Source: an uncultured Verrucomicrobiae bacterium (GTDB lineage Bacteria; Verrucomicrobiota; Verrucomicrobiia; Limisphaerales; Palsa-1400). From it: 64,000 nucleotides of DNA. A program made the position numbers and the translations under genes. Of this stretch, positions 1-64,000 are shown one piece after another (within the stretch, counting starts at the first letter, position 1; every line of letters starts with the position of its first letter). Below the pieces are notes generated by a model. It searched no databases. It saw only the letters and a program-made list of their open reading frames with translations, and was not told the origin of the DNA. The DNA lies in NCBI GenBank assembly GCA_963764165.1, contig CAVXRD010000004.1, forward strand, positions 352,001 to 416,000, written 5' to 3'.

Positions 1-3000
1 GCCGCCCGCGCGGATGCGATGCTGGAATTGTTCCAACTCACCTGGCCACAGATTACGCAAAAGATGCCGGAAATCGCCGAGGCGGGTTATGACAGCCTTT
101 GGGTGCCCAATCCAGCCAAGGGCAACAGCGGCGCATCTTCCGTTGGCTACGATGTGTTCGACCCGTTCGACCTGGGCAGTGTGAACCAGCAAGGCACCGT
201 CGCGACGATGTATGGCACTGAGGCGGAACTGATTCAAATGGTGCAGATGGCCCATCGCTTCGGCATTCGCGTTTACTTCGATAATGTGATGAATCACCGG
301 GCGTTCACTGTTCCGGGTTACCCCGGATCGGGCACGTCGACGAACTATTATCCCGGCCTCGTTCCGGCAGATTTTCATTTCCAAACTGTTTCCGGAGGAT
401 ACGAAAATTGGCCTGCGGTCAGCGAATGGTGCGATGTGCAGAATGTCGAAAATCAACCGTTGCTCGGCCTCTGCGATCTGGCGAACGAACCCGGTTCGGT
501 GAATTGGAATTTCGGGCCGAATCTCGGTGATACGACGAACAAGCCCGTGTTCGTTCGCTTCCCGGGACGGCCGGATCTCTATATGGACACGAACGGGCCG
601 TTTCTCGGGACGGGATGGGCGGCGACGGGGTGGCGTCCCTTTGACGGCCATGGACAGCCGGTGGCGGAGGATGTTTCACAGTATCTTTGCCGCGCGGTCG
701 CGTGGACGCTTTACACGACGAAATGCGACGGCTTTCGTCTTGACGCGGTGAAACATGTCCCGGTTGATTTCTTCGGCGGCGAAACCGGCCAGACGGATGA
801 CCCGCAATTTCTCGGCTACACCGGCGCGATTCAGGCGATGTTTGACTATGTCCACGGTTACGGCAGCAATGTTACCGGCAACGGCTACGTTGAAACCGAT
901 GGCAATCGCAACAGCCTGTTCAACACCGAAGCGCCTCGCAACGATGCCATGATCTTCGGCGAATACGAGCCCTCCGCCCTCGCGGCGGGCGAAGACTTTA
1001 ACGATTATTTGCAATCGGGCATGCGCCTGTTGAACTTCCCGCTCTACAGCCAAATGAACAGCGTTTTCGGCGGTGCGACGATGTCCGGCATGGACGGGCG
1101 CGACTTCGCCCCGCCGGGCGGAAACTGCGATGCGAATGGAAACTTCAGCGCTGCGCAAGCGGTGAATCTGCCGCAGTGCCAGGACAGCGGCAGTTGCTGC
1201 CCGGCCAATCAGCCGATGGAGGATGCCTACTTCTTCATGCACGAAGGCATGCCGATGGTTTACACCGACGGCTTCAATCACAACACGAACGGCGGCACGC
1301 CGATTGTGTCGTATGCGAATTTCCTCGGCGAATTTGGCGACAACACGATTCCGGACACAATGTTCGTCCACAATCAACTTTCTCGCGGCGGCACCTGGTC
1401 GCGGTGGAGCGACCAGAACATCGTCATGTTCGAGCGCTACGATTATCGCGAGGGCAATTCCGGCCAGCCGCAGACACAGGCCGTGGCGCTTTTTGGCATG
1501 AACGACAAGACGAATTATCCGGGCGATATTTCATTTGACGACGGCATCAATCGTCCGAGTGACGGCTTTTACCAAAACCCTTCCAATACGACGTCGACTG
1601 CCGTCTCGAACTCGCGCGGCATAGGAATTGTGGTGGGTTTTCCGCCGGGCACAATTCTCGCGCAGCTCGCCAGCGCTTCTCCGACAGGAGGACGCGCCTA
1701 CCAGAAATTGCTGGTTCACGGGGCGACCACGAATTATCAGGCCGCCTTGAATTCCGCCAGCGTCGCGAATCCAGCCCAGCGCTTGATTTATATTGGCGGC
1801 CAGACGCCCGCTCCCGGAGGCGGCGCGATTGAGCTGACGATACCGAGCGATTCGTGGGTCATGTACGGTTTGCAATGGCCGGAGGCGAGCCGCGTGGCGC
1901 TGACGGACGCCATTGAGTTTCGCCAAGGTGGAAACATCGTCCCGCGCATGACGGTTTACCGGACGGATGGCCCGAAGGGCGACACGAATTTCAATCCGCT
2001 TTATCCTTTCAAAATGCGCGGCCGAGTCGATCAAAACGGAAACGTCATCACTGGGCAAAACGTGAGCAATCTCACATATGCCATCGATGTCCCAATCCTG
2101 ACGAATGGTCCGTTCGACATCATAATCCGAAACGACGCGTCGTCCTCAAACACGCTGGTGAAACTGGACGGCGGCATCGATCTCAACAGCCAGATGGGCC
2201 TCGGCGTTTCCAATACATACACGGCGCAGGCGCTTGATTTGCGCGATAACAAGCCCGGCTACGCGGACGACGTTTTTTTGGGTTACGAGCAGAGCGCATT
2301 TGATTTTCGTTATGGCCCGGAAAAGTTTGCGGCCGAGAATGTCGTGCGCAACAACGTGACGGCATCGAATGCGGAAACTTACGCTTACATCGTCGGAGGA
2401 ACGAACTCCGTCGTGCCAGGGGCGGGAAACGGTAGCGCCATCACAAACAGCACCGCGACCTGGGTTTATCATAATCCAACCGACATCGTGAACATTGCCA
2501 GCGGCGCGCCGCCGACGCAGCTTAATCCGATCTCTCCCACCAACGGCCAATCCGTTGATGTTTGGGTTAAGGTCGGCTACCAATTTCAAATCAACCAATG
2601 CACGCTCTACTACACGGCGGACGGAACGGCTCCGCAGGGTTCGTTCGGCAGCGGCGCGGGCACCGCCAAAACCGTCGCCGGAGTTTGGATCGCGCACGAC
2701 CAAACGGATTCCACCATTGACTGGTGGAAGGCGACCATTCCCGGAAGCGTCAATACTAGCGGAAAAACGATTCGTTATTCGGTGGCCTTGTTCAACAACG
2801 CCATTCAGCCAATCACGAATGCTGTCGCCGATAAACTGTATGGCCTCACCGAAGCTTCGATAAACGCATTTAATCCGGCGACGGCCCTCGTTTGGACGGC
2901 CAATGACCTCAGCACCAATAATCTCGTGACTGGTTTGCAGTCCGGCATGCACATCGTTCGCGCCCGGACATTTCTTCCGCGCCCGGGGCAATCAAGCGCC

Positions 3001-4053
3001 TACAATACGTTTTCGAAATCTTTCTTTTTTGATGGCGCCACTCCGTCCGGCGTGATCGTTTCTCCGCCTTCAGGCTCAACCGTGACCAATGGCGCCTGCA
3101 CGATCATCGTCCGAGCGGATAGCTCGGCGACGGGTGCTTCCATCAATATCCAGGACAGCAACCAGGAGAACGACGACGCCGTCACCGGCTATCGTTTCGG
3201 CAACGGCAATCGGAATGGCGTTCCCACTTTCGTCAGCGCCCAGCCAGTGTCAACAACCACGCCCGCGCTTGACGCACTCTACCCGAATCTTCCGCAGGAA
3301 TACCACTTCACCTACCCCGCCGTGCCTTCCAGCGGCGCCGCCAATATCACCGTTCTGCTGAGCGAAATCACCACTCCAATTTTAACGAATCGAGTGACGA
3401 CACTGACTGATTCGTTTACAACGGCTGCGCCGCCGTCCACTTTGCAAATCACCGCGCCTGCCAGCGATGGAGCGGCACTTCTGCTCGGCTCGAATTCGAC
3501 TTACAACATACAGGCGTGCTTCACCTCGACGCTCGACACCAACAACATCACCGATTTCACAGTTTGGATTAACGGCGCCGAGCAGCCGCGCTTTGGAGCA
3601 AATCCCGGCTCGCCTTATTCCATCGGCGGTTCGGCTTGCGGAGCGGGAATGCGCACATTTAATTTCGCATGGAGCGCGCCGACGCCCGGCACCAACACGA
3701 TTCAAATCACGTTCGACGGCGATCAAGCATTAAACGCCCAGCGCACGGTTTTGGTTTTCGATCCGGCCAGCAGCTCCACGAATTTTGGATTGCCCGGTTA
3801 CGATTTTTACGTGGCAGGCTCCAATCCATCCAACACCAACACATGGCTTAGGATTACAAGCGTCAATCAGGGACTGGTCAGTTGGAACAGCGTCGCCGGG
3901 AAAACGTATGAAGTGCTCGCGAGCACAAACTTGAGCAGCGGATTCAAGGCAATCAGCCCAGTGCTGACGGCGGCGGGCACGAATACGACATACTTCGACA
4001 GCGCCTATACGAACGGGCCGGATCGATTCTATTTGATTCAAGTTTCTCCGTGA
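1..4053 (+). CDS. Secreted multidomain GH13 alpha-amylase-family glycoside hydrolase (5' partial)
   Basis: Frame is open from base 1 (AARA-DAM, likely end of a signal peptide). GH13 motifs VGYDVFDPFDLG, DNVMNH, GFRLDAVKH (nucleophile) and IFGEY (acid/base). Long beta-rich C-terminus. Confidence 0.85.
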   Translation, partial: AARADAMLELFQLTWPQITQKMPEIAEAGYDSLWVPNPAKGNSGASSVGYDVFDPFDLGSVNQQGTVATMYGTEAELIQMVQMAHRFGIRVYFDNVMNHRAFTVPGYPGSGTSTNYYPGLVPADFHFQTVSGGYENWPAVSEWCDVQNVENQPLLGLCDLANEPGSVNWNFGPNLGDTTNKPVFVRFPGRPDLYMDTNGPFLGTGWAATGWRPFDGHGQPVAEDVSQYLCRAVAWTLYTTKCDGFRLDAVKHVPVDFFGGETGQTDDPQFLGYTGAIQAMFDYVHGYGSNVTGNGYVETDGNRNSLFNTEAPRNDAMIFGEYEPSALAAGEDFNDYLQSGMRLLNFPLYSQMNSVFGGATMSGMDGRDFAPPGGNCDANGNFSAAQAVNLPQCQDSGSCCPANQPMEDAYFFMHEGMPMVYTDGFNHNTNGGTPIVSYANFLGEFGDNTIPDTMFVHNQLSRGGTWSRWSDQNIVMFERYDYREGNSGQPQTQAVALFGMNDKTNYPGDISFDDGINRPSDGFYQNPSNTTSTAVSNSRGIGIVVGFPPGTILAQLASASPTGGRAYQKLLVHGATTNYQAALNSASVANPAQRLIYIGGQTPAPGGGAIELTIPSDSWVMYGLQWPEASRVALTDAIEFRQGGNIVPRMTVYRTDGPKGDTNFNPLYPFKMRGRVDQNGNVITGQNVSNLTYAIDVPILTNGPFDIIIRNDASSSNTLVKLDGGIDLNSQMGLGVSNTYTAQALDLRDNKPGYADDVFLGYEQSAFDFRYGPEKFAAENVVRNNVTASNAETYAYIVGGTNSVVPGAGNGSAITNSTATWVYHNPTDIVNIASGAPPTQLNPISPTNGQSVDVWVKVGYQFQINQCTLYYTADGTAPQGSFGSGAGTAKTVAGVWIAHDQTDSTIDWWKATIPGSVNTSGKTIRYSVALFNNAIQPITNAVADKLYGLTEASINAFNPATALVWTANDLSTNNLVTGLQSGMHIVRARTFLPRPGQSSAYNTFSKSFFFDGATPSGVIVSPPSGSTVTNGACTIIVRADSSATGASINIQDSNQENDDAVTGYRFGNGNRNGVPTFVSAQPVSTTTPALDALYPNLPQEYHFTYPAVPSSGAANITVLLSEITTPILTNRVTTLTDSFTTAAPPSTLQITAPASDGAALLLGSNSTYNIQACFTSTLDTNNITDFTVWINGAEQPRFGANPGSPYSIGGSACGAGMRTFNFAWSAPTPGTNTIQITFDGDQALNAQRTVLVFDPASSSTNFGLPGYDFYVAGSNPSNTNTWLRITSVNQGLVSWNSVAGKTYEVLASTNLSSGFKAISPVLTAAGTNTTYFDSAYTNGPDRFYLIQVSP

Positions 4054-4173
4054 TGGCTGCTCGCGCCGCTGAGATATTGACAAGTGGCCGGACTCTGCCA
4101 ATCATGGGAATATGCCCGGCAGTTCCAGAAAAGCAGCGAAGTGCAGTTTCCTAAATATCGCCGCAATAACCCA

Positions 4174-5964
4174 ATGACACCATCACTTGCAGCAACCGGC
4201 TCGACGCTCACCGGTCTCGACTGGCTGGCGATCGCCATTTATTTCATCATTCTTCTCTTTGTCGCGTGGTGGGTCGTTAGCCGCCGGAAGGACACTGCCG
4301 CGGATTATTTCCTCGCCGGGCGCAATCTCAGTTGGTGGATTATTGGCGCCTCCATTTTTGCGTCAAACATCGGTTCCGAACACATTGTTGGATTGGCGGG
4401 ATCCGGGGCCAAAGACGGCGTTGCCCTGGCGCATTACGAGCTGCATGCCTGGTGCCTGCTTGTGCTGGCGTGGGTTTTTGTTCCGTTCTACGCCCGGTCG
4501 ATGGTCTTCACCATGCCGGAGTTTCTAGAAAAGCGATTTAGCACAAAATCGCGCTATGTCCTTTCTGTATCGTCCCTGCTGACGTTCATAGTTTCCAAAA
4601 TTGCGGTCGGGATATTTGCCGGCGGAGTGGTTTTCGGGACTCTTTTGCCGGAATTGAAGCTGGATGTGGCGGGGCTGCATTTGGACAGCTTTTGGATAGG
4701 GTCAATCGCGGTGATCATTTTGACCGGTCTTTACACGATGCTCGGAGGGATGCGCGCGGTGGCTTATAATGACGCCGTGCAGGTGGCTGTCCTGATTGGC
4801 GGCTCAGCCTTGTTGACATTTTACGGCCTGCATAGGCTGGGCGGATGGGGCGAGTTGAGGACTCTTTGCGGTTCTGACATGTTCAATTTATGGAAGCCAT
4901 TGGTGCCCGCCGGCCAGGTGGCGACATGGGCTCCAGTCAAGGAATTGGATCAGGCGGGGAATGTCGTGCGCCAGGCTTGGTATTTCAACGACAATTTCCC
5001 ATGGCTGGGAATGGCCATTTGCGCCCCTGTCATCGGCTTGTGGTATTGGTGCACAGATCAATATATCGTGCAGCGGGCATTGGGCGCGCCGAACGAAAGA
5101 GTGGCGCGCGATGGCAGCATTTTCGCCGCCTTCCTCAAGCTCTTTCCGGTGTATCTCTTCATCATTCCGGGCTTGATCTGCTTTGCCTTGGCGAAGAGCA
5201 ACAAGATTCCACCCTTGACGGAGGCGTTCAGCCAGCCCAACGGAGCGCAAGGCGCGTTCCCGCTGCTGGTTAAGTTTTTACTGCCGCCGGGACTGCGTGG
5301 GATCGTGGTGGCCGGCCTGCTTTCGGCGTTGATGGGATCCCTGGCGGGGGTTTTCAACGCATGTTCGACGCTTTTCACGGTGGACATCTACGAGAAGTGG
5401 CGTCCGAAAGCTTCGCAGCGGGAAATTGTCCGCATGGGCCGGATCGCAACCGGAGTGATGGCCGTCATCGCCATGGCCTGGATTCCGGTGGTGCGAGGGC
5501 AGCATGGGCTCTATGATTACCTGCAATCCGTTCAGGGTTATTTGGCCCCGCCGATTTTTGTCGTCTTTTTCTTCGGCGTTTTCTGGAAACGGCTCAATGC
5601 CGCCGGGTGTTTGTGGGCCATGATCATCGGGTTTGCGGTGGGTGTATTTCGCATGGTTGTGGACACGCTTTGCGCATTGAACCCGGGTTTCCATTACTCG
5701 GAAGGCTCGTTTTTTTGGATTGTCAACAATATCAATTTTCAATACTTCAGCATCCTCATTACAATTATCTCGGCAATCGCCATGGTGGTCTTCAGTTATT
5801 TGACGCCGCCGCCGGAGGCAGCAAAGATTGCAGGGCTCACCTTCGCCACCGCAACCGCCGGCGATAAGGAGCGGACTCGCGCAAGTTGGAGCGCGAAAGA
5901 GGTGGTGGCGTCCTGCCTCATATTATGTTGCATCTTGTTCGCTTACATCTATTTCCGAGGATGA
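4174..5964 (+). CDS. Sodium:solute symporter (SSS, SGLT-like)
   Basis: YFLAGR, ASNIGSEHIVGLAG, TMPEFLEKRF, WYWCTDQYIVQRAL; many TM helices. ATG at 4174 preferred over GTG at 4084. Confidence 0.92.
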   Translation: MTPSLAATGSTLTGLDWLAIAIYFIILLFVAWWVVSRRKDTAADYFLAGRNLSWWIIGASIFASNIGSEHIVGLAGSGAKDGVALAHYELHAWCLLVLAWVFVPFYARSMVFTMPEFLEKRFSTKSRYVLSVSSLLTFIVSKIAVGIFAGGVVFGTLLPELKLDVAGLHLDSFWIGSIAVIILTGLYTMLGGMRAVAYNDAVQVAVLIGGSALLTFYGLHRLGGWGELRTLCGSDMFNLWKPLVPAGQVATWAPVKELDQAGNVVRQAWYFNDNFPWLGMAICAPVIGLWYWCTDQYIVQRALGAPNERVARDGSIFAAFLKLFPVYLFIIPGLICFALAKSNKIPPLTEAFSQPNGAQGAFPLLVKFLLPPGLRGIVVAGLLSALMGSLAGVFNACSTLFTVDIYEKWRPKASQREIVRMGRIATGVMAVIAMAWIPVVRGQHGLYDYLQSVQGYLAPPIFVVFFFGVFWKRLNAAGCLWAMIIGFAVGVFRMVVDTLCALNPGFHYSEGSFFWIVNNINFQYFSILITIISAIAMVVFSYLTPPPEAAKIAGLTFATATAGDKERTRASWSAKEVVASCLILCCILFAYIYFRG

Positions 5965-6215
5965 CATTTGGCGCAACAAATGCGGGTCATTCCACGCCTG
6001 CAGCTCAACGAATGGCGCCCGTTCTCAGGTCCAGTTTGCTCGCGGCTTGCAGCGCCCCTTCCGAAACCGTCCCTGCTATGCTGCTTTAATTTTCATCAGC
6101 TGCTTCCAATCACACCTCAAGCGGGTCTCGTCGGCGGAAACCGTTGCCCGCAATTGAACTTTGCGAGAGTGAGGTCGCATTTCCACGCGCAATTGAGGCA
6201 AATCACGCCTCGACT

Positions 6216-6258
6216 GGGACGCCTCGGGCGGAATTCCGCTTCCATCGGCGTCCCTGCC
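6216..6258. repeat. REP-like palindrome, family A (GGGACGCC...GGCGTCCCTGCC)
   Basis: Stem between convergent genes. Related copies at 8371, 29219, 46975 and 48387. Confidence 0.6.
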
Positions 6259-6262
6259 TTGC

Positions 6263-7321
6263 TTAAGGCCAAAACTTTGGTCGCAATCCGTATTTGCTTT
6301 GGAGCTTCATTGTGTCAGCCAGCGGCACGATTCCGCCGGCGCAAGTTGGGTGGAAAAGAGAGGCGGCGGCCACGCACACGCCCGTCAACAAACATTTCGG
6401 CATTTCCCAGCCTTCGTGCAGGCCGAGCAGGACGCCGGAGGCGAAGGCGTCCCCGGCTCCGGCGGTTCCCGCGATCACTTTGCCGGGAAGATTCAGCGAG
6501 GATTGCCAGAATTGCCCACCGGCGCGGGAGCAGGCGAAACTTCCCTCCGGAAAATGCACAACGACCCAGTCGCGCACGCCGCTCCCGAGCAGCTTCGCGC
6601 CAGCCTCCGGCAGCACCGCCGCATTCAGCGAGCCGTCCGCGCCGCGTATGGCGAGGCCGGTGGTTTTCCCGGCTTCCAATTCGTTGAGGATGCAGTAGTC
6701 GGCGTATTTCAATGCGGGCGGGACGACGCGCACGAAGCGGTCGCTGTCTTCGCTCACGGTATCGATGCTCGTTTTCAACCCGGCCTCTTGCGCGCGGTGA
6801 AGCAGCGCGGCGGCTTTCGTGCCGAACTTGCGGTCGGGCAAATCCAGCGCGTCCAGCAAAAGCAAATATCCGAGGTGAAAAATCCGGGCGCTGGTTTTGG
6901 CAAAATCAAGTTCCGAGCCGTCCCAAAGAGCGTTCGCGCCGCGATGATGGAAAAATGTGCGGTGACCGCCGTTTTGCTCGGTCATGACGTCCGTGTAGGA
7001 AGTCGGCGCTTTCGGAGTTTGGCAGAGGGATTTCGTGTCGATGCGATGCTCGCGGCAATCTTCGAGGATCACGCGGCCGAGGTCGTCCTCGCCAACCAGT
7101 CCGGCGGCCATTAACGGAAATGGCGCTTCCAATTTCGCAAGGTCGATGAGGACGTTATAAGGCGAGCCACCGGTTCCCTGCGATTGGCGAAGAATGTTGG
7201 CAAGGTGATCGCGCTGCGGGTAAACGTCGATGATCTTCACCTGGTCAATAATCCAGTTGCCGGCAGCCATGATGCCGTTGCGGGCGGATGTGTTTCGCTT
7301 TTTCACTGGTGCTTTGTTCAC
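6263..7321 (-). CDS. PfkB/ribokinase-family carbohydrate kinase
   Basis: GGSPYNV, GLVGEDDLG, NELEA, and anion-hole motif GTAGAGDAFASG. Confidence 0.9.
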   Translation of the reverse strand: MNKAPVKKRNTSARNGIMAAGNWIIDQVKIIDVYPQRDHLANILRQSQGTGGSPYNVLIDLAKLEAPFPLMAAGLVGEDDLGRVILEDCREHRIDTKSLCQTPKAPTSYTDVMTEQNGGHRTFFHHRGANALWDGSELDFAKTSARIFHLGYLLLLDALDLPDRKFGTKAAALLHRAQEAGLKTSIDTVSEDSDRFVRVVPPALKYADYCILNELEAGKTTGLAIRGADGSLNAAVLPEAGAKLLGSGVRDWVVVHFPEGSFACSRAGGQFWQSSLNLPGKVIAGTAGAGDAFASGVLLGLHEGWEMPKCLLTGVCVAAASLFHPTCAGGIVPLADTMKLQSKYGLRPKFWP

Positions 7322-7411
7322 CGCACTTTAAGAACCGGAGCAGCGAGCGGCAAGAATGGAATTGGCGCGGTTGGTCTGGACGGCGAAGCGCGGAGGAGTA
7401 AAATCTCCTCC

Positions 7412-8344
7412 ATGCCGGTTTATTTGCCTCCCATTTCCAGAAGATGTTTTCTTAAGAATTCGCTTGCCGTTTCTGCATTAGCCGCAGTTGGCGGTTGTGC
7501 TGTGAACGAGTTTGCCGCTCACGGCGATAGCTGGGCGCTGCTCTCCGACACGCACCTCGCCGCGGATCCGAATACGGTTCACAGCAACGTCAACATGACG
7601 CACAATCTTCAACTTGTGGCGCAAGAAGTCCTGGCATGGCCGGACCCTATTTCCGGCGTGCTGGTGAATGGCGATCTCGCTTTCGACAACGGCGATCCGG
7701 CGGATTATGCAGCGTTCCTTGGTTTGATCGCACCGATGCGCAAACGCGGGCCGATCTGTCTTTCCCTCGGCAATCATGATCACCGCGAGCATTTCTGGTC
7801 GGCGATGCCTCGCCAAAAAGCAACCAAGGCGGGACTTCCCGACCGCCAAATTACGATCATTCGCACGCCGCATGCCAATTGGTTCGTGCTGGATTCGCTC
7901 ATCAAGACTTTGGAAATACCGGGAAATCTTGGCGAAGCCCAGCGCGACTGGCTGGCCCGCGTTCTGGATCAAAATCCTGACAAACCCGCGCTCGTCGCCG
8001 TCCATCACAATCCAAATCCGAAGGCCGCCCCCGGAACTGCTCCGGCGGCGCAACTGCACGGATTGAAGGACACGGAAGAATTGCTGGCCATTCTGCGTCC
8101 GCGCCGCCATGTGAAGGCGTATTTTTTCGGCCACACGCATCATTGGAGCGTCTCCACCGATGAAAGCGGATTGCACCTGATTAATTTTCCGCCGGTGGCC
8201 TACGTGTTTCAGCCGGGGCAGCCGAGTGGCTGGGTTTACGCCGCAATAAATCCGCAAGGCGCAAGCCTGGAGATGCGATGCCTTGACCGCGCGCACGCGG
8301 AGCACGGCCGCGTGGTAGATTTGAAATGGCGGAGCGCAATGTGA
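7412..8344 (+). CDS. Calcineurin-like metallophosphoesterase, Tat-exported
   Basis: SRRCFLK signal; motifs DTH, GDL, GNHD, HH, GHTH. Confidence 0.88.
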   Translation: MPVYLPPISRRCFLKNSLAVSALAAVGGCAVNEFAAHGDSWALLSDTHLAADPNTVHSNVNMTHNLQLVAQEVLAWPDPISGVLVNGDLAFDNGDPADYAAFLGLIAPMRKRGPICLSLGNHDHREHFWSAMPRQKATKAGLPDRQITIIRTPHANWFVLDSLIKTLEIPGNLGEAQRDWLARVLDQNPDKPALVAVHHNPNPKAAPGTAPAAQLHGLKDTEELLAILRPRRHVKAYFFGHTHHWSVSTDESGLHLINFPPVAYVFQPGQPSGWVYAAINPQGASLEMRCLDRAHAEHGRVVDLKWRSAM

Positions 8345-8370
8345 CGCGGGTGACTCCCGTCGCGAAGTGA

Positions 8371-8401
8371 GGTACGGACGCCTCGGCGAGCGTCCCTGCC
8401 T
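8371..8401. repeat. REP-like palindrome, family A
   Basis: GGTACGGACGCCTCGGCGAGCGTCCCTGCC between convergent genes. Confidence 0.6.
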
Positions 8402-8418
8402 TTAATCAGCGCGCGGCG

Positions 8419-9744
8419 CTAATTGCGCGGCAATTCGCGGATGTAAATATTCTTGAACCAAAGAGGGCCGCCGTGATTCTGCAATTCGATCTGGCCTTTC
8501 GAGTAAATGGGTTTGTCGCGTTCCCAATAGTTTTCCAAAGTGGTGTCGCGCACGACGCATTTGCCATTGAGGAAAACGTGAACTTTTTCGCCGACCATCA
8601 AAATCCGAAAACGATTCCACTCGCCCACCGGATTGTCCGCAAAGGCCAGCGGGTGGCGCTCGTTTTTTTCGTCGTTATACAAGCCGCCAGAACCGTCTGC
8701 CGGCGTGAATTGGCCGGGGCTGTTGGGCTCCCAGATTTGCACCTGCGGACTGCCGCGAAGATAGATGCCGCTGTCGCCCTTGGCCGGAATTTTCCAATCG
8801 ACCAGCATTTCGAAATCGCCGTAATCGCGCGCCGTGCAAAGGTTGTCGCCGTGGCCGTCGAAAACAACCATTCCGTCTTCCGCTTTCCAATGTTCTCGCA
8901 TGCGCTCATCGGCTTTCGCCTGCGCCGCCGCCAGTTCCTCGGCGGACATTTTTGCGCGCTTGGGCGGATCGGCCACCAAGCCCTTCCAGCCCGTCAGATC
9001 ATGCCCATTGAAGAGCGCGGTGAAGCCTTCGGGCGGCGCATCGCCGGAAGGCGCAGGAAGTTCCTTGATATAAATATTCTTGAACTCAACGTAGCTATAA
9101 TGTCCCAGAAGCGCGATGCGTCCGCTGTCGCGCAGCATTCCTGGATGGCCGCGCAGAATTTCCGGATTGGTCACGGTGTTCAGATTTCCGTCAACAATAG
9201 TCTGGCCGTTGAGCACAATTTTAACCAGGCGGCCCTTCATCGTGATCTCGTAATGATTCCATTCGCCGACTTTTTTCAACGCGCCGCGCTTGGCGGAAAA
9301 AATCTTGTAGAGCGACCCGCAGTATTGGCCCGGCTCGAGATGCGCGTAAGAAGGATCATCGTCATCGAGAATCTGGATTTCATTGCCGGAATAAGTCAGG
9401 TCGTTCGTCTCGAATGGCACGCGGATGCCGACGCCGTTGTTGGCGGCGGGCGTCAATTTGAAATCCATAAGCAATACGTAATCGCCAAACGTCTTATCCG
9501 TGACCAGATCGTTGGCGGCATTTGGCGGCGAGGCGATCACCCCATTTGTGACGAAATAAGACGGGCCTTTCGTTTTGTGAATTTCGGTCCAGCCGTCCAG
9601 CGACTTTCCGTCGAACAACGACACGAAGCCGCCGTGCTTTAGAGCGGCGACATCGGTGGATTCGGATTGGGCGGTTGCATTTCCCGCCAATAATATTGAG
9701 AGCGCCGCCGCCTGTAGGAATCGCATCGGTGTATTCATCATCAT
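8419..9744 (-). CDS. Secreted tandem DUF1080 (3-keto-disaccharide hydrolase-like) protein
   Basis: Two copies of LFD/NGxxLxGW...EIQI/QVQI...GEWN...FKNIYI(K/R)EL; signal peptide. Confidence 0.85.
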   Translation of the reverse strand: MMMNTPMRFLQAAALSILLAGNATAQSESTDVAALKHGGFVSLFDGKSLDGWTEIHKTKGPSYFVTNGVIASPPNAANDLVTDKTFGDYVLLMDFKLTPAANNGVGIRVPFETNDLTYSGNEIQILDDDDPSYAHLEPGQYCGSLYKIFSAKRGALKKVGEWNHYEITMKGRLVKIVLNGQTIVDGNLNTVTNPEILRGHPGMLRDSGRIALLGHYSYVEFKNIYIKELPAPSGDAPPEGFTALFNGHDLTGWKGLVADPPKRAKMSAEELAAAQAKADERMREHWKAEDGMVVFDGHGDNLCTARDYGDFEMLVDWKIPAKGDSGIYLRGSPQVQIWEPNSPGQFTPADGSGGLYNDEKNERHPLAFADNPVGEWNRFRILMVGEKVHVFLNGKCVVRDTTLENYWERDKPIYSKGQIELQNHGGPLWFKNIYIRELPRN

Positions 9745-9815
9745 AGAATTCGCCGACAGAACTAATCGCGTGGTGCGCGTGCGTCAATGGCAAAGGCCCT
9801 TTTGAGGAAATGCAC

Positions 9816-9871
9816 CGCAGCGCGCTGCGGCTGATTCTCAGTCGCCTGGCTCCTTCGAAGACAGCCGCGCT
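9816..9871. repeat. Degenerate palindrome, family B (GCGCGGCTGTGTCGAAG)
   Basis: GCTGCGGCTG...TTCGAAGACAGCCGCGCT resembles the arms of the 54393-54503 element. Confidence 0.45.
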
Positions 9872-9887
9872 TGACGGGCGGCGTCCG

Positions 9888-12800
9888 TCAAGGCTGGAGC
9901 AATATCGAACCGCCGTTTGTTTTGCCGAGGAAAAATCCTTCCCCGATGGAGGAGCCTTGGAGCAGGACTGCCGAACCGCTGCTGGTGGATTTGCCCACGC
10001 CGTTTCCAAAGACAACTTTCAAGAGCCCCGTCTTCGGATTCAACGAGCCTGTCAATGAACTCGTTGGAGCGCCGCTTGATTTGACCAGCGAATTCTTGTC
10101 AAACGAAACAGGGAAATTGAGGGCGGCCGGCAATGTTCCCCCGGAAACGGAAAGAATGTCGCCCGTGACGAAACCGGCGGCGGCCTGCGATGCCAGCCAG
10201 GCCGAGCCTGTCACAGCAACCGAATTTGTAAAACCGCGCGGATAAATCCCGGTGGGCGCGGCCTTTCGCATCCACGCAAGAGTTCCAGAGGGTGCGCCGT
10301 TCTCAATGGTGAGCCAGCCAGTCAATAATTCGGCTCCGCCGCGCAAACTCATGCAGACCGGCACATTGCCGCTTTCACTAAGCGGCGCCATCTGCGAAAA
10401 AGCGACGCCATCCGCCAGCGAGCCAGCGAGCGTGATTTTGCCCAGATGATTGGTCATCAGGATGCAGCCGTAACCGGGCAGAGCGCCCGGCGAAATGGCC
10501 GCGGTGAATTCGGCGGAAGCGCCAGGTGCTGCGGAAATCTCGTTGGTCAAACCAGCCGACCAAGCCCCATTGCTGGCCGAGACGCTTCCAGTGATGAGCG
10601 GGGGAGAAACCGAGCTGTTCAGCGCCATCGACAAAATGACCGGGCCGCCTGCCGCATCGGGGCGCTTAATGACTTTCGTAGCCGGGCCGGAAGTCAGGCC
10701 GCCGCTGAGTGCGTAGCTTGCGCCGTTGAGCAGAAGCTTCCCGCTGTAAATTCCGTTTTTTCCGACCACGAGATTCTGCAGCATTCCCGAAGTCAGCAAA
10801 CTGGGCGGCGTTGCGGCGAAGAGCCCATTATACGTGCCCGGGCCTACCAAAACATAAGTCTCCGCCAGCTTTGCTTCGACGCCAGCTTTAATGGCCACCG
10901 TCACACTTTGCGGCGTGGTCCATCCCGCGATCGAGCCAAACGCAACAGTGTGGCTCCCAGCCAGCAGGTTGCCCAGCACCGCACCGCTTTGCTGCCAGCT
11001 CCCGCCGTCAACCTGCCATCCCGCCCCGGCGTTTGTCAACGAACCTGGCGACAATGTTACCTTGAGCGATCCCACCTGTTCATAAGTTGCCGAGAGCGTC
11101 GAATTCGACCCCGCCGACACCGTGACGGTTTGAGAATCGGGCGCCCGCCAGCCGCTCGGCGACTCAAATGCCACCGTGTGGCTGCCTATGGAAATGTCCG
11201 CCGCAATTGCGCCGCTCTTCTTATATGAACCGCCGTCGACGTTCCACTTCGCGCCCGCCGCAACGGCCGCGACTGGCTCGATGGTCACCTCGATGGAACC
11301 GGCCGCCGTATCCGAATTCGTCTCGAATACCCCGATAAGAGCGGCCATAAGTGAAATCCCTTTCATCGATCCCCAGCCTGTGCAGAGATCGAAGCCCGCT
11401 TCCGCATCGAAACTGTTGGGGCTGTCCAGCCACGTATTGTTGCCGCTGGTAACGTCATGAAAATTCGCGGAATAATTTCCGTTGGTGGCCAGCGCGTAGA
11501 GGGCCGGGTTCAGGAAACCGACCGGTGACAATCCGTTAGTGGCGGCGAGCTGGTTCATCAACGCGGCGTAAGCCGCCCATAGAGGCGCGGCGCAGCTCGT
11601 CCCACCCCAGCCGCCTGAACGCTGGCCGTCGTCGGAATAAATGTAGCAGTTGTCGGCGTTGGCCGCGATGTCAGGAGAGTTGCGCATCGTCGCCGACCCT
11701 TTGTTGGCGCTCATGCTGATGCCCTCTTGCCACACGGGAATGCCGTAGTAAGTGCTGATGCCGCCGCTGCTGCTGGTCGCATTTTCCGCCGAAACTCGCG
11801 GGCCGCTGTCCCACGCCCAGACCTTCTCGCTGGCCCACGCATAATTGGGCGAGCCGCCGATCGTCAGGGTCGTGCCGCCGACCTGCATGATGCTTGGACT
11901 GTCGGAAGGAAAATAGACCGGGCCCACAAACGCGCCCGCGTCTCCACTGGCGTTAAAGAACGACTGGCCTTGCGCGGCCATCTGCTTGAACAAAAGCTCG
12001 GAAGCCGGATCAGCCGATGTATCCCCGCCCCACGAGCAACTGAATTGGAGGATTTCCGGGCGCGAAACCATCGCTTCAAAAACATCGTCAAAATCGCTGT
12101 TGCTCTCATATTCCCCGCCGTCTTCAAAAACGTAAATTTTCGACAATCCCGGAGCCATCGCCACAGCCATTTCGATGTCAATCGAACATTCTTCCCCGTT
12201 GTCACCGCCGTCCGCAGGAGTGGCCCCGCCCTCCAAAGACACCACAACCAATTCGGGCCGCGCGCTGCTGCTGATGCCGATGGCGTTTTCGTAAGCCACA
12301 ATGTCGCTCGGGTAATAACCCTCAAACTCGACCAACCCGAGGCTTTGGCCCGCGCCCGTCAGCTTCGTGCCGGGGACGTAGGCCTTCCGAAAATCATTGC
12401 CCCACAACTGCCCGCCGGGCGCGGTGCCTGCTTTCGCCACCACGCCGGCGGGCAAAGATTGGCGGTGGTGATGATGGGGATGCGGCAGGATGTAATTGTT
12501 CAATCCGGCAATGTGCGACACCGGTATCTCCGACGGGACGGACGGTTCGGAATCAGGCGCGAAAAATGTCCGCGGCTCGCTCGGATGCTGGTAGGTGCTG
12601 AGGTGAATTTGGAACGCGGTTTCGATATCCGAAGCGGTGCCCTCGACATCAAGCACCACGCGGTTCGTATATTGGCGCGTTACGGCAAGATGATTGGCCG
12701 AGGCAAAGTCCGCCAGCGCCCGGTAGTCCTTTTCCGCCGGGCCGAATCGCGCGGCAAACTGTTCTTGCGAAAGATAGTGGTGATAATTCGTGCTGGCGGG

Positions 12801-13055
12801 ATCGTACACTTCCTTGAGGAAGTTCTCCAATCCCTGCTCGTCCCTGGAAGCGAGCCCGACGGCAAGATGAATCCGTTGCGTCCCATGAAGGCGGCCCTTG
12901 GGCGGTATCTGCGAGACGATTTGTGGGACATGCCCCCGAATGACCACGCGCTCCCCGGCATTCGCGCCCAGCGCCGCAAGAAAGACTAATAAAACCAAAG
13001 CAGCAAGACCTTTGGGCCGGGCAAGAGTCATCAGGCGTTGCATTAAAAAATACAT
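9888..13055 (-). CDS. S53 sedolisin/kumamolisin serine protease with prodomain and C-terminal PEGA-like/beta domains
   Basis: Pro-kumamolisin motif (YHHYLSQEQFAARFGP); ECSID, ASGDAG, GGTSCAAP; repeated W.VDGG domains. Start uncertain (13055, 13043 or 13031). Confidence 0.9.
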   Translation of the reverse strand: MYFLMQRLMTLARPKGLAALVLLVFLAALGANAGERVVIRGHVPQIVSQIPPKGRLHGTQRIHLAVGLASRDEQGLENFLKEVYDPASTNYHHYLSQEQFAARFGPAEKDYRALADFASANHLAVTRQYTNRVVLDVEGTASDIETAFQIHLSTYQHPSEPRTFFAPDSEPSVPSEIPVSHIAGLNNYILPHPHHHHRQSLPAGVVAKAGTAPGGQLWGNDFRKAYVPGTKLTGAGQSLGLVEFEGYYPSDIVAYENAIGISSSARPELVVVSLEGGATPADGGDNGEECSIDIEMAVAMAPGLSKIYVFEDGGEYESNSDFDDVFEAMVSRPEILQFSCSWGGDTSADPASELLFKQMAAQGQSFFNASGDAGAFVGPVYFPSDSPSIMQVGGTTLTIGGSPNYAWASEKVWAWDSGPRVSAENATSSSGGISTYYGIPVWQEGISMSANKGSATMRNSPDIAANADNCYIYSDDGQRSGGWGGTSCAAPLWAAYAALMNQLAATNGLSPVGFLNPALYALATNGNYSANFHDVTSGNNTWLDSPNSFDAEAGFDLCTGWGSMKGISLMAALIGVFETNSDTAAGSIEVTIEPVAAVAAGAKWNVDGGSYKKSGAIAADISIGSHTVAFESPSGWRAPDSQTVTVSAGSNSTLSATYEQVGSLKVTLSPGSLTNAGAGWQVDGGSWQQSGAVLGNLLAGSHTVAFGSIAGWTTPQSVTVAIKAGVEAKLAETYVLVGPGTYNGLFAATPPSLLTSGMLQNLVVGKNGIYSGKLLLNGASYALSGGLTSGPATKVIKRPDAAGGPVILSMALNSSVSPPLITGSVSASNGAWSAGLTNEISAAPGASAEFTAAISPGALPGYGCILMTNHLGKITLAGSLADGVAFSQMAPLSESGNVPVCMSLRGGAELLTGWLTIENGAPSGTLAWMRKAAPTGIYPRGFTNSVAVTGSAWLASQAAAGFVTGDILSVSGGTLPAALNFPVSFDKNSLVKSSGAPTSSLTGSLNPKTGLLKVVFGNGVGKSTSSGSAVLLQGSSIGEGFFLGKTNGGSILLQP

Positions 13056-13357
13056 ATCAAAAGGATCGCTATGCCCGTCTAACCGCCCAATGGAGGAGCA
13101 ACTTAGCGCAATTCCGCGCATTTTCAATTCCGTTTGATCGATTTTGTCCTCCCCACATTCAACCCCCTCGTTGGAAAAAAGTCGCGGGCTTCATGGAGCG
13201 CTAGTTTGTCTTTGTGTTCCTCAGCGCCCCCATCTTCTCAGCGCGAGATTTCTTTTCCCTCTCGAATTCGGTTTCATTGTGGCAAGAGACGCCATCGCGT
13301 CTTAACGATGGTTTTGCCCGGCGCAGACCGCGCGTTCGACTCCGACTTCATGGCCGA

Positions 13358-13549
13358 TTAGAAAGGCCAGCTCGGCAGGGGATAACTAGGCACCTTGACT
13401 GCATCGGGCGTTACGGCGAAAAGGATTGCCGCGGCAAGCAAAAGAAAGAACGCCAGCACCATCCAAACAATGACGCATCGTTCCCAGCTCGAGGTGTGAA
13501 TATCGTTGCCGTGATACACGCTGCTTCTATGAAAGAAGCTCAATCTCAT
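13358..13549 (-). CDS. Possible small single-pass membrane protein (63 aa)
   Basis: ATG-start ORF with a clear hydrophobic helix (VIVWMVLAFFLLLAAAILFAV) in an otherwise empty 750-bp gap. Confidence 0.35.
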   Translation of the reverse strand: MRLSFFHRSSVYHGNDIHTSSWERCVIVWMVLAFFLLLAAAILFAVTPDAVKVPSYPLPSWPF

Positions 13550-13716
13550 GATAACCTCCGCTATGAAGATAGTCCTCAGCCCGCATTAAATCAAACGGCC
13601 TTCGAGGGTTGGCCGCGCAGGGACCTCGCGATGAACTCGATTCAGCGGATTGCCCGCCAAGTAATACCCACACAGGATTGTGATTGTCATCCAAAGTGGG
13701 TGATGGACAGCCGACA

Positions 13717-13785
13717 AGCGCGGCTGTGTCCGCAGACCAACAACTTGTTTCAAAGCGGCTGCGGTGGGCTTCGACACAGCCGCTC
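13717..13785. repeat. Palindrome, family B
   Basis: AGCGCGGCTGTGTCCGCAGACC...GCTGCGGTGGGCTTCGACACAGCCGCTC, homologous to 54393-54503. Confidence 0.6.
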
Positions 13786-13886
13786 AAAGCGAATCCTCGG
13801 TTATCTCACTGCGCGCCTCACCCACGTTGGCTCCCGTCCCTCGCGCATGATGCATGGTAAACGGCCCCATTGCGATAGCATAACTA

Positions 13887-14594
13887 TCACCAAGGCCGGT
13901 TTAGGTCGGGACGCCGCCTTCGGTTTTGCCGAACGCGCGCCGCCGGAGTCAGGTCTGCCAGGTTTGCAGGAGCCGTGGGCGGCTGTTTTTCCGCGGAATC
14001 TATCGCCGCCATTTGTTCGTCAATGACGCCCAGCAACTCCTTTCGGCCGTGTCCCGTCTCCGCTGAACAGGTGAAGACCGCCGGCAACTTTTCAAACCAG
14101 GCCGAGACGCAATTTGAAAAAGCTCTAATGTTTTTCTCCACGGTCGCAGTAGCCACCTTGTCCGTCTTGGTAAAGACCAGGACGAATGGGACGGCGTGGC
14201 GCGCAAGCCATTCGACGAACTCCAGATCAATTTGCTGCGGCGCCAAGCCGGACTCAACCAACGCGAATACGAGGCAAAGGTTCGCGCGATTTTCCAGGTA
14301 ATCGGCTACGGCTTGATTGAATCGGGCCGAGTCCTGTTTAGCGCCTTGGGAGAATCCGTATCCGGGCAGATCCACCAGCCGCCACGACTTGTTTATGGTG
14401 AAGATATTAATGAGCTTGGTGAATCCTGGAGTGGGCGAAACGCGGGCCAACCCCTTCTCGCCCGCCAGCATATTTAACAGCGAGGACTTGCCGACGTTCG
14501 AGCGGCCGATGAAGGCAAACTCAGGCCGTGACTCATCGGGACACGAAGCCAAATCCGGCGAGCTGCAATCAAAAATGGCGGAAATAATATTCAC
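13887..14594 (-). CDS. engB: Ribosome biogenesis GTP-binding protein YihA/YsxC
   Basis: GRSNVGKSS, DLPGYG, TKTDK. Confidence 0.93.
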   Translation of the reverse strand: MNIISAIFDCSSPDLASCPDESRPEFAFIGRSNVGKSSLLNMLAGEKGLARVSPTPGFTKLINIFTINKSWRLVDLPGYGFSQGAKQDSARFNQAVADYLENRANLCLVFALVESGLAPQQIDLEFVEWLARHAVPFVLVFTKTDKVATATVEKNIRAFSNCVSAWFEKLPAVFTCSAETGHGRKELLGVIDEQMAAIDSAEKQPPTAPANLADLTPAARVRQNRRRRPDLNRPW

Positions 14595-14664
14595 GATGGA
14601 AAACCCAGCTCATTGTCGCATAAGTTCGCCGCATTGATACCCTTATTGTCAGAAAAGGAGATGT

Positions 14665-15714
14665 TCAGCGCACAACTCCATGCGTCCGGCGTCCGCTCTT
14701 TTTGCGATCTTGCCAGCCTGCTCGCTTTTGCGCTTCGCGCAGGTTGCGGATTTCGACTTGGAGTTTGAGGAAATTGTCATACCGCTCGCGTGGGAGCCTG
14801 CCGTCGGCGAGCGCATCGAGAACCGCGCACGGATCTTCCTTAGTATGGGTGCAGTCGCGGAAATGGCAGCGCAACGAGAGCGCGTCCACTTCGGGACAGG
14901 CTTGCGCTGGCCCTTCGCCGGTAATCCAGAGGTGGAATTCCCGCATGCCGGGCGTGTCAATAACAACGCCGCCCTGCGGCAGGAAAATCATCTGGCGGCA
15001 CGACGTGGCATGCCGGCCTTTGTCGTCATCGGCGCGAACTTCAATCGTGGCCTGGATGTCTTCTCCATAGAAGCGGTTGATGAGGCTCGACTTGCCCACA
15101 CCCGAAGTGCCGATGAACACGGCGGTGTCGCCGGGCTTGATCAGCTTTGCCACCTTCGCTAATCCCCTTCCGGTAAGCGCACAGGCTGCAAGCACTAAAT
15201 CGTTGCCAGCCACGCGAGTTGCCTCCGCGAGGCGCGAGTCGAGGTCGTCGCACAAATCGATTTTATTGAGCAGCACGACCGCGCGCGCGCCGCTTTCGTG
15301 TACCATGGCCAGCATCTGCTCCAAACGCGCGGAGTCGAACCTTGCGTTCGCGGCAACGACCATGAAGACCGTGTCGATATTCGTGGCGAGAACATGCTCC
15401 GTGATGCCGCGTCCGGCCATCTTGCGGCAGAGTCGCGTGCGGCGCGGAAGAATGGCTTGAATTATAGCCTTATCCTCGTTGGCAACAAGTTTTACAGCGA
15501 CCCAATCCCCGACTTTGGGAAGCTTTTCATTTGCGCCTCGCGCTTCATGAATGCACTTGCCGGTCACTTGCGCCAGAAGCTCGGCATCCGCAGTCCAGAC
15601 ACGGTAGTAGTGCCTATCCTCCGAAGCGACGCGCGCTGGAATCAGCTCTTTGGCATAATGAGGCGCGAACAGCTGCTCCAGGCCAGAGTTCCAGCCCAAA
15701 TTCGTCAGGTCCAT
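14665..15714 (-). CDS. rsgA: Ribosome small subunit-dependent GTPase A
   Basis: OB fold (VGDWV); circularly permuted NKID, GTSGVGKSS, DTPGMRE; Zn finger CHFRDCTH..C. Confidence 0.92.
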   Translation of the reverse strand: MDLTNLGWNSGLEQLFAPHYAKELIPARVASEDRHYYRVWTADAELLAQVTGKCIHEARGANEKLPKVGDWVAVKLVANEDKAIIQAILPRRTRLCRKMAGRGITEHVLATNIDTVFMVVAANARFDSARLEQMLAMVHESGARAVVLLNKIDLCDDLDSRLAEATRVAGNDLVLAACALTGRGLAKVAKLIKPGDTAVFIGTSGVGKSSLINRFYGEDIQATIEVRADDDKGRHATSCRQMIFLPQGGVVIDTPGMREFHLWITGEGPAQACPEVDALSLRCHFRDCTHTKEDPCAVLDALADGRLPRERYDNFLKLQVEIRNLREAQKRAGWQDRKKSGRRTHGVVR

Positions 15715-15814
15715 CGCAGTATGCCGGTTGAATCATTCACAGCCATCAACCTACACCATGGAAACGCTCTCAAGAAGTTTAAAATTGCGGATTCCGGTCC
15801 TGAATAAAACATGA

Positions 15815-15913
15815 ATCTGAACAGGAGCAAGACCGAGGGCACAGAGACGGAAAATCATCGTCACGCAATAAGGCATTTTTCTGCGCGTTCTTGGTCTTCC
15901 TCCTGTTCCATTT
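15815..15913. repeat. Imperfect inverted repeat, family C (TGAACAGGAG..AAGACCGAGGG..GAGACGGAAAATC)
   Basis: GAACAGGAGCAAGACC pairs imperfectly with GGTCTTCCTCCTGTTC. A second copy of the left arm is at about 45258. Confidence 0.55.
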
Positions 15914-15949
15914 CAAAGGTCTTTCTGGCATCAGAGTTGCAATCGCACG

Positions 15950-18841
15950 ATGAATCTCGCATACAAGCCATCGCCTTTCATGCGCGCATTTATTTCAGGT
16001 CAGCGGTGGATCAGCGAATCGGAGCCCGAACTCGGTTTGGGCACCGTCGTGGAGGCTGGCGAAGACCGTGTGCAAGTCGAGTTCAAAGCGGCTGGGGAAA
16101 CGCGCACTTACGCAGTGGAACAAGCGCCATTGAAGCGAGTCCGTTTTCGCGTCGGCGACACCATCAAATCACAAGCTGGCCAGGAATTCATTGTCAAGGA
16201 AGTCATCGAGCAGCAGGGTTTATTGACTTACGCCAACGGCGGTTCCCAATTGCCCGAATCGCAAGTGAGTGACCGCCTCAGTTTGCAGGGGCCGCAGGAC
16301 CGTTTGCTGGCGGGGCGCTTTGACGCTTCGTCCGCGTTTGCGCTGCGCCGCCGCACACTGGAACTGCTGCACCGTTCACGCAAATCTCCTGTGCGCGGTT
16401 TTGTGGGTGGCCGCATCGATCTGATTCCGCACCAGCTTTACATTGCGCAAGAGGTCACCCGCCGCCATGCCCCGCGCGTGATGCTTTCGGACGAAGTGGG
16501 GCTGGGGAAAACGATTGAGGCGTGCCTGATTTTGCATCGTCTGCTGCTGAGCGGGCGGTCTCATCGAGTCCTCGTCCTCGTGCCCGAATCGCTCGTCCAT
16601 CAGTGGTTTGTGGAGATGCTTCGCCGCTTCAACATCTGGCTGAATATTTTTGATGCGGAGCGCTGCGCATCCATCGAAGCCGGCGAACCGGGGGCCAATC
16701 CATTTCTCGACGATCAACTCGTGATCACGAGCGTTGGTTTTCTATCGGGCGATCCGCGCCGGGCGGAACTTGCCGTCGCGTCGGGCTGGGACGTTCTGGT
16801 GGTGGATGAAGCGCATCATCTTGAATGGAGCGAAGCGAATCCCAGCCGAGAATACCAGGTCGTTGAGCAACTCAGCCGCCATGCCGCGGGACTCTTGTTA
16901 TTGACGGCCACGCCTGAGCAGTTGGGAGTGGAAAGCCACTTTGCCCGTCTGCGACTTCTGGACCCGGATCGGTACCGCGACTTGGCAGCTTTTCAGGCCG
17001 AGTCGGAAGGTTACAAAACCACCGCCGAAATCGCCGAGAAGCTGCGGGGAAATGCCGCGACCACTCAAAAAGACATCGACGACTTGCGCCGCATGCTGAA
17101 GCACGATTCCCAGTTGGAGAAGAGACTCGCCGAATTGGAAAAGGGCAACGCGGAAGCCAGGCTCGCCTTAATGGAACAGCTCTTGGATTTGCACGGCCCG
17201 GGCCGGGTGTTGTTCCGCAACAGGCGCGCCGGGATGAAAGGTTTTCCCAAGCGCATGGCGCATTTGGCCAAATTGAGCCCCACGCAGGACGCGGAGCATT
17301 GGCTTGATCGCGTCTCCACCGAGTTTGCCGAGGACGCCGGGGACTTGCGCCTGCAATCCTTTCCCGACTTGGCGCGCGACCCGCGGGTTCTGTGGCTGGT
17401 GGAACTTCTGCGAAAACTGGACAGTCAAAAGATATTGCTCATCAGCCGCACGATTGAAAAAGTCGAAGCTCTCGATGCGGCCTTGCGCCGGCATCTGGCC
17501 GTCAAAACTGGCATCTTCCATGAAGGTCTCACCCTGGTGCAGCGGGATCGCAATGCGGCGTGGTTTGCCGAGCCTGACGGAGCGCGGGTCTTGCTCTGTT
17601 CGGAAATTGGAAGCGAAGGGCGCAATTTTCAATTCGCCCAGCACTTGATTCTATTTGACCTTCCGCTGAATCCAGAATTGCTGGAACAGCGCATCGGCCG
17701 TTTGGACCGAATCGGCCAGACTGCGGACATTCAAATCCACATTCCCTATCTCGCGCAAAGCCCGCAGGAAGTTTTGGCGCGCTGGTACCACGAAGGGTTG
17801 AACGCGTTTGAAAGCAATGTCGAAGGCGGCAATGAATTGCTGCGGCAGTTCGGGCGGGCCGTCCACGATTTGGCGCTGGAATTTCCAGTCGCCGACCACG
17901 AGGCCGCCCGCCATGAATTGGCGGACCTGTTGATGAAAACCAAAGTGGCTCGACAGGAAATGAAGCGTCGCCTTGAACTGGGGCGGGATCGTTTATTGGA
18001 AATGAACTCCTTCCGCCCGGCAACGGCGCAACGCATCATCGGCGAGATTCAACAACAAGACCGGCAGCCGGATTTGGAGAATTACATGCTCGGCATATTT
18101 GACCATTTCGGCGTGCAAGTCGAAGAACTCGCGCCCAGGACTTGGGGCCTGAATCCCGATGGCGTCGTCACTGAGTCCTTTCCCTCCATGCCCGCCGAAG
18201 GGATGATCGCCACCTGCGACCGTCATCGGGCCTTAAGCCGGGAAGACGTCGGATTCCTGACGTGGGACCATCCGATGGTCACCGGAGCGATGGATTTGGT
18301 GTTAGGCGCTGAAACAGGAAATTGCGCCTTCGCCGTGCTGCCCAGCGAGAAAGACCGGAGGATTTTGTTGGAATTGATCTTTGTCTTGGAAGCCATCGCG
18401 GCGCCGCATCTGCACGCCGATCGTTTTCTTCCACCGACGCCCATCAGGCTCGTTGTCAATCACAAGTCTTTGGACGTCACCCAGGATTTCAGCGGCGCAA
18501 ATTGGGACAGGAAACTGGAGAAGGGCGCGCCCTACAAACTTATTGATAATGCCGAAGTTGCCCGGCGAACTATCCCAGCCATGATCGAAGCTGCCGAGCA
18601 TTTTGCCGAATCCCAGGCGGCGCTTCTCCGCCAATCCGCCTTGCGCGTCATGAACGAATTGCTAGGCCACGAAGTGGAACGTCTGCAAGCATTGCGCCGA
18701 GTGAATGACCACATTCGTCCACAGGAAATCGAACTGGCGCAGGCCGAGCAGCAGGAGTTAACGGCGGCCCTGAAACAGTCCCGCGTACGGTTGGACGCCG
18801 TGCGCCTCATCTGGAATGGCCCAGCCGAGGCGCTGGAGTAA
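15950..18841 (+). CDS. rapA: RNA polymerase-associated Swi2/Snf2 ATPase RapA
   Basis: GQRWISESEPELGLG N-terminus; DEVGLGKTIEA, DEAHH, LTATPEQLG, SEIGSEGRNFQF, LEQRIGRLDRIGQ. Confidence 0.96.
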   Translation: MNLAYKPSPFMRAFISGQRWISESEPELGLGTVVEAGEDRVQVEFKAAGETRTYAVEQAPLKRVRFRVGDTIKSQAGQEFIVKEVIEQQGLLTYANGGSQLPESQVSDRLSLQGPQDRLLAGRFDASSAFALRRRTLELLHRSRKSPVRGFVGGRIDLIPHQLYIAQEVTRRHAPRVMLSDEVGLGKTIEACLILHRLLLSGRSHRVLVLVPESLVHQWFVEMLRRFNIWLNIFDAERCASIEAGEPGANPFLDDQLVITSVGFLSGDPRRAELAVASGWDVLVVDEAHHLEWSEANPSREYQVVEQLSRHAAGLLLLTATPEQLGVESHFARLRLLDPDRYRDLAAFQAESEGYKTTAEIAEKLRGNAATTQKDIDDLRRMLKHDSQLEKRLAELEKGNAEARLALMEQLLDLHGPGRVLFRNRRAGMKGFPKRMAHLAKLSPTQDAEHWLDRVSTEFAEDAGDLRLQSFPDLARDPRVLWLVELLRKLDSQKILLISRTIEKVEALDAALRRHLAVKTGIFHEGLTLVQRDRNAAWFAEPDGARVLLCSEIGSEGRNFQFAQHLILFDLPLNPELLEQRIGRLDRIGQTADIQIHIPYLAQSPQEVLARWYHEGLNAFESNVEGGNELLRQFGRAVHDLALEFPVADHEAARHELADLLMKTKVARQEMKRRLELGRDRLLEMNSFRPATAQRIIGEIQQQDRQPDLENYMLGIFDHFGVQVEELAPRTWGLNPDGVVTESFPSMPAEGMIATCDRHRALSREDVGFLTWDHPMVTGAMDLVLGAETGNCAFAVLPSEKDRRILLELIFVLEAIAAPHLHADRFLPPTPIRLVVNHKSLDVTQDFSGANWDRKLEKGAPYKLIDNAEVARRTIPAMIEAAEHFAESQAALLRQSALRVMNELLGHEVERLQALRRVNDHIRPQEIELAQAEQQELTAALKQSRVRLDAVRLIWNGPAEALE

Positions 18842-18998
18842 TTTTGCGGATATGAGCCTGACCCGGACGTGGGACAGATTCTTGGTCTCGCGTTGCCGCT
18901 AAGGCGCATCGGCGCCGGCCGGATTGCCCCGTCGCCTCAAGTTTCTGACCAATGCCAATTCATCCTAATCGGCGTCGGATTCCAAGTCTGCGATCCGT

Positions 18999-19601
18999 TT
19001 ACTCCTCCGATTCCGACTCTTTTTCTGGAGGGTCGGGCGGGAGAGTTTCGTGCGCGCGCGGGTTTTTTGCCCGTTTGTTGCGCGGAAGCGGGCTGATGAG
19101 GACGTTGATGTCGCGGTCCCCTATCATCTTGGGCGGCGCTTCAGCATGGCCGTAGGCGGCAACTTCGCCGACCAAGCGGTTCATGACTTGAAAGCCGATT
19201 TCCTTGTGCGCTTTTTGACGACCGCGAAAGCGAAGCTTCACGCGAACCTTCATGTCGTCGCACAGGAATTTGATCGCATGGTCTCGCTTAACGGCGAGAT
19301 CATGCGGATCAATATTCGGTGAAATTTGCAGCTCCTTCATCCTGTTTCCGGGATGGTGAGCTGTCTTGGTGCGCTTGGATTCGTCGTAGAGGAACTTGCC
19401 GAAATTGACGATCTGGCAAACCGGAGGGGTTGCCGTGGGGGCAATTTCGATCAGATCCATGTCCTTGGCGCGAGCCGCTTCAAGGGCCGCGGCCAAGGAC
19501 ATGACTCCAAGCTGCTGTTTCTTATCGTCGATGACGCGGACTTCGCGGGCGCGAATTTTCCCGTTGCGACGATACAAATCGCGTGGAGCGAAAGGAGGCA
19601 T
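18999..19601 (-). CDS. infC: Translation initiation factor IF-3
   Basis: IRAREVRVI, DLIEIAPTATPPVCQIVNFGKF, KLRFRGRQ. Confidence 0.93.
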   Translation of the reverse strand: MPPFAPRDLYRRNGKIRAREVRVIDDKKQQLGVMSLAAALEAARAKDMDLIEIAPTATPPVCQIVNFGKFLYDESKRTKTAHHPGNRMKELQISPNIDPHDLAVKRDHAIKFLCDDMKVRVKLRFRGRQKAHKEIGFQVMNRLVGEVAAYGHAEAPPKMIGDRDINVLISPLPRNKRAKNPRAHETLPPDPPEKESESEE

Positions 19602-19954
19602 TAATAGCGGCTGCGTCCACCGCCTTCACGGCCACCACCACCGCCACCGCCGCCATAGGAGCGGCGTTCGCCACCACCACCGCCGCCGCCAGTGCGGGGA
19701 CGATCTTCGCGGGGACGAGCGAGGTTAACGGTCAAGGGACGGCCATCAACGGCCTTGCCATTCATGGCTTCGATAGCCTTATTGGCTTCTTCCGGGGTGC
19801 TCATGGTCACGAAGCCGAAGCCGCGGGGGCGTCCGGTTGCGCGATCCATCATCAGGTTGGCTTCAGTGACAGTGCCGTGGGCGGCAAAAGCGTCATGAAG
19901 GTCATTCTCGGTCGTGTTGAAGGAAAGATTTCCAACAAACAATTTGTTACTCAT
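19601..19954 (-). CDS. RRM RNA-binding protein with Gly-rich tail
   Basis: RNP2 LFVGNL; RNP1 RGFGFVTM; Gly-rich tail. Confidence 0.95.
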
Positions 19955-20087
19955 TTTATTATCAACTGTCCTGGCTCACTGCTTTCCCAGACTGTTCCCG
20001 AACTGCCGGGTTTAAAATCATCACTGAACCAGGTTCACCTGAGGATTTACCATATCTCGAAAGTGACAAGCTATCGAACAGGCTGCG

Positions 20088-20115
20088 AGATTACTCCCGC
20101 GCCGGGCAATGTCAA
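20088..20115 (-). promoter_or_regulatory. Sigma70-type promoter upstream of RRM-infC
   Basis: TTGACA, 16 bp spacer, TAATCT on the minus strand, with an AT-rich upstream tract. Implies a leader of about 125 nt. Confidence 0.6.
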
Positions 20116-20175
20116 AAGAAAAATCGACAAAATATTTTTCGGCTTTTTATGCCCTTCGGACCGACTGATGCCAGG

Positions 20176-21603
20176 CTATTGAGCAACGGCGCGGTAAAAG
20201 CGCTGCCTGTTTGCTGGCGGCTGGGGATCGGAAAAGTAAAATTCGCCACCACCCACCGCATTCGTTTGCACCGAATTCCAGTTTTGAAGGTCGGGGCTTG
20301 ATTGAACAACGACGGTGGCTCCTGGTGTGTTGGTGACATTGAATCCAAAAGTTCCGCTGGTGAACCCAAACGCCGAGTCAATAAGAATGGAAACAGCAGG
20401 CGGCACTACAGACAGCCGGAAAACGGTGCCGGCCTCCGATTTGCCGCCCTCAACCGTCGTGCCGTAAAAACTCCCGTCGCTTCCCTGTAGAAGCGGCGAC
20501 TCGGGCGACCATGCGTTGGTGCCGCCCATGCAGGAATAAAGTGGCGTGAACGCGCCATTTGCGGTGATCCGGAAGATCGTCCCATAATATTGGTACGCCC
20601 CCCCACCGGATGCCGTGCCGTAAAAATTTCCGTCGCTGGCTTGAATCAGCGCTGCCATCGGGCCGTTGCCGTCCAGCCCGTTCGTGAAACTGTACAGCGG
20701 CGTTAAGACGCCCGCGGCAGTGATTTTGAAAATGGCGCCCAGCGAATTTGTCCCGCCCACCCCCGTCGTTCCGTAAAAATTTCCGTCGCTTCCCTGGACG
20801 AGCGCGGATTGGGGGCACCCGCCGTCAACGCCGTTAGTGAAGTAATAAATATTTGTGAGCTCGCCGCTGGAGCTGATCTTGAACACAGTTCCGGCGCCGC
20901 CGTAGGCAGAGGCAGCATGCGGCCCGCCATATTGAGTTGTCCCGTAAAAATACCCATCGCTGCCCTGAATGAGGCTGGAATTGAAGTTGACGCCAGGATA
21001 CGTGCTCCCACCGGTGAATGAATACAAATTGGAGAATTCCCCGTTCGTGCTGACCATAAATATGGTGCCAAAGTTATTGCTTCCGCCGTATTTTGTGGTG
21101 CCGTATAATTTGCCATCGGCGGCTAGGATGACCCCGGTGGCGGGATATTGGCCATCAGGGCCGGAGAATGAATGGAGATAGGTCGGCGTGCCATTTGTTG
21201 TCATTTGAAATACCGTCCCCAGATTGCTCGCCCCGCCTTCTATGGTTGTGCCGTAAAAATTCCCGTCGATTCCTTTGACAAGCCCAGAGGGGGGCCCTTG
21301 GTCATCTGTATAACCGTTGAAGGAATAAAGATTTGTGAACTCGCCGCCAGGGCTGATTTTGAAGATGGTGCCACCTTCATAATAGGCTCCTCCGTTTTGT
21401 GTAGTGCCGTAAAAGTTGCCGTCGCTGTCTTGAACCAATCCAGTCTGCGTATTTCCGCCGTCCAAGCCACTGAAGGAATGGAGATTGGTGAAGACAACTT
21501 CCGCGTCAAGACTCATGATTCCACCGGCGGCGAGAGCAATGGTGAAAATCAGTGAGCGGCGGTGCAACACTCCACCTGAACTGCGATGTAACGAGGTTTT
21601 CAT
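20176..21603 (-). CDS. Secreted GloVer-type tandem-repeat (beta-propeller-like) protein
   Basis: About 7 repeats of L.QGSDGNFYGTT..GG....GT.F......LYSF; signal peptide; C-terminal ...RFYRAV. Confidence 0.88.
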   Translation of the reverse strand: MKTSLHRSSGGVLHRRSLIFTIALAAGGIMSLDAEVVFTNLHSFSGLDGGNTQTGLVQDSDGNFYGTTQNGGAYYEGGTIFKISPGGEFTNLYSFNGYTDDQGPPSGLVKGIDGNFYGTTIEGGASNLGTVFQMTTNGTPTYLHSFSGPDGQYPATGVILAADGKLYGTTKYGGSNNFGTIFMVSTNGEFSNLYSFTGGSTYPGVNFNSSLIQGSDGYFYGTTQYGGPHAASAYGGAGTVFKISSSGELTNIYYFTNGVDGGCPQSALVQGSDGNFYGTTGVGGTNSLGAIFKITAAGVLTPLYSFTNGLDGNGPMAALIQASDGNFYGTASGGGAYQYYGTIFRITANGAFTPLYSCMGGTNAWSPESPLLQGSDGSFYGTTVEGGKSEAGTVFRLSVVPPAVSILIDSAFGFTSGTFGFNVTNTPGATVVVQSSPDLQNWNSVQTNAVGGGEFYFSDPQPPANRQRFYRAVAQ

Positions 21604-21780
21604 ATTCTTGTGACGACTGACCAGCCCGGACCGGACGGGGCTATCCAATGCTCGTTTAACGACCGAAAATCAAGCGGTCTTTACATGGTAAGCTCTCGGT
21701 GGGCGGGGATAGAATTCTTCATCAGGCATCAGGAGCGGAAATCTTGCGCGCATGGCAAACGATTGGATGCAGATTGATAT

Positions 21781-21826
21781 ATAATCTCCAAAAATCGGTA
21801 ACAATAATCTCCAAAAATCGGTAACA
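21781..21826 (+). repeat. Perfect 23-bp tandem duplication ATAATCTCCAAAAATCGGTAACA x2
   Basis: Read directly: 21781-21803 is identical to 21804-21826. Confidence 0.95.
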
Positions 21827-22035
21827 TCCGCTACATTGTTGATTATAAAGCATTTAGACAGCTACAAAAGGTTCCTCGCCATTTTCGGTGGAATGAGACA
21901 ACTCGTTAGCCGTCGTTGCGGGACAACCCATTTGGAACCCAGGCTTGGTCTTGGCTTGGCCAAAGCTCGGTATAGTATATGATCTCGAAAAAGGGGCAAC
22001 ACCCGCTACACGGTTGACCATCAACGAGATAAGGG

Positions 22036-22228
22036 GCAACAAAATAGCAACAAACCCGCAACAGACCCGCAACATTTCTTCCCGCGCTGTCGGGTTGCAT
22101 GAAACGCGGCGTCTTTCCGTCGCTCACTGAAAATTTTCATCAAGATGCCCGCACCATCATTTGTTCCATTGAAAACAGCGAGGAACCCTACAAATGGGTA
22201 ACAAGCCGGTAACAAAAGGTAACATTTC
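22036..22228 (+). repeat. Two arrays of ~11-bp-phased GCAACA/GTAACA hexamers
   Basis: GCAACA at 22036, 22047, 22058, 22069; CCTACA/GTAACA at 22187, 22198, 22209, 22219. Both arrays end in AACATTTC. Confidence 0.8.
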
Positions 22229-22399
22229 GTGCCTCCCCGCTTGTTTTCGACTCGTCCGCTTCCAATAAAAACGGGCTGCCTCAGACCTTTTACAACAAGG
22301 AAACGAAGAGTTTTGTCGAACACCCAGCCCAGTTGAAGAATGAGTTGAGCCGTTGAATTGCTTTGAAAACCGCCATCAAATGTGGCACCTGCTCCGCCA

Positions 22400-22765
22400 A
22401 TGATAAGTGAACCGTTGCAAAAGGCCGCCGACGCGCTGGGCTTGGATCGTTATTCGTCTCACATCTTTCTGTGCGCAGACCCAACCGAGCCCAAGTGCTG
22501 CGCGAAGGAAATTGGGTTGGAATCGTGGGAATTTCTCAAGCGGCGGTTGAAGGAGCTGAATCTCGCAGGGCCCGAGCGGATCATCTTTCGCACGAAGGCC
22601 AATTGCCTTCGGGTGTGCGTCAATGGCCCGATTGCCGTCATTTATCCCGGCGGTGTGTGGTATCACTCGTGCACTTCAGCGGTTTTGGAGCGTGTTATTC
22701 AGGAGCACATTCTCGGCGGGCGCGTGGTGCGGGATTATTTGATCGCGGAAAATCCAGTTCTGTAA
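22400..22765 (+). CDS. Thioredoxin-like [2Fe-2S] ferredoxin
   Basis: HIFLC...[28 protein letters not shown]. Confidence 0.9.
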
Positions 22766-22839
22766 GCCGTAACAAACTTGTCACTGGAACTTCATTGGCT
22801 TTCGCTTGCCTCGGGCTACGCGAATCAGAATACTTCGAT

Positions 22840-24396
22840 ATGCGATTCTTGAAAACGATCTCTGCGATATTGGGTTTGGCCGCAGTTGGCCTTCCGGCGA
22901 TGGGCGCCGGGAACGGAAAACACGTCATCCTCATGGTTTGGGACGGCATGCGTTTTGATTACGCGACACCGGAAAATGCGCCGAACTTGTGCAAACTGGC
23001 CGAGGGTGGTGTCACATTTCTGCATCACCACCCCGTCTATATCAGCGTGACGGAAGTGAACGCGACGGCGATGGCCACCGGCGTTTATCCCGGACAAAGC
23101 GGAATTATCGGCAACAACGATTTCCGCCCGGGAATTGATCCGAACAAACCCATTGAATCCGATTCAGAGTCCGCCATCCGCAAAGGCGACTCGGATTTGC
23201 CGGAACATTTCATCGCTTATCCCACGGTGGCCGAAATTCTTCACGCCAACGGACTGCGCACCGCCATCACCGGCACCAAGCCGGTCGCGCTGCTGCATGA
23301 CCGCGCCGAGCGCGCTGATGGCGATCCGAACGGCGTGGTGTTCGCCGGCAACACCCTGCCCGCTTCGCTAAAAGAAAAACTCGAAGAAACCTTGGGCGAA
23401 TTTCCAAAAGCCGGATTGGACAAAATCAAATTGGACCAATGGACGCTTGGCGCCCTGACGAATGCGCTTTGGAAAGACAACCTGCCGGATTACTCGCTGC
23501 TGTGGATGGCGGAGCCGGATTTCTCCCAACACCGCGCCGGTCCAGGCTCGGCCGCCGCCTTGAAAGCCATCAAGGGCGACGATGACAATTTGGGCAAGCT
23601 TATTGAGGCCTTGAGGGCAAAAAATATGTATGACTCCACCGACATTATCATCGTCTCCGACCACGGTTTCTCGACCGTGCTGACGAATTGCGATGTCGCC
23701 AAGACGCTTGAAATGAACGGAATTCCCGCCTATCGCCGCGCCCCGCGGGACGGCCAAAAACCTGGCGACGTCATGGTGGTTGGAAATGCGGGTTCAGTCT
23801 TCTGTTACGTCAACGGTCACGACGCGAAACGCATCGAGCAAGTCGTCCATTGCTTGCAAGCGCAGGAATATGCGGGCGTTATTTTCAGCAGTGTTCCAGT
23901 TGAAGGCGCGTTTTCGCTGGCCGACGGCCATGTCGATACGACCCATCATCCGGACGTCATCATGGCCATGCGCTGGACGCCGGATATCAGCAAGACCGGC
24001 GCGCCAGTGATGATTTATTCCGACGGCACCAGCTACACGCCGGGACATGGAACGCACGGCACCTTGAGCATGACCGATATGCACAACATCTGTTTCGCCA
24101 GTGGGCCGGATTTCGCCAAGGGCATGAAAGATTCGCTGCCAAGCGGCAATATCGATGTGGCCCCCACCATTCTCTGGCTGCTTGGTGTTCAGCCGAAAGA
24201 AAAAATGACCGGCCGCGTCTTGTCCGAAGCGTTGACGATTCCCGCGCCGCCCATCGGCGAGGTGATCGAACAGCGCAAAGAATCGTCCTTCAAAGGAGAC
24301 GGTTTCACCTGGCGCCAATATCTTGACTGGTCTTCGGTCAACGGCGTGCAATACTTCGACCAGGGTGATGGGATGGTGGAAAAATCCAGCCATTGA
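22840..24396 (+). CDS. Alkaline phosphatase superfamily (nucleotide pyrophosphatase/phosphodiesterase)
   Basis: WDGMR, nucleophile Thr in SVTEVN, EPDFSQH, SDHGF, GTHG, NIDVAPT; signal peptide. Confidence 0.88.
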   Translation: MRFLKTISAILGLAAVGLPAMGAGNGKHVILMVWDGMRFDYATPENAPNLCKLAEGGVTFLHHHPVYISVTEVNATAMATGVYPGQSGIIGNNDFRPGIDPNKPIESDSESAIRKGDSDLPEHFIAYPTVAEILHANGLRTAITGTKPVALLHDRAERADGDPNGVVFAGNTLPASLKEKLEETLGEFPKAGLDKIKLDQWTLGALTNALWKDNLPDYSLLWMAEPDFSQHRAGPGSAAALKAIKGDDDNLGKLIEALRAKNMYDSTDIIIVSDHGFSTVLTNCDVAKTLEMNGIPAYRRAPRDGQKPGDVMVVGNAGSVFCYVNGHDAKRIEQVVHCLQAQEYAGVIFSSVPVEGAFSLADGHVDTTHHPDVIMAMRWTPDISKTGAPVMIYSDGTSYTPGHGTHGTLSMTDMHNICFASGPDFAKGMKDSLPSGNIDVAPTILWLLGVQPKEKMTGRVLSEALTIPAPPIGEVIEQRKESSFKGDGFTWRQYLDWSSVNGVQYFDQGDGMVEKSSH

Positions 24397-24477
24397 TCCG
24401 CACGGGCAAATATGCACCTATTTCGGCAAATTGCCTGGAGGCGGAATTCAGAGTTCCGTTTGCGGCAATTTGCTGGC

Positions 24478-24695
24478 CGCATCCCGGATGGGATGCAAGC
24501 TTGCAGCCGGTGGTTGAGCGAAGCGATGCCACCGGGAACACGCCCCACTTATCTGTATGCATCCTGAAGGGATGGCAGCCTCCCAGCCATTCTGCCTGGC
24601 TGTCACCCCGGCCGGGGTGAATCATTTCTATCTATGTAACCGGTGGCATCGCGTTGCTCCACCACCGGCTATAAGCTGCGATGCCTCCGGCATCT
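24478..24695. repeat. Composite inverted-repeat element, family D
   Basis: AGCCGGTGGTTGAGCGAAGCGATGCCACCGG is followed by an inverted copy CCGGTGGCATCGCGTTGCTCCACCACCGGCT. Small GCATCCC..GGGATGC hairpins are also present. Confidence 0.7.
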
Positions 24696-24701
24696 TGACT
24701 G

Positions 24702-25139
24702 ATGAACTCCGAGAATAAAACGGATGGCTTGCTGAAACCCTTCGCGGTGGTGGCAGCCGTCTCGCTGATTTTTTACTCGGTGGGATTCTCCTGGATTCAA
24801 CATCGCCGGACCGCCCGCGGCCCATGGCAGGTTGAATTCCAGGCCGGCGCAGGCGGCGCTCCATCGCTGGTGATTTCTCAAACGAACTTGAATGTTTTTG
24901 AAACAATCGTCTTTCCGACCAACAAGGTTTCCGCGCAGAATCTTCCGCGGACAGTTCGATTTGAGCCGAATGCGGCCGACATTCCGTTTGGGGAAGTGAA
25001 GTACCAGGATTCGATGTATCTCCCGGGAACGGTGACACTTGAGCTGTTTGGCCACGAGATTGAATTAATCCCGCGCGTTTTGAAAATCGACGCCCGGGAA
25101 TATTCATGGCAGTCTGGGGGAACGCTTGAAGTCCATTGA
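24702..25139 (+). CDS. Hypothetical protein with N-terminal membrane anchor
   Basis: ATG ORF with an N-terminal TM helix; fills the gap in the same orientation as its neighbours. Confidence 0.7.
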   Translation: MNSENKTDGLLKPFAVVAAVSLIFYSVGFSWIQHRRTARGPWQVEFQAGAGGAPSLVISQTNLNVFETIVFPTNKVSAQNLPRTVRFEPNAADIPFGEVKYQDSMYLPGTVTLELFGHEIELIPRVLKIDAREYSWQSGGTLEVH

Positions 25140-25247
25140 GCAGGACGACGGTGTTTGACCTAAAGATTTCGGCCAAATTGCCGATGACAGAGCGGGACGG
25201 TGTCGCTTTCCCGCCGTCCGCGCGTCGAACGGGAGAGCTTTGATCGA

Positions 25248-26930
25248 TTGAAAAAACAACTCTGCTTTATCGGATTTGCGGAAAGCGAACTGCTCCGCCT
25301 CCAGCCTTCGCTGGAGGCGACCGCGAATCGCTGGGAGTGCGTGCACTACCGCAGCACGGACGACGCGCTGAAAGCCATGCGCGAAACGCCGTATGATGTC
25401 ATGATCGCGAACCTCAGCCCGGACGGCCTGCACGACGCCGCTTTCCTCCAGAACGCAGCCATCGCCCATCCACGCATGATTCGCCTTGTCCTTGGTGATG
25501 TGGCGGATCGGGAAATGGTCGTGGGATGCATGGGCGCCGCCCATCAATTCATTTCCAAGCCATGGAAGCCGCCGGAATTAATTTCGATCATTGAGCGCAG
25601 CCTGGCGCTTGATTCGTGGCTTTCGAGCGACAGTTTGCGGCTATTCATTCCCCGCCTGGGGACGCTGCCAGGTTTGCCTTCCACTTACTTCGAGGTTCTG
25701 AAAAAGGCCGAATCGCCCAATTGCACCGTGGAGTCAATCGCCGACGTCATCGCGCGCGACCCGTCGTTGACAGCGCGATTGCTGCAAATGGTCAATTCGC
25801 CCGCCTCTGGCTTGAAAGAAAAAATCACAAGCCCGGCCGACGCGGTTTCGATGATGGGGATCGACGCTGTCAAATCATTGGTGCTGTGCTTGCAGCTTTT
25901 TTCGCAAACGTCCCCCGCGGATGCCGCCGGTCTGTCGCTGGATCGCCTGTGGCATCACAGTTTTATGGTCGCCAAGACGGCCGCGAAAGTGGTCTTGCGC
26001 TGCATCGCCAGCGAGCGCATGGCCAGCGAGGCTTACACGGCTGGGCTCTTGCACAACATCGGCCAGATTGTCATGGCCACGAATCTCTCGGGAGAATATT
26101 CGGCGGTCGTGCTGTACGCCCGCGAAAACAAATGCACGCTGCAGGACGCCGAAATCAAACTGCTGGGCGTCACCAGCAATCAGGTCGGCGCTTACCTGCT
26201 CGGCGTTTGGGGAATGCCGCTGGCCGTGCTGGAATCCACCGCGCTTCACTTGAATCCGTCCTCTGTGCAGCCGCCGGAGTTTTCATTGTTGACAGCCGTG
26301 CATGTCGCGAATGTTCTGGCCTGGGACGAGGATTCGGGCGACCTGAAGTTTCAGTTGCCAAAATTGGATTCCGACTACCTGCGAACCATGGAAATGCCGC
26401 GGAAACCAGACGCCTGGCGGAAATTCCTGGCGGAAGGCCCGTCGCAGGAGAAAATCCAGGCGCCCCGCCCTGCCCCGACGCTGGTCGAACCACCACCGCC
26501 GGTTCGCGCCAAACCAATCAAGGTCAAGGACGAAGCCGAAACCAGGCCCTCGAATAAGCCATCCTTTTTCTTTATTGGCCTGATCGTTCTGGCCGTGCTG
26601 GGCTTGGTGGCAAAAAACCGATATTTTCCCGGCCACGCCTCGGAAGCGGGTGACAACACAGAGCCAAAGCCCGCCGGTTCCAACTCCGCCAATCCCGCCC
26701 CAGACGCGCCGGCCGCCCAGCAGCGCAAGCCAGCCGAGCCGGACCCGGTGGACTTCGATATGATCAAGCTGCAAGGCATAATTTATATGCGCCGCAATCC
26801 TGTCGCTCTCGTGAATGGAAAAACGGTGGCGCCGGGCGATATGCTGGGAGCGGTGAAAATTGTTTCCATGACGACGAACAGCGTGGTGATGTCATGCAAG
26901 GGCGTTCAGAAGACCTTTTTTCTGAAATGA
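25248..26930 (+). CDS. Pseudo-receiver + HDOD + TM + GspB/PilP-like C-terminal domain
   Basis: REC fold (YDVMIAN...FISKPW); HDOD (DPSLTARLLQMVNS, LWHHS, AGLLHNIG); TM helix; KLQGIIY..NPVALVNGK. TTG start chosen. Confidence 0.8.
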   Translation: MKKQLCFIGFAESELLRLQPSLEATANRWECVHYRSTDDALKAMRETPYDVMIANLSPDGLHDAAFLQNAAIAHPRMIRLVLGDVADREMVVGCMGAAHQFISKPWKPPELISIIERSLALDSWLSSDSLRLFIPRLGTLPGLPSTYFEVLKKAESPNCTVESIADVIARDPSLTARLLQMVNSPASGLKEKITSPADAVSMMGIDAVKSLVLCLQLFSQTSPADAAGLSLDRLWHHSFMVAKTAAKVVLRCIASERMASEAYTAGLLHNIGQIVMATNLSGEYSAVVLYARENKCTLQDAEIKLLGVTSNQVGAYLLGVWGMPLAVLESTALHLNPSSVQPPEFSLLTAVHVANVLAWDEDSGDLKFQLPKLDSDYLRTMEMPRKPDAWRKFLAEGPSQEKIQAPRPAPTLVEPPPPVRAKPIKVKDEAETRPSNKPSFFFIGLIVLAVLGLVAKNRYFPGHASEAGDNTEPKPAGSNSANPAPDAPAAQQRKPAEPDPVDFDMIKLQGIIYMRRNPVALVNGKTVAPGDMLGAVKIVSMTTNSVVMSCKGVQKTFFLK

Positions 26931-26934
26931 TGCC

Positions 26935-27696
26935 TCATTCAATGATTCTCACCGCCCCGTTCCGCATTGCTGCGACGCAGCCGAGATGGTCACGCTGGAA
27001 GCAAAATGCCACGTCATCCCGCAGTGCTGGCATGGATAAAAGGCGTCTCGCATTCTTCGAATGGCGGGCGAGGCCGGCATGCGCGTCGTTTTTTGTGTCG
27101 AGATAAATTTGCCGCGCGATTTGCGCGGAGTCCGAAATTTCATTGGCGTCAAACTTGTCCCACACCAAATCGCACAATGCGCCCGCCGCCAGTGTGTCTT
27201 CGTAAGCGGCTTCCTCGTAAGTGCCGGCGCACACCACGATCAGATGTTTGGCCCGGTCGCGTTCCAGTCGCACTGCGGTGGCTTGGAGATTCAGCCAGGC
27301 AGCGGCAAGAATTTGCTTCGCGCCGGCGCACGCTTGCAACGCCCTGGTCCCATTGGTCGTCGTCATGATGATGTCGCGATTGGCGACGACGCCGATTGTA
27401 AATTCGCGCGGCGAATTGCCGTGATCGAAATCAACGCTTCCTGTTTGCGCGGCAAGTATTCGCACGCCATCGCGCTCGCCCGCCAGCAGCGCGCCAGGCA
27501 TCTTGGAATGGAGCTTCATTGCTTCGGGAATGTCGCGAACAGGGAGGATTGAATTCGCGCCGTTGGCCAGCGCGGTCAGCATGGAAGTTGTCGCGCGCAA
27601 GACGTCGTAGACGACACAATGCGTTGCCGATAAATCGCGGCTGGCCAGGGCGGAAAAATCGGCGGGAGTGAAGAGCACCTCCAAGGTAGATTTCAT
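26935..27696 (-). CDS. comB: 2-phosphosulfolactate phosphatase family
   Basis: DVLRATTS, LAGERDG, GNSPRE, TTTNGT, EDTLAAG. Confidence 0.9.
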   Translation of the reverse strand: MKSTLEVLFTPADFSALASRDLSATHCVVYDVLRATTSMLTALANGANSILPVRDIPEAMKLHSKMPGALLAGERDGVRILAAQTGSVDFDHGNSPREFTIGVVANRDIIMTTTNGTRALQACAGAKQILAAAWLNLQATAVRLERDRAKHLIVVCAGTYEEAAYEDTLAAGALCDLVWDKFDANEISDSAQIARQIYLDTKNDAHAGLARHSKNARRLLSMPALRDDVAFCFQRDHLGCVAAMRNGAVRIIE

Positions 27697-27703
27697 AAGT
27701 GAA

Positions 27704-29209
27704 CTAATTTTTCCGCGGCAGCCGGCCGAGCCAATACGAGCCGACGCCGTACTTCCATTCCAATTCCGGCAAAAATGATGTTGGGTCTCCGCGCGCGCTT
27801 AAAACAAGGCGGTCGGACGGGCGCATCTTTTTGATCCATGGACGGTAAGCATCGGGCGATCCGCCGTTGGACAGAATCGCCATGTATGTTTCCAAGTCTT
27901 CCCGCGGCATGAAGGCTGGCTCGAATCCAGCGGAGTATTTCCACGGGGCGGCCGGGTTGCGGAAGAAAGTGTGATAGAAAAATTCCAGGTCGGACTCGTA
28001 GAAAATTCCGCCCGCGTCTGGAAGCCAGCCGGCGAGACGGGGATCTTCGGCAGTCAAGTATTGCATCGCGGCAGAGGACGACCAGCGGCTGTCGGCATCG
28101 CTGGTTGTGGTCACAAATACGACGACGGCCAGGCCAGCCGCGATGCCGATTCGTTTCACCGCGCCCGCTTGGATTCGCAGCGAAAGCAGCATGTCCAAAT
28201 CGAGCGCGATCAAAACCATCAAAGCCGGCAGGCCCCAATCGTCCCATATTCGTTCCGCTTCAAATCCCAGCGCCCAGCCGATGGCCGCCAGCCAGAAACT
28301 CGGTTCCGACCAAAGCGGCCGGCACGGAAGTTTCGCAAGCTGACGCATCACCACCAGCGCGCCCAGCAACAGCAGCGGAAACCAATTGCCGGCGGTCGGA
28401 CGCAATTCAGTAACGAGCGTGGTTTGGGACAAGTGAAGGCCAACGGCATTGCGCGCCTGCATCCACGCTTCCACGATATAGACGACGGGGTGCCCTGTGC
28501 ATGCCGCTCCGAGAATCGTCCCAGCCACCCAGCATCCCGCCAGCGCGATTCCCCAGTGAAATCGCCGGGCCAAGAAAAATGCCGCCACCGGCAGCGCCCA
28601 AAAATACCACACGCCATGCAGCAAAACCGCGAGCGCGATCAAAATCGTCACGGCCGCGCACGAGCGTTTGCCCGGCTCCTTCGCCCACGGGGCCGATGTC
28701 AAAAATAAAACCGTGACCAGTTCTGTGATCGTCAACAAGAAAGGCCGCCCCATCATGAACCGCCGCATGAAGGGAGATTGGATTCCCAACGTTAGAACAA
28801 GCGTGATGAGCCACGCTTCCGGCCGCTTGAGCCAGGGCAGCGCCGACCAGCCCACCAGCACGAACAGCGCTCCCATCGCAAACAGCGCCAGTGATTCGTC
28901 AGAACAGTTCGTCCACAAATGAATTTGCCGAAGGACTGTGTGCCAGCCGATGTGATTATCAATGGCGTAATCAGGCCGGAGCACCAGAATTTCCGGCCAC
29001 GGTTTTCCAGTGATCGATTTGGCGGAATCCGCCAGGACATCGTCCGGCGGCAGAAATCCATAGCTGAAAATCTTCAGCGGCAATATCAGCACAATCAAAA
29101 GCGCAATCGCGAAAACGAGCATCGGCACGTAGCGGCCAACGCCAGACACCCCGCCGTCCCCGGTTTCCGAATCGCCATTCAATGAGTGGGACGCTAGAGG
29201 ATTGCTCAA
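27704..29209 (-). CDS. Polytopic membrane protein, possibly a GT-C-fold glycosyltransferase
   Basis: About 10 TM helices; acidic DD after TM1 (PPDD); RP motif; soluble C-terminus. Start uncertain (29209 or 29122). Confidence 0.6.
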   Translation of the reverse strand: MSNPLASHSLNGDSETGDGGVSGVGRYVPMLVFAIALLIVLILPLKIFSYGFLPPDDVLADSAKSITGKPWPEILVLRPDYAIDNHIGWHTVLRQIHLWTNCSDESLALFAMGALFVLVGWSALPWLKRPEAWLITLVLTLGIQSPFMRRFMMGRPFLLTITELVTVLFLTSAPWAKEPGKRSCAAVTILIALAVLLHGVWYFWALPVAAFFLARRFHWGIALAGCWVAGTILGAACTGHPVVYIVEAWMQARNAVGLHLSQTTLVTELRPTAGNWFPLLLLGALVVMRQLAKLPCRPLWSEPSFWLAAIGWALGFEAERIWDDWGLPALMVLIALDLDMLLSLRIQAGAVKRIGIAAGLAVVVFVTTTSDADSRWSSSAAMQYLTAEDPRLAGWLPDAGGIFYESDLEFFYHTFFRNPAAPWKYSAGFEPAFMPREDLETYMAILSNGGSPDAYRPWIKKMRPSDRLVLSARGDPTSFLPELEWKYGVGSYWLGRLPRKN

Positions 29210-29218
29210 TCTTTGGCA

Positions 29219-29353
29219 AGGTAGGGCCGCCTCGACGAGGCGTCTGGGGTGAGGGATTATCCACGCGAAGGCCATGCGCTAAGTCCCGAGCAACCGGACG
29301 CCTGGGCCAGCCTTAGCGGAGCTTCGGCTCGGTAAACGAGGCGTCCCCAGCTT
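29219..29353. repeat. REP-like family A pair
   Basis: AGGTAGGGCCGCCTCGACGAGGCGTC ... CGAGGCGTCCCCAGCT. Confidence 0.55.
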
Positions 29354-29422
29354 GGATATGGGGCGTTTGCACGCTTGTTATTTGCAGATGAGCGGTTCAT
29401 TTTGTTCCTCGCGAGTGAAAAA

Positions 29423-30814
29423 ATGGAAACGAATCGCCCTAAGAAAATCTTCGGCACCGACGGCGTGCGCGGCACGGCTAACGTCGAACCCGTTACCGCC
29501 AGCACAGCCCTGAAACTCGGCCAGGCCGCCGGGCATGTGTTCAAAAATCTCGAAACGCAGTCACGTGGGCGCGGCAAGCATAAAATTGTCATTGGGAAAG
29601 ACACGCGCTTGTCCGGCTACATGCTCGAGAACGCCATTTCTTCAGGCATTCTTTCAATGGGCGTCGATGTTCTTTTCATCGGCCCCCTGCCCACCCCGGG
29701 CGTTGCCTATGTGACGCGCAGCCTTCGGGCGGATGCCGGGATTGTCATCACCGCCTCGCATAACCCTTATGATGACAACGGGATTAAATTTTTTCACGCG
29801 GACGGCTACAAATTGGACGATGATATTGAAGAGCGCATCGAAAGCCTTGTCTTCAGCGGCGAGATTGCAAAAATCCACCCGTCCGCCAGCGAAATCGGCA
29901 AGGCCGTTCGCATTGACGACGCGCTCGGGCGTTACATTGAATTTGCCAAAAGTTCGTTCCCGCGAAATCTCACCCTCGACGGATTGCGCGTCGTTGTCGA
30001 TTGCGCAAATGGCGCGGCCTACAAATCGACTCCGTGCGTTCTAAGCGAACTCGGAGCGGAAGTCATCGTGTTCGGCAACGAGCCCGACGGCAGCAATATT
30101 AACCGCGATTGCGGCGCGATGCACCCGGCCCACCTCTGCCGGTTAGTGCGCGAGCACAATGCGCACGTGGGACTGGCCCATGATGGCGATGCCGACCGCA
30201 TCCTGCTTTGCGACGAGCACGGCAAGCTGGTCGATGGCGACGATATCATGGCCATTCTGGCGCTGGAAGGATTGGCCGCTGGAACCATGGCGCAAAAGAC
30301 GCTTGTCACGACCGTCATGTCCAACGCGGGATTGGACGCCGCCATCGAAGCCGCGGGCGGCAAGACGATTCGCACCTCGGTCGGCGACCAAAATGTGCTG
30401 GCCGCCATGCGTCAACAAGAACTTAACATCGGCGGCGAGCAGAGCGGCCACATCATTGTCCGCGATTATTGCACGACCGGGGACGGCTTGATCGCGGCCC
30501 TGCAAATTTTGAGGATCATGCAAACCCGCCAGCAGCCGCTCTCGGAACTGACGGCTTGCTGGACGCGTTTTCCTCAATTGCTAACAAACATGGTCGTGCG
30601 CGAAAAGAAACCGCTGGAGGAATTGCCGGGCGTTTGCCAGATCGTGGCCGAGGCCGAGGCGTTTCTCAAGTCGCAAGGCGGGCGTGTGCTGCTGCGCTAC
30701 TCCGGCACCGAGCCAAAAGTGAGGCTGTTGCTGGAAGGCCGGGAAGCGCCGGTTCTCGAGCAGTGGAGCAAAAAGATTTCCCAAAAGTTGACCGAGGAAT
30801 TGGGATGCAAATAA
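29423..30814 (+). CDS. glmM: Phosphoglucosamine mutase
   Basis: FGTDGVRG, GKDTRLSGYMLE, TASHNP, DGDADR, GGEQSGH, RYSGTEP. Confidence 0.96.
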   Translation: METNRPKKIFGTDGVRGTANVEPVTASTALKLGQAAGHVFKNLETQSRGRGKHKIVIGKDTRLSGYMLENAISSGILSMGVDVLFIGPLPTPGVAYVTRSLRADAGIVITASHNPYDDNGIKFFHADGYKLDDDIEERIESLVFSGEIAKIHPSASEIGKAVRIDDALGRYIEFAKSSFPRNLTLDGLRVVVDCANGAAYKSTPCVLSELGAEVIVFGNEPDGSNINRDCGAMHPAHLCRLVREHNAHVGLAHDGDADRILLCDEHGKLVDGDDIMAILALEGLAAGTMAQKTLVTTVMSNAGLDAAIEAAGGKTIRTSVGDQNVLAAMRQQELNIGGEQSGHIIVRDYCTTGDGLIAALQILRIMQTRQQPLSELTACWTRFPQLLTNMVVREKKPLEELPGVCQIVAEAEAFLKSQGGRVLLRYSGTEPKVRLLLEGREAPVLEQWSKKISQKLTEELGCK

Positions 30815-30818
30815 TCGC

Positions 30819-32081
30819 ATGAACGTCGATTTGGCATACGGCCAGGGGCGCGTCGCGGTCGATTTGCCAGACGGCCGCACCACTGTCATCTCCCCTTCCC
30901 ACCGCCCCGGATTGCCGGACGAGCGCGCCGCCATTCGCGCCGCCCTCGAGCAGCCGATTTCCGCCCGGCCGCTCCGCGAGTGGATCAAGCCGGGTGACCG
31001 TGTTTGCGTTGCCTTTACCGACATCACGCGCGCCACGCCAAATCACAAATTGATTCCGTGGCTGCTCGAGTATTTGGCCGATGTGCCGCGCGAGCAAATT
31101 ACCCTGTTAAACCAGCTCGGCACACACCGTCCCAACACGCCGGCTGAACTCGACAAGTTGCTGACGCCCGCCGTGACCAGCCAGTACCGCGTGCTCAATC
31201 ACGAGCCGGAAAATCCAGATGCGCTGGCTCAGTTTGGAACGATGCGCGACGGCACGCCCGCACTCATCAATCGCCATCTCGCGGAAGCGGACGTTCGCAT
31301 TATCACTGGATTCATCGAGCCGCATTTTTTCGCGGGGTTCAGCGGCGGCATCAAAGGAATCATTCCCGGCTGCGGAGGCTTGCGCAGCGTGATGAGCAAT
31401 CACGGATTCAAGAATATTGGCGACGCCAAGTCGACTTTCGGCATCACGGTAGGCAATCCGCTATGGGAGGAATTGCGCGATGTCGCATTGCGCGTCGGCC
31501 CGAGTTTTCTGCTGAACGTCACACTCAACGAGCAGCGCGACATCACTGGCGTCTTTGCGGGGGATTTAATCGAGGCGCACCGGGTCGGCTGCGAATTTGT
31601 CCGGCAATCCGCGATGCAGAAAGTGAAAGCGCCCTTCGACATTGTCGTAACCACGAACAGCGGTTATCCGCTTGATTTGAATTTGTACCAGGGTGTGAAA
31701 GGCATGAGCGCGGGCGCCCGCATTTTGAACAAGGGCGGCCTGCTCATTCTCGCATGCGAGTGCAGCGAAGGCGTTCCGCCGGGCAGCCCGCTGGACAAGC
31801 TTTTGCTGAGCGCGCGGAGCCCGGAGGAAATACTCGTGATGCTGAGCACGCCGGGTTTCGTCCGCCCTGAGCAATGGCAGGCGCAAATCCAGGCGCTGAT
31901 TCAGAGGGATGTGGAAGTTCTGCTTTACAGCTCGCTGCCGGACGACATTGTGCGCAAGGCATTTTTGAACCCCTGCCGCGACATTGGGGCCACAGTGCGA
32001 CAACGGCTTGAATCTCTCGGGCCGAATGCCCGCGTGGCCGCGCTGCCGCAAGGGCCGCTGACCATTCCTTATCTCGCATGA
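30819..32081 (+). CDS. larA: LarA-family nickel-pincer-dependent 2-hydroxyacid racemase
   Basis: DITRATP, GTHRP, HFFAGFSGGIK, DLNLYQGVKGM. Confidence 0.88.
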   Translation: MNVDLAYGQGRVAVDLPDGRTTVISPSHRPGLPDERAAIRAALEQPISARPLREWIKPGDRVCVAFTDITRATPNHKLIPWLLEYLADVPREQITLLNQLGTHRPNTPAELDKLLTPAVTSQYRVLNHEPENPDALAQFGTMRDGTPALINRHLAEADVRIITGFIEPHFFAGFSGGIKGIIPGCGGLRSVMSNHGFKNIGDAKSTFGITVGNPLWEELRDVALRVGPSFLLNVTLNEQRDITGVFAGDLIEAHRVGCEFVRQSAMQKVKAPFDIVVTTNSGYPLDLNLYQGVKGMSAGARILNKGGLLILACECSEGVPPGSPLDKLLLSARSPEEILVMLSTPGFVRPEQWQAQIQALIQRDVEVLLYSSLPDDIVRKAFLNPCRDIGATVRQRLESLGPNARVAALPQGPLTIPYLA

Positions 32082-32971
32082 GATGGTGTGGTAATAATTC
32101 CGCGGCGCTCAGGATCGGGATTTGCGGGGTCGTAGTGCAGAGTGCAGATTTCATGGGGTTCCTTCAGGCCGGTATAACGAACATACCATGGATAGATCGT
32201 CGCTTTCCCTTGCACCACCACTCGGACAGAAAATTTTGTCATGTCGGCCTCGCACTGCTGCTTAAAGTAAACGACGGAAATTTTGTAGTCGCCAGCCGGC
32301 GCGCCGCCCGTAGGCCAGTATATATTTTCCACGGGTTTCTCTGTGCAGTTGCTCGAAAGGTAGTTTGCATCGACATCCAGTGTGCCGCCGCTGGCGGCTG
32401 AATGCTTGTTTTGGTAGTTAATTTCTGTCCCGAATGGATCAACGCAATGCAAATCAAGGTCATTTAGATTATTCCACATGAGCGAAATTTGAATGTCCCC
32501 TCCCTTCGCCCCCGCATCGCCAAGCCGGCGCGAAAATGCGGCGGCTTCCGGGAGATTCGGGCTGGCCGACACTGCCTGCGGAGTGTCGAAAAATTCGGGG
32601 TTCATTGAAATCGGGCCGTTTGTGTTATGCAAATTCGTCGAAATCGTCTCAGTCGCGGGCGCATTGTTGGTCGTGGGTGGCGCGTTGGCCGAGCGAGGAG
32701 CTTGGGATCCCGTCAAATTGGTTTCGACGGCGATTGCTTGCGTTGAAACGCCTGAGACCGGGGCAATCGGGCCGATTGGCTGCGCGTCGCCATTCCTTCC
32801 CGCCCCTTCAAACATCAGATTAAGGGTTGAGGCGCCGAACAAATTCGTTTCCGCCCATGAGCCCATGCCGCCGAAATACTGCGGGTGCGTGCGCAGTTTC
32901 CAAAGAGCCAGGATGACCACGAGTATGGCCATCACAATGACAGCGTCCTGCTTGAGCCTGGAACGGTTCAT
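32069..32971 (-). CDS. Membrane-anchored YfaP/DUF2135-like protein
   Basis: N-terminal TM; T/N-rich linker; GDIQISLMW..NDLDLHC.DP, GGTLDVDAN, PVENIYW. Confidence 0.75.
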   Translation of the reverse strand: MNRSRLKQDAVIVMAILVVILALWKLRTHPQYFGGMGSWAETNLFGASTLNLMFEGAGRNGDAQPIGPIAPVSGVSTQAIAVETNLTGSQAPRSANAPPTTNNAPATETISTNLHNTNGPISMNPEFFDTPQAVSASPNLPEAAAFSRRLGDAGAKGGDIQISLMWNNLNDLDLHCVDPFGTEINYQNKHSAASGGTLDVDANYLSSNCTEKPVENIYWPTGGAPAGDYKISVVYFKQQCEADMTKFSVRVVVQGKATIYPWYVRYTGLKEPHEICTLHYDPANPDPERRGIITTPSHAR

Positions 32972-34311
32972 GGCGTGTAAGGGGGCGGAACGTAGCGATA
33001 TTCGCCGCGGTTGTCATTCGCAATCCGGCTTAGCACTTTCTCGGCCTCATTGGAATAGAAGCCGATGGTGAAAACCCGCGCGAGGATCGAAGAGTTCGCA
33101 TTCTGGACGACGTCGATGCTGCTTTCCGGGACCGGGCCGCCCGCCAGAATCCAGATCACATCCGGCGCCGGCAGAAGTGAGAACGCGCGCTGTATGGCCT
33201 TTGAAGGATCAGGGGCGCCGCCGTTCCCCGCCGAAAAGAGCCAGTTGGTTGCGGTGTAAATATTCTCAGGCAAGGCGGTCATCGGGCCCAGGGACGGCAT
33301 TCCATCATAGCCACCGCCATGGGATAAAATGATGTAGAACGAGTGCGTTGGATCCATCGCATTAAGCGAGCGAACCAGTTGCTCGCGGGCGACCTGCGAT
33401 TTTCTGTTCGTTGCCATATCTAGAGAATTGTCCAAAATGAAGGCCACGTTCGTCCCGAGCTGGATGTCAAACAAAAGCGGCGGAGCGGTTGCGCCGAGGG
33501 GTTCAAACGGCAGCGGAACCTTGGGGTTTTCCTGATTCATGCCCGCCGCTTTCGACTGCGCGGCCGCTCCGCCGCCCGCCGCGGGTGAATGCGCCGAAGC
33601 CGGGGCGCCAGGCACCGCTCCCGATCCCGAAGCCCGGGCGCCAGGCACCGCTCCCGATCCCGAAGCCGGGGCCGCAGCGCCGGGCACCGATCGCGCCGCC
33701 GGGGTCGGGCTGGTCCGCGCCGAAGCCGGGGACCTTGCTTGGGGAGCGCTCGCGGCGGACGGCGGAACGGATTCAGGCGCTGGGCTTTCGTCCAGGGCCG
33801 CTCGCATGGCTGCATTCGCCGCCATTGTATTGGACAATTTGGATAATTGTGAAAGTGGCGCCGCCGGGCCCCCCGGCTTTGAATTCATTCCCGGGCCGCC
33901 GTTAAAGTTGCTGACGCCTACATACCTGCCAACCAGACCGTTGCTGGCATTTCGCGCAATCGCGCCGAAGATGGAATCCCGCTTTTCTTTAGTGTCAGCA
34001 ACTGCCTCATCGGTGGCCGGTCGGCCGGGCCCGGCATTGGCGGCGCCCGTCAATGCGTTCGCGGCGGGCGCGTTTGAAATTGCCGGCGCCGCGGCGGGTT
34101 CGGCATTTGTCAGCACGGGGGGCGGGGGTGGCGCGGATTCGGCAGGCGAAGGGATGCTCGAGGCTGTTCTCGCGCCGAGGTCGCCAAAAATGATCTGCCG
34201 CACCGGCCGTTGCGGCTGCAAGAATAGCCAGACTAGTACGCCGATCAACAACCCCAGCAAAAAACAAATCAGCGCTTCTTTCCAACCACTGCGGCGTCTA
34301 GGGCTGTTCAT
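32968..34311 (-). CDS. Membrane-anchored VWA-domain protein with Ala/Pro-rich linker
   Basis: N-terminal TM; VAFILDNSLDM; VFTIGF; L.RIA.DNRGEYRYV. Confidence 0.8.
   Translation of the reverse strand: MNSPRRRSGWKEALICFLLGLLIGVLVWLFLQPQRPVRQIIFGDLGARTASSIPSPAESAPPPPPVLTNAEPAAAPAISNAPAANALTGAANAGPGRPATDEAVADTKEKRDSIFGAIARNASNGLVGRYVGVSNFNGGPGMNSKPGGPAAPLSQLSKLSNTMAANAAMRAALDESPAPESVPPSAASAPQARSPASARTSPTPAARSVPGAAAPASGSGAVPGARASGSGAVPGAPASAHSPAAGGGAAAQSKAAGMNQENPKVPLPFEPLGATAPPLLFDIQLGTNVAFILDNSLDMATNRKSQVAREQLVRSLNAMDPTHSFYIILSHGGGYDGMPSLGPMTALPENIYTATNWLFSAGNGGAPDPSKAIQRAFSLLPAPDVIWILAGGPVPESSIDVVQNANSSILARVFTIGFYSNEAEKVLSRIANDNRGEYRYVPPPYTP
33595..33672. repeat. 33-bp coding tandem repeat (~2.4 copies; ASGSGAVPGA[R/P])
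   Basis: Units start at 33595, 33628 and 33661. Confidence 0.85.
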
Positions 34312-34320
34312 GCATGCTCC

Positions 34321-34992
34321 TTAATTCTGGGGCAGCGCCACGTCTCCGTTCGTGCCGACTCCCAATCGCTCGTCAATTAAGCGCGGCTGCCAGGCGCAAT
34401 GAAACCCCTGATTCGCGGCTGCGTCTCGCGCACGCCGGAATTCGGCGAAGGAGTCGGCCACCACCAGAAACAAAAAGTGATAATTGGTTCTGCCGCTGGA
34501 TCGAAAGGCGTTCAAGGTATTGGCCATATACTGCTCGGGATCTTCTCCCTTGCCCGGCTCGGGTTCTATGATCTTCCGGTCAGGCGAGAACGAGAACGCG
34601 CGGACATTCGGCGAAATACCCGTGCCGTCCGCGGAGATGGTTTTGTACGGATAAATCTTCCCGTACCGCATGACGACATTCCACGACGGATTGGTGTCCT
34701 GGACCGTCGTCAGCAGATGCATCACGTTGGTGACTGGATGCTGATGCGGGTTCTGGAGACGCTGTAATGTCTTTTGAAGATCAGCTTCCGCGACATCGTT
34801 GGAGGCAATGAGGGCCGCCAGGCTGGCCGCAGCCTTGGCCGGATCCGGCGGAGGCGCCGGGTGATGATCGAGCGCGTTGCGCCCAAGGAGCGCCACGACA
34901 AGGGCAATGAAAATGATCGCCCCCAGCAGGTTGCACATCGTGTCGAGCAGCATTTCCAAGCTGCTGGAGTAAAATCCTGATTTGTTTTTCAT
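34321..34992 (-). CDS. ExbD/TolR/MotB-like single-TM protein with membrane-proximal Asp
   Basis: SSLEMLLDTMCNLLGAIIFIALVV, then a coiled coil and a C-terminal alpha/beta domain. Confidence 0.6.
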   Translation of the reverse strand: MKNKSGFYSSSLEMLLDTMCNLLGAIIFIALVVALLGRNALDHHPAPPPDPAKAAASLAALIASNDVAEADLQKTLQRLQNPHQHPVTNVMHLLTTVQDTNPSWNVVMRYGKIYPYKTISADGTGISPNVRAFSFSPDRKIIEPEPGKGEDPEQYMANTLNAFRSSGRTNYHFLFLVVADSFAEFRRARDAAANQGFHCAWQPRLIDERLGVGTNGDVALPQN

Positions 34993-35549
34993 GGCGCCGC
35001 TAAAAGATACTCCAAATCCTCTTCCGCCGCGTCATAAGCGATGTTGAAATGACGGCTTTTTGCCAACTTATCGCAGATTCGAAAATTCGCGATCGCGGAT
35101 GGGCGAATGTAAAACACCAATCTGTCCCGGGTCGCATCCCAGCCGTCGAGCGCCAGTCTGAAATCCGCATTATCGGCCCGGACTGCAAACGGAACCGCGG
35201 TCGTCTGGCCGGGGCGGCTCCAAAGCCCGTTGGTGGCGGAGAGCACGATCAGCACCGGCTTAAGACCGCTTGGGTCGCGCTCCGGCACCACAAAAACGCG
35301 ATTCGTCAGCGCCGCCGACTGTTCGGTGCGGCGGCGCAATTCCGCCAGGGTTGCATCCAGCTTGGACTTTGCCTGCGCAATCTGCCGTTGCATATCACTG
35401 GCTTCATTTGCGGCCGCCGACGGTGGCTTATTCAAATAAAGCGTCATTAATAATGTGATCAGCACCAGCACCCCCGTCACGGCGGTGATCATGTCAAGGA
35501 AGGCAAAGAACGACACCCTGCCACTCGTGCTGCGCAGTTTGTTCGGCAT
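34989..35549 (-). CDS. ExbD/TolR/MotB-like single-TM protein with membrane-proximal Asp
   Basis: VSFFAFLDMITAVTGVLVLITLL; coiled coil; ..LVFYIRPS.. Confidence 0.6.
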   Translation of the reverse strand: MPNKLRSTSGRVSFFAFLDMITAVTGVLVLITLLMTLYLNKPPSAAANEASDMQRQIAQAKSKLDATLAELRRRTEQSAALTNRVFVVPERDPSGLKPVLIVLSATNGLWSRPGQTTAVPFAVRADNADFRLALDGWDATRDRLVFYIRPSAIANFRICDKLAKSRHFNIAYDAAEEDLEYLLAAP

Positions 35550-35552
35550 GGA

Positions 35553-36554
35553 TTATCCGCTGGTTCCTTCCTTGTCCCGCACCCTCAGTTTGGAGATCAC
35601 ATGCGCGTGGCAGTAATCATTGCATTCGTCGAGGAAGTCCGTTTCCTTCTGCTGCACAAAATCCGAGAACAAGTGCAGCACCAGCGCGAAACCGAGTCCC
35701 ACCAGTGTTGCTTCGAATGCGGTGGACAGGCCTGAGGTGACTTTCGAAAGATTGCTCTTTATCGCATCCATATCTGACGTGGAACCAAGCGTGTCGGTGA
35801 ATTGATGAATCGCCAGGCTCAAACCCAGCACTGTGCCAACGAATCCGAGCACGGGAATGGCCCAAATCATGGCGTGGATAATTGCGTAGCTGGATGCCAC
35901 CTGGTTCTCATCGTTTTCGCTTTGCGCCTTGAGAATCGTCGAGACATCGCTGACGCCGCCGATGTTGTGGAGATTTGACAGCGCACGGTCAATACGATTG
36001 AGAAGAATGAACTTCCGAGTGTCATCCACCAGGCTGCGAACGCGGTCAAGGACGGTCTTAGCCGTATCCTCGTTCAGGACAAATTCCCGGTGCTGCGGCA
36101 CGGCCGCCATGTCCAATGCGCGGCGCTGCAAGCGCAGTTTGGGAATCTTGATGAGGGCCACAACGACTCCCCAGAAGAAAAAAAGCGTCGCCGGCCCGGT
36201 GGCAAAAAGGTTTCCCTCGTGGACGAATAACTCGGCAAAGTCATGAGGCAGCGTGTGATTGGGCCGTTTGTAAAAGACAAACATCAGCGCGATGAAGCCG
36301 GCCGATAGGACGGATGCGATGATAAAGGTGAAAATCTTATTGACCGCAGTGAAGCGGCCTCCCCTGAACAACCCAAAACTAATCTGGTTCTCAATATCCT
36401 CTTCGCTCCAGTTCAGCGCCGCGGCGGACACCCGCGCCGGAGCCGCGGAGACGGGAACGGTTCCGGCGGGTGTTTGCGATGCGGCGGGCCGCTTGCTTAA
36501 GAAGCGCCCACCGGAAGGATTCGGCTGTGTTGGGTTGGTTGGTTCCATAAGCAA
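35553..36554 (-). CDS. MotA/TolQ/ExbB proton-channel family protein
   Basis: WAIPVLGFVGTVLGL and GLSTAFEATLVGL; two further N-terminal TMs. Confidence 0.9.
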   Translation of the reverse strand: MLMEPTNPTQPNPSGGRFLSKRPAASQTPAGTVPVSAAPARVSAAALNWSEEDIENQISFGLFRGGRFTAVNKIFTFIIASVLSAGFIALMFVFYKRPNHTLPHDFAELFVHEGNLFATGPATLFFFWGVVVALIKIPKLRLQRRALDMAAVPQHREFVLNEDTAKTVLDRVRSLVDDTRKFILLNRIDRALSNLHNIGGVSDVSTILKAQSENDENQVASSYAIIHAMIWAIPVLGFVGTVLGLSLAIHQFTDTLGSTSDMDAIKSNLSKVTSGLSTAFEATLVGLGFALVLHLFSDFVQQKETDFLDECNDYCHAHVISKLRVRDKEGTSG

Positions 36555-36560
36555 ATCACA

Positions 36561-37076
36561 TCAAGTCATTTCGTTTCCGAGGCCGTCTCTCCGGACAGCC
36601 AGCGCTTCGACCATGGCCCATATCCACGTGGCAATCACGCCGAAGCCCATCAGAAAAGTGGCGACGCTCAACAACAATTGGAGCGCCCCGGTCGTCCATT
36701 GGCGCGCGTAAAAGTTGTGGACGCCGGTGAACCCCAGCAGCACCGCCAGCAAGGCAAAGACCAACCGATGGCGCGGGTTGCCAATCGGAGCGCGCGATGC
36801 CGGCGCCGCCGCCATGGGCGGAGCCACCGGAACTTTCAGGCGAACCAGCGGCTTATCTTCAGGGGCAGGAGCGGCGGCGGCCACTGGACCGCGCGGGGCG
36901 GTGGTTTTTTCAGTTCGGGCGAAAAACTCCTCCAAGCTCACCCACCCGTTTTCAAATAGAATCTCATGCCCCATGCCGATGCGGTGGTCATCCAGCATTT
37001 GATTCAATTCCGCGAGCGAAAACGGGCCCGTTTGGCGGCCGCGCCAGCGAATCAAGTATCGCGCGTCTTCGCTCAA
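36561..37076 (-). CDS. GYF_2 (DUF4339) + TM2 domain protein
   Basis: YLIRWRGRQTGPFSLAEL...W; LLAVLLGFTGVHNFY. TTG start overlaps the upstream stop. Confidence 0.8.
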   Translation of the reverse strand: MSEDARYLIRWRGRQTGPFSLAELNQMLDDHRIGMGHEILFENGWVSLEEFFARTEKTTAPRGPVAAAAPAPEDKPLVRLKVPVAPPMAAAPASRAPIGNPRHRLVFALLAVLLGFTGVHNFYARQWTTGALQLLLSVATFLMGFGVIATWIWAMVEALAVRRDGLGNEMT

Positions 37077-39994
37077 GGTAATCCTCCGTAAAAGGGCGGC
37101 AAGTCATGCTCGGCAAGCGCGCGCTGGTAACCCGTTGCTTTGAGCGTCTGTTTGAGCAAGTCGCTCCGGTTGCCCGCGAAGATGAACAAGGGTGAATACG
37201 GCTGCGGGTCAGATGGTTGGGCAAAGGTTCCGCTGTCGCCATCCCGGCGGAACAGCACGGCCTCCCCCGCTCGATTCCAGCCGCAAAGCTCCACTGAACC
37301 CACCGGTGGCGAGCGAAAGACAGGTTTGCCGTCCGCATCGACATATCCTGCGTAGGAAAACCCCTTGACGCACGTGTCATGCACGAGCTGTTGCAAAAAG
37401 CGGGCTTGTTTCTCCATCGGTTTGGCTTTGGCTTTGTCGAAATAGTCCTGCAGCTTGGCTTCGATTTTTCTCTTCCGTTCCGCCACCAGCCAATCCCCGC
37501 TCTTGATATTCCCGGCCCCGAGGTCCGAAAGCGCCTGAATATGCGCGGCGGCAGCCGGACACCAGGGCAGGCCCCACTTTTCCGGACGCACTTGGGCGAT
37601 GGCCCACAGTCTGAATGTGGCATAGGCGCGAAACACGGCGCTGGCCTCGCTGTCACTGTTCAATTCATCGAGCAGTTGCAAAATGGGCTTTTGATAATTG
37701 TTCGAGTCGATCAAATTTCCGAAGCCCAGCCGCTCGTAGGTGTCGCTTTCCGCCGTGCGTTGCAGGGGGGACACATGGAAATCATAGGTAGAATAACTCC
37801 TGCTAACGAAGCGCAGGGCATGCGGATCCACCGCGGGGTCATAAACCGTCCCGGCAAAGTCGCCACCATTTTGCTGTTTGTCAATGGTGCCGCGCACATA
37901 AACATTGTGGGTCATATTGCGATTTCCAGGGTGTGGATCAGCCTCCAATTTGTACAAGTTGATATTGATGGCATTCGGGTCGTCGCGCAATTTGAAGTAG
38001 AAATCCTTTTCCGCATCGGTTGTGCCTTCCGGCATCAGGCTCATGTTCCAGTCGCTGGCATTGGTCAGGGTGCTCCAGTTTGTCGGATCATTTGGCAGAA
38101 GCAATTGGCCCAGGAGCGATTGCATCGAAATGTTAAACCCGCCGACCTTTGCGACTTCCGTCTTCACCGACTCACCAGCGAATGGGGAAAGCACGATCTG
38201 ATCGAGAGACTTCAAATAGTCTTCGAGCGTGGAAGCGCCCGGCAGGGCGGCTTTGGCCTCCTCCCATTTGGAGGCCGTGTTGGTCCATTTCTGGACTTCC
38301 GCCTTGATGCGCGACAGCCTTCCCGCCACCGCACCCGGAAGTTCCGGCGGCTGGGCCAGCAACGGGGCCGCCGCGGCCAGGGTGGTTTTTATTTCCTTGA
38401 ATGAGTCCAGCACGCGTTCAGGGCCGTCGGCTGGCTTCACACCCGCGACGATCTCCTCCCCGCGCGACAGCGACTCCTCCAGCTTATTGCTGCGGTATGT
38501 TTGCCATTGCGCATCGAACCCGCTCAATGCGCTGGCAGCTTGCGTTCGAAATTGCGGGGCCAATTGCGGCGCCTGCGATTCACATTCCGCCCGCACAGGA
38601 CCGACTTTCTCGACACCGCTGGCGAATCCTCCGCTGGCGATGCGCTGGAGCTCGGACATCCTGGCTTCGAATGCCTGCTTGATGCCCTCTTCCTTCGCAA
38701 TAAAATCGTGAGCTTTTGCAAACGTCTCCTCCATTCCTGGAGCGACACCGGCGCGAGTCACCTCATTCGTCAATGCCACCACGCTGGAAACATCCCGGGC
38801 GGATTGGAGCTTCGAAAATTGGCTGGCAAACGCCATCTGCCGGACTTTATTCGAAACGTGAGGCGCGGCCGCGGCAATGCAAGCGAGGACGACAACCGCA
38901 GCCGCCGCCCAAGCCACCCGCTTTCGGCGGATGGAGAGTCGAATTTGCAACTGGAGCCACGCGCGTGAATTGTCGCACGCCGACACCAACTCATCCGGCA
39001 GGGGTTTCTTGAATCGCTCCGCTGCCGACTGCTTTTCGGCGAGCGATTGCAAGGCGGCGCCAGCCTCGATCTCAGGCATGGACCCGCGCTTGGAACGGCG
39101 GGTGGCCAGGATGGAAACTTCGTGCTCAAGCGCGCCGACGGCCCGGTTGAAATCTTGCTGGGCGACATAGGCCGCCCGCTGTTGGGCTGACCAATCCTCC
39201 ATGGCCGACCAGCTATCCGCATCGGCTTCCGGCAATCGAAGATTGTAGCGGGTGGCCACCGCATGGACGTCCTCCACGGCAGTTTCCGTTTCGATCCACA
39301 ATTCCTGCCGGCGCAATTCCTCGGCCCGGCGGATCATTTGTTGACAGCGCGCGATCTGCGCCTGCTGCCAGGCGGGATGTGAAACCGGCACCGGCAGGCC
39401 GGACGCTTCCAACTGGTCGAGGGCGGCCTGTGTCCCGGCGGCATCGCCGGAGGCCGCCACAGCGCGCAAACTTTCCAGTTTTGAGCGCAATAATTTATCC
39501 TCCAGGCGCTTCAATTCCTCCTTCGTGTTCGTATCCGAGGGATTCAGCTTGGCGATGACGCGCAAAATGGAAAACGCGCGCGTGTCATTGTTCTCCATGA
39601 TCGCGCGGCGGTAATCCTTGTAGAACTGATGGTCGCTGTTGATGCCTTTGGCATAGGTTTCGTTGAGAAGGCGGATGTATTTGTCGTAAAACGGCTCGCT
39701 CGATGGCAGGTGATGCTGCTGGCAGAACGCCCGCCATTCAGCGGACTGGCGAAAGCTCAGCAGGGTGATGATCTCGAGGAGCGGCGGCGCAGTTTCAGCC
39801 AGTTGAAGCGCCTGGAGAAACTGGCCCGCCTCGATCATCAGCGCGCATTGCTCAAGCCGCCGGCCCGCCGCGCGGCAGAGTTCGGCGTAATCCTGGGCGA
39901 GCTTCGCGGTGTGGGCGTCCGAGGCCGGATGACTGACGGCATCGGTGATCCGCCGCACCAATCTTTCGGTTTGAGTCAATGTCATCATTGTCAA
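37073..39994 (-). CDS. Large bitopic protein: helical cytoplasmic N-terminus, TM, ~600-aa C-terminus
   Basis: 973-aa ORF within the operon; TM VAWAAAAVVVLACIAAAA. No family recognised. Confidence 0.8.
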   Translation of the reverse strand: MTMMTLTQTERLVRRITDAVSHPASDAHTAKLAQDYAELCRAAGRRLEQCALMIEAGQFLQALQLAETAPPLLEIITLLSFRQSAEWRAFCQQHHLPSSEPFYDKYIRLLNETYAKGINSDHQFYKDYRRAIMENNDTRAFSILRVIAKLNPSDTNTKEELKRLEDKLLRSKLESLRAVAASGDAAGTQAALDQLEASGLPVPVSHPAWQQAQIARCQQMIRRAEELRRQELWIETETAVEDVHAVATRYNLRLPEADADSWSAMEDWSAQQRAAYVAQQDFNRAVGALEHEVSILATRRSKRGSMPEIEAGAALQSLAEKQSAAERFKKPLPDELVSACDNSRAWLQLQIRLSIRRKRVAWAAAAVVVLACIAAAAPHVSNKVRQMAFASQFSKLQSARDVSSVVALTNEVTRAGVAPGMEETFAKAHDFIAKEEGIKQAFEARMSELQRIASGGFASGVEKVGPVRAECESQAPQLAPQFRTQAASALSGFDAQWQTYRSNKLEESLSRGEEIVAGVKPADGPERVLDSFKEIKTTLAAAAPLLAQPPELPGAVAGRLSRIKAEVQKWTNTASKWEEAKAALPGASTLEDYLKSLDQIVLSPFAGESVKTEVAKVGGFNISMQSLLGQLLLPNDPTNWSTLTNASDWNMSLMPEGTTDAEKDFYFKLRDDPNAININLYKLEADPHPGNRNMTHNVYVRGTIDKQQNGGDFAGTVYDPAVDPHALRFVSRSYSTYDFHVSPLQRTAESDTYERLGFGNLIDSNNYQKPILQLLDELNSDSEASAVFRAYATFRLWAIAQVRPEKWGLPWCPAAAAHIQALSDLGAGNIKSGDWLVAERKRKIEAKLQDYFDKAKAKPMEKQARFLQQLVHDTCVKGFSYAGYVDADGKPVFRSPPVGSVELCGWNRAGEAVLFRRDGDSGTFAQPSDPQPYSPLFIFAGNRSDLLKQTLKATGYQRALAEHDLPPFYGGLP

Positions 39995-40003
39995 CTATGG
40001 CCG

Positions 40004-42319
40004 CTAAGGCCCTTCGAATCGAATCATTTCCAGTCCAGGTTTCGGCTGGCGCGGGTCCACGATTCCGAGCGCGATGTACGAGACTTTGTCCAACTGAGCC
40101 AGCCGTCTTTTCACATCGTCCATTCGCGCCCGCAACCCACCCGCGTCGGCCACGATTTGCCAGGCCGCCTCAAGATAATTCGTCGCGGCTAAGCTTTGCG
40201 AGCGGCGCTCGCTCCAGGCGCCATAAATTTTCTGAAGGTTGGACACAACCTCGTCCGGCTGGCTGGCATCAAAATCGGCGCGCATTTTTTTGAGCCACGC
40301 CCTGTCCGGGGGAGCGGCGGCTTTGATGGCGCTTAGGTAATTCGAGTAGAGGGCAACCGTGACCTCGTTTGAGGCATACGCAAAATAACTCGCCAGATTT
40401 CCGTTCGTCTCGTTCAAAAGCTTGCCCAGCGGCATGCCAAGCGGCTGGCACTGCTGATCAAACCGCCCCTGCAAACTGTCCACTTGTCTGCGAAGGTTTT
40501 CGCGCACACTGGCGTAATCGAGTTCGTGGCCGAAGGCCGGGACGTCATCCGGAGGCCAGTCTTTGTAAAGATATTGCGAATTCGTCCCTGCCGCCGGCAC
40601 ATAGGGATGCAATTGCCATTGGCGTCCGCCCATGAGATGGAAGTTCCTCTCCACGCTGGCGCGGACAGAATCCTGCAACCCGGCATTGTGATTGTCCTTG
40701 TCGATTCGGATGTAGCGGGCGGGAAGACGAACCGGCATGGGTGGATTATTTTCGCTGATGATGACAAGCCGGAACGGGTCGCAATTTGTTTCCGCCGGCT
40801 TAAATTGGAAATGAAGGAAATAAGAGCCCACGATCCCCGCTGCCTCAATCTTCAAGGGACCCGGTGGCGATGCAATGTAAGCATCAAACCCCAAAGTGCA
40901 TGAGAAACCCGAGCCGGCCGCTCTAAAGCTATCGGCCTTGTAGCCCTGAACTGTCATCGGCTCGCCCTGAACGTTGATCCATTGATCGCTCGCCGCTTCA
41001 AGCATGATGTTTCCCGGGGATGTGTCCAAGTACTTGTAACGATTGAGCAAGCGCAACAAAGGCTTAATCGAGTTGGTCACCGAAACGTTGGAGGCATCCT
41101 TCGCCACAATGATGAATGTTGGACCGCCAGCAACAAACTGATCCAACGCGCTGTCATCCTGAACAACGGGTTCCGGCGGCGTGGGATTCTCGGTCTTAAT
41201 ATGAGGCTGATCGGGCGCGGCTGCGACGGGTTCGGCAACCGGTGGTTCGACAGTCGCGTGAGATGAGCGGCGTTTCACCCAGAACAAAACAGCCAGGACA
41301 ATGATCACTATTCCCACCGATAAAATAGTCGCCCGGCTGATGCTCACCTGCAAACCTTCGCGCTTCGGAGGCGGCGGGCCGGGGCGGGGCAGCGTCAATT
41401 GCGGCGCATAATTGCCGGTGCTTTCTTGCTTGGGCAGCAAGCTGAGCGGTTTGCCTGCATCCGCCGCTTTCACTTCGGCTGCCGCCGCCTTTGGCGGAGC
41501 GGAAGGCAACGCCTGCGCTTTCGCGTCTTCGCGGGCCAATTTCACCAGGGAATTAGGCGGCACGCGAATCGATCTTAACGCGATGAGCTGGGCGGATTTC
41601 GCCATCGCCTGTTTGTGGGCCGGTGCATTCTCCTGGCAGGCGCGCCATTCAAAATCGTTCGGATTGTCCTCCGCCTGGAGGAAATTGGTGAACGTATGCC
41701 GCCACGGCCGCAACGGGGTCTGCCCATTGGAGTTGAGCAGTTGGAGCGTCTCACAATACATCGCCAGCACAAGCTCCTGGCTGTCGGGCGGGCAGCTCAA
41801 GTACGTCCCATGCAGCTCCAGCAATCCAGCCGCCCGGCCGCCGTCGCCAGTGACTTGCGTCCAGGTGCGCGCGGGCAGGCAATTCTTCGCGGCGGCGGCA
41901 AAACCCGAGGTGTCAATGCTGTCAAGCAATCGAGGCTCTCCCTGCCACGATGAAAGCCAGCCCGGCCAAAACCGCAAAATGGCGGCGGGCGAAGGCAGCC
42001 CGGATACTTCGTCGGGCTGGAAAATCAGATGGTGCGCAAGATGGTTTGTGCGGGCCGTGAAATCGAGTCCGCACGGCTGGATGCGCGTCAACACATAATA
42101 TTTGGCCCCGCGAAAATCGAGCAGCCGAAACGCGGAGACGGTCGGATTCCGATTCGCCGTCGCCGCCTCGGCCACCCGGATATAGTGGTAGGAACTCATC
42201 TGCTCCAGCCGCTGGGCGACAGCTTCGCGCAGGTCAGCGCTCCGGGCGACGGTGCAGAATCCTGTATGCCCGGAAAGCAGGCCGCGCGGCGCACTGGTAT
42301 AGATCAGTTGCCAGGGCAT
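40004..42319 (-). CDS. GAP1-N2-like (GTPase-associated protein) domain + TM + large C-terminal domain
   Basis: N-terminus QLIYTSAPRGL..G..GFCTVARS and DFTARTNHLAHHLI resemble GAP1-N2; TM ILSVGIVIIVLAVLFWV. Confidence 0.72.
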   Translation of the reverse strand: MPWQLIYTSAPRGLLSGHTGFCTVARSADLREAVAQRLEQMSSYHYIRVAEAATANRNPTVSAFRLLDFRGAKYYVLTRIQPCGLDFTARTNHLAHHLIFQPDEVSGLPSPAAILRFWPGWLSSWQGEPRLLDSIDTSGFAAAAKNCLPARTWTQVTGDGGRAAGLLELHGTYLSCPPDSQELVLAMYCETLQLLNSNGQTPLRPWRHTFTNFLQAEDNPNDFEWRACQENAPAHKQAMAKSAQLIALRSIRVPPNSLVKLAREDAKAQALPSAPPKAAAAEVKAADAGKPLSLLPKQESTGNYAPQLTLPRPGPPPPKREGLQVSISRATILSVGIVIIVLAVLFWVKRRSSHATVEPPVAEPVAAAPDQPHIKTENPTPPEPVVQDDSALDQFVAGGPTFIIVAKDASNVSVTNSIKPLLRLLNRYKYLDTSPGNIMLEAASDQWINVQGEPMTVQGYKADSFRAAGSGFSCTLGFDAYIASPPGPLKIEAAGIVGSYFLHFQFKPAETNCDPFRLVIISENNPPMPVRLPARYIRIDKDNHNAGLQDSVRASVERNFHLMGGRQWQLHPYVPAAGTNSQYLYKDWPPDDVPAFGHELDYASVRENLRRQVDSLQGRFDQQCQPLGMPLGKLLNETNGNLASYFAYASNEVTVALYSNYLSAIKAAAPPDRAWLKKMRADFDASQPDEVVSNLQKIYGAWSERRSQSLAATNYLEAAWQIVADAGGLRARMDDVKRRLAQLDKVSYIALGIVDPRQPKPGLEMIRFEGP

Positions 42320-42326
42320 GGTTTGT

Positions 42327-44081
42327 CTACTGGCTGGGCACCAGGCCCGGTTCGATGCACGAAAGCAGCCACAAAATCGGCGTCTCGACCTGGAACGGCT
42401 TCAATTGCTTCGGGTCGGGAACAAAATCACCCGGACCCAATCTCACCGGCGAATGCCCAAACGAACTCGCCGGGAAAAACATCACCCGCGAACTGATCGA
42501 TTCCGCGTTAGCCACGATTTGCGGCGCGATGCGTTTCATCAGGCCGCGCACGTGGTCGGAATTGGATTTGACCGCGCTCAAATCCAAGGCACCGCCCGCG
42601 ATGGGCTCGTGCAACGGAGTGCCCTCAAGCAAATGTATCCACGAATCGCATTTCCCAATGACGACAGCCAGGGGAGTATGGATTTGATCCAGCAACTCAA
42701 GCTTCAACAGTTTGGAAATGCGCACTTTCATCTCCGAGAGAATCACTCCCTGCAAATCGAGGGCGGGTTTTTCCAGTTGCGGATCGTCGCGGTCAGAAAT
42801 CATGTGCCGGAAATCCGGGTTGTTGAACGGGTCGAATAGAAACAAAATCCCCGCCGAACTCGCGACATGCTGGGCGCCGGGGGACTCCACGGAATCGCGC
42901 CCCGGTTGAAAATGCTCGCCGGCGTTGTCGTAAAAAATAACCGAGCAGCGGGCTGACGGCTGGCTCGGCGAGGCGGCGGAGTAAACAAACGGTTTCGGCA
43001 GCTTGACCATTCGTCCGTAACGGGGCAGGCTCACATACATGCCGCCTTCCAGTTGTGTCTTGGCCAATCGCGCCTTCTCGGGGCTTTCGGCGCCGAAAAG
43101 CGTTTGCTTCATTTCCGTCAGCAGGGCATTGCCCGCTGGATCGGCGTCTTGAAAAACGATGTTGAAATTCTCGTACAGCTTGGTGGGCAGCATCTTCATC
43201 AGCACGCTCAAATAATAGGATTTCCCCGCGCTCTGATCACCCACGATGGAAATAATATGATGCGGCATCTCGGTGAAGCCCGGGGGCAGCACGCGGCGGC
43301 AGTGCGGACACGCTATCTCTGTGCAAGGCAGCCCAAAGGCGTCCAGCGCCTGGCCGAGATCGTTGAAACGGGTGGCCAGAAAACGCTGCGGCGCATCCTC
43401 TCCCAAAACGGGGTCGCCGCGCAGAGAATCGTGGGCGGCCAGATGCATAAGGTCGCCAAGGTCAAATTTCAACCAGCACACCGGACACGTCAGCACCCGC
43501 GGTTCGGCTTCGGTGAGGTCGGAAAGCGCTTCCATGGCCGGCTCGGCCCGTGCGAGAGCTGCCAGCGATGCCTCGACATCAAGCGCATCCTCCAACAAAA
43601 ATCCCTGGGTAACTCCGGCTGGCTGCACAAGAGATTGAGGATGGCGTCCGTTTTCGCGGGCAGCCTTTATCAACTCGCCAAAGCTAGCCGGGCCGTCGAC
43701 TTGATTGGTAAGGCCGTCGCGCAATGTCCATTGCGCGCAATCGATTCCCTGAATCCAGTCCTCGGGATTCCGTCCGCCTCGAAGCAGGACAAAATGAGCG
43801 CCGATTTTTACCGCCAGTTCGCCCTCCGAACCGAGTGGTTGGATATCCACCGGGCTGCCATTGACGGTCAGGACTCCATTGGGATCGTGCTTGATGAGGC
43901 AAAGTCCCTGCCCTTTGATTTGATTGATGGCGCAGTGGCGCTCGGCGACTCCCTGGGAAGCAAGCCGAAGATCCGCTCCATGGCCGGAGCCAATTTCAAA
44001 AGGAAGATGTTCTACAATAAACGATTCGCCCGTCAGGCAATCCACCGCGGCCCATTGACTCTTGCGCAACAGATCAAACAA
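42327..44081 (-). CDS. FHA-like + GYF-like + Zn-ribbon + TRAFAC (double-GTPase-like) GTPase
   Basis: G1 GDQSAGKS (43218-43241); G3 DNAGE; G4 GKCD; G5-like SSFG; CPVC..CPHC; FEIGSG..DLRL..QGVAERHCAI. Confidence 0.8.
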   Translation of the reverse strand: MFDLLRKSQWAAVDCLTGESFIVEHLPFEIGSGHGADLRLASQGVAERHCAINQIKGQGLCLIKHDPNGVLTVNGSPVDIQPLGSEGELAVKIGAHFVLLRGGRNPEDWIQGIDCAQWTLRDGLTNQVDGPASFGELIKAARENGRHPQSLVQPAGVTQGFLLEDALDVEASLAALARAEPAMEALSDLTEAEPRVLTCPVCWLKFDLGDLMHLAAHDSLRGDPVLGEDAPQRFLATRFNDLGQALDAFGLPCTEIACPHCRRVLPPGFTEMPHHIISIVGDQSAGKSYYLSVLMKMLPTKLYENFNIVFQDADPAGNALLTEMKQTLFGAESPEKARLAKTQLEGGMYVSLPRYGRMVKLPKPFVYSAASPSQPSARCSVIFYDNAGEHFQPGRDSVESPGAQHVASSAGILFLFDPFNNPDFRHMISDRDDPQLEKPALDLQGVILSEMKVRISKLLKLELLDQIHTPLAVVIGKCDSWIHLLEGTPLHEPIAGGALDLSAVKSNSDHVRGLMKRIAPQIVANAESISSRVMFFPASSFGHSPVRLGPGDFVPDPKQLKPFQVETPILWLLSCIEPGLVPSQ

Positions 44082-44179
44082 ACAATCCTCCTTTGTAATG
44101 ATTCACCCGGCCCGACATTATTTTGGTTGGTTTTAGTGGTTCAGAACAACTTCCACAGGATTCGGAGAGCTGCGCCCAT

Positions 44180-45082
44180 TTACGCCAAGGCGTCATTAAT
44201 GCGTTTGACAGCCTCGTCGATCTCGGCGCGGTTTTTGAAGCCGATCACGACGGCGTCGATTTCGGGGCGCGACATGGCGAAGCGGATCGCCTTGTCGCGA
44301 TCTTCGGCGTTCACAAACGTTCCGTTGCCGATCATCTTCATCCCGATGACTCCCCTGCCCTTGGCTTTCATCGTTTTCAATTCCGCCAGAACGGGATCGA
44401 CCGGGCTTTTGGCCATGTTGAATCCCTGATTATCGCCATCCATGAAGGCACCCTGCGGGTTGACGCGAACAAGGTGAACTTCCGTCCAATCCGTTTTGGT
44501 CGCCCCGCGCAAAGCGGGCAAACTGTGGCAGGAGACGCCTTTGGCCCGAATCCACTTTTTCTCTTTCGCTTCGTCAAAGCCGTCCATGATGCGTTTCCAC
44601 GAATCCGTCCAGCCGTCCTGAATCATGCAATGGATCAAGAGGCTGTCAACGTAATCTGTGTCAAATGCTTTTCGATGACTGTCGATTTCGGCCAGAATGT
44701 TTTCGGGTTTGCCCCAGACCTTTGACTGGATGTAGAGCTTCTCGCGCGGCAAGCCTTTGATCGCCCCGCCGAGCCACGGGAAGGTTTTGTAATTGTGCGC
44801 GCAATCAAAATACGTGATGCCCTGATCGTAAGCGTAATGAATCAAGCTGTTGAATTGCTCCTGGCCAAGGCTGAATTGGACGTTTCCGCTATCGCTGCCC
44901 GTGCCCATGCCGAGGCGGCTCAGCTTGATGCCGGTTTTGCCGAGGGTGACTTGGTCGGCGGAAGTTCTTTTGCCGGAGGGCGTCGGCAGGCTTTGTCCCA
45001 GAAGTGAACCGGAAGCCAGCACGAGGCTGCCAGCGGCTGCGGTGCGTTCCAGAAATTGGCGGCGCGTGATTCGATTCTTCAT
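44180..45082 (-). CDS. Aldo/keto reductase, Tat signal
   Basis: TRRQFL; LGKTGIKLSRLGMG; GITYFDCAHNY; DYVDSLLIH; GVSCH. Confidence 0.88.
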   Translation of the reverse strand: MKNRITRRQFLERTAAAGSLVLASGSLLGQSLPTPSGKRTSADQVTLGKTGIKLSRLGMGTGSDSGNVQFSLGQEQFNSLIHYAYDQGITYFDCAHNYKTFPWLGGAIKGLPREKLYIQSKVWGKPENILAEIDSHRKAFDTDYVDSLLIHCMIQDGWTDSWKRIMDGFDEAKEKKWIRAKGVSCHSLPALRGATKTDWTEVHLVRVNPQGAFMDGDNQGFNMAKSPVDPVLAELKTMKAKGRGVIGMKMIGNGTFVNAEDRDKAIRFAMSRPEIDAVVIGFKNRAEIDEAVKRINDALA

Positions 45083-45257
45083 AAATCTCAGTTCTCGCAA
45101 CCGCGACATCTTCTGCCGCGGCAGTGGCGAAGCGAGATTAGCCGACACGCAGAATGTGTGCAAGACTTCGCTAGCAGGTCAATCTGAAGAGACAGGATCA
45201 TGGCAAAATTGCTGCCGCTTTCGGAGATTTGTCTGTTTCCCGTTCAAGAAGAAAAAT

Positions 45258-45300
45258 TTGAACACGAGGAAGACCGAGGGAGTGGAGACGGAAAAATCAT
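45258..45300 (+). repeat. Family C repeat arm
   Basis: TGAACACGAGGAAGACCGAGGGAGTGGAGACGGAAAAATCAT closely matches the arm at about 15818-15858. Confidence 0.6.
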
Positions 45301-45547
45301 TGTGGGGCAAAAGACCAGAAATGATGCCAAGGCTTGATTTTGAGGCGAACTTCGGCATCCTCCTTGTGACGGAGGGGAAGGACATCCCTAAAGGGACACC
45401 AGAGGCCGCAAGGCTGACCGCGCCCAGGGGCTTGGGCACCGTTCGCGTAATAGTCAGGCGCGAGCCTAGCCTCCGTCACTTCAAAAAATCATCTCCCCCG
45501 AATGCGGGATGTTGACGCGCCCGCGCTGCTCGTATCATACTGCTCAA

Positions 45548-46975
45548 ATGAAGAACACTCACTTGCAACGCACGAAAATTTCTCCTGTCAGCCATTCTGT
45601 CTCGCGCCGGCAATTTCTCCGCGCCGGGGCACTGGGGGCGGCGGCCCTTTCCTTTCCCTACGTCGGAAGAGTCCTCGGGGCCAACGACCAGATCAACGTC
45701 GCCTGCATCGGCGTCCACGGCAAAGGCGACAGCGATGTCAGCGACACCGCGCGTTGCGGGGGGAATATCGTGGCCCTTTGCGATGTCGATGCCAACAGCC
45801 TGGCAGACAAGGCGAAGCAATTCCCCAACGCCAAACGCTATAACGATTTCCGCAAAATGTTCGATGAGATGGAGAAGAACTTCGATGCGGTCACAGTTTC
45901 GATACCTGATCATTGCCATGGCCTGGCGACGATCATGGCGCTCAAGGCGAACAAACACGTCTACTGCCAGAAGCCATTGACGCAGACGATTTACGAGGCC
46001 CGCCAGGTGCGCGAGCTGGCGGCGAAGAAAAAACATCTGGCCACGCAGATGGGAAACCAGGGAAGCGCCAATGACGGGCTGCGCCGCGCGGTGGAAATTA
46101 TCCAATCGGGCCTCATTGGCAACGTGCATGAACTTCACGTCTGGACAAATCGCCCGATCTGGCCGCAAGGACTCAACCGTCCCGCGGGATCGGACCCGAT
46201 TCCTGATCATTTGAATTGGGACGCGTGGATTGGCCCAGCCCAAATGCGCCCGTTCAAAGCCGACACCTATCACGATTTCAAATGGCGCGGCTGGTATGAT
46301 TTCGGCACCGGCGCGCTGGGCGACATGGCCTGCCACCTTGTCAACATGCCGTTCCGTGCCTTGAAGATGGGTTATCCGACCGTCGTGGAATGCGAAGCGG
46401 CGTCCCAACTTTTCCCCGAGACATTCCCCAAGACCTCGCGCATCCGTTTTGAGTTCCCCGAGCGTGAGGGCCTCGTCCCGCTGAAATTCTGGTGGTATGA
46501 CGGCAATCCCGATGACAAGGATACGCCAGCGCTGCGCCCCTCCAAGGAAGTCGCGGCGGAATTGCTCGATATGTATGACAACAAACTTCCCAGCGGCGGC
46601 TTTCTCATCGTGGGCGACAAAGGAAAACTCTTTTCGCCGAACGATTACGCGGCCAATTCCATGCTCATGCTCGCGGGCGACAAAGGATTCGCCGCCACCG
46701 AAAAGCACGAAGCCGCCAACGCCGTTCCCAAAACTATTCCGCGCTCACCCGGCCACAACGAAGAATGGTTCCGCATGATGCGCACCGGCGAGCCGGCGTA
46801 TTCCAATTTCTCGATCGCCGCGAAATTGACCGAGATTATTCTTCTGGGCTGCGTTGCGCTGCGAGTGGGAGTTGGCAAAAATATGGCATGGCACGGCGAT
46901 GCAATGAAGTCGCCCAATTGCCCGGAGGCGAAACAATTCCTTCGCCGGCAAAACCGTGTCGGCTGGACGGTGTGA
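45548..46975 (+). CDS. Gfo/Idh/MocA oxidoreductase, Tat signal
   Basis: SRRQFL; CIGVHGKG; HVYCQKPL; TQMGNQ; GALGDMACH. Confidence 0.92.
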   Translation: MKNTHLQRTKISPVSHSVSRRQFLRAGALGAAALSFPYVGRVLGANDQINVACIGVHGKGDSDVSDTARCGGNIVALCDVDANSLADKAKQFPNAKRYNDFRKMFDEMEKNFDAVTVSIPDHCHGLATIMALKANKHVYCQKPLTQTIYEARQVRELAAKKKHLATQMGNQGSANDGLRRAVEIIQSGLIGNVHELHVWTNRPIWPQGLNRPAGSDPIPDHLNWDAWIGPAQMRPFKADTYHDFKWRGWYDFGTGALGDMACHLVNMPFRALKMGYPTVVECEAASQLFPETFPKTSRIRFEFPEREGLVPLKFWWYDGNPDDKDTPALRPSKEVAAELLDMYDNKLPSGGFLIVGDKGKLFSPNDYAANSMLMLAGDKGFAATEKHEAANAVPKTIPRSPGHNEEWFRMMRTGEPAYSNFSIAAKLTEIILLGCVALRVGVGKNMAWHGDAMKSPNCPEAKQFLRRQNRVGWTV

Positions 46976-47074
46976 AGGTAGCGCCTCGCCGAGGCGTCCG
47001 GGGATTCGCTTAGATACGGCGTATTGAAGAATTCAACCGTCGGCGCGGGTGCCTCGGCGAGGCGCCCGTACCTT
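46975..47074. repeat. REP-like family A, complete inverted pair
   Basis: AAGGTAGCGCCTCGCCGAGGCGTCCG ... CGGGTGCCTCGGCGAGGCGCCCGTACCTT. Confidence 0.75.
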
Positions 47075-47117
47075 TGCTTGTTGTCGTGAGAGGAATTTTG
47101 GTAACATCGAAAATCGG

Positions 47118-48371
47118 ATGAAAGCCCGGTTCGCGCTTCTTATTTTGCTGGCCAATGCCGCCGCCCTCGCGGTTGGTTGGGTTTGGATTGGCAATTATTG
47201 GAGCAGCCAAAATTCGCGCGAGCGGGAATCAACGCAATCGCAAATCAATGCGTGGAAAGCCAAAGCCGAGGCTCCCCATCGCATGCCGCCGCCCCCTCCC
47301 CGCATCGTTTTCGAGACGAACGATTTTCATTGGAGCCAGCTTGAATCGACCAATTACCGCGTCTACATCGCCAATCTCCGCGGCGTCGGCTGTCCGGAGA
47401 GCACCATCAAGGACATCATCATCACGGATGTCATGCGGCTCTACGCGCAGAAGCGCGGGCAGTTCGCCCATAATGGCAAGCCGTTCAAGTATTGGGAAAC
47501 CAACGACAAGTATAAACTCAAGCAGGCGCAGCTCGTTGAACGCGACCGGCAGCTGGCGCAGATCGACAAGGAGCTTCCAGCCGTGCTGCGGGAATTGCTG
47601 GGAATTAATTACGAGCGCGAGTTGAACAAATATTTTGTTGACGCGGACGAGGATGGCAGCCGCCTCGGTTTCCTTTCCGATGACAAACGCGACAAGGCGC
47701 TGGCCCTGCGCGACGAATACGAAGGCAAACGCGAGCGCATTTTATACAATGTGGAAAATGGAAAGCCGACCGCTCTGCAAATCGATCAGTTGCACGAACT
47801 CGAACGCCAGCAAAGCGATGCTTTGGCGCAACTGCTCGGCCCGCGGGAAAAGGAGCAATACGAACTGAGCACCTCCCCGACTGCGGACCGGCTGCGCCAG
47901 CAATTGATCGGCTTCAATCCGACTGAGGACGAATTTCGCGCCTTGTATGCCAAACAAAAGGCCATCGATGACGCCTACGAGTTCGAGGACACCAACGACA
48001 CGACAGTCGCCGCCGCCAAAGCGGCCGACCTTGCGAAAATGATGAACGATTTCAAGGCCGGCCTGGCCGGCAGCCGCGTCGCGCAGTTCGACCGCTCGCA
48101 GGATCCCGAGTACCAAAACCTGACAGAATTAAGCGAGCAATTCGACCTGCCGGCCGACGCGTCGGATACTCTTCTTGACATGCGCCAGGCGGCCGAACAG
48201 GAGAAACAGATATTGCTGTCAAACACATCGATTCCCGCCGATCGGATCGAGACCGCGCTCCAAGCCATCCAGGCGGAGACGGAAAAAGCAGCCCGCCAAA
48301 CGCTCGGCGAACAGGCTTTTGCGCAATATCAGCAGACTGCCGCCTGGATCAAGAATCTCGGGAAGAACTGA
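47118..48371 (+). CDS. Membrane-anchored helical hypothetical protein
   Basis: N-terminal TM; FHWSQLES..Y..YIANLRGVGCPESTI; helical repeats. Confidence 0.75.
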   Translation: MKARFALLILLANAAALAVGWVWIGNYWSSQNSRERESTQSQINAWKAKAEAPHRMPPPPPRIVFETNDFHWSQLESTNYRVYIANLRGVGCPESTIKDIIITDVMRLYAQKRGQFAHNGKPFKYWETNDKYKLKQAQLVERDRQLAQIDKELPAVLRELLGINYERELNKYFVDADEDGSRLGFLSDDKRDKALALRDEYEGKRERILYNVENGKPTALQIDQLHELERQQSDALAQLLGPREKEQYELSTSPTADRLRQQLIGFNPTEDEFRALYAKQKAIDDAYEFEDTNDTTVAAAKAADLAKMMNDFKAGLAGSRVAQFDRSQDPEYQNLTELSEQFDLPADASDTLLDMRQAAEQEKQILLSNTSIPADRIETALQAIQAETEKAARQTLGEQAFAQYQQTAAWIKNLGKN

Positions 48372-48415
48372 CATGCAATCGCGAAGCGAGGCGTCTCTGC
48401 CTATATCTGCCTTGC

Positions 48416-49360
48416 CTACGAATTCCCGATAAGGATTCCGACGAGGAAAACAAGAATCCCTCCCAATCCAACCTGCAAAATCGCGGATGACCAGGGCGTG
48501 TCCATGAACCGGTGCCGCACCCACGAAATCACTCCCAGTTCAACGCATACAACGCCCACCGCTATCCCAGTCGCGACGCGGACGTTCTGGACAAGATAAG
48601 GAAAGGTGTGTCCCAGGCCGCCCACCGTCGTCATCGCGCCGCAAACGACGCCGCGTTTCCACGGATGGCCGCGCCCGGTCAGCGAACCGTCGTCGGATAG
48701 AGCTTCAGCGAAACCCATGCTGATGCCCGCCCCAAGACTCGCGGCCAGGCCTACCAGAAACGTGGGCTCGCTGCGCCCGGTGGCCACGGCTGCCGCAAAC
48801 AGAGGCGCCAGCGTTGAAACCGAACCGTCCATCAAACCCGAAAGTCCGGGTTGGACAATTTGCAAAGCGAACATCCTTTTCTCAGTCGTGGCTTCGCTTT
48901 CAGTGTCATGTGATTCCGCCATTTGCTCGGCGGTTTGAAGGTGGCCGCGCTCCTCTTCCGCCAGATCGCCCAGCAATTGCCGAAGGGCAACATCGGTCGT
49001 CCGCCGCACGGCGGCCTCATAGAAGCGCTTCGTTTCGATTTCCATCATCGCCGCCTGTTTGCGCGCCGCTGTTAACTTGAGCGGCCGCATCCGCCAAATG
49101 GGCTGGCGTTTCACGAAGCCACGCACGTCCTCGCGGCGGATGAGCGGCATGTGCTCGCCGAAGCGCGTTTTGTAAAGCTCCAGCAGGCGATGCCGGTGGC
49201 CATCCTCCTCCCGCCGAAGCTCGCGGAATCTCTCGGCCTGTTCGGGAAAACGGTCGCTCAAGCCCTCGGCGAACTCGTCGAAAATGCGGGCGTCCTCCTC
49301 CTCCAGCGCCACCGCCAGGGCGAGTATCTCCTTTTCGTCAAGACTATGAAATGAGCGCAT
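48416..49360 (-). CDS. mbfA: Membrane-bound ferritin-like iron exporter (rubrerythrin + VIT domains)
   Basis: EEED, EEDGH and EEERGH ExxH motifs; QPGLSGLMDGSVSTLAP; GAGISMGFAEALSDDG. Confidence 0.9.
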   Translation of the reverse strand: MRSFHSLDEKEILALAVALEEEDARIFDEFAEGLSDRFPEQAERFRELRREEDGHRHRLLELYKTRFGEHMPLIRREDVRGFVKRQPIWRMRPLKLTAARKQAAMMEIETKRFYEAAVRRTTDVALRQLLGDLAEEERGHLQTAEQMAESHDTESEATTEKRMFALQIVQPGLSGLMDGSVSTLAPLFAAAVATGRSEPTFLVGLAASLGAGISMGFAEALSDDGSLTGRGHPWKRGVVCGAMTTVGGLGHTFPYLVQNVRVATGIAVGVVCVELGVISWVRHRFMDTPWSSAILQVGLGGILVFLVGILIGNS

Positions 49361-49368
49361 AAAGAGTG

Positions 49369-50079
49369 TTAAAACTTCAGGTTCCAGTCGTCGCGCGCAT
49401 ATTTTTCCGCGATCAATCTGCCGCAGTCGGGCACGGCGTCCAGCGGGGTTTCCGCCTGCCAGATTTTTCTAAGCGCGTCTTTGACCGCGGACGCCGGCAG
49501 GCCAATATTCATGACAAAACCGCCATGCGGCCTGCCCGCCCGATAGTCTGGCTGCCGCGACGGCATATTCAAGTATCGATCCATCTTGTTGAGATCGAAT
49601 CGCAACAGGAAGGTGCCGTGAAAAAGCAAGACATGGCGTTTGCGCCGCTGCGCATTTCCAGAAAATTTGCGCCCGTCGATGGCGAGGTCGGTGCAGCCGC
49701 TGATTTCCACCGCACGCCCGCAAGCTTCCGACAAAGCCCGCTGCTGCCGTTCCATAATGTAGAGATTCGCCCCGGTGATGGTTTCGGTTCCGCGATGATT
49801 TTTCATTTCCAGAACCAGGGAATAATTGAGGCACCCCTCCCCTTGCAGGACCGTCCCGCCGCCGCTGCACCGCCGCAACACCGGAACCCGGTCAGCCTGG
49901 CACGCCGTTAAATGAACTTCCCTGGCAACTTCATTCGAAAATCCAACAACAACGAAATACTCCGGAGATTCCCAAAAACGCAGCACCTCTCCCCCGCCAC
50001 TGTCGCAGCCTTCCAGAAGCGCCTCGTCGCACGACAGATTTTCGGCGGCGCTTGGAAATGTTCTGTCGAGATATGTCAT
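49369..50079 (-). CDS. Lipoate-protein ligase A family
   Basis: NLSCDEALL, RRCSGGGTV, KFSGNAQ, HGTFL. Confidence 0.88.
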   Translation of the reverse strand: MTYLDRTFPSAAENLSCDEALLEGCDSGGGEVLRFWESPEYFVVVGFSNEVAREVHLTACQADRVPVLRRCSGGGTVLQGEGCLNYSLVLEMKNHRGTETITGANLYIMERQQRALSEACGRAVEISGCTDLAIDGRKFSGNAQRRKRHVLLFHGTFLLRFDLNKMDRYLNMPSRQPDYRAGRPHGGFVMNIGLPASAVKDALRKIWQAETPLDAVPDCGRLIAEKYARDDWNLKF

Positions 50080-50399
50080 CGAGCGCGCATGAAACCGCGC
50101 CAGGAAAAACCAATCCAGTCAAATCTTTCAACATAATCTGCTAAAACAGGTCGCGGACGATGCCCCTTTGGTCGGTCAATTCCGCCTTTCGAAGAAACGC
50201 ATGAGAATTGGTGAGATTTGCTGATGCGGGTTGAAACAAAAGACCCCCGTCGCTTGTTGATCGGCCTCGGTCAGAGCTTTTGCGCGGCCTCGAGGCGCAT
50301 AAATCTGCCCCACTTTCATTTTTCCAGCAGTACGCTACATTGGCTTGGGTCAAGCGTATGATTCGATTGCGCCAAGGTTTTGTTCGGTGTCCGGTGGAG

Positions 50400-52352
50400 A
50401 TGCTCCGCCGTTCTCGCTGCTTGCAGGCGTTCTTTCCGGTTTTTGTTTTTCTTGCCATTGTCCTCGGCGTTTCCGTGTCTGTGTTTGCGGATGAACAGCC
50501 AATTATCCAGACGGTGCCGTCCAAATGGATTCATCCGCGGAATTTTACAAGGCCCGCCATTGATGATGCTCCGGCCCCAGGACAGGATTTTCGATGGCTG
50601 CTTTCGGATCGCCAGATCAATCCGGCGGTGGATGAAGTCTTTTTCCACGAAACCCGCCAAGCCATCAACGCCGCGGGCGCGGATGCGTGCGCGCATATCT
50701 CCGTGAATTTCGATCCGTCCTGCCAATCACTGACCCTGCATTGGGTGCGTGTTTGGCGCGGGCTCAAGAAAATTGAGCGGCTTGATCCGGCGCGGGTCCA
50801 CGTTGGCGCCCTGGGCGCCGACGTGCCTGAGTCGCTGCTTTACCCGGGCAAGGTTGCTTACCTCGTGCTCGACGATGTGAAGCCCGGGGATATTGTTGAC
50901 TACGCTTGCAGCATTGAGGGAAGCAACCCGATGCTGGCTGGAAAGTTCGCCGCCGCTGTCCCGCTTCAATTTCAACAGCCCGTGGGGCTGGCGGTGACGC
51001 GGCTGGTCTGGCCGGCGGGCCGGCGCTTCTACATCAAAAACCATTTGACAGATCTAAAGCCCACAGTCCTGCGCGGCAGCAACAGCCTCGAATATTACTG
51101 GGCCGCGACCAACGCGCCCGCCTGGCGCGTGGAAGCTCTGACGCCCAGTTGGTATGATCCCCGCCCGTGGGTGCAGTTGAGCGAATTTCAAAAATGGCCG
51201 GAAGTGAAAGCATGGGCCATCGGGCTGTTTAATTCCACGAACGCGGCCTCGCCGGAATTGGCGCGGAAAATCTACGAGTGGAAACAGATCGTCGATCCAG
51301 AAGCTCGCGTGATTGCGGCCTTGCGTTTTGTGCAGGAGGAGATTCGCAATCTAGGGCCGGACGACGCGGCTCCCGGCCTTGCTTTGGCGACGCCTTCCGC
51401 CGCCTTCGCCCGCCGCACCGCCGACAATAAGGAGAAGGCTCTGCTTCTGGTGGCGATGCTACGCTCGCTCAAAATTGACGCCTGGCCAGTGCTGGTGAAT
51501 TCGCTGATGCGGCAGGAGCTGGCCGAGTTGCAACCTTCGTCAACACTCTTTAATCACGTCATCGTCCAGGTCACACTTAATGGTCAAACCTATTGGCTGG
51601 ATCCGAGCGCCAGCTATGAACGCGGACGGCTGGCGACGCGATCGTGGCCTAATTATGCTTGGGGCCTCGTTCTGAATCCAACGAGCACCGGGCTGACCGC
51701 CATCCCGCCCTGCCCTGTTCAAGCTCTGACGACCGTCAATGAATATGTGACGCTCGGCAAACTGAACAATCGAACCACCATCAAGGTCGTCACCGTGGCG
51801 GAAGGCGCGGATGCGGACCGGTTGCGACGGCGTTTCGCCACGACGCCGCACGACTTATTGCAGCGCGAAAAGCTCGGCGAATATGCCAGCCGCTACCCGT
51901 CCGTCCACACCACCGCCCCGCTCGATTACAGCGATGACGAAGACAAGAATCGCATCGAGACGACCGAGTCTTACGCCATCGACGGCATTTGGATGCACGT
52001 TGGCGATGAATTGAATTACCGCGCGAGGATTTTTGCGGTCAATGTTGACGACGCCCTCGTAAAGGCCGATCCCGCGCGGACGATGCCGATGGCTCTGCCG
52101 TTCCCGGTTCACCAAATCTTCCATGCGGAAATGGCCCTCTCCTCCAACCTGCCCACAGACCCGGCGAACGTGACTTACCGTGACCCGGCCTTTTTCTTCC
52201 AACGGACCTCGAGCGTTGCCGGCGCGATGTTGTATGTGAATTACGAGTATCGCTCGCTTGCCGATGCTGTCATGCCCGAGGCGCTGGCCAATTACGCTAA
52301 GGATGTGGGAGGCGCCACGGACGCGCTCGGCTACACGATTCTAGGTTTCTAG
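50400..52352 (+). CDS. DUF3857 + transglutaminase-like protein (catalytic Cys absent)
   Basis: DVKPGDIVDY, ALRFVQEEIR, ADNKEKA, FNHVI, YWLDP; signal peptide. Confidence 0.82.
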   Translation: MLRRSRCLQAFFPVFVFLAIVLGVSVSVFADEQPIIQTVPSKWIHPRNFTRPAIDDAPAPGQDFRWLLSDRQINPAVDEVFFHETRQAINAAGADACAHISVNFDPSCQSLTLHWVRVWRGLKKIERLDPARVHVGALGADVPESLLYPGKVAYLVLDDVKPGDIVDYACSIEGSNPMLAGKFAAAVPLQFQQPVGLAVTRLVWPAGRRFYIKNHLTDLKPTVLRGSNSLEYYWAATNAPAWRVEALTPSWYDPRPWVQLSEFQKWPEVKAWAIGLFNSTNAASPELARKIYEWKQIVDPEARVIAALRFVQEEIRNLGPDDAAPGLALATPSAAFARRTADNKEKALLLVAMLRSLKIDAWPVLVNSLMRQELAELQPSSTLFNHVIVQVTLNGQTYWLDPSASYERGRLATRSWPNYAWGLVLNPTSTGLTAIPPCPVQALTTVNEYVTLGKLNNRTTIKVVTVAEGADADRLRRRFATTPHDLLQREKLGEYASRYPSVHTTAPLDYSDDEDKNRIETTESYAIDGIWMHVGDELNYRARIFAVNVDDALVKADPARTMPMALPFPVHQIFHAEMALSSNLPTDPANVTYRDPAFFFQRTSSVAGAMLYVNYEYRSLADAVMPEALANYAKDVGGATDALGYTILGF

Positions 52353-52403
52353 TGTCTGTCTCCTTTTCCTTGCGGAAAAACAGGACTGAATTATTGATGG
52401 ATT

Positions 52404-53099
52404 ATGACGTTGAAATCACTTTTCCCTTTTCGGCGCATGAATTGGGCTGCCGCATGCGCACTTGGAGTTTGCACGGCCGCATTTTCCGCCAGCGGGCAGG
52501 ACAAGGTTCCGCTTAATATCAAGCTGCCCGCAGCCACGTTTGTCGGCACGCCTTCCGACAAACAAGTTGATCCAGAAGTCGAAAAACCGAGCGACAAGCC
52601 GCGCCCGCTCTTGATGGTTCCGCCAGGCGTCAGCAACATCGCCCTGCACAAGACCGTCACCAGCAGCACCAACAAGAGGCTGCCGGAGGAATTGGCCAAA
52701 ATCACCGACGGCGAGAAGGAGTCCGGCGAACAAACCGACGTGCTTCTGCCGAAGGGGCCGCAATGGGTGCAGATTGATTTGGGAAGCCCGAACGAAATTT
52801 ACGCGGTGGTGATCTGGCACGGATACGACGAACCAAAAGTATACCACGGCGTGGTCGTGCAGGTCGCGGATGATGCCGCTTTTACAAAGAACGTCCGCAC
52901 TTTGTTCAATAACGACCGGAAGAATGTGGATGGCCTCGGAATTGGAACGAACCGCGAATACTTCGAATCCAATGAAGGCAAGCTTGTGGAAGGAAATGGA
53001 ACTGTCGCCCGCTACGTGCGCACTTACTCGGATGGCAGCACGGTCGCGCACTTCAACGAATACACGGAAATCGAAGTCTACGGCCGCCCGCCGAAATAA
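52404..53099 (+). CDS. Secreted discoidin (F5/8C)-like domain protein
   Basis: NIALHKTVTSS, ITDG, QWVQIDLG, ARYVR, EIEVYG. Confidence 0.78.
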   Translation: MTLKSLFPFRRMNWAAACALGVCTAAFSASGQDKVPLNIKLPAATFVGTPSDKQVDPEVEKPSDKPRPLLMVPPGVSNIALHKTVTSSTNKRLPEELAKITDGEKESGEQTDVLLPKGPQWVQIDLGSPNEIYAVVIWHGYDEPKVYHGVVVQVADDAAFTKNVRTLFNNDRKNVDGLGIGTNREYFESNEGKLVEGNGTVARYVRTYSDGSTVAHFNEYTEIEVYGRPPK

Positions 53100-53111
53100 G
53101 CGGAGCAGCAG

Positions 53112-54362
53112 TCAACCAAATTTCCTGGCAAGGCGCTCCTTGTGGTAGGCGAGCCGCTGTTCGTTTGTCATCTTGTCAAAATCGGGCGCGCCAAATCGGG
53201 AGACGGGCCTGGCGGATTTTGCGGAGGAGGCGTTTGAAGCGGGTTTTGATCCTGCCATTGATATGGTCGCGCGCGAAGCCGCAACGCTGTCGTAACTCAT
53301 CGCGAGATCGGTCAGCTCCAAATCTTTTTCCAGCGGCAGCTTGGGCTGGATTCTTTTCCCCTGCAAAACGCCGTGATAGGCGCGCACCGCTTCCTCGGGA
53401 GAAATTTTTCCATCCGTGATCAAGCGAAGCATTTCAATGAACGCCAATTGATGCTCCGCGTTGTTGATCTTGCGGCCGTACAACGCCACGCGCGCCCCGT
53501 ACTTTTGCGCGTCGTGGATGAGTTTGAACGCGTCGTAAGTCGTCCCCGCGCTTCCGCCCAGGACGCCGACGACGAGATTCGGATCGTACTGCGCCAATTC
53601 TTCCATCGCCCGCGGCCCGTGGTAAACGATCTTTAGAAACACCGGGCGGCCCGCCTCGGTGACTCCCGCCAGATTCCGCAAAATCTGGTCGTTGATGAAC
53701 TCGCCCATTTTCTCGGGGGCAATGCCGCTGGCGGTGTTGGGATCGAACACTTCGAGGAAATAGCGGAATTTTTTCCGCTCGGCTTCTTCGCGAAATTCCT
53801 TGAAAGCCAGCAGCGTGGCGCGATCCTGCTCCAAATTATTGACAAACGTGACCGAGTATAAGCCAAGATTTGCGCCGGGAATTTCCGCGCTCCGGTCGCA
53901 CTCAACTTTCCCGCATTGGATGTGGTCGATGCTCGCGCTGCGGAATGTCTCCGCCGGCTCCTTGGTGTAACAGCCGTGACGCACTACCCAAACGTCCGTT
54001 GTATCATTGGCGCGCGCGGCGGGCGTCACGTGCGAATCGCGGAACATGCCCTCCTTGATCGTCAACAATTCGTTGACATAGGCAGACATCAGCATGATGT
54101 CGACCAGCCCCTGCTGGGTGACTTCGCGGATGATGTCGAGAAATTCGGGAAGATTGCGATATCCGAATTCTTCGCGATTCCAAATCTCCGGGGAAAATTT
54201 TGCGGGATGCGCGCCTTTGCCGGCCAGATAGCCGCGCGGGCCGGGCGCGCGCACGCCGAATGCCATGTCGGCGTCCTTGGCATCGGCGATGATGAAATCT
54301 CGCGAACCCGGCTGCGCCTTGATTTTGGCGAGTTTTGTGTCAAGTGATTTGATGGCGCTCAT
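53112..54362 (-). CDS. TIM-barrel class I aldolase-like protein, BMC-associated
   Basis: FLEVF, FLKIVY (candidate Schiff-base Lys), VLGG, YGRKI; downstream of the BMC operon in the same orientation. Confidence 0.6.
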   Translation of the reverse strand: MSAIKSLDTKLAKIKAQPGSRDFIIADAKDADMAFGVRAPGPRGYLAGKGAHPAKFSPEIWNREEFGYRNLPEFLDIIREVTQQGLVDIMLMSAYVNELLTIKEGMFRDSHVTPAARANDTTDVWVVRHGCYTKEPAETFRSASIDHIQCGKVECDRSAEIPGANLGLYSVTFVNNLEQDRATLLAFKEFREEAERKKFRYFLEVFDPNTASGIAPEKMGEFINDQILRNLAGVTEAGRPVFLKIVYHGPRAMEELAQYDPNLVVGVLGGSAGTTYDAFKLIHDAQKYGARVALYGRKINNAEHQLAFIEMLRLITDGKISPEEAVRAYHGVLQGKRIQPKLPLEKDLELTDLAMSYDSVAASRATISMAGSKPASNASSAKSARPVSRFGAPDFDKMTNEQRLAYHKERLARKFG

Positions 54363-54392
54363 CTTAAAAACGGGTGACGCCCGGGCGCAACT

Positions 54393-54503
54393 TGCCGGAG
54401 CGCGGCTGTGTCGAAGACCAGCCGCAGCAATGCTCTAATACTCTGACGCGCCTTTCGATTCCGCCTTGCTGCGGCTGGTCTTCGACACAGCCGCGCTCCG
54501 GCA
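54393..54503. repeat. Perfect 38-bp inverted repeat (family B)
   Basis: 54393-54430 is the exact reverse complement of 54466-54503. Confidence 0.95.
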
Positions 54504-54533
54504 CAGGCATGGCGCCACTCGCCGAAATCGCGT

Positions 54534-55580
54534 TCATCCCTTGCCAAGTTTGGCCATGATCTGCTCGGTGATGGCCTGAATCAATGCCTCAGCCTGCGAG
54601 TCGCCCGCGGAGCCGCCACTCTCAATTTGCTTGGGTGGAACGGCGCACATGACGCCGGGACGCCATTCATCGTTATTGCACAATTCGCATTCCTTGAGGC
54701 CGATGCGCGGATCAGGAATGCCGAGCGTCTGCTTGATCTTGAGCAAATCCTGCAAGTGCGTTTGCGAAAATGTTTTCAGCGGCGCGCCCAGTTGCGCCGC
54801 CACCACCACCGTGCGGCAATACGCCTCGATGATTTCCATCTTGAAATACGCGTCCTCGACACTGACATGGCTCCACGACACGACGCCGTGGTTTGCCATC
54901 AAAATGGTATTATGCTGGTCGCTCAAATCGGCCACGAGCTTGCCCATCTCCGGCGTGCCCGGCGTGCGATACGGCGCAATCGGAACTTTGCCAATGAACA
55001 CTTCAATTTCCGGAATCATGCACGTCGGCGGTTCTACGCCAGCCACCGCAAAGGCCGTCGCGTGCGGCGGATGGCAATGCACGGTCGCCACGGCGCGCGA
55101 TTGGCGCTTCATGATTTGCAGATGCATCAGAATTTCGCTGGTGCGCTTTTTGGTTCCGGCCAGCTGATTTCCGTCGAGATCCACCAGGCACATATCCTCC
55201 GGCTTCATGAAGCCTTTCGAAACCAGTGTCGGCGTGCAGAGCGCCATCCCCTCACCAACGCGAATGGCGATGTTGCCACCGTTGCCATCGACATAAGCTC
55301 GGCCCCACAATCGGCGGCCGATGTCGCAGATTTGCAATTTCAACGCGTGAATTTCCGGCGAATTGAAAAACGTCTCAATCTTCATCGAGGAAGATGAGGC
55401 AGACGGCGTTTTGACGGCGGGCGCGAACCCGTTGCCACTGGAACGCGAGCCGTTGTTTTCGAAATCGCGCACGAGGTCCCGCGCGGAGGGGGTTAGGATG
55501 GCGTCGCCTGGAATAGATTTCAGGTCGCCGCCGTTCCGCAGCATCTCCTCCACTTCCTTGGCGCTAATGATAATTCTCAT
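54534..55580 (-). CDS. Class II aldolase (fuculose/rhamnulose-phosphate aldolase-like, PvmN-like)
   Basis: GGNI, TPT..SK, SEILMH, VHCHPPHA, NHGV; C-terminal encapsulation-peptide-like helix. Confidence 0.88.
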   Translation of the reverse strand: MRIIISAKEVEEMLRNGGDLKSIPGDAILTPSARDLVRDFENNGSRSSGNGFAPAVKTPSASSSSMKIETFFNSPEIHALKLQICDIGRRLWGRAYVDGNGGNIAIRVGEGMALCTPTLVSKGFMKPEDMCLVDLDGNQLAGTKKRTSEILMHLQIMKRQSRAVATVHCHPPHATAFAVAGVEPPTCMIPEIEVFIGKVPIAPYRTPGTPEMGKLVADLSDQHNTILMANHGVVSWSHVSVEDAYFKMEIIEAYCRTVVVAAQLGAPLKTFSQTHLQDLLKIKQTLGIPDPRIGLKECELCNNDEWRPGVMCAVPPKQIESGGSAGDSQAEALIQAITEQIMAKLGKG

Positions 55581-55876
55581 TTGAAAGGTGAATAAAAAAT
55601 TTCGTCGATCAATGCCGCGTTTATGGCGTCAATGGGAGTTGGTTTGTCAAAAGGCATGGCGGCCTCCCGGCCTTCGATGAAGCCGATAGTCTGTCCCACC
55701 CCGCCGCCGAGATTGTCATAAACAACAACGCTCGGTTCCTTTGTGACAGCCGCCGCGCCGGATTCGGGTTTGAAATGTTCGCGCGAACATGGGCTGACGA
55801 CCAACCATCGAGCGCCGGCGAAACCTTCCGCCGTTTTCCCCAAGGTTACCCTGCCAATGACCGTGCCCAATCTCAT
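55577..55876 (-). CDS. BMC pentamer (EutN/CcmL)
   Basis: MRLGTVIGRV...YDNLGGG.G...EGREA..PF...PIDA. Confidence 0.88.
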   Translation of the reverse strand: MRLGTVIGRVTLGKTAEGFAGARWLVVSPCSREHFKPESGAAAVTKEPSVVVYDNLGGGVGQTIGFIEGREAAMPFDKPTPIDAINAALIDEIFYSPFK

Positions 55877-56151
55877 GCGTTCGTCCCTCCCTCGGGTTCA
55901 TCGACAATGCCAACGACCATCCAACGGACAGGGCTTTTCGGGTCCTTCACTGCAGCGCGCGCAGCCGAGCCATCCGAGGAAATAACAACTCGTTCGTGCA
56001 TTCCGGCGCCTTGCGCATCGATGGCGATTTGCGGCGTGCCTTCGGGTTTGCCCGCGAGATCGATTGGCTGGCAAATCACGAGCCGCCAGCCCTCGAAACT
56101 TGGATGTTTCCGGGTGGCGATCACGGTGCCTTCGATGCGGGCCAGCAACAT
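55873..56151 (-). CDS. BMC pentamer (EutN/CcmL)
   Basis: MLLARIEGTVIATRKH...DAQGAG...DGSAAR..VVGIVD. Confidence 0.9.
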   Translation of the reverse strand: MLLARIEGTVIATRKHPSFEGWRLVICQPIDLAGKPEGTPQIAIDAQGAGMHERVVISSDGSAARAAVKDPKSPVRWMVVGIVDEPEGGTNA

Positions 56152-56158
56152 GGTTGTT

Positions 56159-57637
56159 TTAGTAAATCCGCAAATTGTCGACCATCACGCAACGGCGCGT
56201 GCGGGTGAATGTCCTCGGGTTTGTGATGCCCTCGCCAGTGGGTGTGGCGACGGAGAAACTCAAATAGCCCTCGCCGCCGAGGCCAAGTCCCGCCATGCAC
56301 GGGCCGTTCTTGATGAACAGCGTCGTGTCCATCGCTTGCGCCATTGCCGTCATGTGTTCGACGTCGCGCGAATGGATAATCGCGGTGTGTTTGTAATTGT
56401 GCTCCGCCTTTATCGCGGCCGCGATTCCCTCCTCCACGCTCTTGACGCGCGTAATCGGGATGAACGGCATCATCTGTTCCTCGATAACGAATGGGTGATT
56501 GGCGTCCGTCTCGGCAAACAGCAATTGCGTTTTGGCCGGAAGATTTACCCCGGCTGCCTGCGCGAGAATCGACGGATCCTTGCCGATGAAATCGCGATTC
56601 ACCATCGGCTCAGGGCAACCTGCGCCATGTCCTTCCTTGAAAGTGAACGCTGCCTTGGTCAGGCGCTCCAATTGCGCAGAGTTCAAACGGACGGCGCCGT
56701 TTTGCTCCATCTCAGCCATCAATTTGTCCGCCACGCTGTCAAGAACAAACACTTCCTTCTCGCCGATGCAGAGCAAATTGTTGTCGTAGGCCGCGCCTTG
56801 AATAATCGCGCGAGCCGCGCGTTTCATGCATGCAGTGTCGTCAACCAAGACTGGAGGATTTCCCGGGCCGGCGCACACGGCGCGTTTGCCGGATTGCATT
56901 GCCGCCTTTACCACACCCGGCCCGCCGGTCACACACAGCAAGCGGATAAACTGGTTTGCGCAAAGCGCTTTGAAGGAATCCAGCGTCGGCTGTTCGATGA
57001 TGCAGCAAAGATTCTCAATTCCAATTTCGCGAGCAATCGCCTGATTGTAGGTGCGCACGGCAAGGGCCGCGCATTTCGCCGCCGAAGGATGGGCGTTGAA
57101 TACGACAGCGTTCCCCGCCGCCACCATGTTGACGATGTTGCCGCTCAGCGTCGGGATGGAATGGGTGGAGGGAGTGATGGCCCCGATGACACCGAACGGC
57201 GTGTATTCTTCCAGTGTAACACCGTGATCGCCGCTGCGCGCATCGGGATGAAGCCATTCCACGCCGGGAACCAGTTTGATGATCTGGAGCTTTTCGATTT
57301 TGTGGTCAAGCCGGCCGATTTTTGTTTCCTCCAATTCAATCCGTCCCCATTCCACCGCGTTGGCTGCGGCGAGGGTCTTGACGATATCGACAACTTTTTG
57401 CCGCGCCGCGACTCCAGCCTTTTGCAATTGAATGAAGGATGCCTGCGCCGCCTCGCACGCTTGATTTGCGTCTTGAAACACGCCGAATTTCCCACTGATG
57501 GCCACTGCCTTTCCATGGCAATTGCAATCGGCCTTGGCTGCGGGCGCGGGCGCGGCGCCGTTCTTGACTGCGCCGAGGCGGCCAAGGACTTCCTCCACGA
57601 CATCGCGAATTAATTGTTCGTTCACTGCGGCTGACAT
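56159..57637 (-). CDS. CoA-acylating aldehyde dehydrogenase (EutE/PduP family)
   Basis: PFGVIGAITPSTH, VTGGPGVV, AGPGNPP, DNNLLCIGEKE, EQMMP; N-terminal encapsulation peptide. Confidence 0.93.
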   Translation of the reverse strand: MSAAVNEQLIRDVVEEVLGRLGAVKNGAAPAPAAKADCNCHGKAVAISGKFGVFQDANQACEAAQASFIQLQKAGVAARQKVVDIVKTLAAANAVEWGRIELEETKIGRLDHKIEKLQIIKLVPGVEWLHPDARSGDHGVTLEEYTPFGVIGAITPSTHSIPTLSGNIVNMVAAGNAVVFNAHPSAAKCAALAVRTYNQAIAREIGIENLCCIIEQPTLDSFKALCANQFIRLLCVTGGPGVVKAAMQSGKRAVCAGPGNPPVLVDDTACMKRAARAIIQGAAYDNNLLCIGEKEVFVLDSVADKLMAEMEQNGAVRLNSAQLERLTKAAFTFKEGHGAGCPEPMVNRDFIGKDPSILAQAAGVNLPAKTQLLFAETDANHPFVIEEQMMPFIPITRVKSVEEGIAAAIKAEHNYKHTAIIHSRDVEHMTAMAQAMDTTLFIKNGPCMAGLGLGGEGYLSFSVATPTGEGITNPRTFTRTRRCVMVDNLRIY

Positions 57638-57660
57638 AGGCGGTTAAATCGGTTTGGCGG

Positions 57661-57972
57661 TTACGTTTTGGCGTTGTAAATTTCTTTCCCGAGCACATCC
57701 ACGCTGTCAACAATGCCAATAATGGTCGCGTCGACGGGCGCGTCCTTGAGAAGCGGAGCGAGCTTGGCCGAGCTGCCCTGGGTGAAGATCACCATCTCGC
57801 CCACTCCGGCGCCGACGACATCGACCGCGACAATCGTATTCGTTCCCGGTCGGAACCGCGTCGGATCCTTGTCATCCACCAACTGGGGGCGCAGCAAAAG
57901 CATCTTGCGCCCATTCATGGATGGGTCTTTCTTCGTCGCGACGACGGCTCCTTCAACTCGCGCCAGGAACAT
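57661..57972 (-). CDS. BMC pentamer (EutN/CcmL)
   Basis: MFLARVEGAVVATKK...VAVDVVGAGVGE...QGSSA..PVDATIIGIVD. Confidence 0.92.
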   Translation of the reverse strand: MFLARVEGAVVATKKDPSMNGRKMLLLRPQLVDDKDPTRFRPGTNTIVAVDVVGAGVGEMVIFTQGSSAKLAPLLKDAPVDATIIGIVDSVDVLGKEIYNAKT

Positions 57973-57974
57973 AA

Positions 57975-58268
57975 TTATTTCCCCGTGGATTTGCGGGGGA
58001 GAACGCTCTCGATGTCGGCGTTCGGCCGGGCGATGACGTGCACACTGACCAGCTCGCCTTTGTTGGCTTTGACGGCGGCCGCGCCGGCATCCGTGGCGGC
58101 TTTGACAGCGGCGACGTCGCCCACGACAACGGCGGTGACCAGGGCGTTTCCGACCTGGATCATCGGCCCGGCCAATTCAACATTGGCGGACTTGAGCATG
58201 GCATCGGTGCCTTCGACGAGGGCGATAAGCCCGCGCGTTTCGAGTAATCCTATGGCTTGATGTGGCAT
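57975..58268 (-). CDS. BMC hexamer shell protein
   Basis: [33 protein letters not shown]. Confidence 0.93.
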   Translation of the reverse strand: MPHQAIGLLETRGLIALVEGTDAMLKSANVELAGPMIQVGNALVTAVVVGDVAAVKAATDAGAAAVKANKGELVSVHVIARPNADIESVLPRKSTGK

Positions 58269-58279
58269 AATTTTCTTTC

Positions 58280-59470
58280 TTACGGGTTATGAGCTTGCAA
58301 AAACCGCCGCACCTCGCGGGCGACGACCAATTCTTCATTCGCTGGAATAACAATGATTTTGACAACAGATTCAGGCGCGCTGATGACGGCTTCATGCGCC
58401 TTCGTTTCGGTGTTTAATTTTGGATCGAGCACAATGCCGAGCTGGTCGAGATTGCGGCAGATCGCTTCGCGCATGAAACAGCGGTTTTCGCCAATGCCCG
58501 CCGTGAACACGAGAGCATCCGCGCCATTGAGTTGTAAAAAGTAAGAACCAACCCAGTTGCGGACACTGGTGGAAAAAACGTCCAGCGCCAATTGCGCCTG
58601 AGCGTCGCCGTTGTCCGCTCGCGCTTCGATGTCGCGATAGTCATTATGGCCTCCAGACAGCGCCTTCAGTCCGGATTCCTTGCACATGATGCGTTCCGCT
58701 TCGTCGAGGGAAATTCCGGTGGTGCGCATCAAAAACGGGATAGAGAAAGAATCGATGTCGCCCACGCGGTTGTTCTGCGGGAGGCCTGATTGCGGACTTA
58801 AACCCATGCTCGTGCCAATTGCCACGCCGTCGCGAATTCCGGTAACCGACGAGCTTCCGCCCAAGTGGCATGAAATCACCCGCAGCGACGGCTGGCGCAC
58901 TGGATGCTCACCCCCGTCAACATAAAGATTTCTGGCCCGCTCCGCCACATCCTCGCGGCCCAGCAATTCCGCCGAGCGTTCGGCGATGAATTTGTGGCTC
59001 GCGCCGTGAAATCCCCAGCGGCGCACACCGGCCTGGTTCCACGATTCCGGCACCGCGTAGCGCATGGCCGCTTCCGGCGCCCATTGATAAAACGCCGTTT
59101 CAAATAATCCGACGAGCGGAACTTCCGGCATCCGTTTGGCGAACAGGCGAATGCCTGTGATGTAGGGCGGATTGTGCGCGGGAGCGATGGTGTTGTAATC
59201 CTCCATCGCGCGAACGACCGATTCATCGAGGCGAATGCAGCCGTTGACACCGCGCGCCATGATGGTTTTGAATCCGACCGCCGCCAGTTCGCTTTCGCTG
59301 GCAATCCAGCCGCCCTTGCGCAATTCCTCGAGGCACGATTCAATCGCGGGCGCGTAGTCCGTCACCCGCTCCATCCCGCCGCGAGTCAACATCCGTTCCT
59401 GGCCGTTTGAAAAATCAAACAGCCGGTACTTCAGGGAAGTCGATCCCAGGTTGGCGACGAGAATCTTCAC
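58280..59470 (-). CDS. ackA: Acetate/propionate kinase
   Basis: NLGSTSLKY, APAHN, RRWGFHGASH, CHLGGSSS, FTAGIGEN, ANEE. Confidence 0.9.
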   Translation of the reverse strand: MKILVANLGSTSLKYRLFDFSNGQERMLTRGGMERVTDYAPAIESCLEELRKGGWIASESELAAVGFKTIMARGVNGCIRLDESVVRAMEDYNTIAPAHNPPYITGIRLFAKRMPEVPLVGLFETAFYQWAPEAAMRYAVPESWNQAGVRRWGFHGASHKFIAERSAELLGREDVAERARNLYVDGGEHPVRQPSLRVISCHLGGSSSVTGIRDGVAIGTSMGLSPQSGLPQNNRVGDIDSFSIPFLMRTTGISLDEAERIMCKESGLKALSGGHNDYRDIEARADNGDAQAQLALDVFSTSVRNWVGSYFLQLNGADALVFTAGIGENRCFMREAICRNLDQLGIVLDPKLNTETKAHEAVISAPESVVKIIVIPANEELVVAREVRRFLQAHNP

Positions 59471-59488
59471 TTGCGTCTGTGCGTATAC

Positions 59489-59767
59489 TTATTGCAGCCA
59501 CTTGCCGAGGCCGGAAAGGCCGTCGTGCGGGCGCGGAATCACCTGGACGCTGACAACGCTTCCAACTTGGGCCGCTGCCGCCGCCCCGGCGTCCGTCGCC
59601 GCTTTCACAGCCGCGACATCGCCGCGGAAAAACGCCGTGACGTAGCCGCTGCCGATTTTTTCCCAGCCGACGAATTGGACGTTGGCGGATTTGAGGGCCG
59701 AGTCCGCCGCTTCCATGAGCGCGCAGAGACCCTTTGTTTCGATCATGCCGATTGCTTGTTGAGCCAT
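59489..59767 (-). CDS. BMC hexamer shell protein (PduA/EutM-like)
   Basis: [29 protein letters not shown]. Confidence 0.94.
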
Positions 59768-59790
59768 AAAATTTTGTATTGGTGGTTGGT

Positions 59791-60078
59791 TTACTTTTTC
59801 GGGGCGGGATCAAGGAAGGCTTTCATCAAATCTTCATGGGGGCGCGCGAGAATATGGGAGCTGACAAGCTCGCCAACTTTGCCGGCTGCCTTCGAGCCCG
59901 CGTCGACCGCGGCTTTGACGCTGCCGATGTCGCCCGTGGCGAAAACGGTGATCAAACCGCCGCCAATGGAAATCGTCTTGACGAGGGTGACGTTGGCAGC
60001 CTTGACCATCGCGTCGCTGGCCTCGACGCTGCCGACGTAGCCGCGCGTTTCAATCATTCCTATTGCTTCTTGACTCAT
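59791..60078 (-). CDS. BMC hexamer shell protein
   Basis: [38 protein letters not shown]. Confidence 0.94.
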
Positions 60079-60111
60079 GTGTTTTCTCCTATTGTTGTTA
60101 TTGACGTTATA

Positions 60112-60789
60112 TTAAGCGATCAGCTCGCACGGTGTGTCCGGCTGCAAATTGCAGGCGTTTCCCTCGTCGGTGTCGATGTGAACCTCCAGCTTGAAGGACG
60201 GATCGACGCGCACCAGCATCTTGTCGAGGGTCAATCCACAGGGGCCGCCGATTTTCAATTTCATGTGGGCGCCAGCTTTCACTTCGTAAAATTCCGCGTC
60301 CGTCGGATGCATGTGGACGTGGCGCATGGCGCGAATGACGCCCTCCTGCATTTCAAAAAATCCTTCCGGCCCCATCAACATGCCGCCGGTCGTGCCTTTG
60401 ATATCGCCCGAACTGCGCAACGGAATTTCGAAGCCAAGAGCAATGGCATCGGTGTAAGCCAATTCGACTTGGTTCAAATTTCGGCATGGCCCCAAAATAC
60501 GGAGGTTTGAAATGACGCGGCTGCGCGGGCCGATTAAAGTGACGGTCTCCTTTGCCGCATATTGCCCTTCTTGATAAAGCCACTTGTGCGGTGTCAGCGT
60601 ATGACCTTTGCCGAAAAGTGCCTCAACCGCCTGCGGGGTCAAATGACAATGCCGGGCACTGACATTCACCACCAGCGGATTCGGCGCTTGCGCAGTGCGC
60701 GGCAAAGACTTCCCAAGTCGTTGATAAACAACTTGTCGCACGCGGTGTTCGACCACCGCGCGATGCGGACTATTGGCAAGAACGGCCAT
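60112..60789 (-). CDS. pduL: PduL-type phosphotransacylase
   Basis: VSARHCHL, QYAAKE, RILGPCR, RHVHM, LEVHIDTDEGNA; N-terminal helical peptide. Confidence 0.92.
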   Translation of the reverse strand: MAVLANSPHRAVVEHRVRQVVYQRLGKSLPRTAQAPNPLVVNVSARHCHLTPQAVEALFGKGHTLTPHKWLYQEGQYAAKETVTLIGPRSRVISNLRILGPCRNLNQVELAYTDAIALGFEIPLRSSGDIKGTTGGMLMGPEGFFEMQEGVIRAMRHVHMHPTDAEFYEVKAGAHMKLKIGGPCGLTLDKMLVRVDPSFKLEVHIDTDEGNACNLQPDTPCELIA

Positions 60790-60804
60790 GAATTGAGCAT
60801 GAAT

Positions 60805-60876
60805 TTCCCAAAATCGTTCAAAATCGTCAATATATTTCTTGCAAAAGCTGCCAAAATGTTTCAAATACTACCAAAT
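60805..60876. promoter_or_regulatory. Divergent promoter region with 10-bp-phased CAAA repeats (putative DeoR operator)
   Basis: CAAA at 60809, 60819, 60842, 60852, 60862 and 60872. Confidence 0.6.
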
Positions 60877-61645
60877 GCAGCCAGAGGCACGCCAAAAACG
60901 CATTCAAGATCATCTGAATCAGGTGGAATTTGCCTCCCTTGAGGAGTTGGCCAAGGCTGTTGACGCCTCTGTTTCGACGGTTCGCCGGGACATCGCCGCT
61001 TTGGAAGCGCTGGGCGGATTGCGCCGAATGCATGGCGGGGCACGATTGGTCGCCCCACCGTCCGATGAGTTCGCCTTTAGCACTCGCGATACCCACCAAC
61101 TCGCCGAAAAGGAAGCCATGGGCCGCGCTTGCGCCGAATTGATCGGCCCGAATCAAACCGTTATTGTTGACGCTGGGACGACGGCTTATCACGTGGCGAA
61201 GTATCTCGAACCGAAGACGCCACAAATTATCACCAACTCCCTGCCGGTGGCGAACCTATACGCCGCATCGCAGCGCATTGAGCTGATCATTTCCGGCGGC
61301 GTCATTTATCCGCGCCTGGGCGTGCTGGTGGGGCCGCTGGCAGTCGAGGCTTTCTCCAAAATCCACGCCGATGTCGCGATCATGAGCGCGGGAGGAATTA
61401 CACTTGACGGCGTCAGCAATTCGCATGGGCTGCTGATTGAGATTCAAGTGGCGATCATTCGCGCGGCCCAGCGGGTTATTTTTTGTTTTGACAGCACCAA
61501 GATGGGGCGGCGCTCCATTTCACCTTTGTGCGAGCTGGACAAGGTTCACACCATCGTGACCGATGAGGGCGCGCCTGCCGATTTGGTGGATTCCCTGCGG
61601 CAGCGCGGCATTGAGGTTGTCGTTGCGCCGATGGCGGCGAGTTAG
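60875..61645 (+). CDS. DeoR/GlpR-family transcriptional regulator
   Basis: HTH ASVSTVRRDI..L; RMHGGA; DAGTT; ITNSL; DSTK. Confidence 0.93.
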   Translation: MQPEARQKRIQDHLNQVEFASLEELAKAVDASVSTVRRDIAALEALGGLRRMHGGARLVAPPSDEFAFSTRDTHQLAEKEAMGRACAELIGPNQTVIVDAGTTAYHVAKYLEPKTPQIITNSLPVANLYAASQRIELIISGGVIYPRLGVLVGPLAVEAFSKIHADVAIMSAGGITLDGVSNSHGLLIEIQVAIIRAAQRVIFCFDSTKMGRRSISPLCELDKVHTIVTDEGAPADLVDSLRQRGIEVVVAPMAAS

Positions 61646-61671
61646 TTCTCCGAAGACCGTCGCGCGCCTCA

Positions 61672-61734
61672 CATGGGCTAATCGGTCTGATAGAACCAAT
61701 AGGGCGTATAGGACCCATTAGACGAATCAGCGGA
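61672..61734 (+). repeat. Degenerate 9-bp tandem repeat (ATAGGACCN-like, about 6-7 units)
   Basis: ATCGGTCTG ATAGAACCA ATAGGGCGT ATAGGACCC ATTAGACGA ATCAGCGGA from 61681. Confidence 0.55.
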
Positions 61735-61944
61735 AGCCATCGAGCCAAATTTTCTCTTGCGCAGAATTGTCTTCTGGCGCGTTAAGTTTGCGCCGCTTAT
61801 TTCCGATAGGAATGTTGTCTGGCATGGTAACGATAATGAGCAACCACCGGCCTGGCGCGGCGATGTTTGAGCACAAACGCTGCCCGGCTTGCGAACAGAG
61901 ACGAAGGATGGCGCGTAACGCCATTCTTGGTGTCTGCATATTAC

Positions 61945-62799
61945 ATGACTGCATCTGAAATAGTCGAACAGGTGAAAGAACTGCCGCTGGTGCCTGAGAC
62001 CGCGCGCAAACTGGTGGTCCTTCTGAACGACTCGGATTCCCATCGCAGCGATCTCATACAGACGCTCCGATGCGACAACGTGATGACTGCCAAGCTGCTC
62101 CGAGCATGCAATACGGCCAGGATTGGGTTGCGCGAGCCGGTCAGTTCGGTCGACCAGGCGGTTTTGCTCCTGGGAGACAACGCCATTTTTAAAATGGTGT
62201 GCGCCATCGGATTTGGCGACGCGATGGGATTTGCCATGCCCGGCTACGCCATCGAAGCCAATGGCCTCTGGGGCCATTCCCTGAGCACCGGGATGGGAGC
62301 TGAGTATTTGACAGAAATTGAAGGCCTTGGCAATTTCAAGCCATCAATCGCCTTCACCGCCGGTTTGCTGCATGACATCGGCAAATTGATTCTCAGCCAG
62401 ATATTGACCCCGAAAACGCGCGGCGAAATTCGGTCGCTGATTTCACAAGATTCCCTTTCAAGGTTTCAAGCGGAAAAGATCGTGCTCGGCGCGGACCACG
62501 CCGAGGTCGGGGCCTGCCTGCTGGAAAAGTGGCTGCTGCCCAATGTCATTGTGGAAGCGGTGGCGAATCATCATTCACCGATTCTGCGCCCCGCCATCCG
62601 CATGTCCGCCGTGGTTTATCTGGCCAATTACGCCGCTCATTTGGCTGGCCCGTCCGCCGGTTGTCCGGAAGTGTTCGCGCTGCGCCCGGACCAATCCATC
62701 GCCGCCATGTATGGGATGGAGCTTAAAAAGGTGGAGCGCATCGTCACCGGCGCGCACGAAGCCATGCGCGCCGTCAACCAATATCTATCCGTCGCATGA
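61945..62799 (+). CDS. HDOD domain protein
   Basis: LPLVPE, MTAKLLRACN, LWGHS, AGLLHDIGK, HAEVGA..W.LP..VANHH. Confidence 0.9.
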   Translation: MTASEIVEQVKELPLVPETARKLVVLLNDSDSHRSDLIQTLRCDNVMTAKLLRACNTARIGLREPVSSVDQAVLLLGDNAIFKMVCAIGFGDAMGFAMPGYAIEANGLWGHSLSTGMGAEYLTEIEGLGNFKPSIAFTAGLLHDIGKLILSQILTPKTRGEIRSLISQDSLSRFQAEKIVLGADHAEVGACLLEKWLLPNVIVEAVANHHSPILRPAIRMSAVVYLANYAAHLAGPSAGCPEVFALRPDQSIAAMYGMELKKVERIVTGAHEAMRAVNQYLSVA

Positions 62800-62853
62800 G
62801 CGCCTCATCCCAAATTTCGCAACCGAGCGCTGAACCCAACACAACACAAGCCT

Positions 62854-63267
62854 ATGCCAGTTAAAGTTTTATGCGCCGACGACAGCAGGACCATCCGGTT
62901 CGTCATCGCCCGCGCATTGTCGCATTACGAATGCACGGTTCTCGAAGCTTCCAACGGCGAAGAAGGCCTTGCCATTGCCTTGAGCGAGAAGCCGGATATT
63001 GTTCTGATTGACATGTCGATGCCCATCCTCGATGGTGTAGGCATGCTCGCCAAGTTCAAACAGAACGAGAGCTTGAAAAAGACGCCCGTCATCATGATGT
63101 CCGCGGAATCGGCCCGCGAAAAAGTCCTGGCGGTGGCGGGCCTCGGCGTTAACGACTACCTCGTCAAGCCGTTTCGCATGAATCACCTCATCACCAAGAT
63201 TAACCAGCTCGTGCCGCTGACGAAGAAGCCGGCCAGCGCCGACGCCGCGGCCAAATCGTCCTTATGA
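62854..63267 (+). CDS. Single-domain response regulator (CheY-like)
   Basis: ADDS, PDIVLIDMSMPILDG, MMSA, YLVKPF. Confidence 0.92.
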   Translation: MPVKVLCADDSRTIRFVIARALSHYECTVLEASNGEEGLAIALSEKPDIVLIDMSMPILDGVGMLAKFKQNESLKKTPVIMMSAESAREKVLAVAGLGVNDYLVKPFRMNHLITKINQLVPLTKKPASADAAAKSSL

Positions 63268-63992
63268 TCACCGCCGAAACCGAGATCATTGCCAAGCGAT
63301 TCGGCCTGGAGCCGATTCCAAAGAGCGTCCTCCGCCTGACGAGCCTGATCGCCAGCCAGAACGCCGACCTTGATGCCATCGCGGGCGTTATCAAGGAAGA
63401 CCCGGCGCTGACGGAACGGCTGCTGCGGCTCACGCCGCCGCCGCGTGACAAGACCCAGCGGCCCTCCGAAGAGTCCGCGGTGCAGATGGCCTTGATGCGT
63501 TCCGGCTTGAGCCTGATTTTTCTGCTCGCCATGGGAGACTTGCTGGGACGCGCCCTTGTTCACGCATTCGACATCATGTTGAATCTTGATCTTGATCCCG
63601 CCAATCCAAAAGACCTCTCGCCAATTCATGACAAACATCTCATGTGCGAAGTGAATTTTCGCGGGAAAGCGACCGGAAAGATTCAACTTCGCCTGACAGA
63701 AGATTCGGCGCGGCTGCTGGCCTGCCGAATGCTGGGTGTGCCGCCAGATTCTCTTTCGTCCACCGCCGAGAAAGACGACGCCATCCTCGAGTTGACGCAC
63801 ATCGTCACGGGAAATTTTCTATCGAACCTGGCCGACGCGGGGCTTACCTGCCCGGTCACGATTCCGGTTGTTTACCGCTCCTCTGATTTTACCATCCGCT
63901 CCATTCCCGGCGGCGTTTGCGAACGGCTTGCTTTCCGCTGTTCCGAAGCGCGTGTGTATATGGACATCAGCGTCAATCCGTGGAGTGATTAA
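63264..63992 (+). CDS. Truncated HDOD-like N-terminus fused to a CheX-like domain
   Basis: IKEDPALTERLL; F.G..TGKI.L; DAILELTHIVTGNF; TIPVV. Confidence 0.72.
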   Translation: MITAETEIIAKRFGLEPIPKSVLRLTSLIASQNADLDAIAGVIKEDPALTERLLRLTPPPRDKTQRPSEESAVQMALMRSGLSLIFLLAMGDLLGRALVHAFDIMLNLDLDPANPKDLSPIHDKHLMCEVNFRGKATGKIQLRLTEDSARLLACRMLGVPPDSLSSTAEKDDAILELTHIVTGNFLSNLADAGLTCPVTIPVVYRSSDFTIRSIPGGVCERLAFRCSEARVYMDISVNPWSD

Positions 63993-64000
63993 TTCGGCGC

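Follow-up and report, generated by a model that had tools for sequence, protein, structure and literature searches.

An operon conserved in Verrucomicrobiota joins DO-GTPase and GAP1-N2 genes to ExbB/TolQ-like motor genes

Ion-driven motors of the 5:2 type are at work in flagella, nutrient import, the upkeep of the outer membrane, gliding and Zorya defence. The only one of them that we know to be gated by a GTPase is that of Myxococcus. In a 64,000-nucleotide stretch of DNA from an uncultured Verrucomicrobiae bacterium (referred to as the window), an operon carries genes for a GTPase and for such a motor, which raises the question of whether the two work together and what they would act on. 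If coupled, they would represent a second, unrelated GTPase-motor coupling, present in about a tenth of the sampled Verrucomicrobiota genomes.

Nine co-oriented ORFs are tightly packed on the minus strand at 32069..44081 (Table 1). The open reading frames and junctions are as the initial annotation described them, with 3-9 bp gaps or 4-bp overlaps (7, 9, -4, 6, 3, -4, 9 and -4 bp from g1 to g9). GGAGG lies upstream of the TTG start of g1, and the 3' end of g9 overlaps a convergent lactate-racemase-family gene. A scan for promoters and terminators gave counts similar to those in shuffled sequence (6 vs 4.5; 20 vs 17.8), with nothing directly upstream of g1. In family searches none of the nine genes matched a TonB, receptor, flagellar, nuclease or toxin family, in agreement with the first description, and g3, g6, g7, g8 and g9 had no Pfam match over cut-off.

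Table 1. Genes of the operon and their positions in the window.
Gene	Length	Position	Strand	Features
g1	584 aa	42327..44081	-	FHA, probable GYF-like domain, zinc-ribbon CxxC pairs, TRAFAC-type DO-GTPase
g2	771 aa	40004..42319	-	GAP1-N2 (2-131), probable GAP1-M, Pro-rich linker, one TM at ~330
g3	973 aa	37073..39994	-	~350 aa of helical repeats, one TM at ~360, then ~590 aa; core gene
g4	171 aa	36561..37076	-	GYF domain and TM2; variable slot
g5	333 aa (331 from next ATG)	35553..36554	-	ExbB/TolQ/MotA-family channel subunit
g6	186 aa	34989..35549	-	ExbD/TolR-like partner 1
g7	223 aa	34321..34992	-	ExbD/TolR-like partner 2
g8	447 aa	32968..34311	-	N-terminal TM, long Pro/Ala/Gly linker, C-terminal VWA-like domain; variable terminal slot
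g9	300 aa	32069..32971	-	N-terminal TM, linker, DUF2135-related (YfaP-like) domain; variable terminal slot

The first gene had been read as an FHA-GYF-Zn-GTPase. Its FHA domain is marginally over the Pfam cut-off (21.3 vs 20.7 bits), and the zinc-ribbon pairs C199/C202 and C258/C261 are invariant at all four positions in a 21-sequence alignment. Support for the GYF domain is moderate (hhalign 66%), and DO-GTPase2 falls marginally under its cut-off (25.5 vs 27 bits), with relatives over it. The GTPase motifs are intact: G1 GDQSAGKS, the invariant T342, G3 DNAGE and G4 KCD. DNAGE, which holds the conserved Glu at Walker B, is invariant in the same alignment. Among GTPase ORFs, some of them cut by contig ends, G1 is found in 146/146, DxxGE in 138 and KxD in 132. 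Directly downstream, g2 is the GAP1-N2-like membrane protein that had been proposed (PF20013, E=3e-23). GAP1 is present in 48/56 loci, and at six loci that do not have it, g3 directly follows the GTPase. GAP1-M is over the cut-off in three relatives but not in the window protein; GAP1-C had no match in any protein scanned, and fn3 had no Pfam match at E<=0.1 in the nine proteins. The C-terminal region of g2, predicted to be periplasmic, is variable, and Ig-like domains occur within the GAP1 protein of two relatives.

On this basis we file the operon as a variant, non-canonical member of the GAP1-N2 DO-GTPase systems, which were described computationally by Kaur, Burroughs, Iyer and Aravind (2020; PMC7159879). 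The shared features are a ZnR-GTPase with a Glu after G3, a TM-bearing GAP1-N2 protein after it, a GYF-TM or GYF-trypsin partner, and occurrence in verrucomicrobia and planctomycetes; vWA partners belong to other subtypes there. Unlike those systems, the operon has a single GTPase, no detected FNIII-repeat gene and no GAP1-C match, and it adds the 973-aa helical TM core gene and the ExbB/ExbD-like motor. The main text of the description does not contain 'MotA', and its themes are tubulin, HSP70 and kinase only.

The core gene g3 has no family match and no specific fold match. Its C-terminal ~590 aa comprise helical bundles and two alpha/beta domains; fold searches returned generic helical repeats only (Foldseek TM-score ~0.1; best Z 9.6, rmsd 23.7), and a PDB sequence search with the g3 profile gave coiled-coil noise. 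In g4, correctly annotated as GYF-TM2, Pfam detects TM2 (E=5e-10), while GYF_2 is under the cut-off (E=0.002). Relatives in the g4 slot combine GYF with RDD, PrsW, trypsin or multi-TM regions, and some loci have no gene at this position.

The initial annotation identified g5 to g7 as a MotA/TolQ/ExbB protein with two partners carrying an Asp in the TM, and this reading holds. MotA_ExbB (PF01618) matches g5 at E=4e-13. Aligned with the canonical ExbB proteins of this genome, g5 keeps the channel threonines T241 and T283, and both threonine motifs recur in 66/66 g5 relatives; a PDB search with g5 returned none at E<=0.01. In g6, a TM with Asp19 is followed by a coiled-coil stalk and a putative TolR-like alpha/beta domain, and g7 has a TM with Asp17. 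The two proteins are paralogues (hhalign 99.5%), and D19 and D17 are nearly invariant: the TM aspartate is matched in 63/77 g6-like and 63/75 g7-like ORFs, a set that includes distant GTPase-less loci in which Ser, Cys or Asn takes its place in g6. The stalk between plug and domain has a median of ~130-140 residues in relatives and is short in this window. When the g6 model (pLDDT 85.6) was compared with structures, E. coli TolR came second (Z 7.8, rmsd 3.2, 84 aligned), in a tie with RNase H-like folds, which are unrelated (top Z 8.2), and Foldseek gave no TolR or ExbD among the matches listed. Comparison of g6 and g7 with six ExbD proteins of the same genome was not significant (hhalign 1.4% and 0.6%), and PDB sequence searches with both profiles gave coiled-coil noise. 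Meanwhile, an ESM Atlas cluster with a score of 0.88 for g6 offers a lead only toward Planctomycetota. A flagellar stator was considered and rejected, as FliG and other MotA-family genes sit elsewhere in the genome.

The TM-VWA and TM-YfaP-like identities proposed for g8 and g9 are upheld through their relatives. For g8, VWA_3 matches relatives at E=0.0068 (locus L002) and E=0.00055 (locus L100), and distant same-slot proteins are over the cut-off. As for g9, it shows 45% identity over 121 aa (E=4e-32) to a protein that passes DUF2135, which we take to be the YfaP domain; a PDB search with g9 gave none. The layout of g8 is TonB/TolA-like. A TonB-type anchor His was sought in the TM and is absent from g8 and found in 0/20 VWA matches. 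Among the 25 genome loci whose sequence extends 2.5 kb or more past g7, the constant part of the terminal slot is a TM with a low-complexity linker, and the tip varies between VWA (6), DUF2135-like (5), an unnamed domain (5) and also ankyrins, with none of the three scored domains at 11/25. VWA and YfaP-like genes occur together at 1/25, and they are interchangeable terminal modules.

A similar arrangement is found in the PVC vWA force-transducer loci TPR-tolQ-tolR-tolR-vWA, a computational finding of Williams-Jones et al. (2025; PMC12204202), who proposed that proteins of TM-linker-vWA layout, encoded next to tolQ and a pair of tolR-like genes in PVC bacteria, act as force transducers. Compared by description, those loci share with ours a helical-repeat gene, a tolQ-like gene, a heterologous tolR-like pair and then TM-linker-vWA (the last four genes being g5-g8 here). 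In contrast, their transducers often carry an SHLS motif with a motor-binding His (0/20 VWA matches here), and the terminal tip here is swappable and often absent. The text of that paper does not contain 'GTPase'.

In unbiased whole-genome samples with at least 9 kb of flank at each locus, the order GTPase>(GAP1)>g3>MotA>g6>g7 repeats at 28/46 GTPase loci across Verrucomicrobiota, and the operon order is therefore far beyond chance. MotA with g6 and g7 also occurs in 22/30 metagenome loci. The operon is real and widely conserved in Verrucomicrobiota. The conserved unit, however, is six genes with two variable slots rather than the nine fixed genes first described. Its order is DO-GTPase, GAP1-N2, the 973-aa helical membrane protein, a variable GYF-membrane gene, the ExbB/TolQ-like gene, two paralogous ExbD/TolR-like Asp-helix proteins, and a variable terminal gene that encodes a membrane-anchored VWA, YfaP-like or other domain.

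The initial annotation also saw a GTPase switch and a motor as one system. The conserved operon does join both, but the motor is absent beside 17/46 GTPase loci, and no motor genes were found anywhere in 10/10 tested genomes with motor-less loci (positive control 5/5). The motor is therefore a frequent output module and no obligatory part, and the switch can work without it. On the other hand, the GTPase is also found in 20 of the 21 other genomes that contain a close relative of g5 (E<1e-45), the sole exception being a contig that begins inside g3; in one genome (G262) the two halves lie on different contigs (L041, L099). Presence across genomes is patchy (35/301 genomes of the phylum, 21/201 of the order, 8/22 in one genus), and about 12 motor gains or losses fall on the GTPase tree. 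Supported splits conflict with that tree at 8/27 for g5 vs 2/27 for the periplasmic part of g3. The tree correlations (rho 0.83-0.95) show shared descent, not co-evolution.

We tentatively favor, at a little under an even chance, the explanation that the operon products assemble into a GTP-gated, ion-driven 5:2 inner-membrane motor that applies force to periplasmic or cell-wall targets, with a predicted role in envelope remodelling under stress or contact. The products of g1, g2 and g3 would make up the core switch; g2 and g3 would each span the membrane a single time and bind the GTPase through their N-terminal domains. Five g5 subunits and one g6/g7 heterodimer would form the motor, in the 5:2 stoichiometry established for the ExbB/TolQ/MotA family, and the switch would be physically wired to it. 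GYF and FHA domains may recruit partners to the switch, as described or predicted for the GltJ and GltG domains in the Myxococcus Agl-Glt machinery. We speculate that the force is carried by the TonB-shaped g8/g9 or by the periplasmic part of g3, and that the swappable g8/g9 tips set the target; the operon encodes no outer-membrane partner.

Both halves have computational precedents, in the GAP1-N2 systems (PMC7159879) and in the PVC tolQ-tolR-tolR-vWA loci (PMC12204202). The view that the operon matches no known system thus holds for characterised systems and needs qualification for the motor half, which resembles loci already in print. The switch-motor coupling was not found in print in the parts compared, the source data of Kaur 2020 (PMC7159879) lying outside the comparison. 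It is possible, if on the doubtful side, that the operon represents a distinct class of 5:2 rotary-motor system directly controlled by a DO-GTPase, in which a portable GTPase-GAP1-helical-scaffold switch connects to various force machines of the envelope and moves exchangeable arms in the periplasm. Its partners would be the ExbB/ExbD-like motor in most loci and a PilM-containing pilus-alignment module in one family. If true, such a class would recast the PVC GAP1-N2 systems as regulated envelope mechanics and would parallel, by convergence, the MglA-Agl-Glt logic in bacteria that do not glide.

Another explanation, which we consider unlikely but worth weighing, is an anti-invader conflict system. 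Here a phage or a predatory cell would be detected by sensors in the envelope, the GTPase would set a threshold for the response, and the motor or channel would serve as its effector arm (through signalling as in Zorya, depolarisation or containment). Conflict roles were predicted for GAP1-N2 systems (PMC7159879, sections 27 and 29), and the planctomycete GYF-trypsin or GYF-TM-rich fusions noted in that paper match the g4 slot. The patchy presence, the variable slots and the motor gains and losses are consistent with such a role. The operon shares with Zorya (ZorAB) a MotA-family channel in an accessory operon. ZorA is indeed the best NCBIfam and PADLOC match of g5 (E=3e-5 and 1e-6), but at 23 vs 100 bits it is far below the cut-off and covers the shared TM region only. 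No other Zorya model matched in the nine genes. The long ZorA tail, the peptidoglycan-binding, OmpA-type domain of ZorB, ZorC/D/E and any nuclease, toxin or other effector gene are missing from the operon. The flanks are mostly housekeeping: among 100 flanking ORFs, 43 were named, with one transposase and no anti-phage family, and PADLOC on 39 unnamed ORFs gave one match, a WYL regulator; this composition is suggestive only. Relatives were found in 0/18 viral candidates, and plasmids gave one weak match (23%, Rhodococcus). GC and GC3 of the operon are like those of its neighbours, and a recent horizontal island was rejected on this ground.

The complete operon also occurs at a locus (L040) whose GTPase is 100% identical to a protein (P0241) named from Victivallis vadensis, a species listed as non-motile (PMC5148204 Table 1). 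Taken with the housekeeping flanks and the missing effector, this identity weakens both the invader-sensing role first suggested, with its defence-island setting, and a gliding role. The 'conflict system' prediction for DO-GTPases meanwhile becomes testable: one complete version has a link to a cultured species, and the obvious sites for point mutation are the Walker A lysine and the plug aspartates.

Less probable is an energiser of the Ton type, switched on by the GTPase, that would power the import or export of polymers or proteins via outer-membrane partners encoded elsewhere. Like ExbBD-TonB and TolQRA, the operon has the channel threonines, the plug aspartate and a putative TolR-like periplasmic domain in an ExbB/ExbD-type motor with a heterologous plug pair, and g8/g9 are TonB-shaped; carriers include, by their names, sugar-fermenting gut and soil lineages. 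However, it differs from both in its coiled-coil stalk and GTPase linkage, encodes no TonB_C, receptor, TonB, TolA, TolB or Pal, and has no conserved transporter or glycoside hydrolase neighbour. The genome already has canonical TonB loci elsewhere, with 7 ExbD and 3 TonB_C matches at separate loci.

A surface-motility machine working like Agl-Glt seems quite improbable to us. Agl-Glt likewise has a three-component TolQ/TolR/TolR motor, which a GTPase regulates through a helical-repeat scaffold and through parts that carry ZnR-GYF and FHA (PMC11761067, PMC11135422, PMC3169522), so the same kinds of domain recur, VWA included, together with a small-GTPase switch (PMC11761067); the GYF of the GTPase family weakly matches the solved GltJ (AgmX) domain 7z3c (E=0.018). 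The GTPase here is nevertheless of another family, the operon is present in a non-motile lineage, and it lacks TonB_C domains, outer-membrane barrels or an outer-membrane complex, and Glt orthologues. No GltG/GltJ TonB_C transducer or outer-membrane Glt family was over the cut-off in the nine genes, and one GltJ match is a low-complexity stretch (17 of 450 bits).

Finally, we give very little credence to two independent modules, GTPase triad and motor, that are only co-transcribed: each half does occur alone, as at the motor-less GTPase loci and in motor triplets that lack a GTPase (L058, L068 and the loci L060-L072 with a longer MotA), but close g5 relatives nearly always share a genome with the GTPase, and the halves stay adjacent in each of the two deep branches that the GTPase tree shows, at 30-40% protein identity and with few-base overlaps.

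The initial annotation had claimed nine co-oriented, tightly packed genes, and the ORFs g1 to g9 are indeed present on the minus strand where it had placed them, with junctions of, in order, 7, 9, -4, 6, 3, -4, 9 and -4 bases. Each gene is single copy in the genome, and GC (0.55-0.63) and GC3 (0.62-0.72) are in line with those of the adjoining housekeeping genes. The block's upstream neighbour, at a distance of 99 bases, is an aldo-keto reductase gene, and at the other end lies a lactate-racemase-family gene in convergent orientation; relatives keep neither.

In g1, the FHA match scores 21.3 bits (cut-off 20.7) and the DO-GTPase2 match 25.5 bits (cut-off 27), and a region at about 125-156 is GYF-like (66% probability in alignment to the GYF profile). 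An alignment of 21 sequences shows no or almost no variation in the four zinc cysteines, G1, a G2-position threonine, DNAGE and KxD. Among 146 GTPase ORFs of the fetched loci, some of which end early at contig ends, G1 is found in 146, DxxGE in 138 and KxD in 132. The g2 product matches GAP1-N2 (E=3e-23) with a single TM at about 330, and GAP1-M exceeds its cut-off in three relatives. The g3 protein has no family match. Its model, built from 25 sequences (pLDDT 84.5, pTM 0.47), predicts one TM at about 360, together with helical repeats, helical bundles and a pair of alpha/beta domains; fold searches with it returned no specific fold match. From hydropathy and domain type, we infer that the membrane proteins of the operon have their N-terminus inside.

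The putative motor comprises g5 to g7. The g5 product matches MotA_ExbB (E=4e-13), and its T241 and T283 line up with threonines that are invariant in four canonical ExbB-type proteins from the same genome. The g6 and g7 products are paralogues, each with a TM aspartate. Their sequence-profile comparison with ExbD was not significant, so their placement as ExbD/TolR-like rests on position, aspartate and model together. The g6 model (pLDDT 85.6) contains a TM helix, a coiled coil and a beta-beta-beta-alpha-beta-alpha-beta domain; against 48,161 chains, E. coli TolR ranks second (Z 7.8), tied with unrelated RNase H-like folds. Motors of this family are rotary ion channels of five channel and two plug subunits, and by family knowledge five g5 subunits with the two plugs g6/g7 would form such a channel. 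A heterologous plug pair is described for AglQ/AglS. The available text of PMC12204202 describes one in PVC vWA loci as well.

The GTPase profile matched 35 of the 301 genomes sampled from the phylum and 21 of the 201 from the order (source genome included), and all 61 other GTPase places from these searches were fetched. Named close relatives belong to Verrucomicrobiota, plus one record labelled Saccharimonadales; distant ones include Lentisphaeria and Victivallales. Given 1.5 kb or more of flank, GAP1 follows the GTPase in 48/56 loci; with 4.5 kb or more, g3 is present downstream of the GTPase in 43/53, and with 9 kb or more, g5 is present in 29/46. Gene-order conservation is borne out, the exact order GTPase, (GAP1), g3, g5, g6, g7 occurring in 28 of these 46. 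In metagenomes, among the best 80 of 582 loci, g5-g7 occur in 22 of the 30 with at least 9 kb of flank. Eight of the 17 motor-less GTPase loci belong to a single genus; the third gene there is shortened and weakly g3-like. A genome-wide search of 10 motor-less genomes (92-99% complete) with the g5 profile gave no match (positive control 5/5), and 20 of the 21 genomes with close g5 relatives also carry the GTPase. At six loci, g3 directly follows the GTPase without GAP1.

The g4 product joins GYF and TM2, and g8 and g9 each encode a TM, a low-complexity linker and a VWA-like (g8) or DUF2135-related (g9) domain. A separate GYF gene accompanies 28/34 genome and 21/22 metagenome motor loci; its fusion partners are TM2, RDD, trypsin or multi-TM regions, and one locus has a PrsW-family protein. 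In the 25 genome loci that extend 2.5 kb or more beyond g7, the post-g7 slot holds VWA in 6, a DUF2135-like domain and an unnamed domain in 5 each, and none of these in 11; VWA and DUF2135-like occur together in 1/25, and ankyrin repeats appear in two loci. Because the g4 and post-g7 slots vary, the nine genes proposed as a unit represent a clade-specific version of a conserved six-gene unit (g1, g2, g3, g5, g6 and g7).

We conclude that the operon is real, conserved and uncharacterised, and joins two halves so far described computationally. The simplest interpretation has g1-g3 as a core switch, g5-g7 as an output motor that is often present, and g4, g8 and g9 as exchangeable tips. As there is no TonB, the candidates for carrying the force are g8/g9, which are TonB-shaped, or the extended periplasmic part of g3. 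Our search, with few subscription papers within reach, found no paper joining DO-GTPase/GAP1 to a MotA/ExbB motor. 'MotA' is absent from the main text of PMC7159879, whose Figure 6B and Figure 1-source data 1 may show such neighbourhoods. The accessible part of PMC12204202 reports TPR-tolQ-tolR-tolR-vWA loci in PVC bacteria and does not contain 'GTPase'; its PVC transducers often have a TM His, whereas g8 has none. PVC terms are absent from the available text of PMC3169522, a search of the accessible PMC11135422 supplement gave no matches, and PMC11237479 and bioRxiv 10.64898/2026.10.19.760177, in their available portions, mention DO-GTPase only.

In Agl-Glt, a GTPase controls a TolQ/TolR/TolR motor via ZnR-GYF and FHA domains, according to the accessible text of PMC11761067. 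The operon may thus work like the Agl-Glt regulatory layer, without being a member. For its function, we favour envelope remodelling under stress or contact, with slightly less than even confidence. An anti-invader conflict system appears unlikely. Excluding five flanking ORFs that are g9 itself or its opposite strand, 100/105 were taken; NCBIfam names 43, one an IS256 transposase and the others metabolic, regulatory or housekeeping; none of these 43 belongs to an anti-phage family, which is suggestive only. PADLOC on 39 of the 57 unnamed ORFs matched one WYL regulator, and none of 18 viral candidates proved to be a viral relative of the operon. Ton-like transport is rather improbable. A motility machine is very improbable, because the full operon at L040, a relative's locus, has a GTPase identical to P0241, a protein record named from Victivallis vadensis, which Table 1 of PMC5148204 lists as non-motile.

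That g1-g3 and g5-g7 are merely co-transcribed is the least probable reading. In the GTPase tree (85 rows, excluding short-flank loci and one partial GTPase), both deep branches contain motor-bearing loci, with 12 parsimony changes. Component trees of 56 loci correlate at rho 0.83-0.95, which indicates shared descent only; supported splits conflict with the GTPase tree in 8/27 cases for g5 and 2/27 for the periplasmic part of g3.

Several relatives' loci differ in content. In genome G262, the operon is split between the L041 and L099 contigs, the motor and terminal gene against GTPase-GAP1-g3-GYF, both intact. L078-L086 hold a divergent motor-less form with a shortened g3-like gene, in 8/22 genomes of a small-genome genus, and a metallophosphoesterase gene often adjoins. 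In four loci of one family (L040, L045, L047, L050), the GTPase is immediately preceded by an unnamed gene of 350-380 aa. In L095-L097, the short GAP1 is without TM, and the PilM-TM module beside the triad may be a chance adjacency, since it is seen in one lineage only. A second group of g5 relatives (L060-L072) is longer (450-520 aa), with two plug genes and without GTPase; Ser, Cys or Asn replaces Asp in the first plug, several have an NHL-repeat gene, and type II secretion genes lie near some. The arrangement of L075 recurs in L073 and L074, and their TM-VWA genes resemble the TPH-vWA family in the available text of PMC12204202.

Coordinates of the operon, related loci and other genes of the window
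Feature	Position	Content
Operon g1-g9	window:32069-44081	nine genes, minus strand
g1	window:42327-44081	first gene
g9	window:32069-32971	last gene
L095	9568-13007	GTPase-GAP1-g3 triad, no motor after it; then, same strand, PilM-TM fusion, two single-TM genes, pilus-alignment-like (three genomes, one family, with L096 and L097)
L096	9858-13278	as L095
L097	6976-10375	as L095
L196	8773-16051	GTPase, GAP1, then three tandem g3 paralogues
L075	10671-13777	MotA-like gene, then TM-VWA genes; Asp in helix
Enzyme and regulator genes	window:53112-61645	aldolase II, aldehyde dehydrogenase, acetate kinase, PTAC, DeoR
Protease-like gene	window:9888-13127	1079-aa protein with pro-kumamolisin activation domain
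HDOD gene, first	window:25200-26930	HDOD-domain signalling protein
HDOD gene, second	window:61867-62799	HDOD-domain signalling protein

Judging by its enzyme and regulator genes, the aldolase-to-DeoR stretch looks like the known PVC bacterial-microcompartment locus. The 1079-aa product is probably a secreted S53 protease, and the first HDOD protein carries a C-terminal TM and an extra domain.
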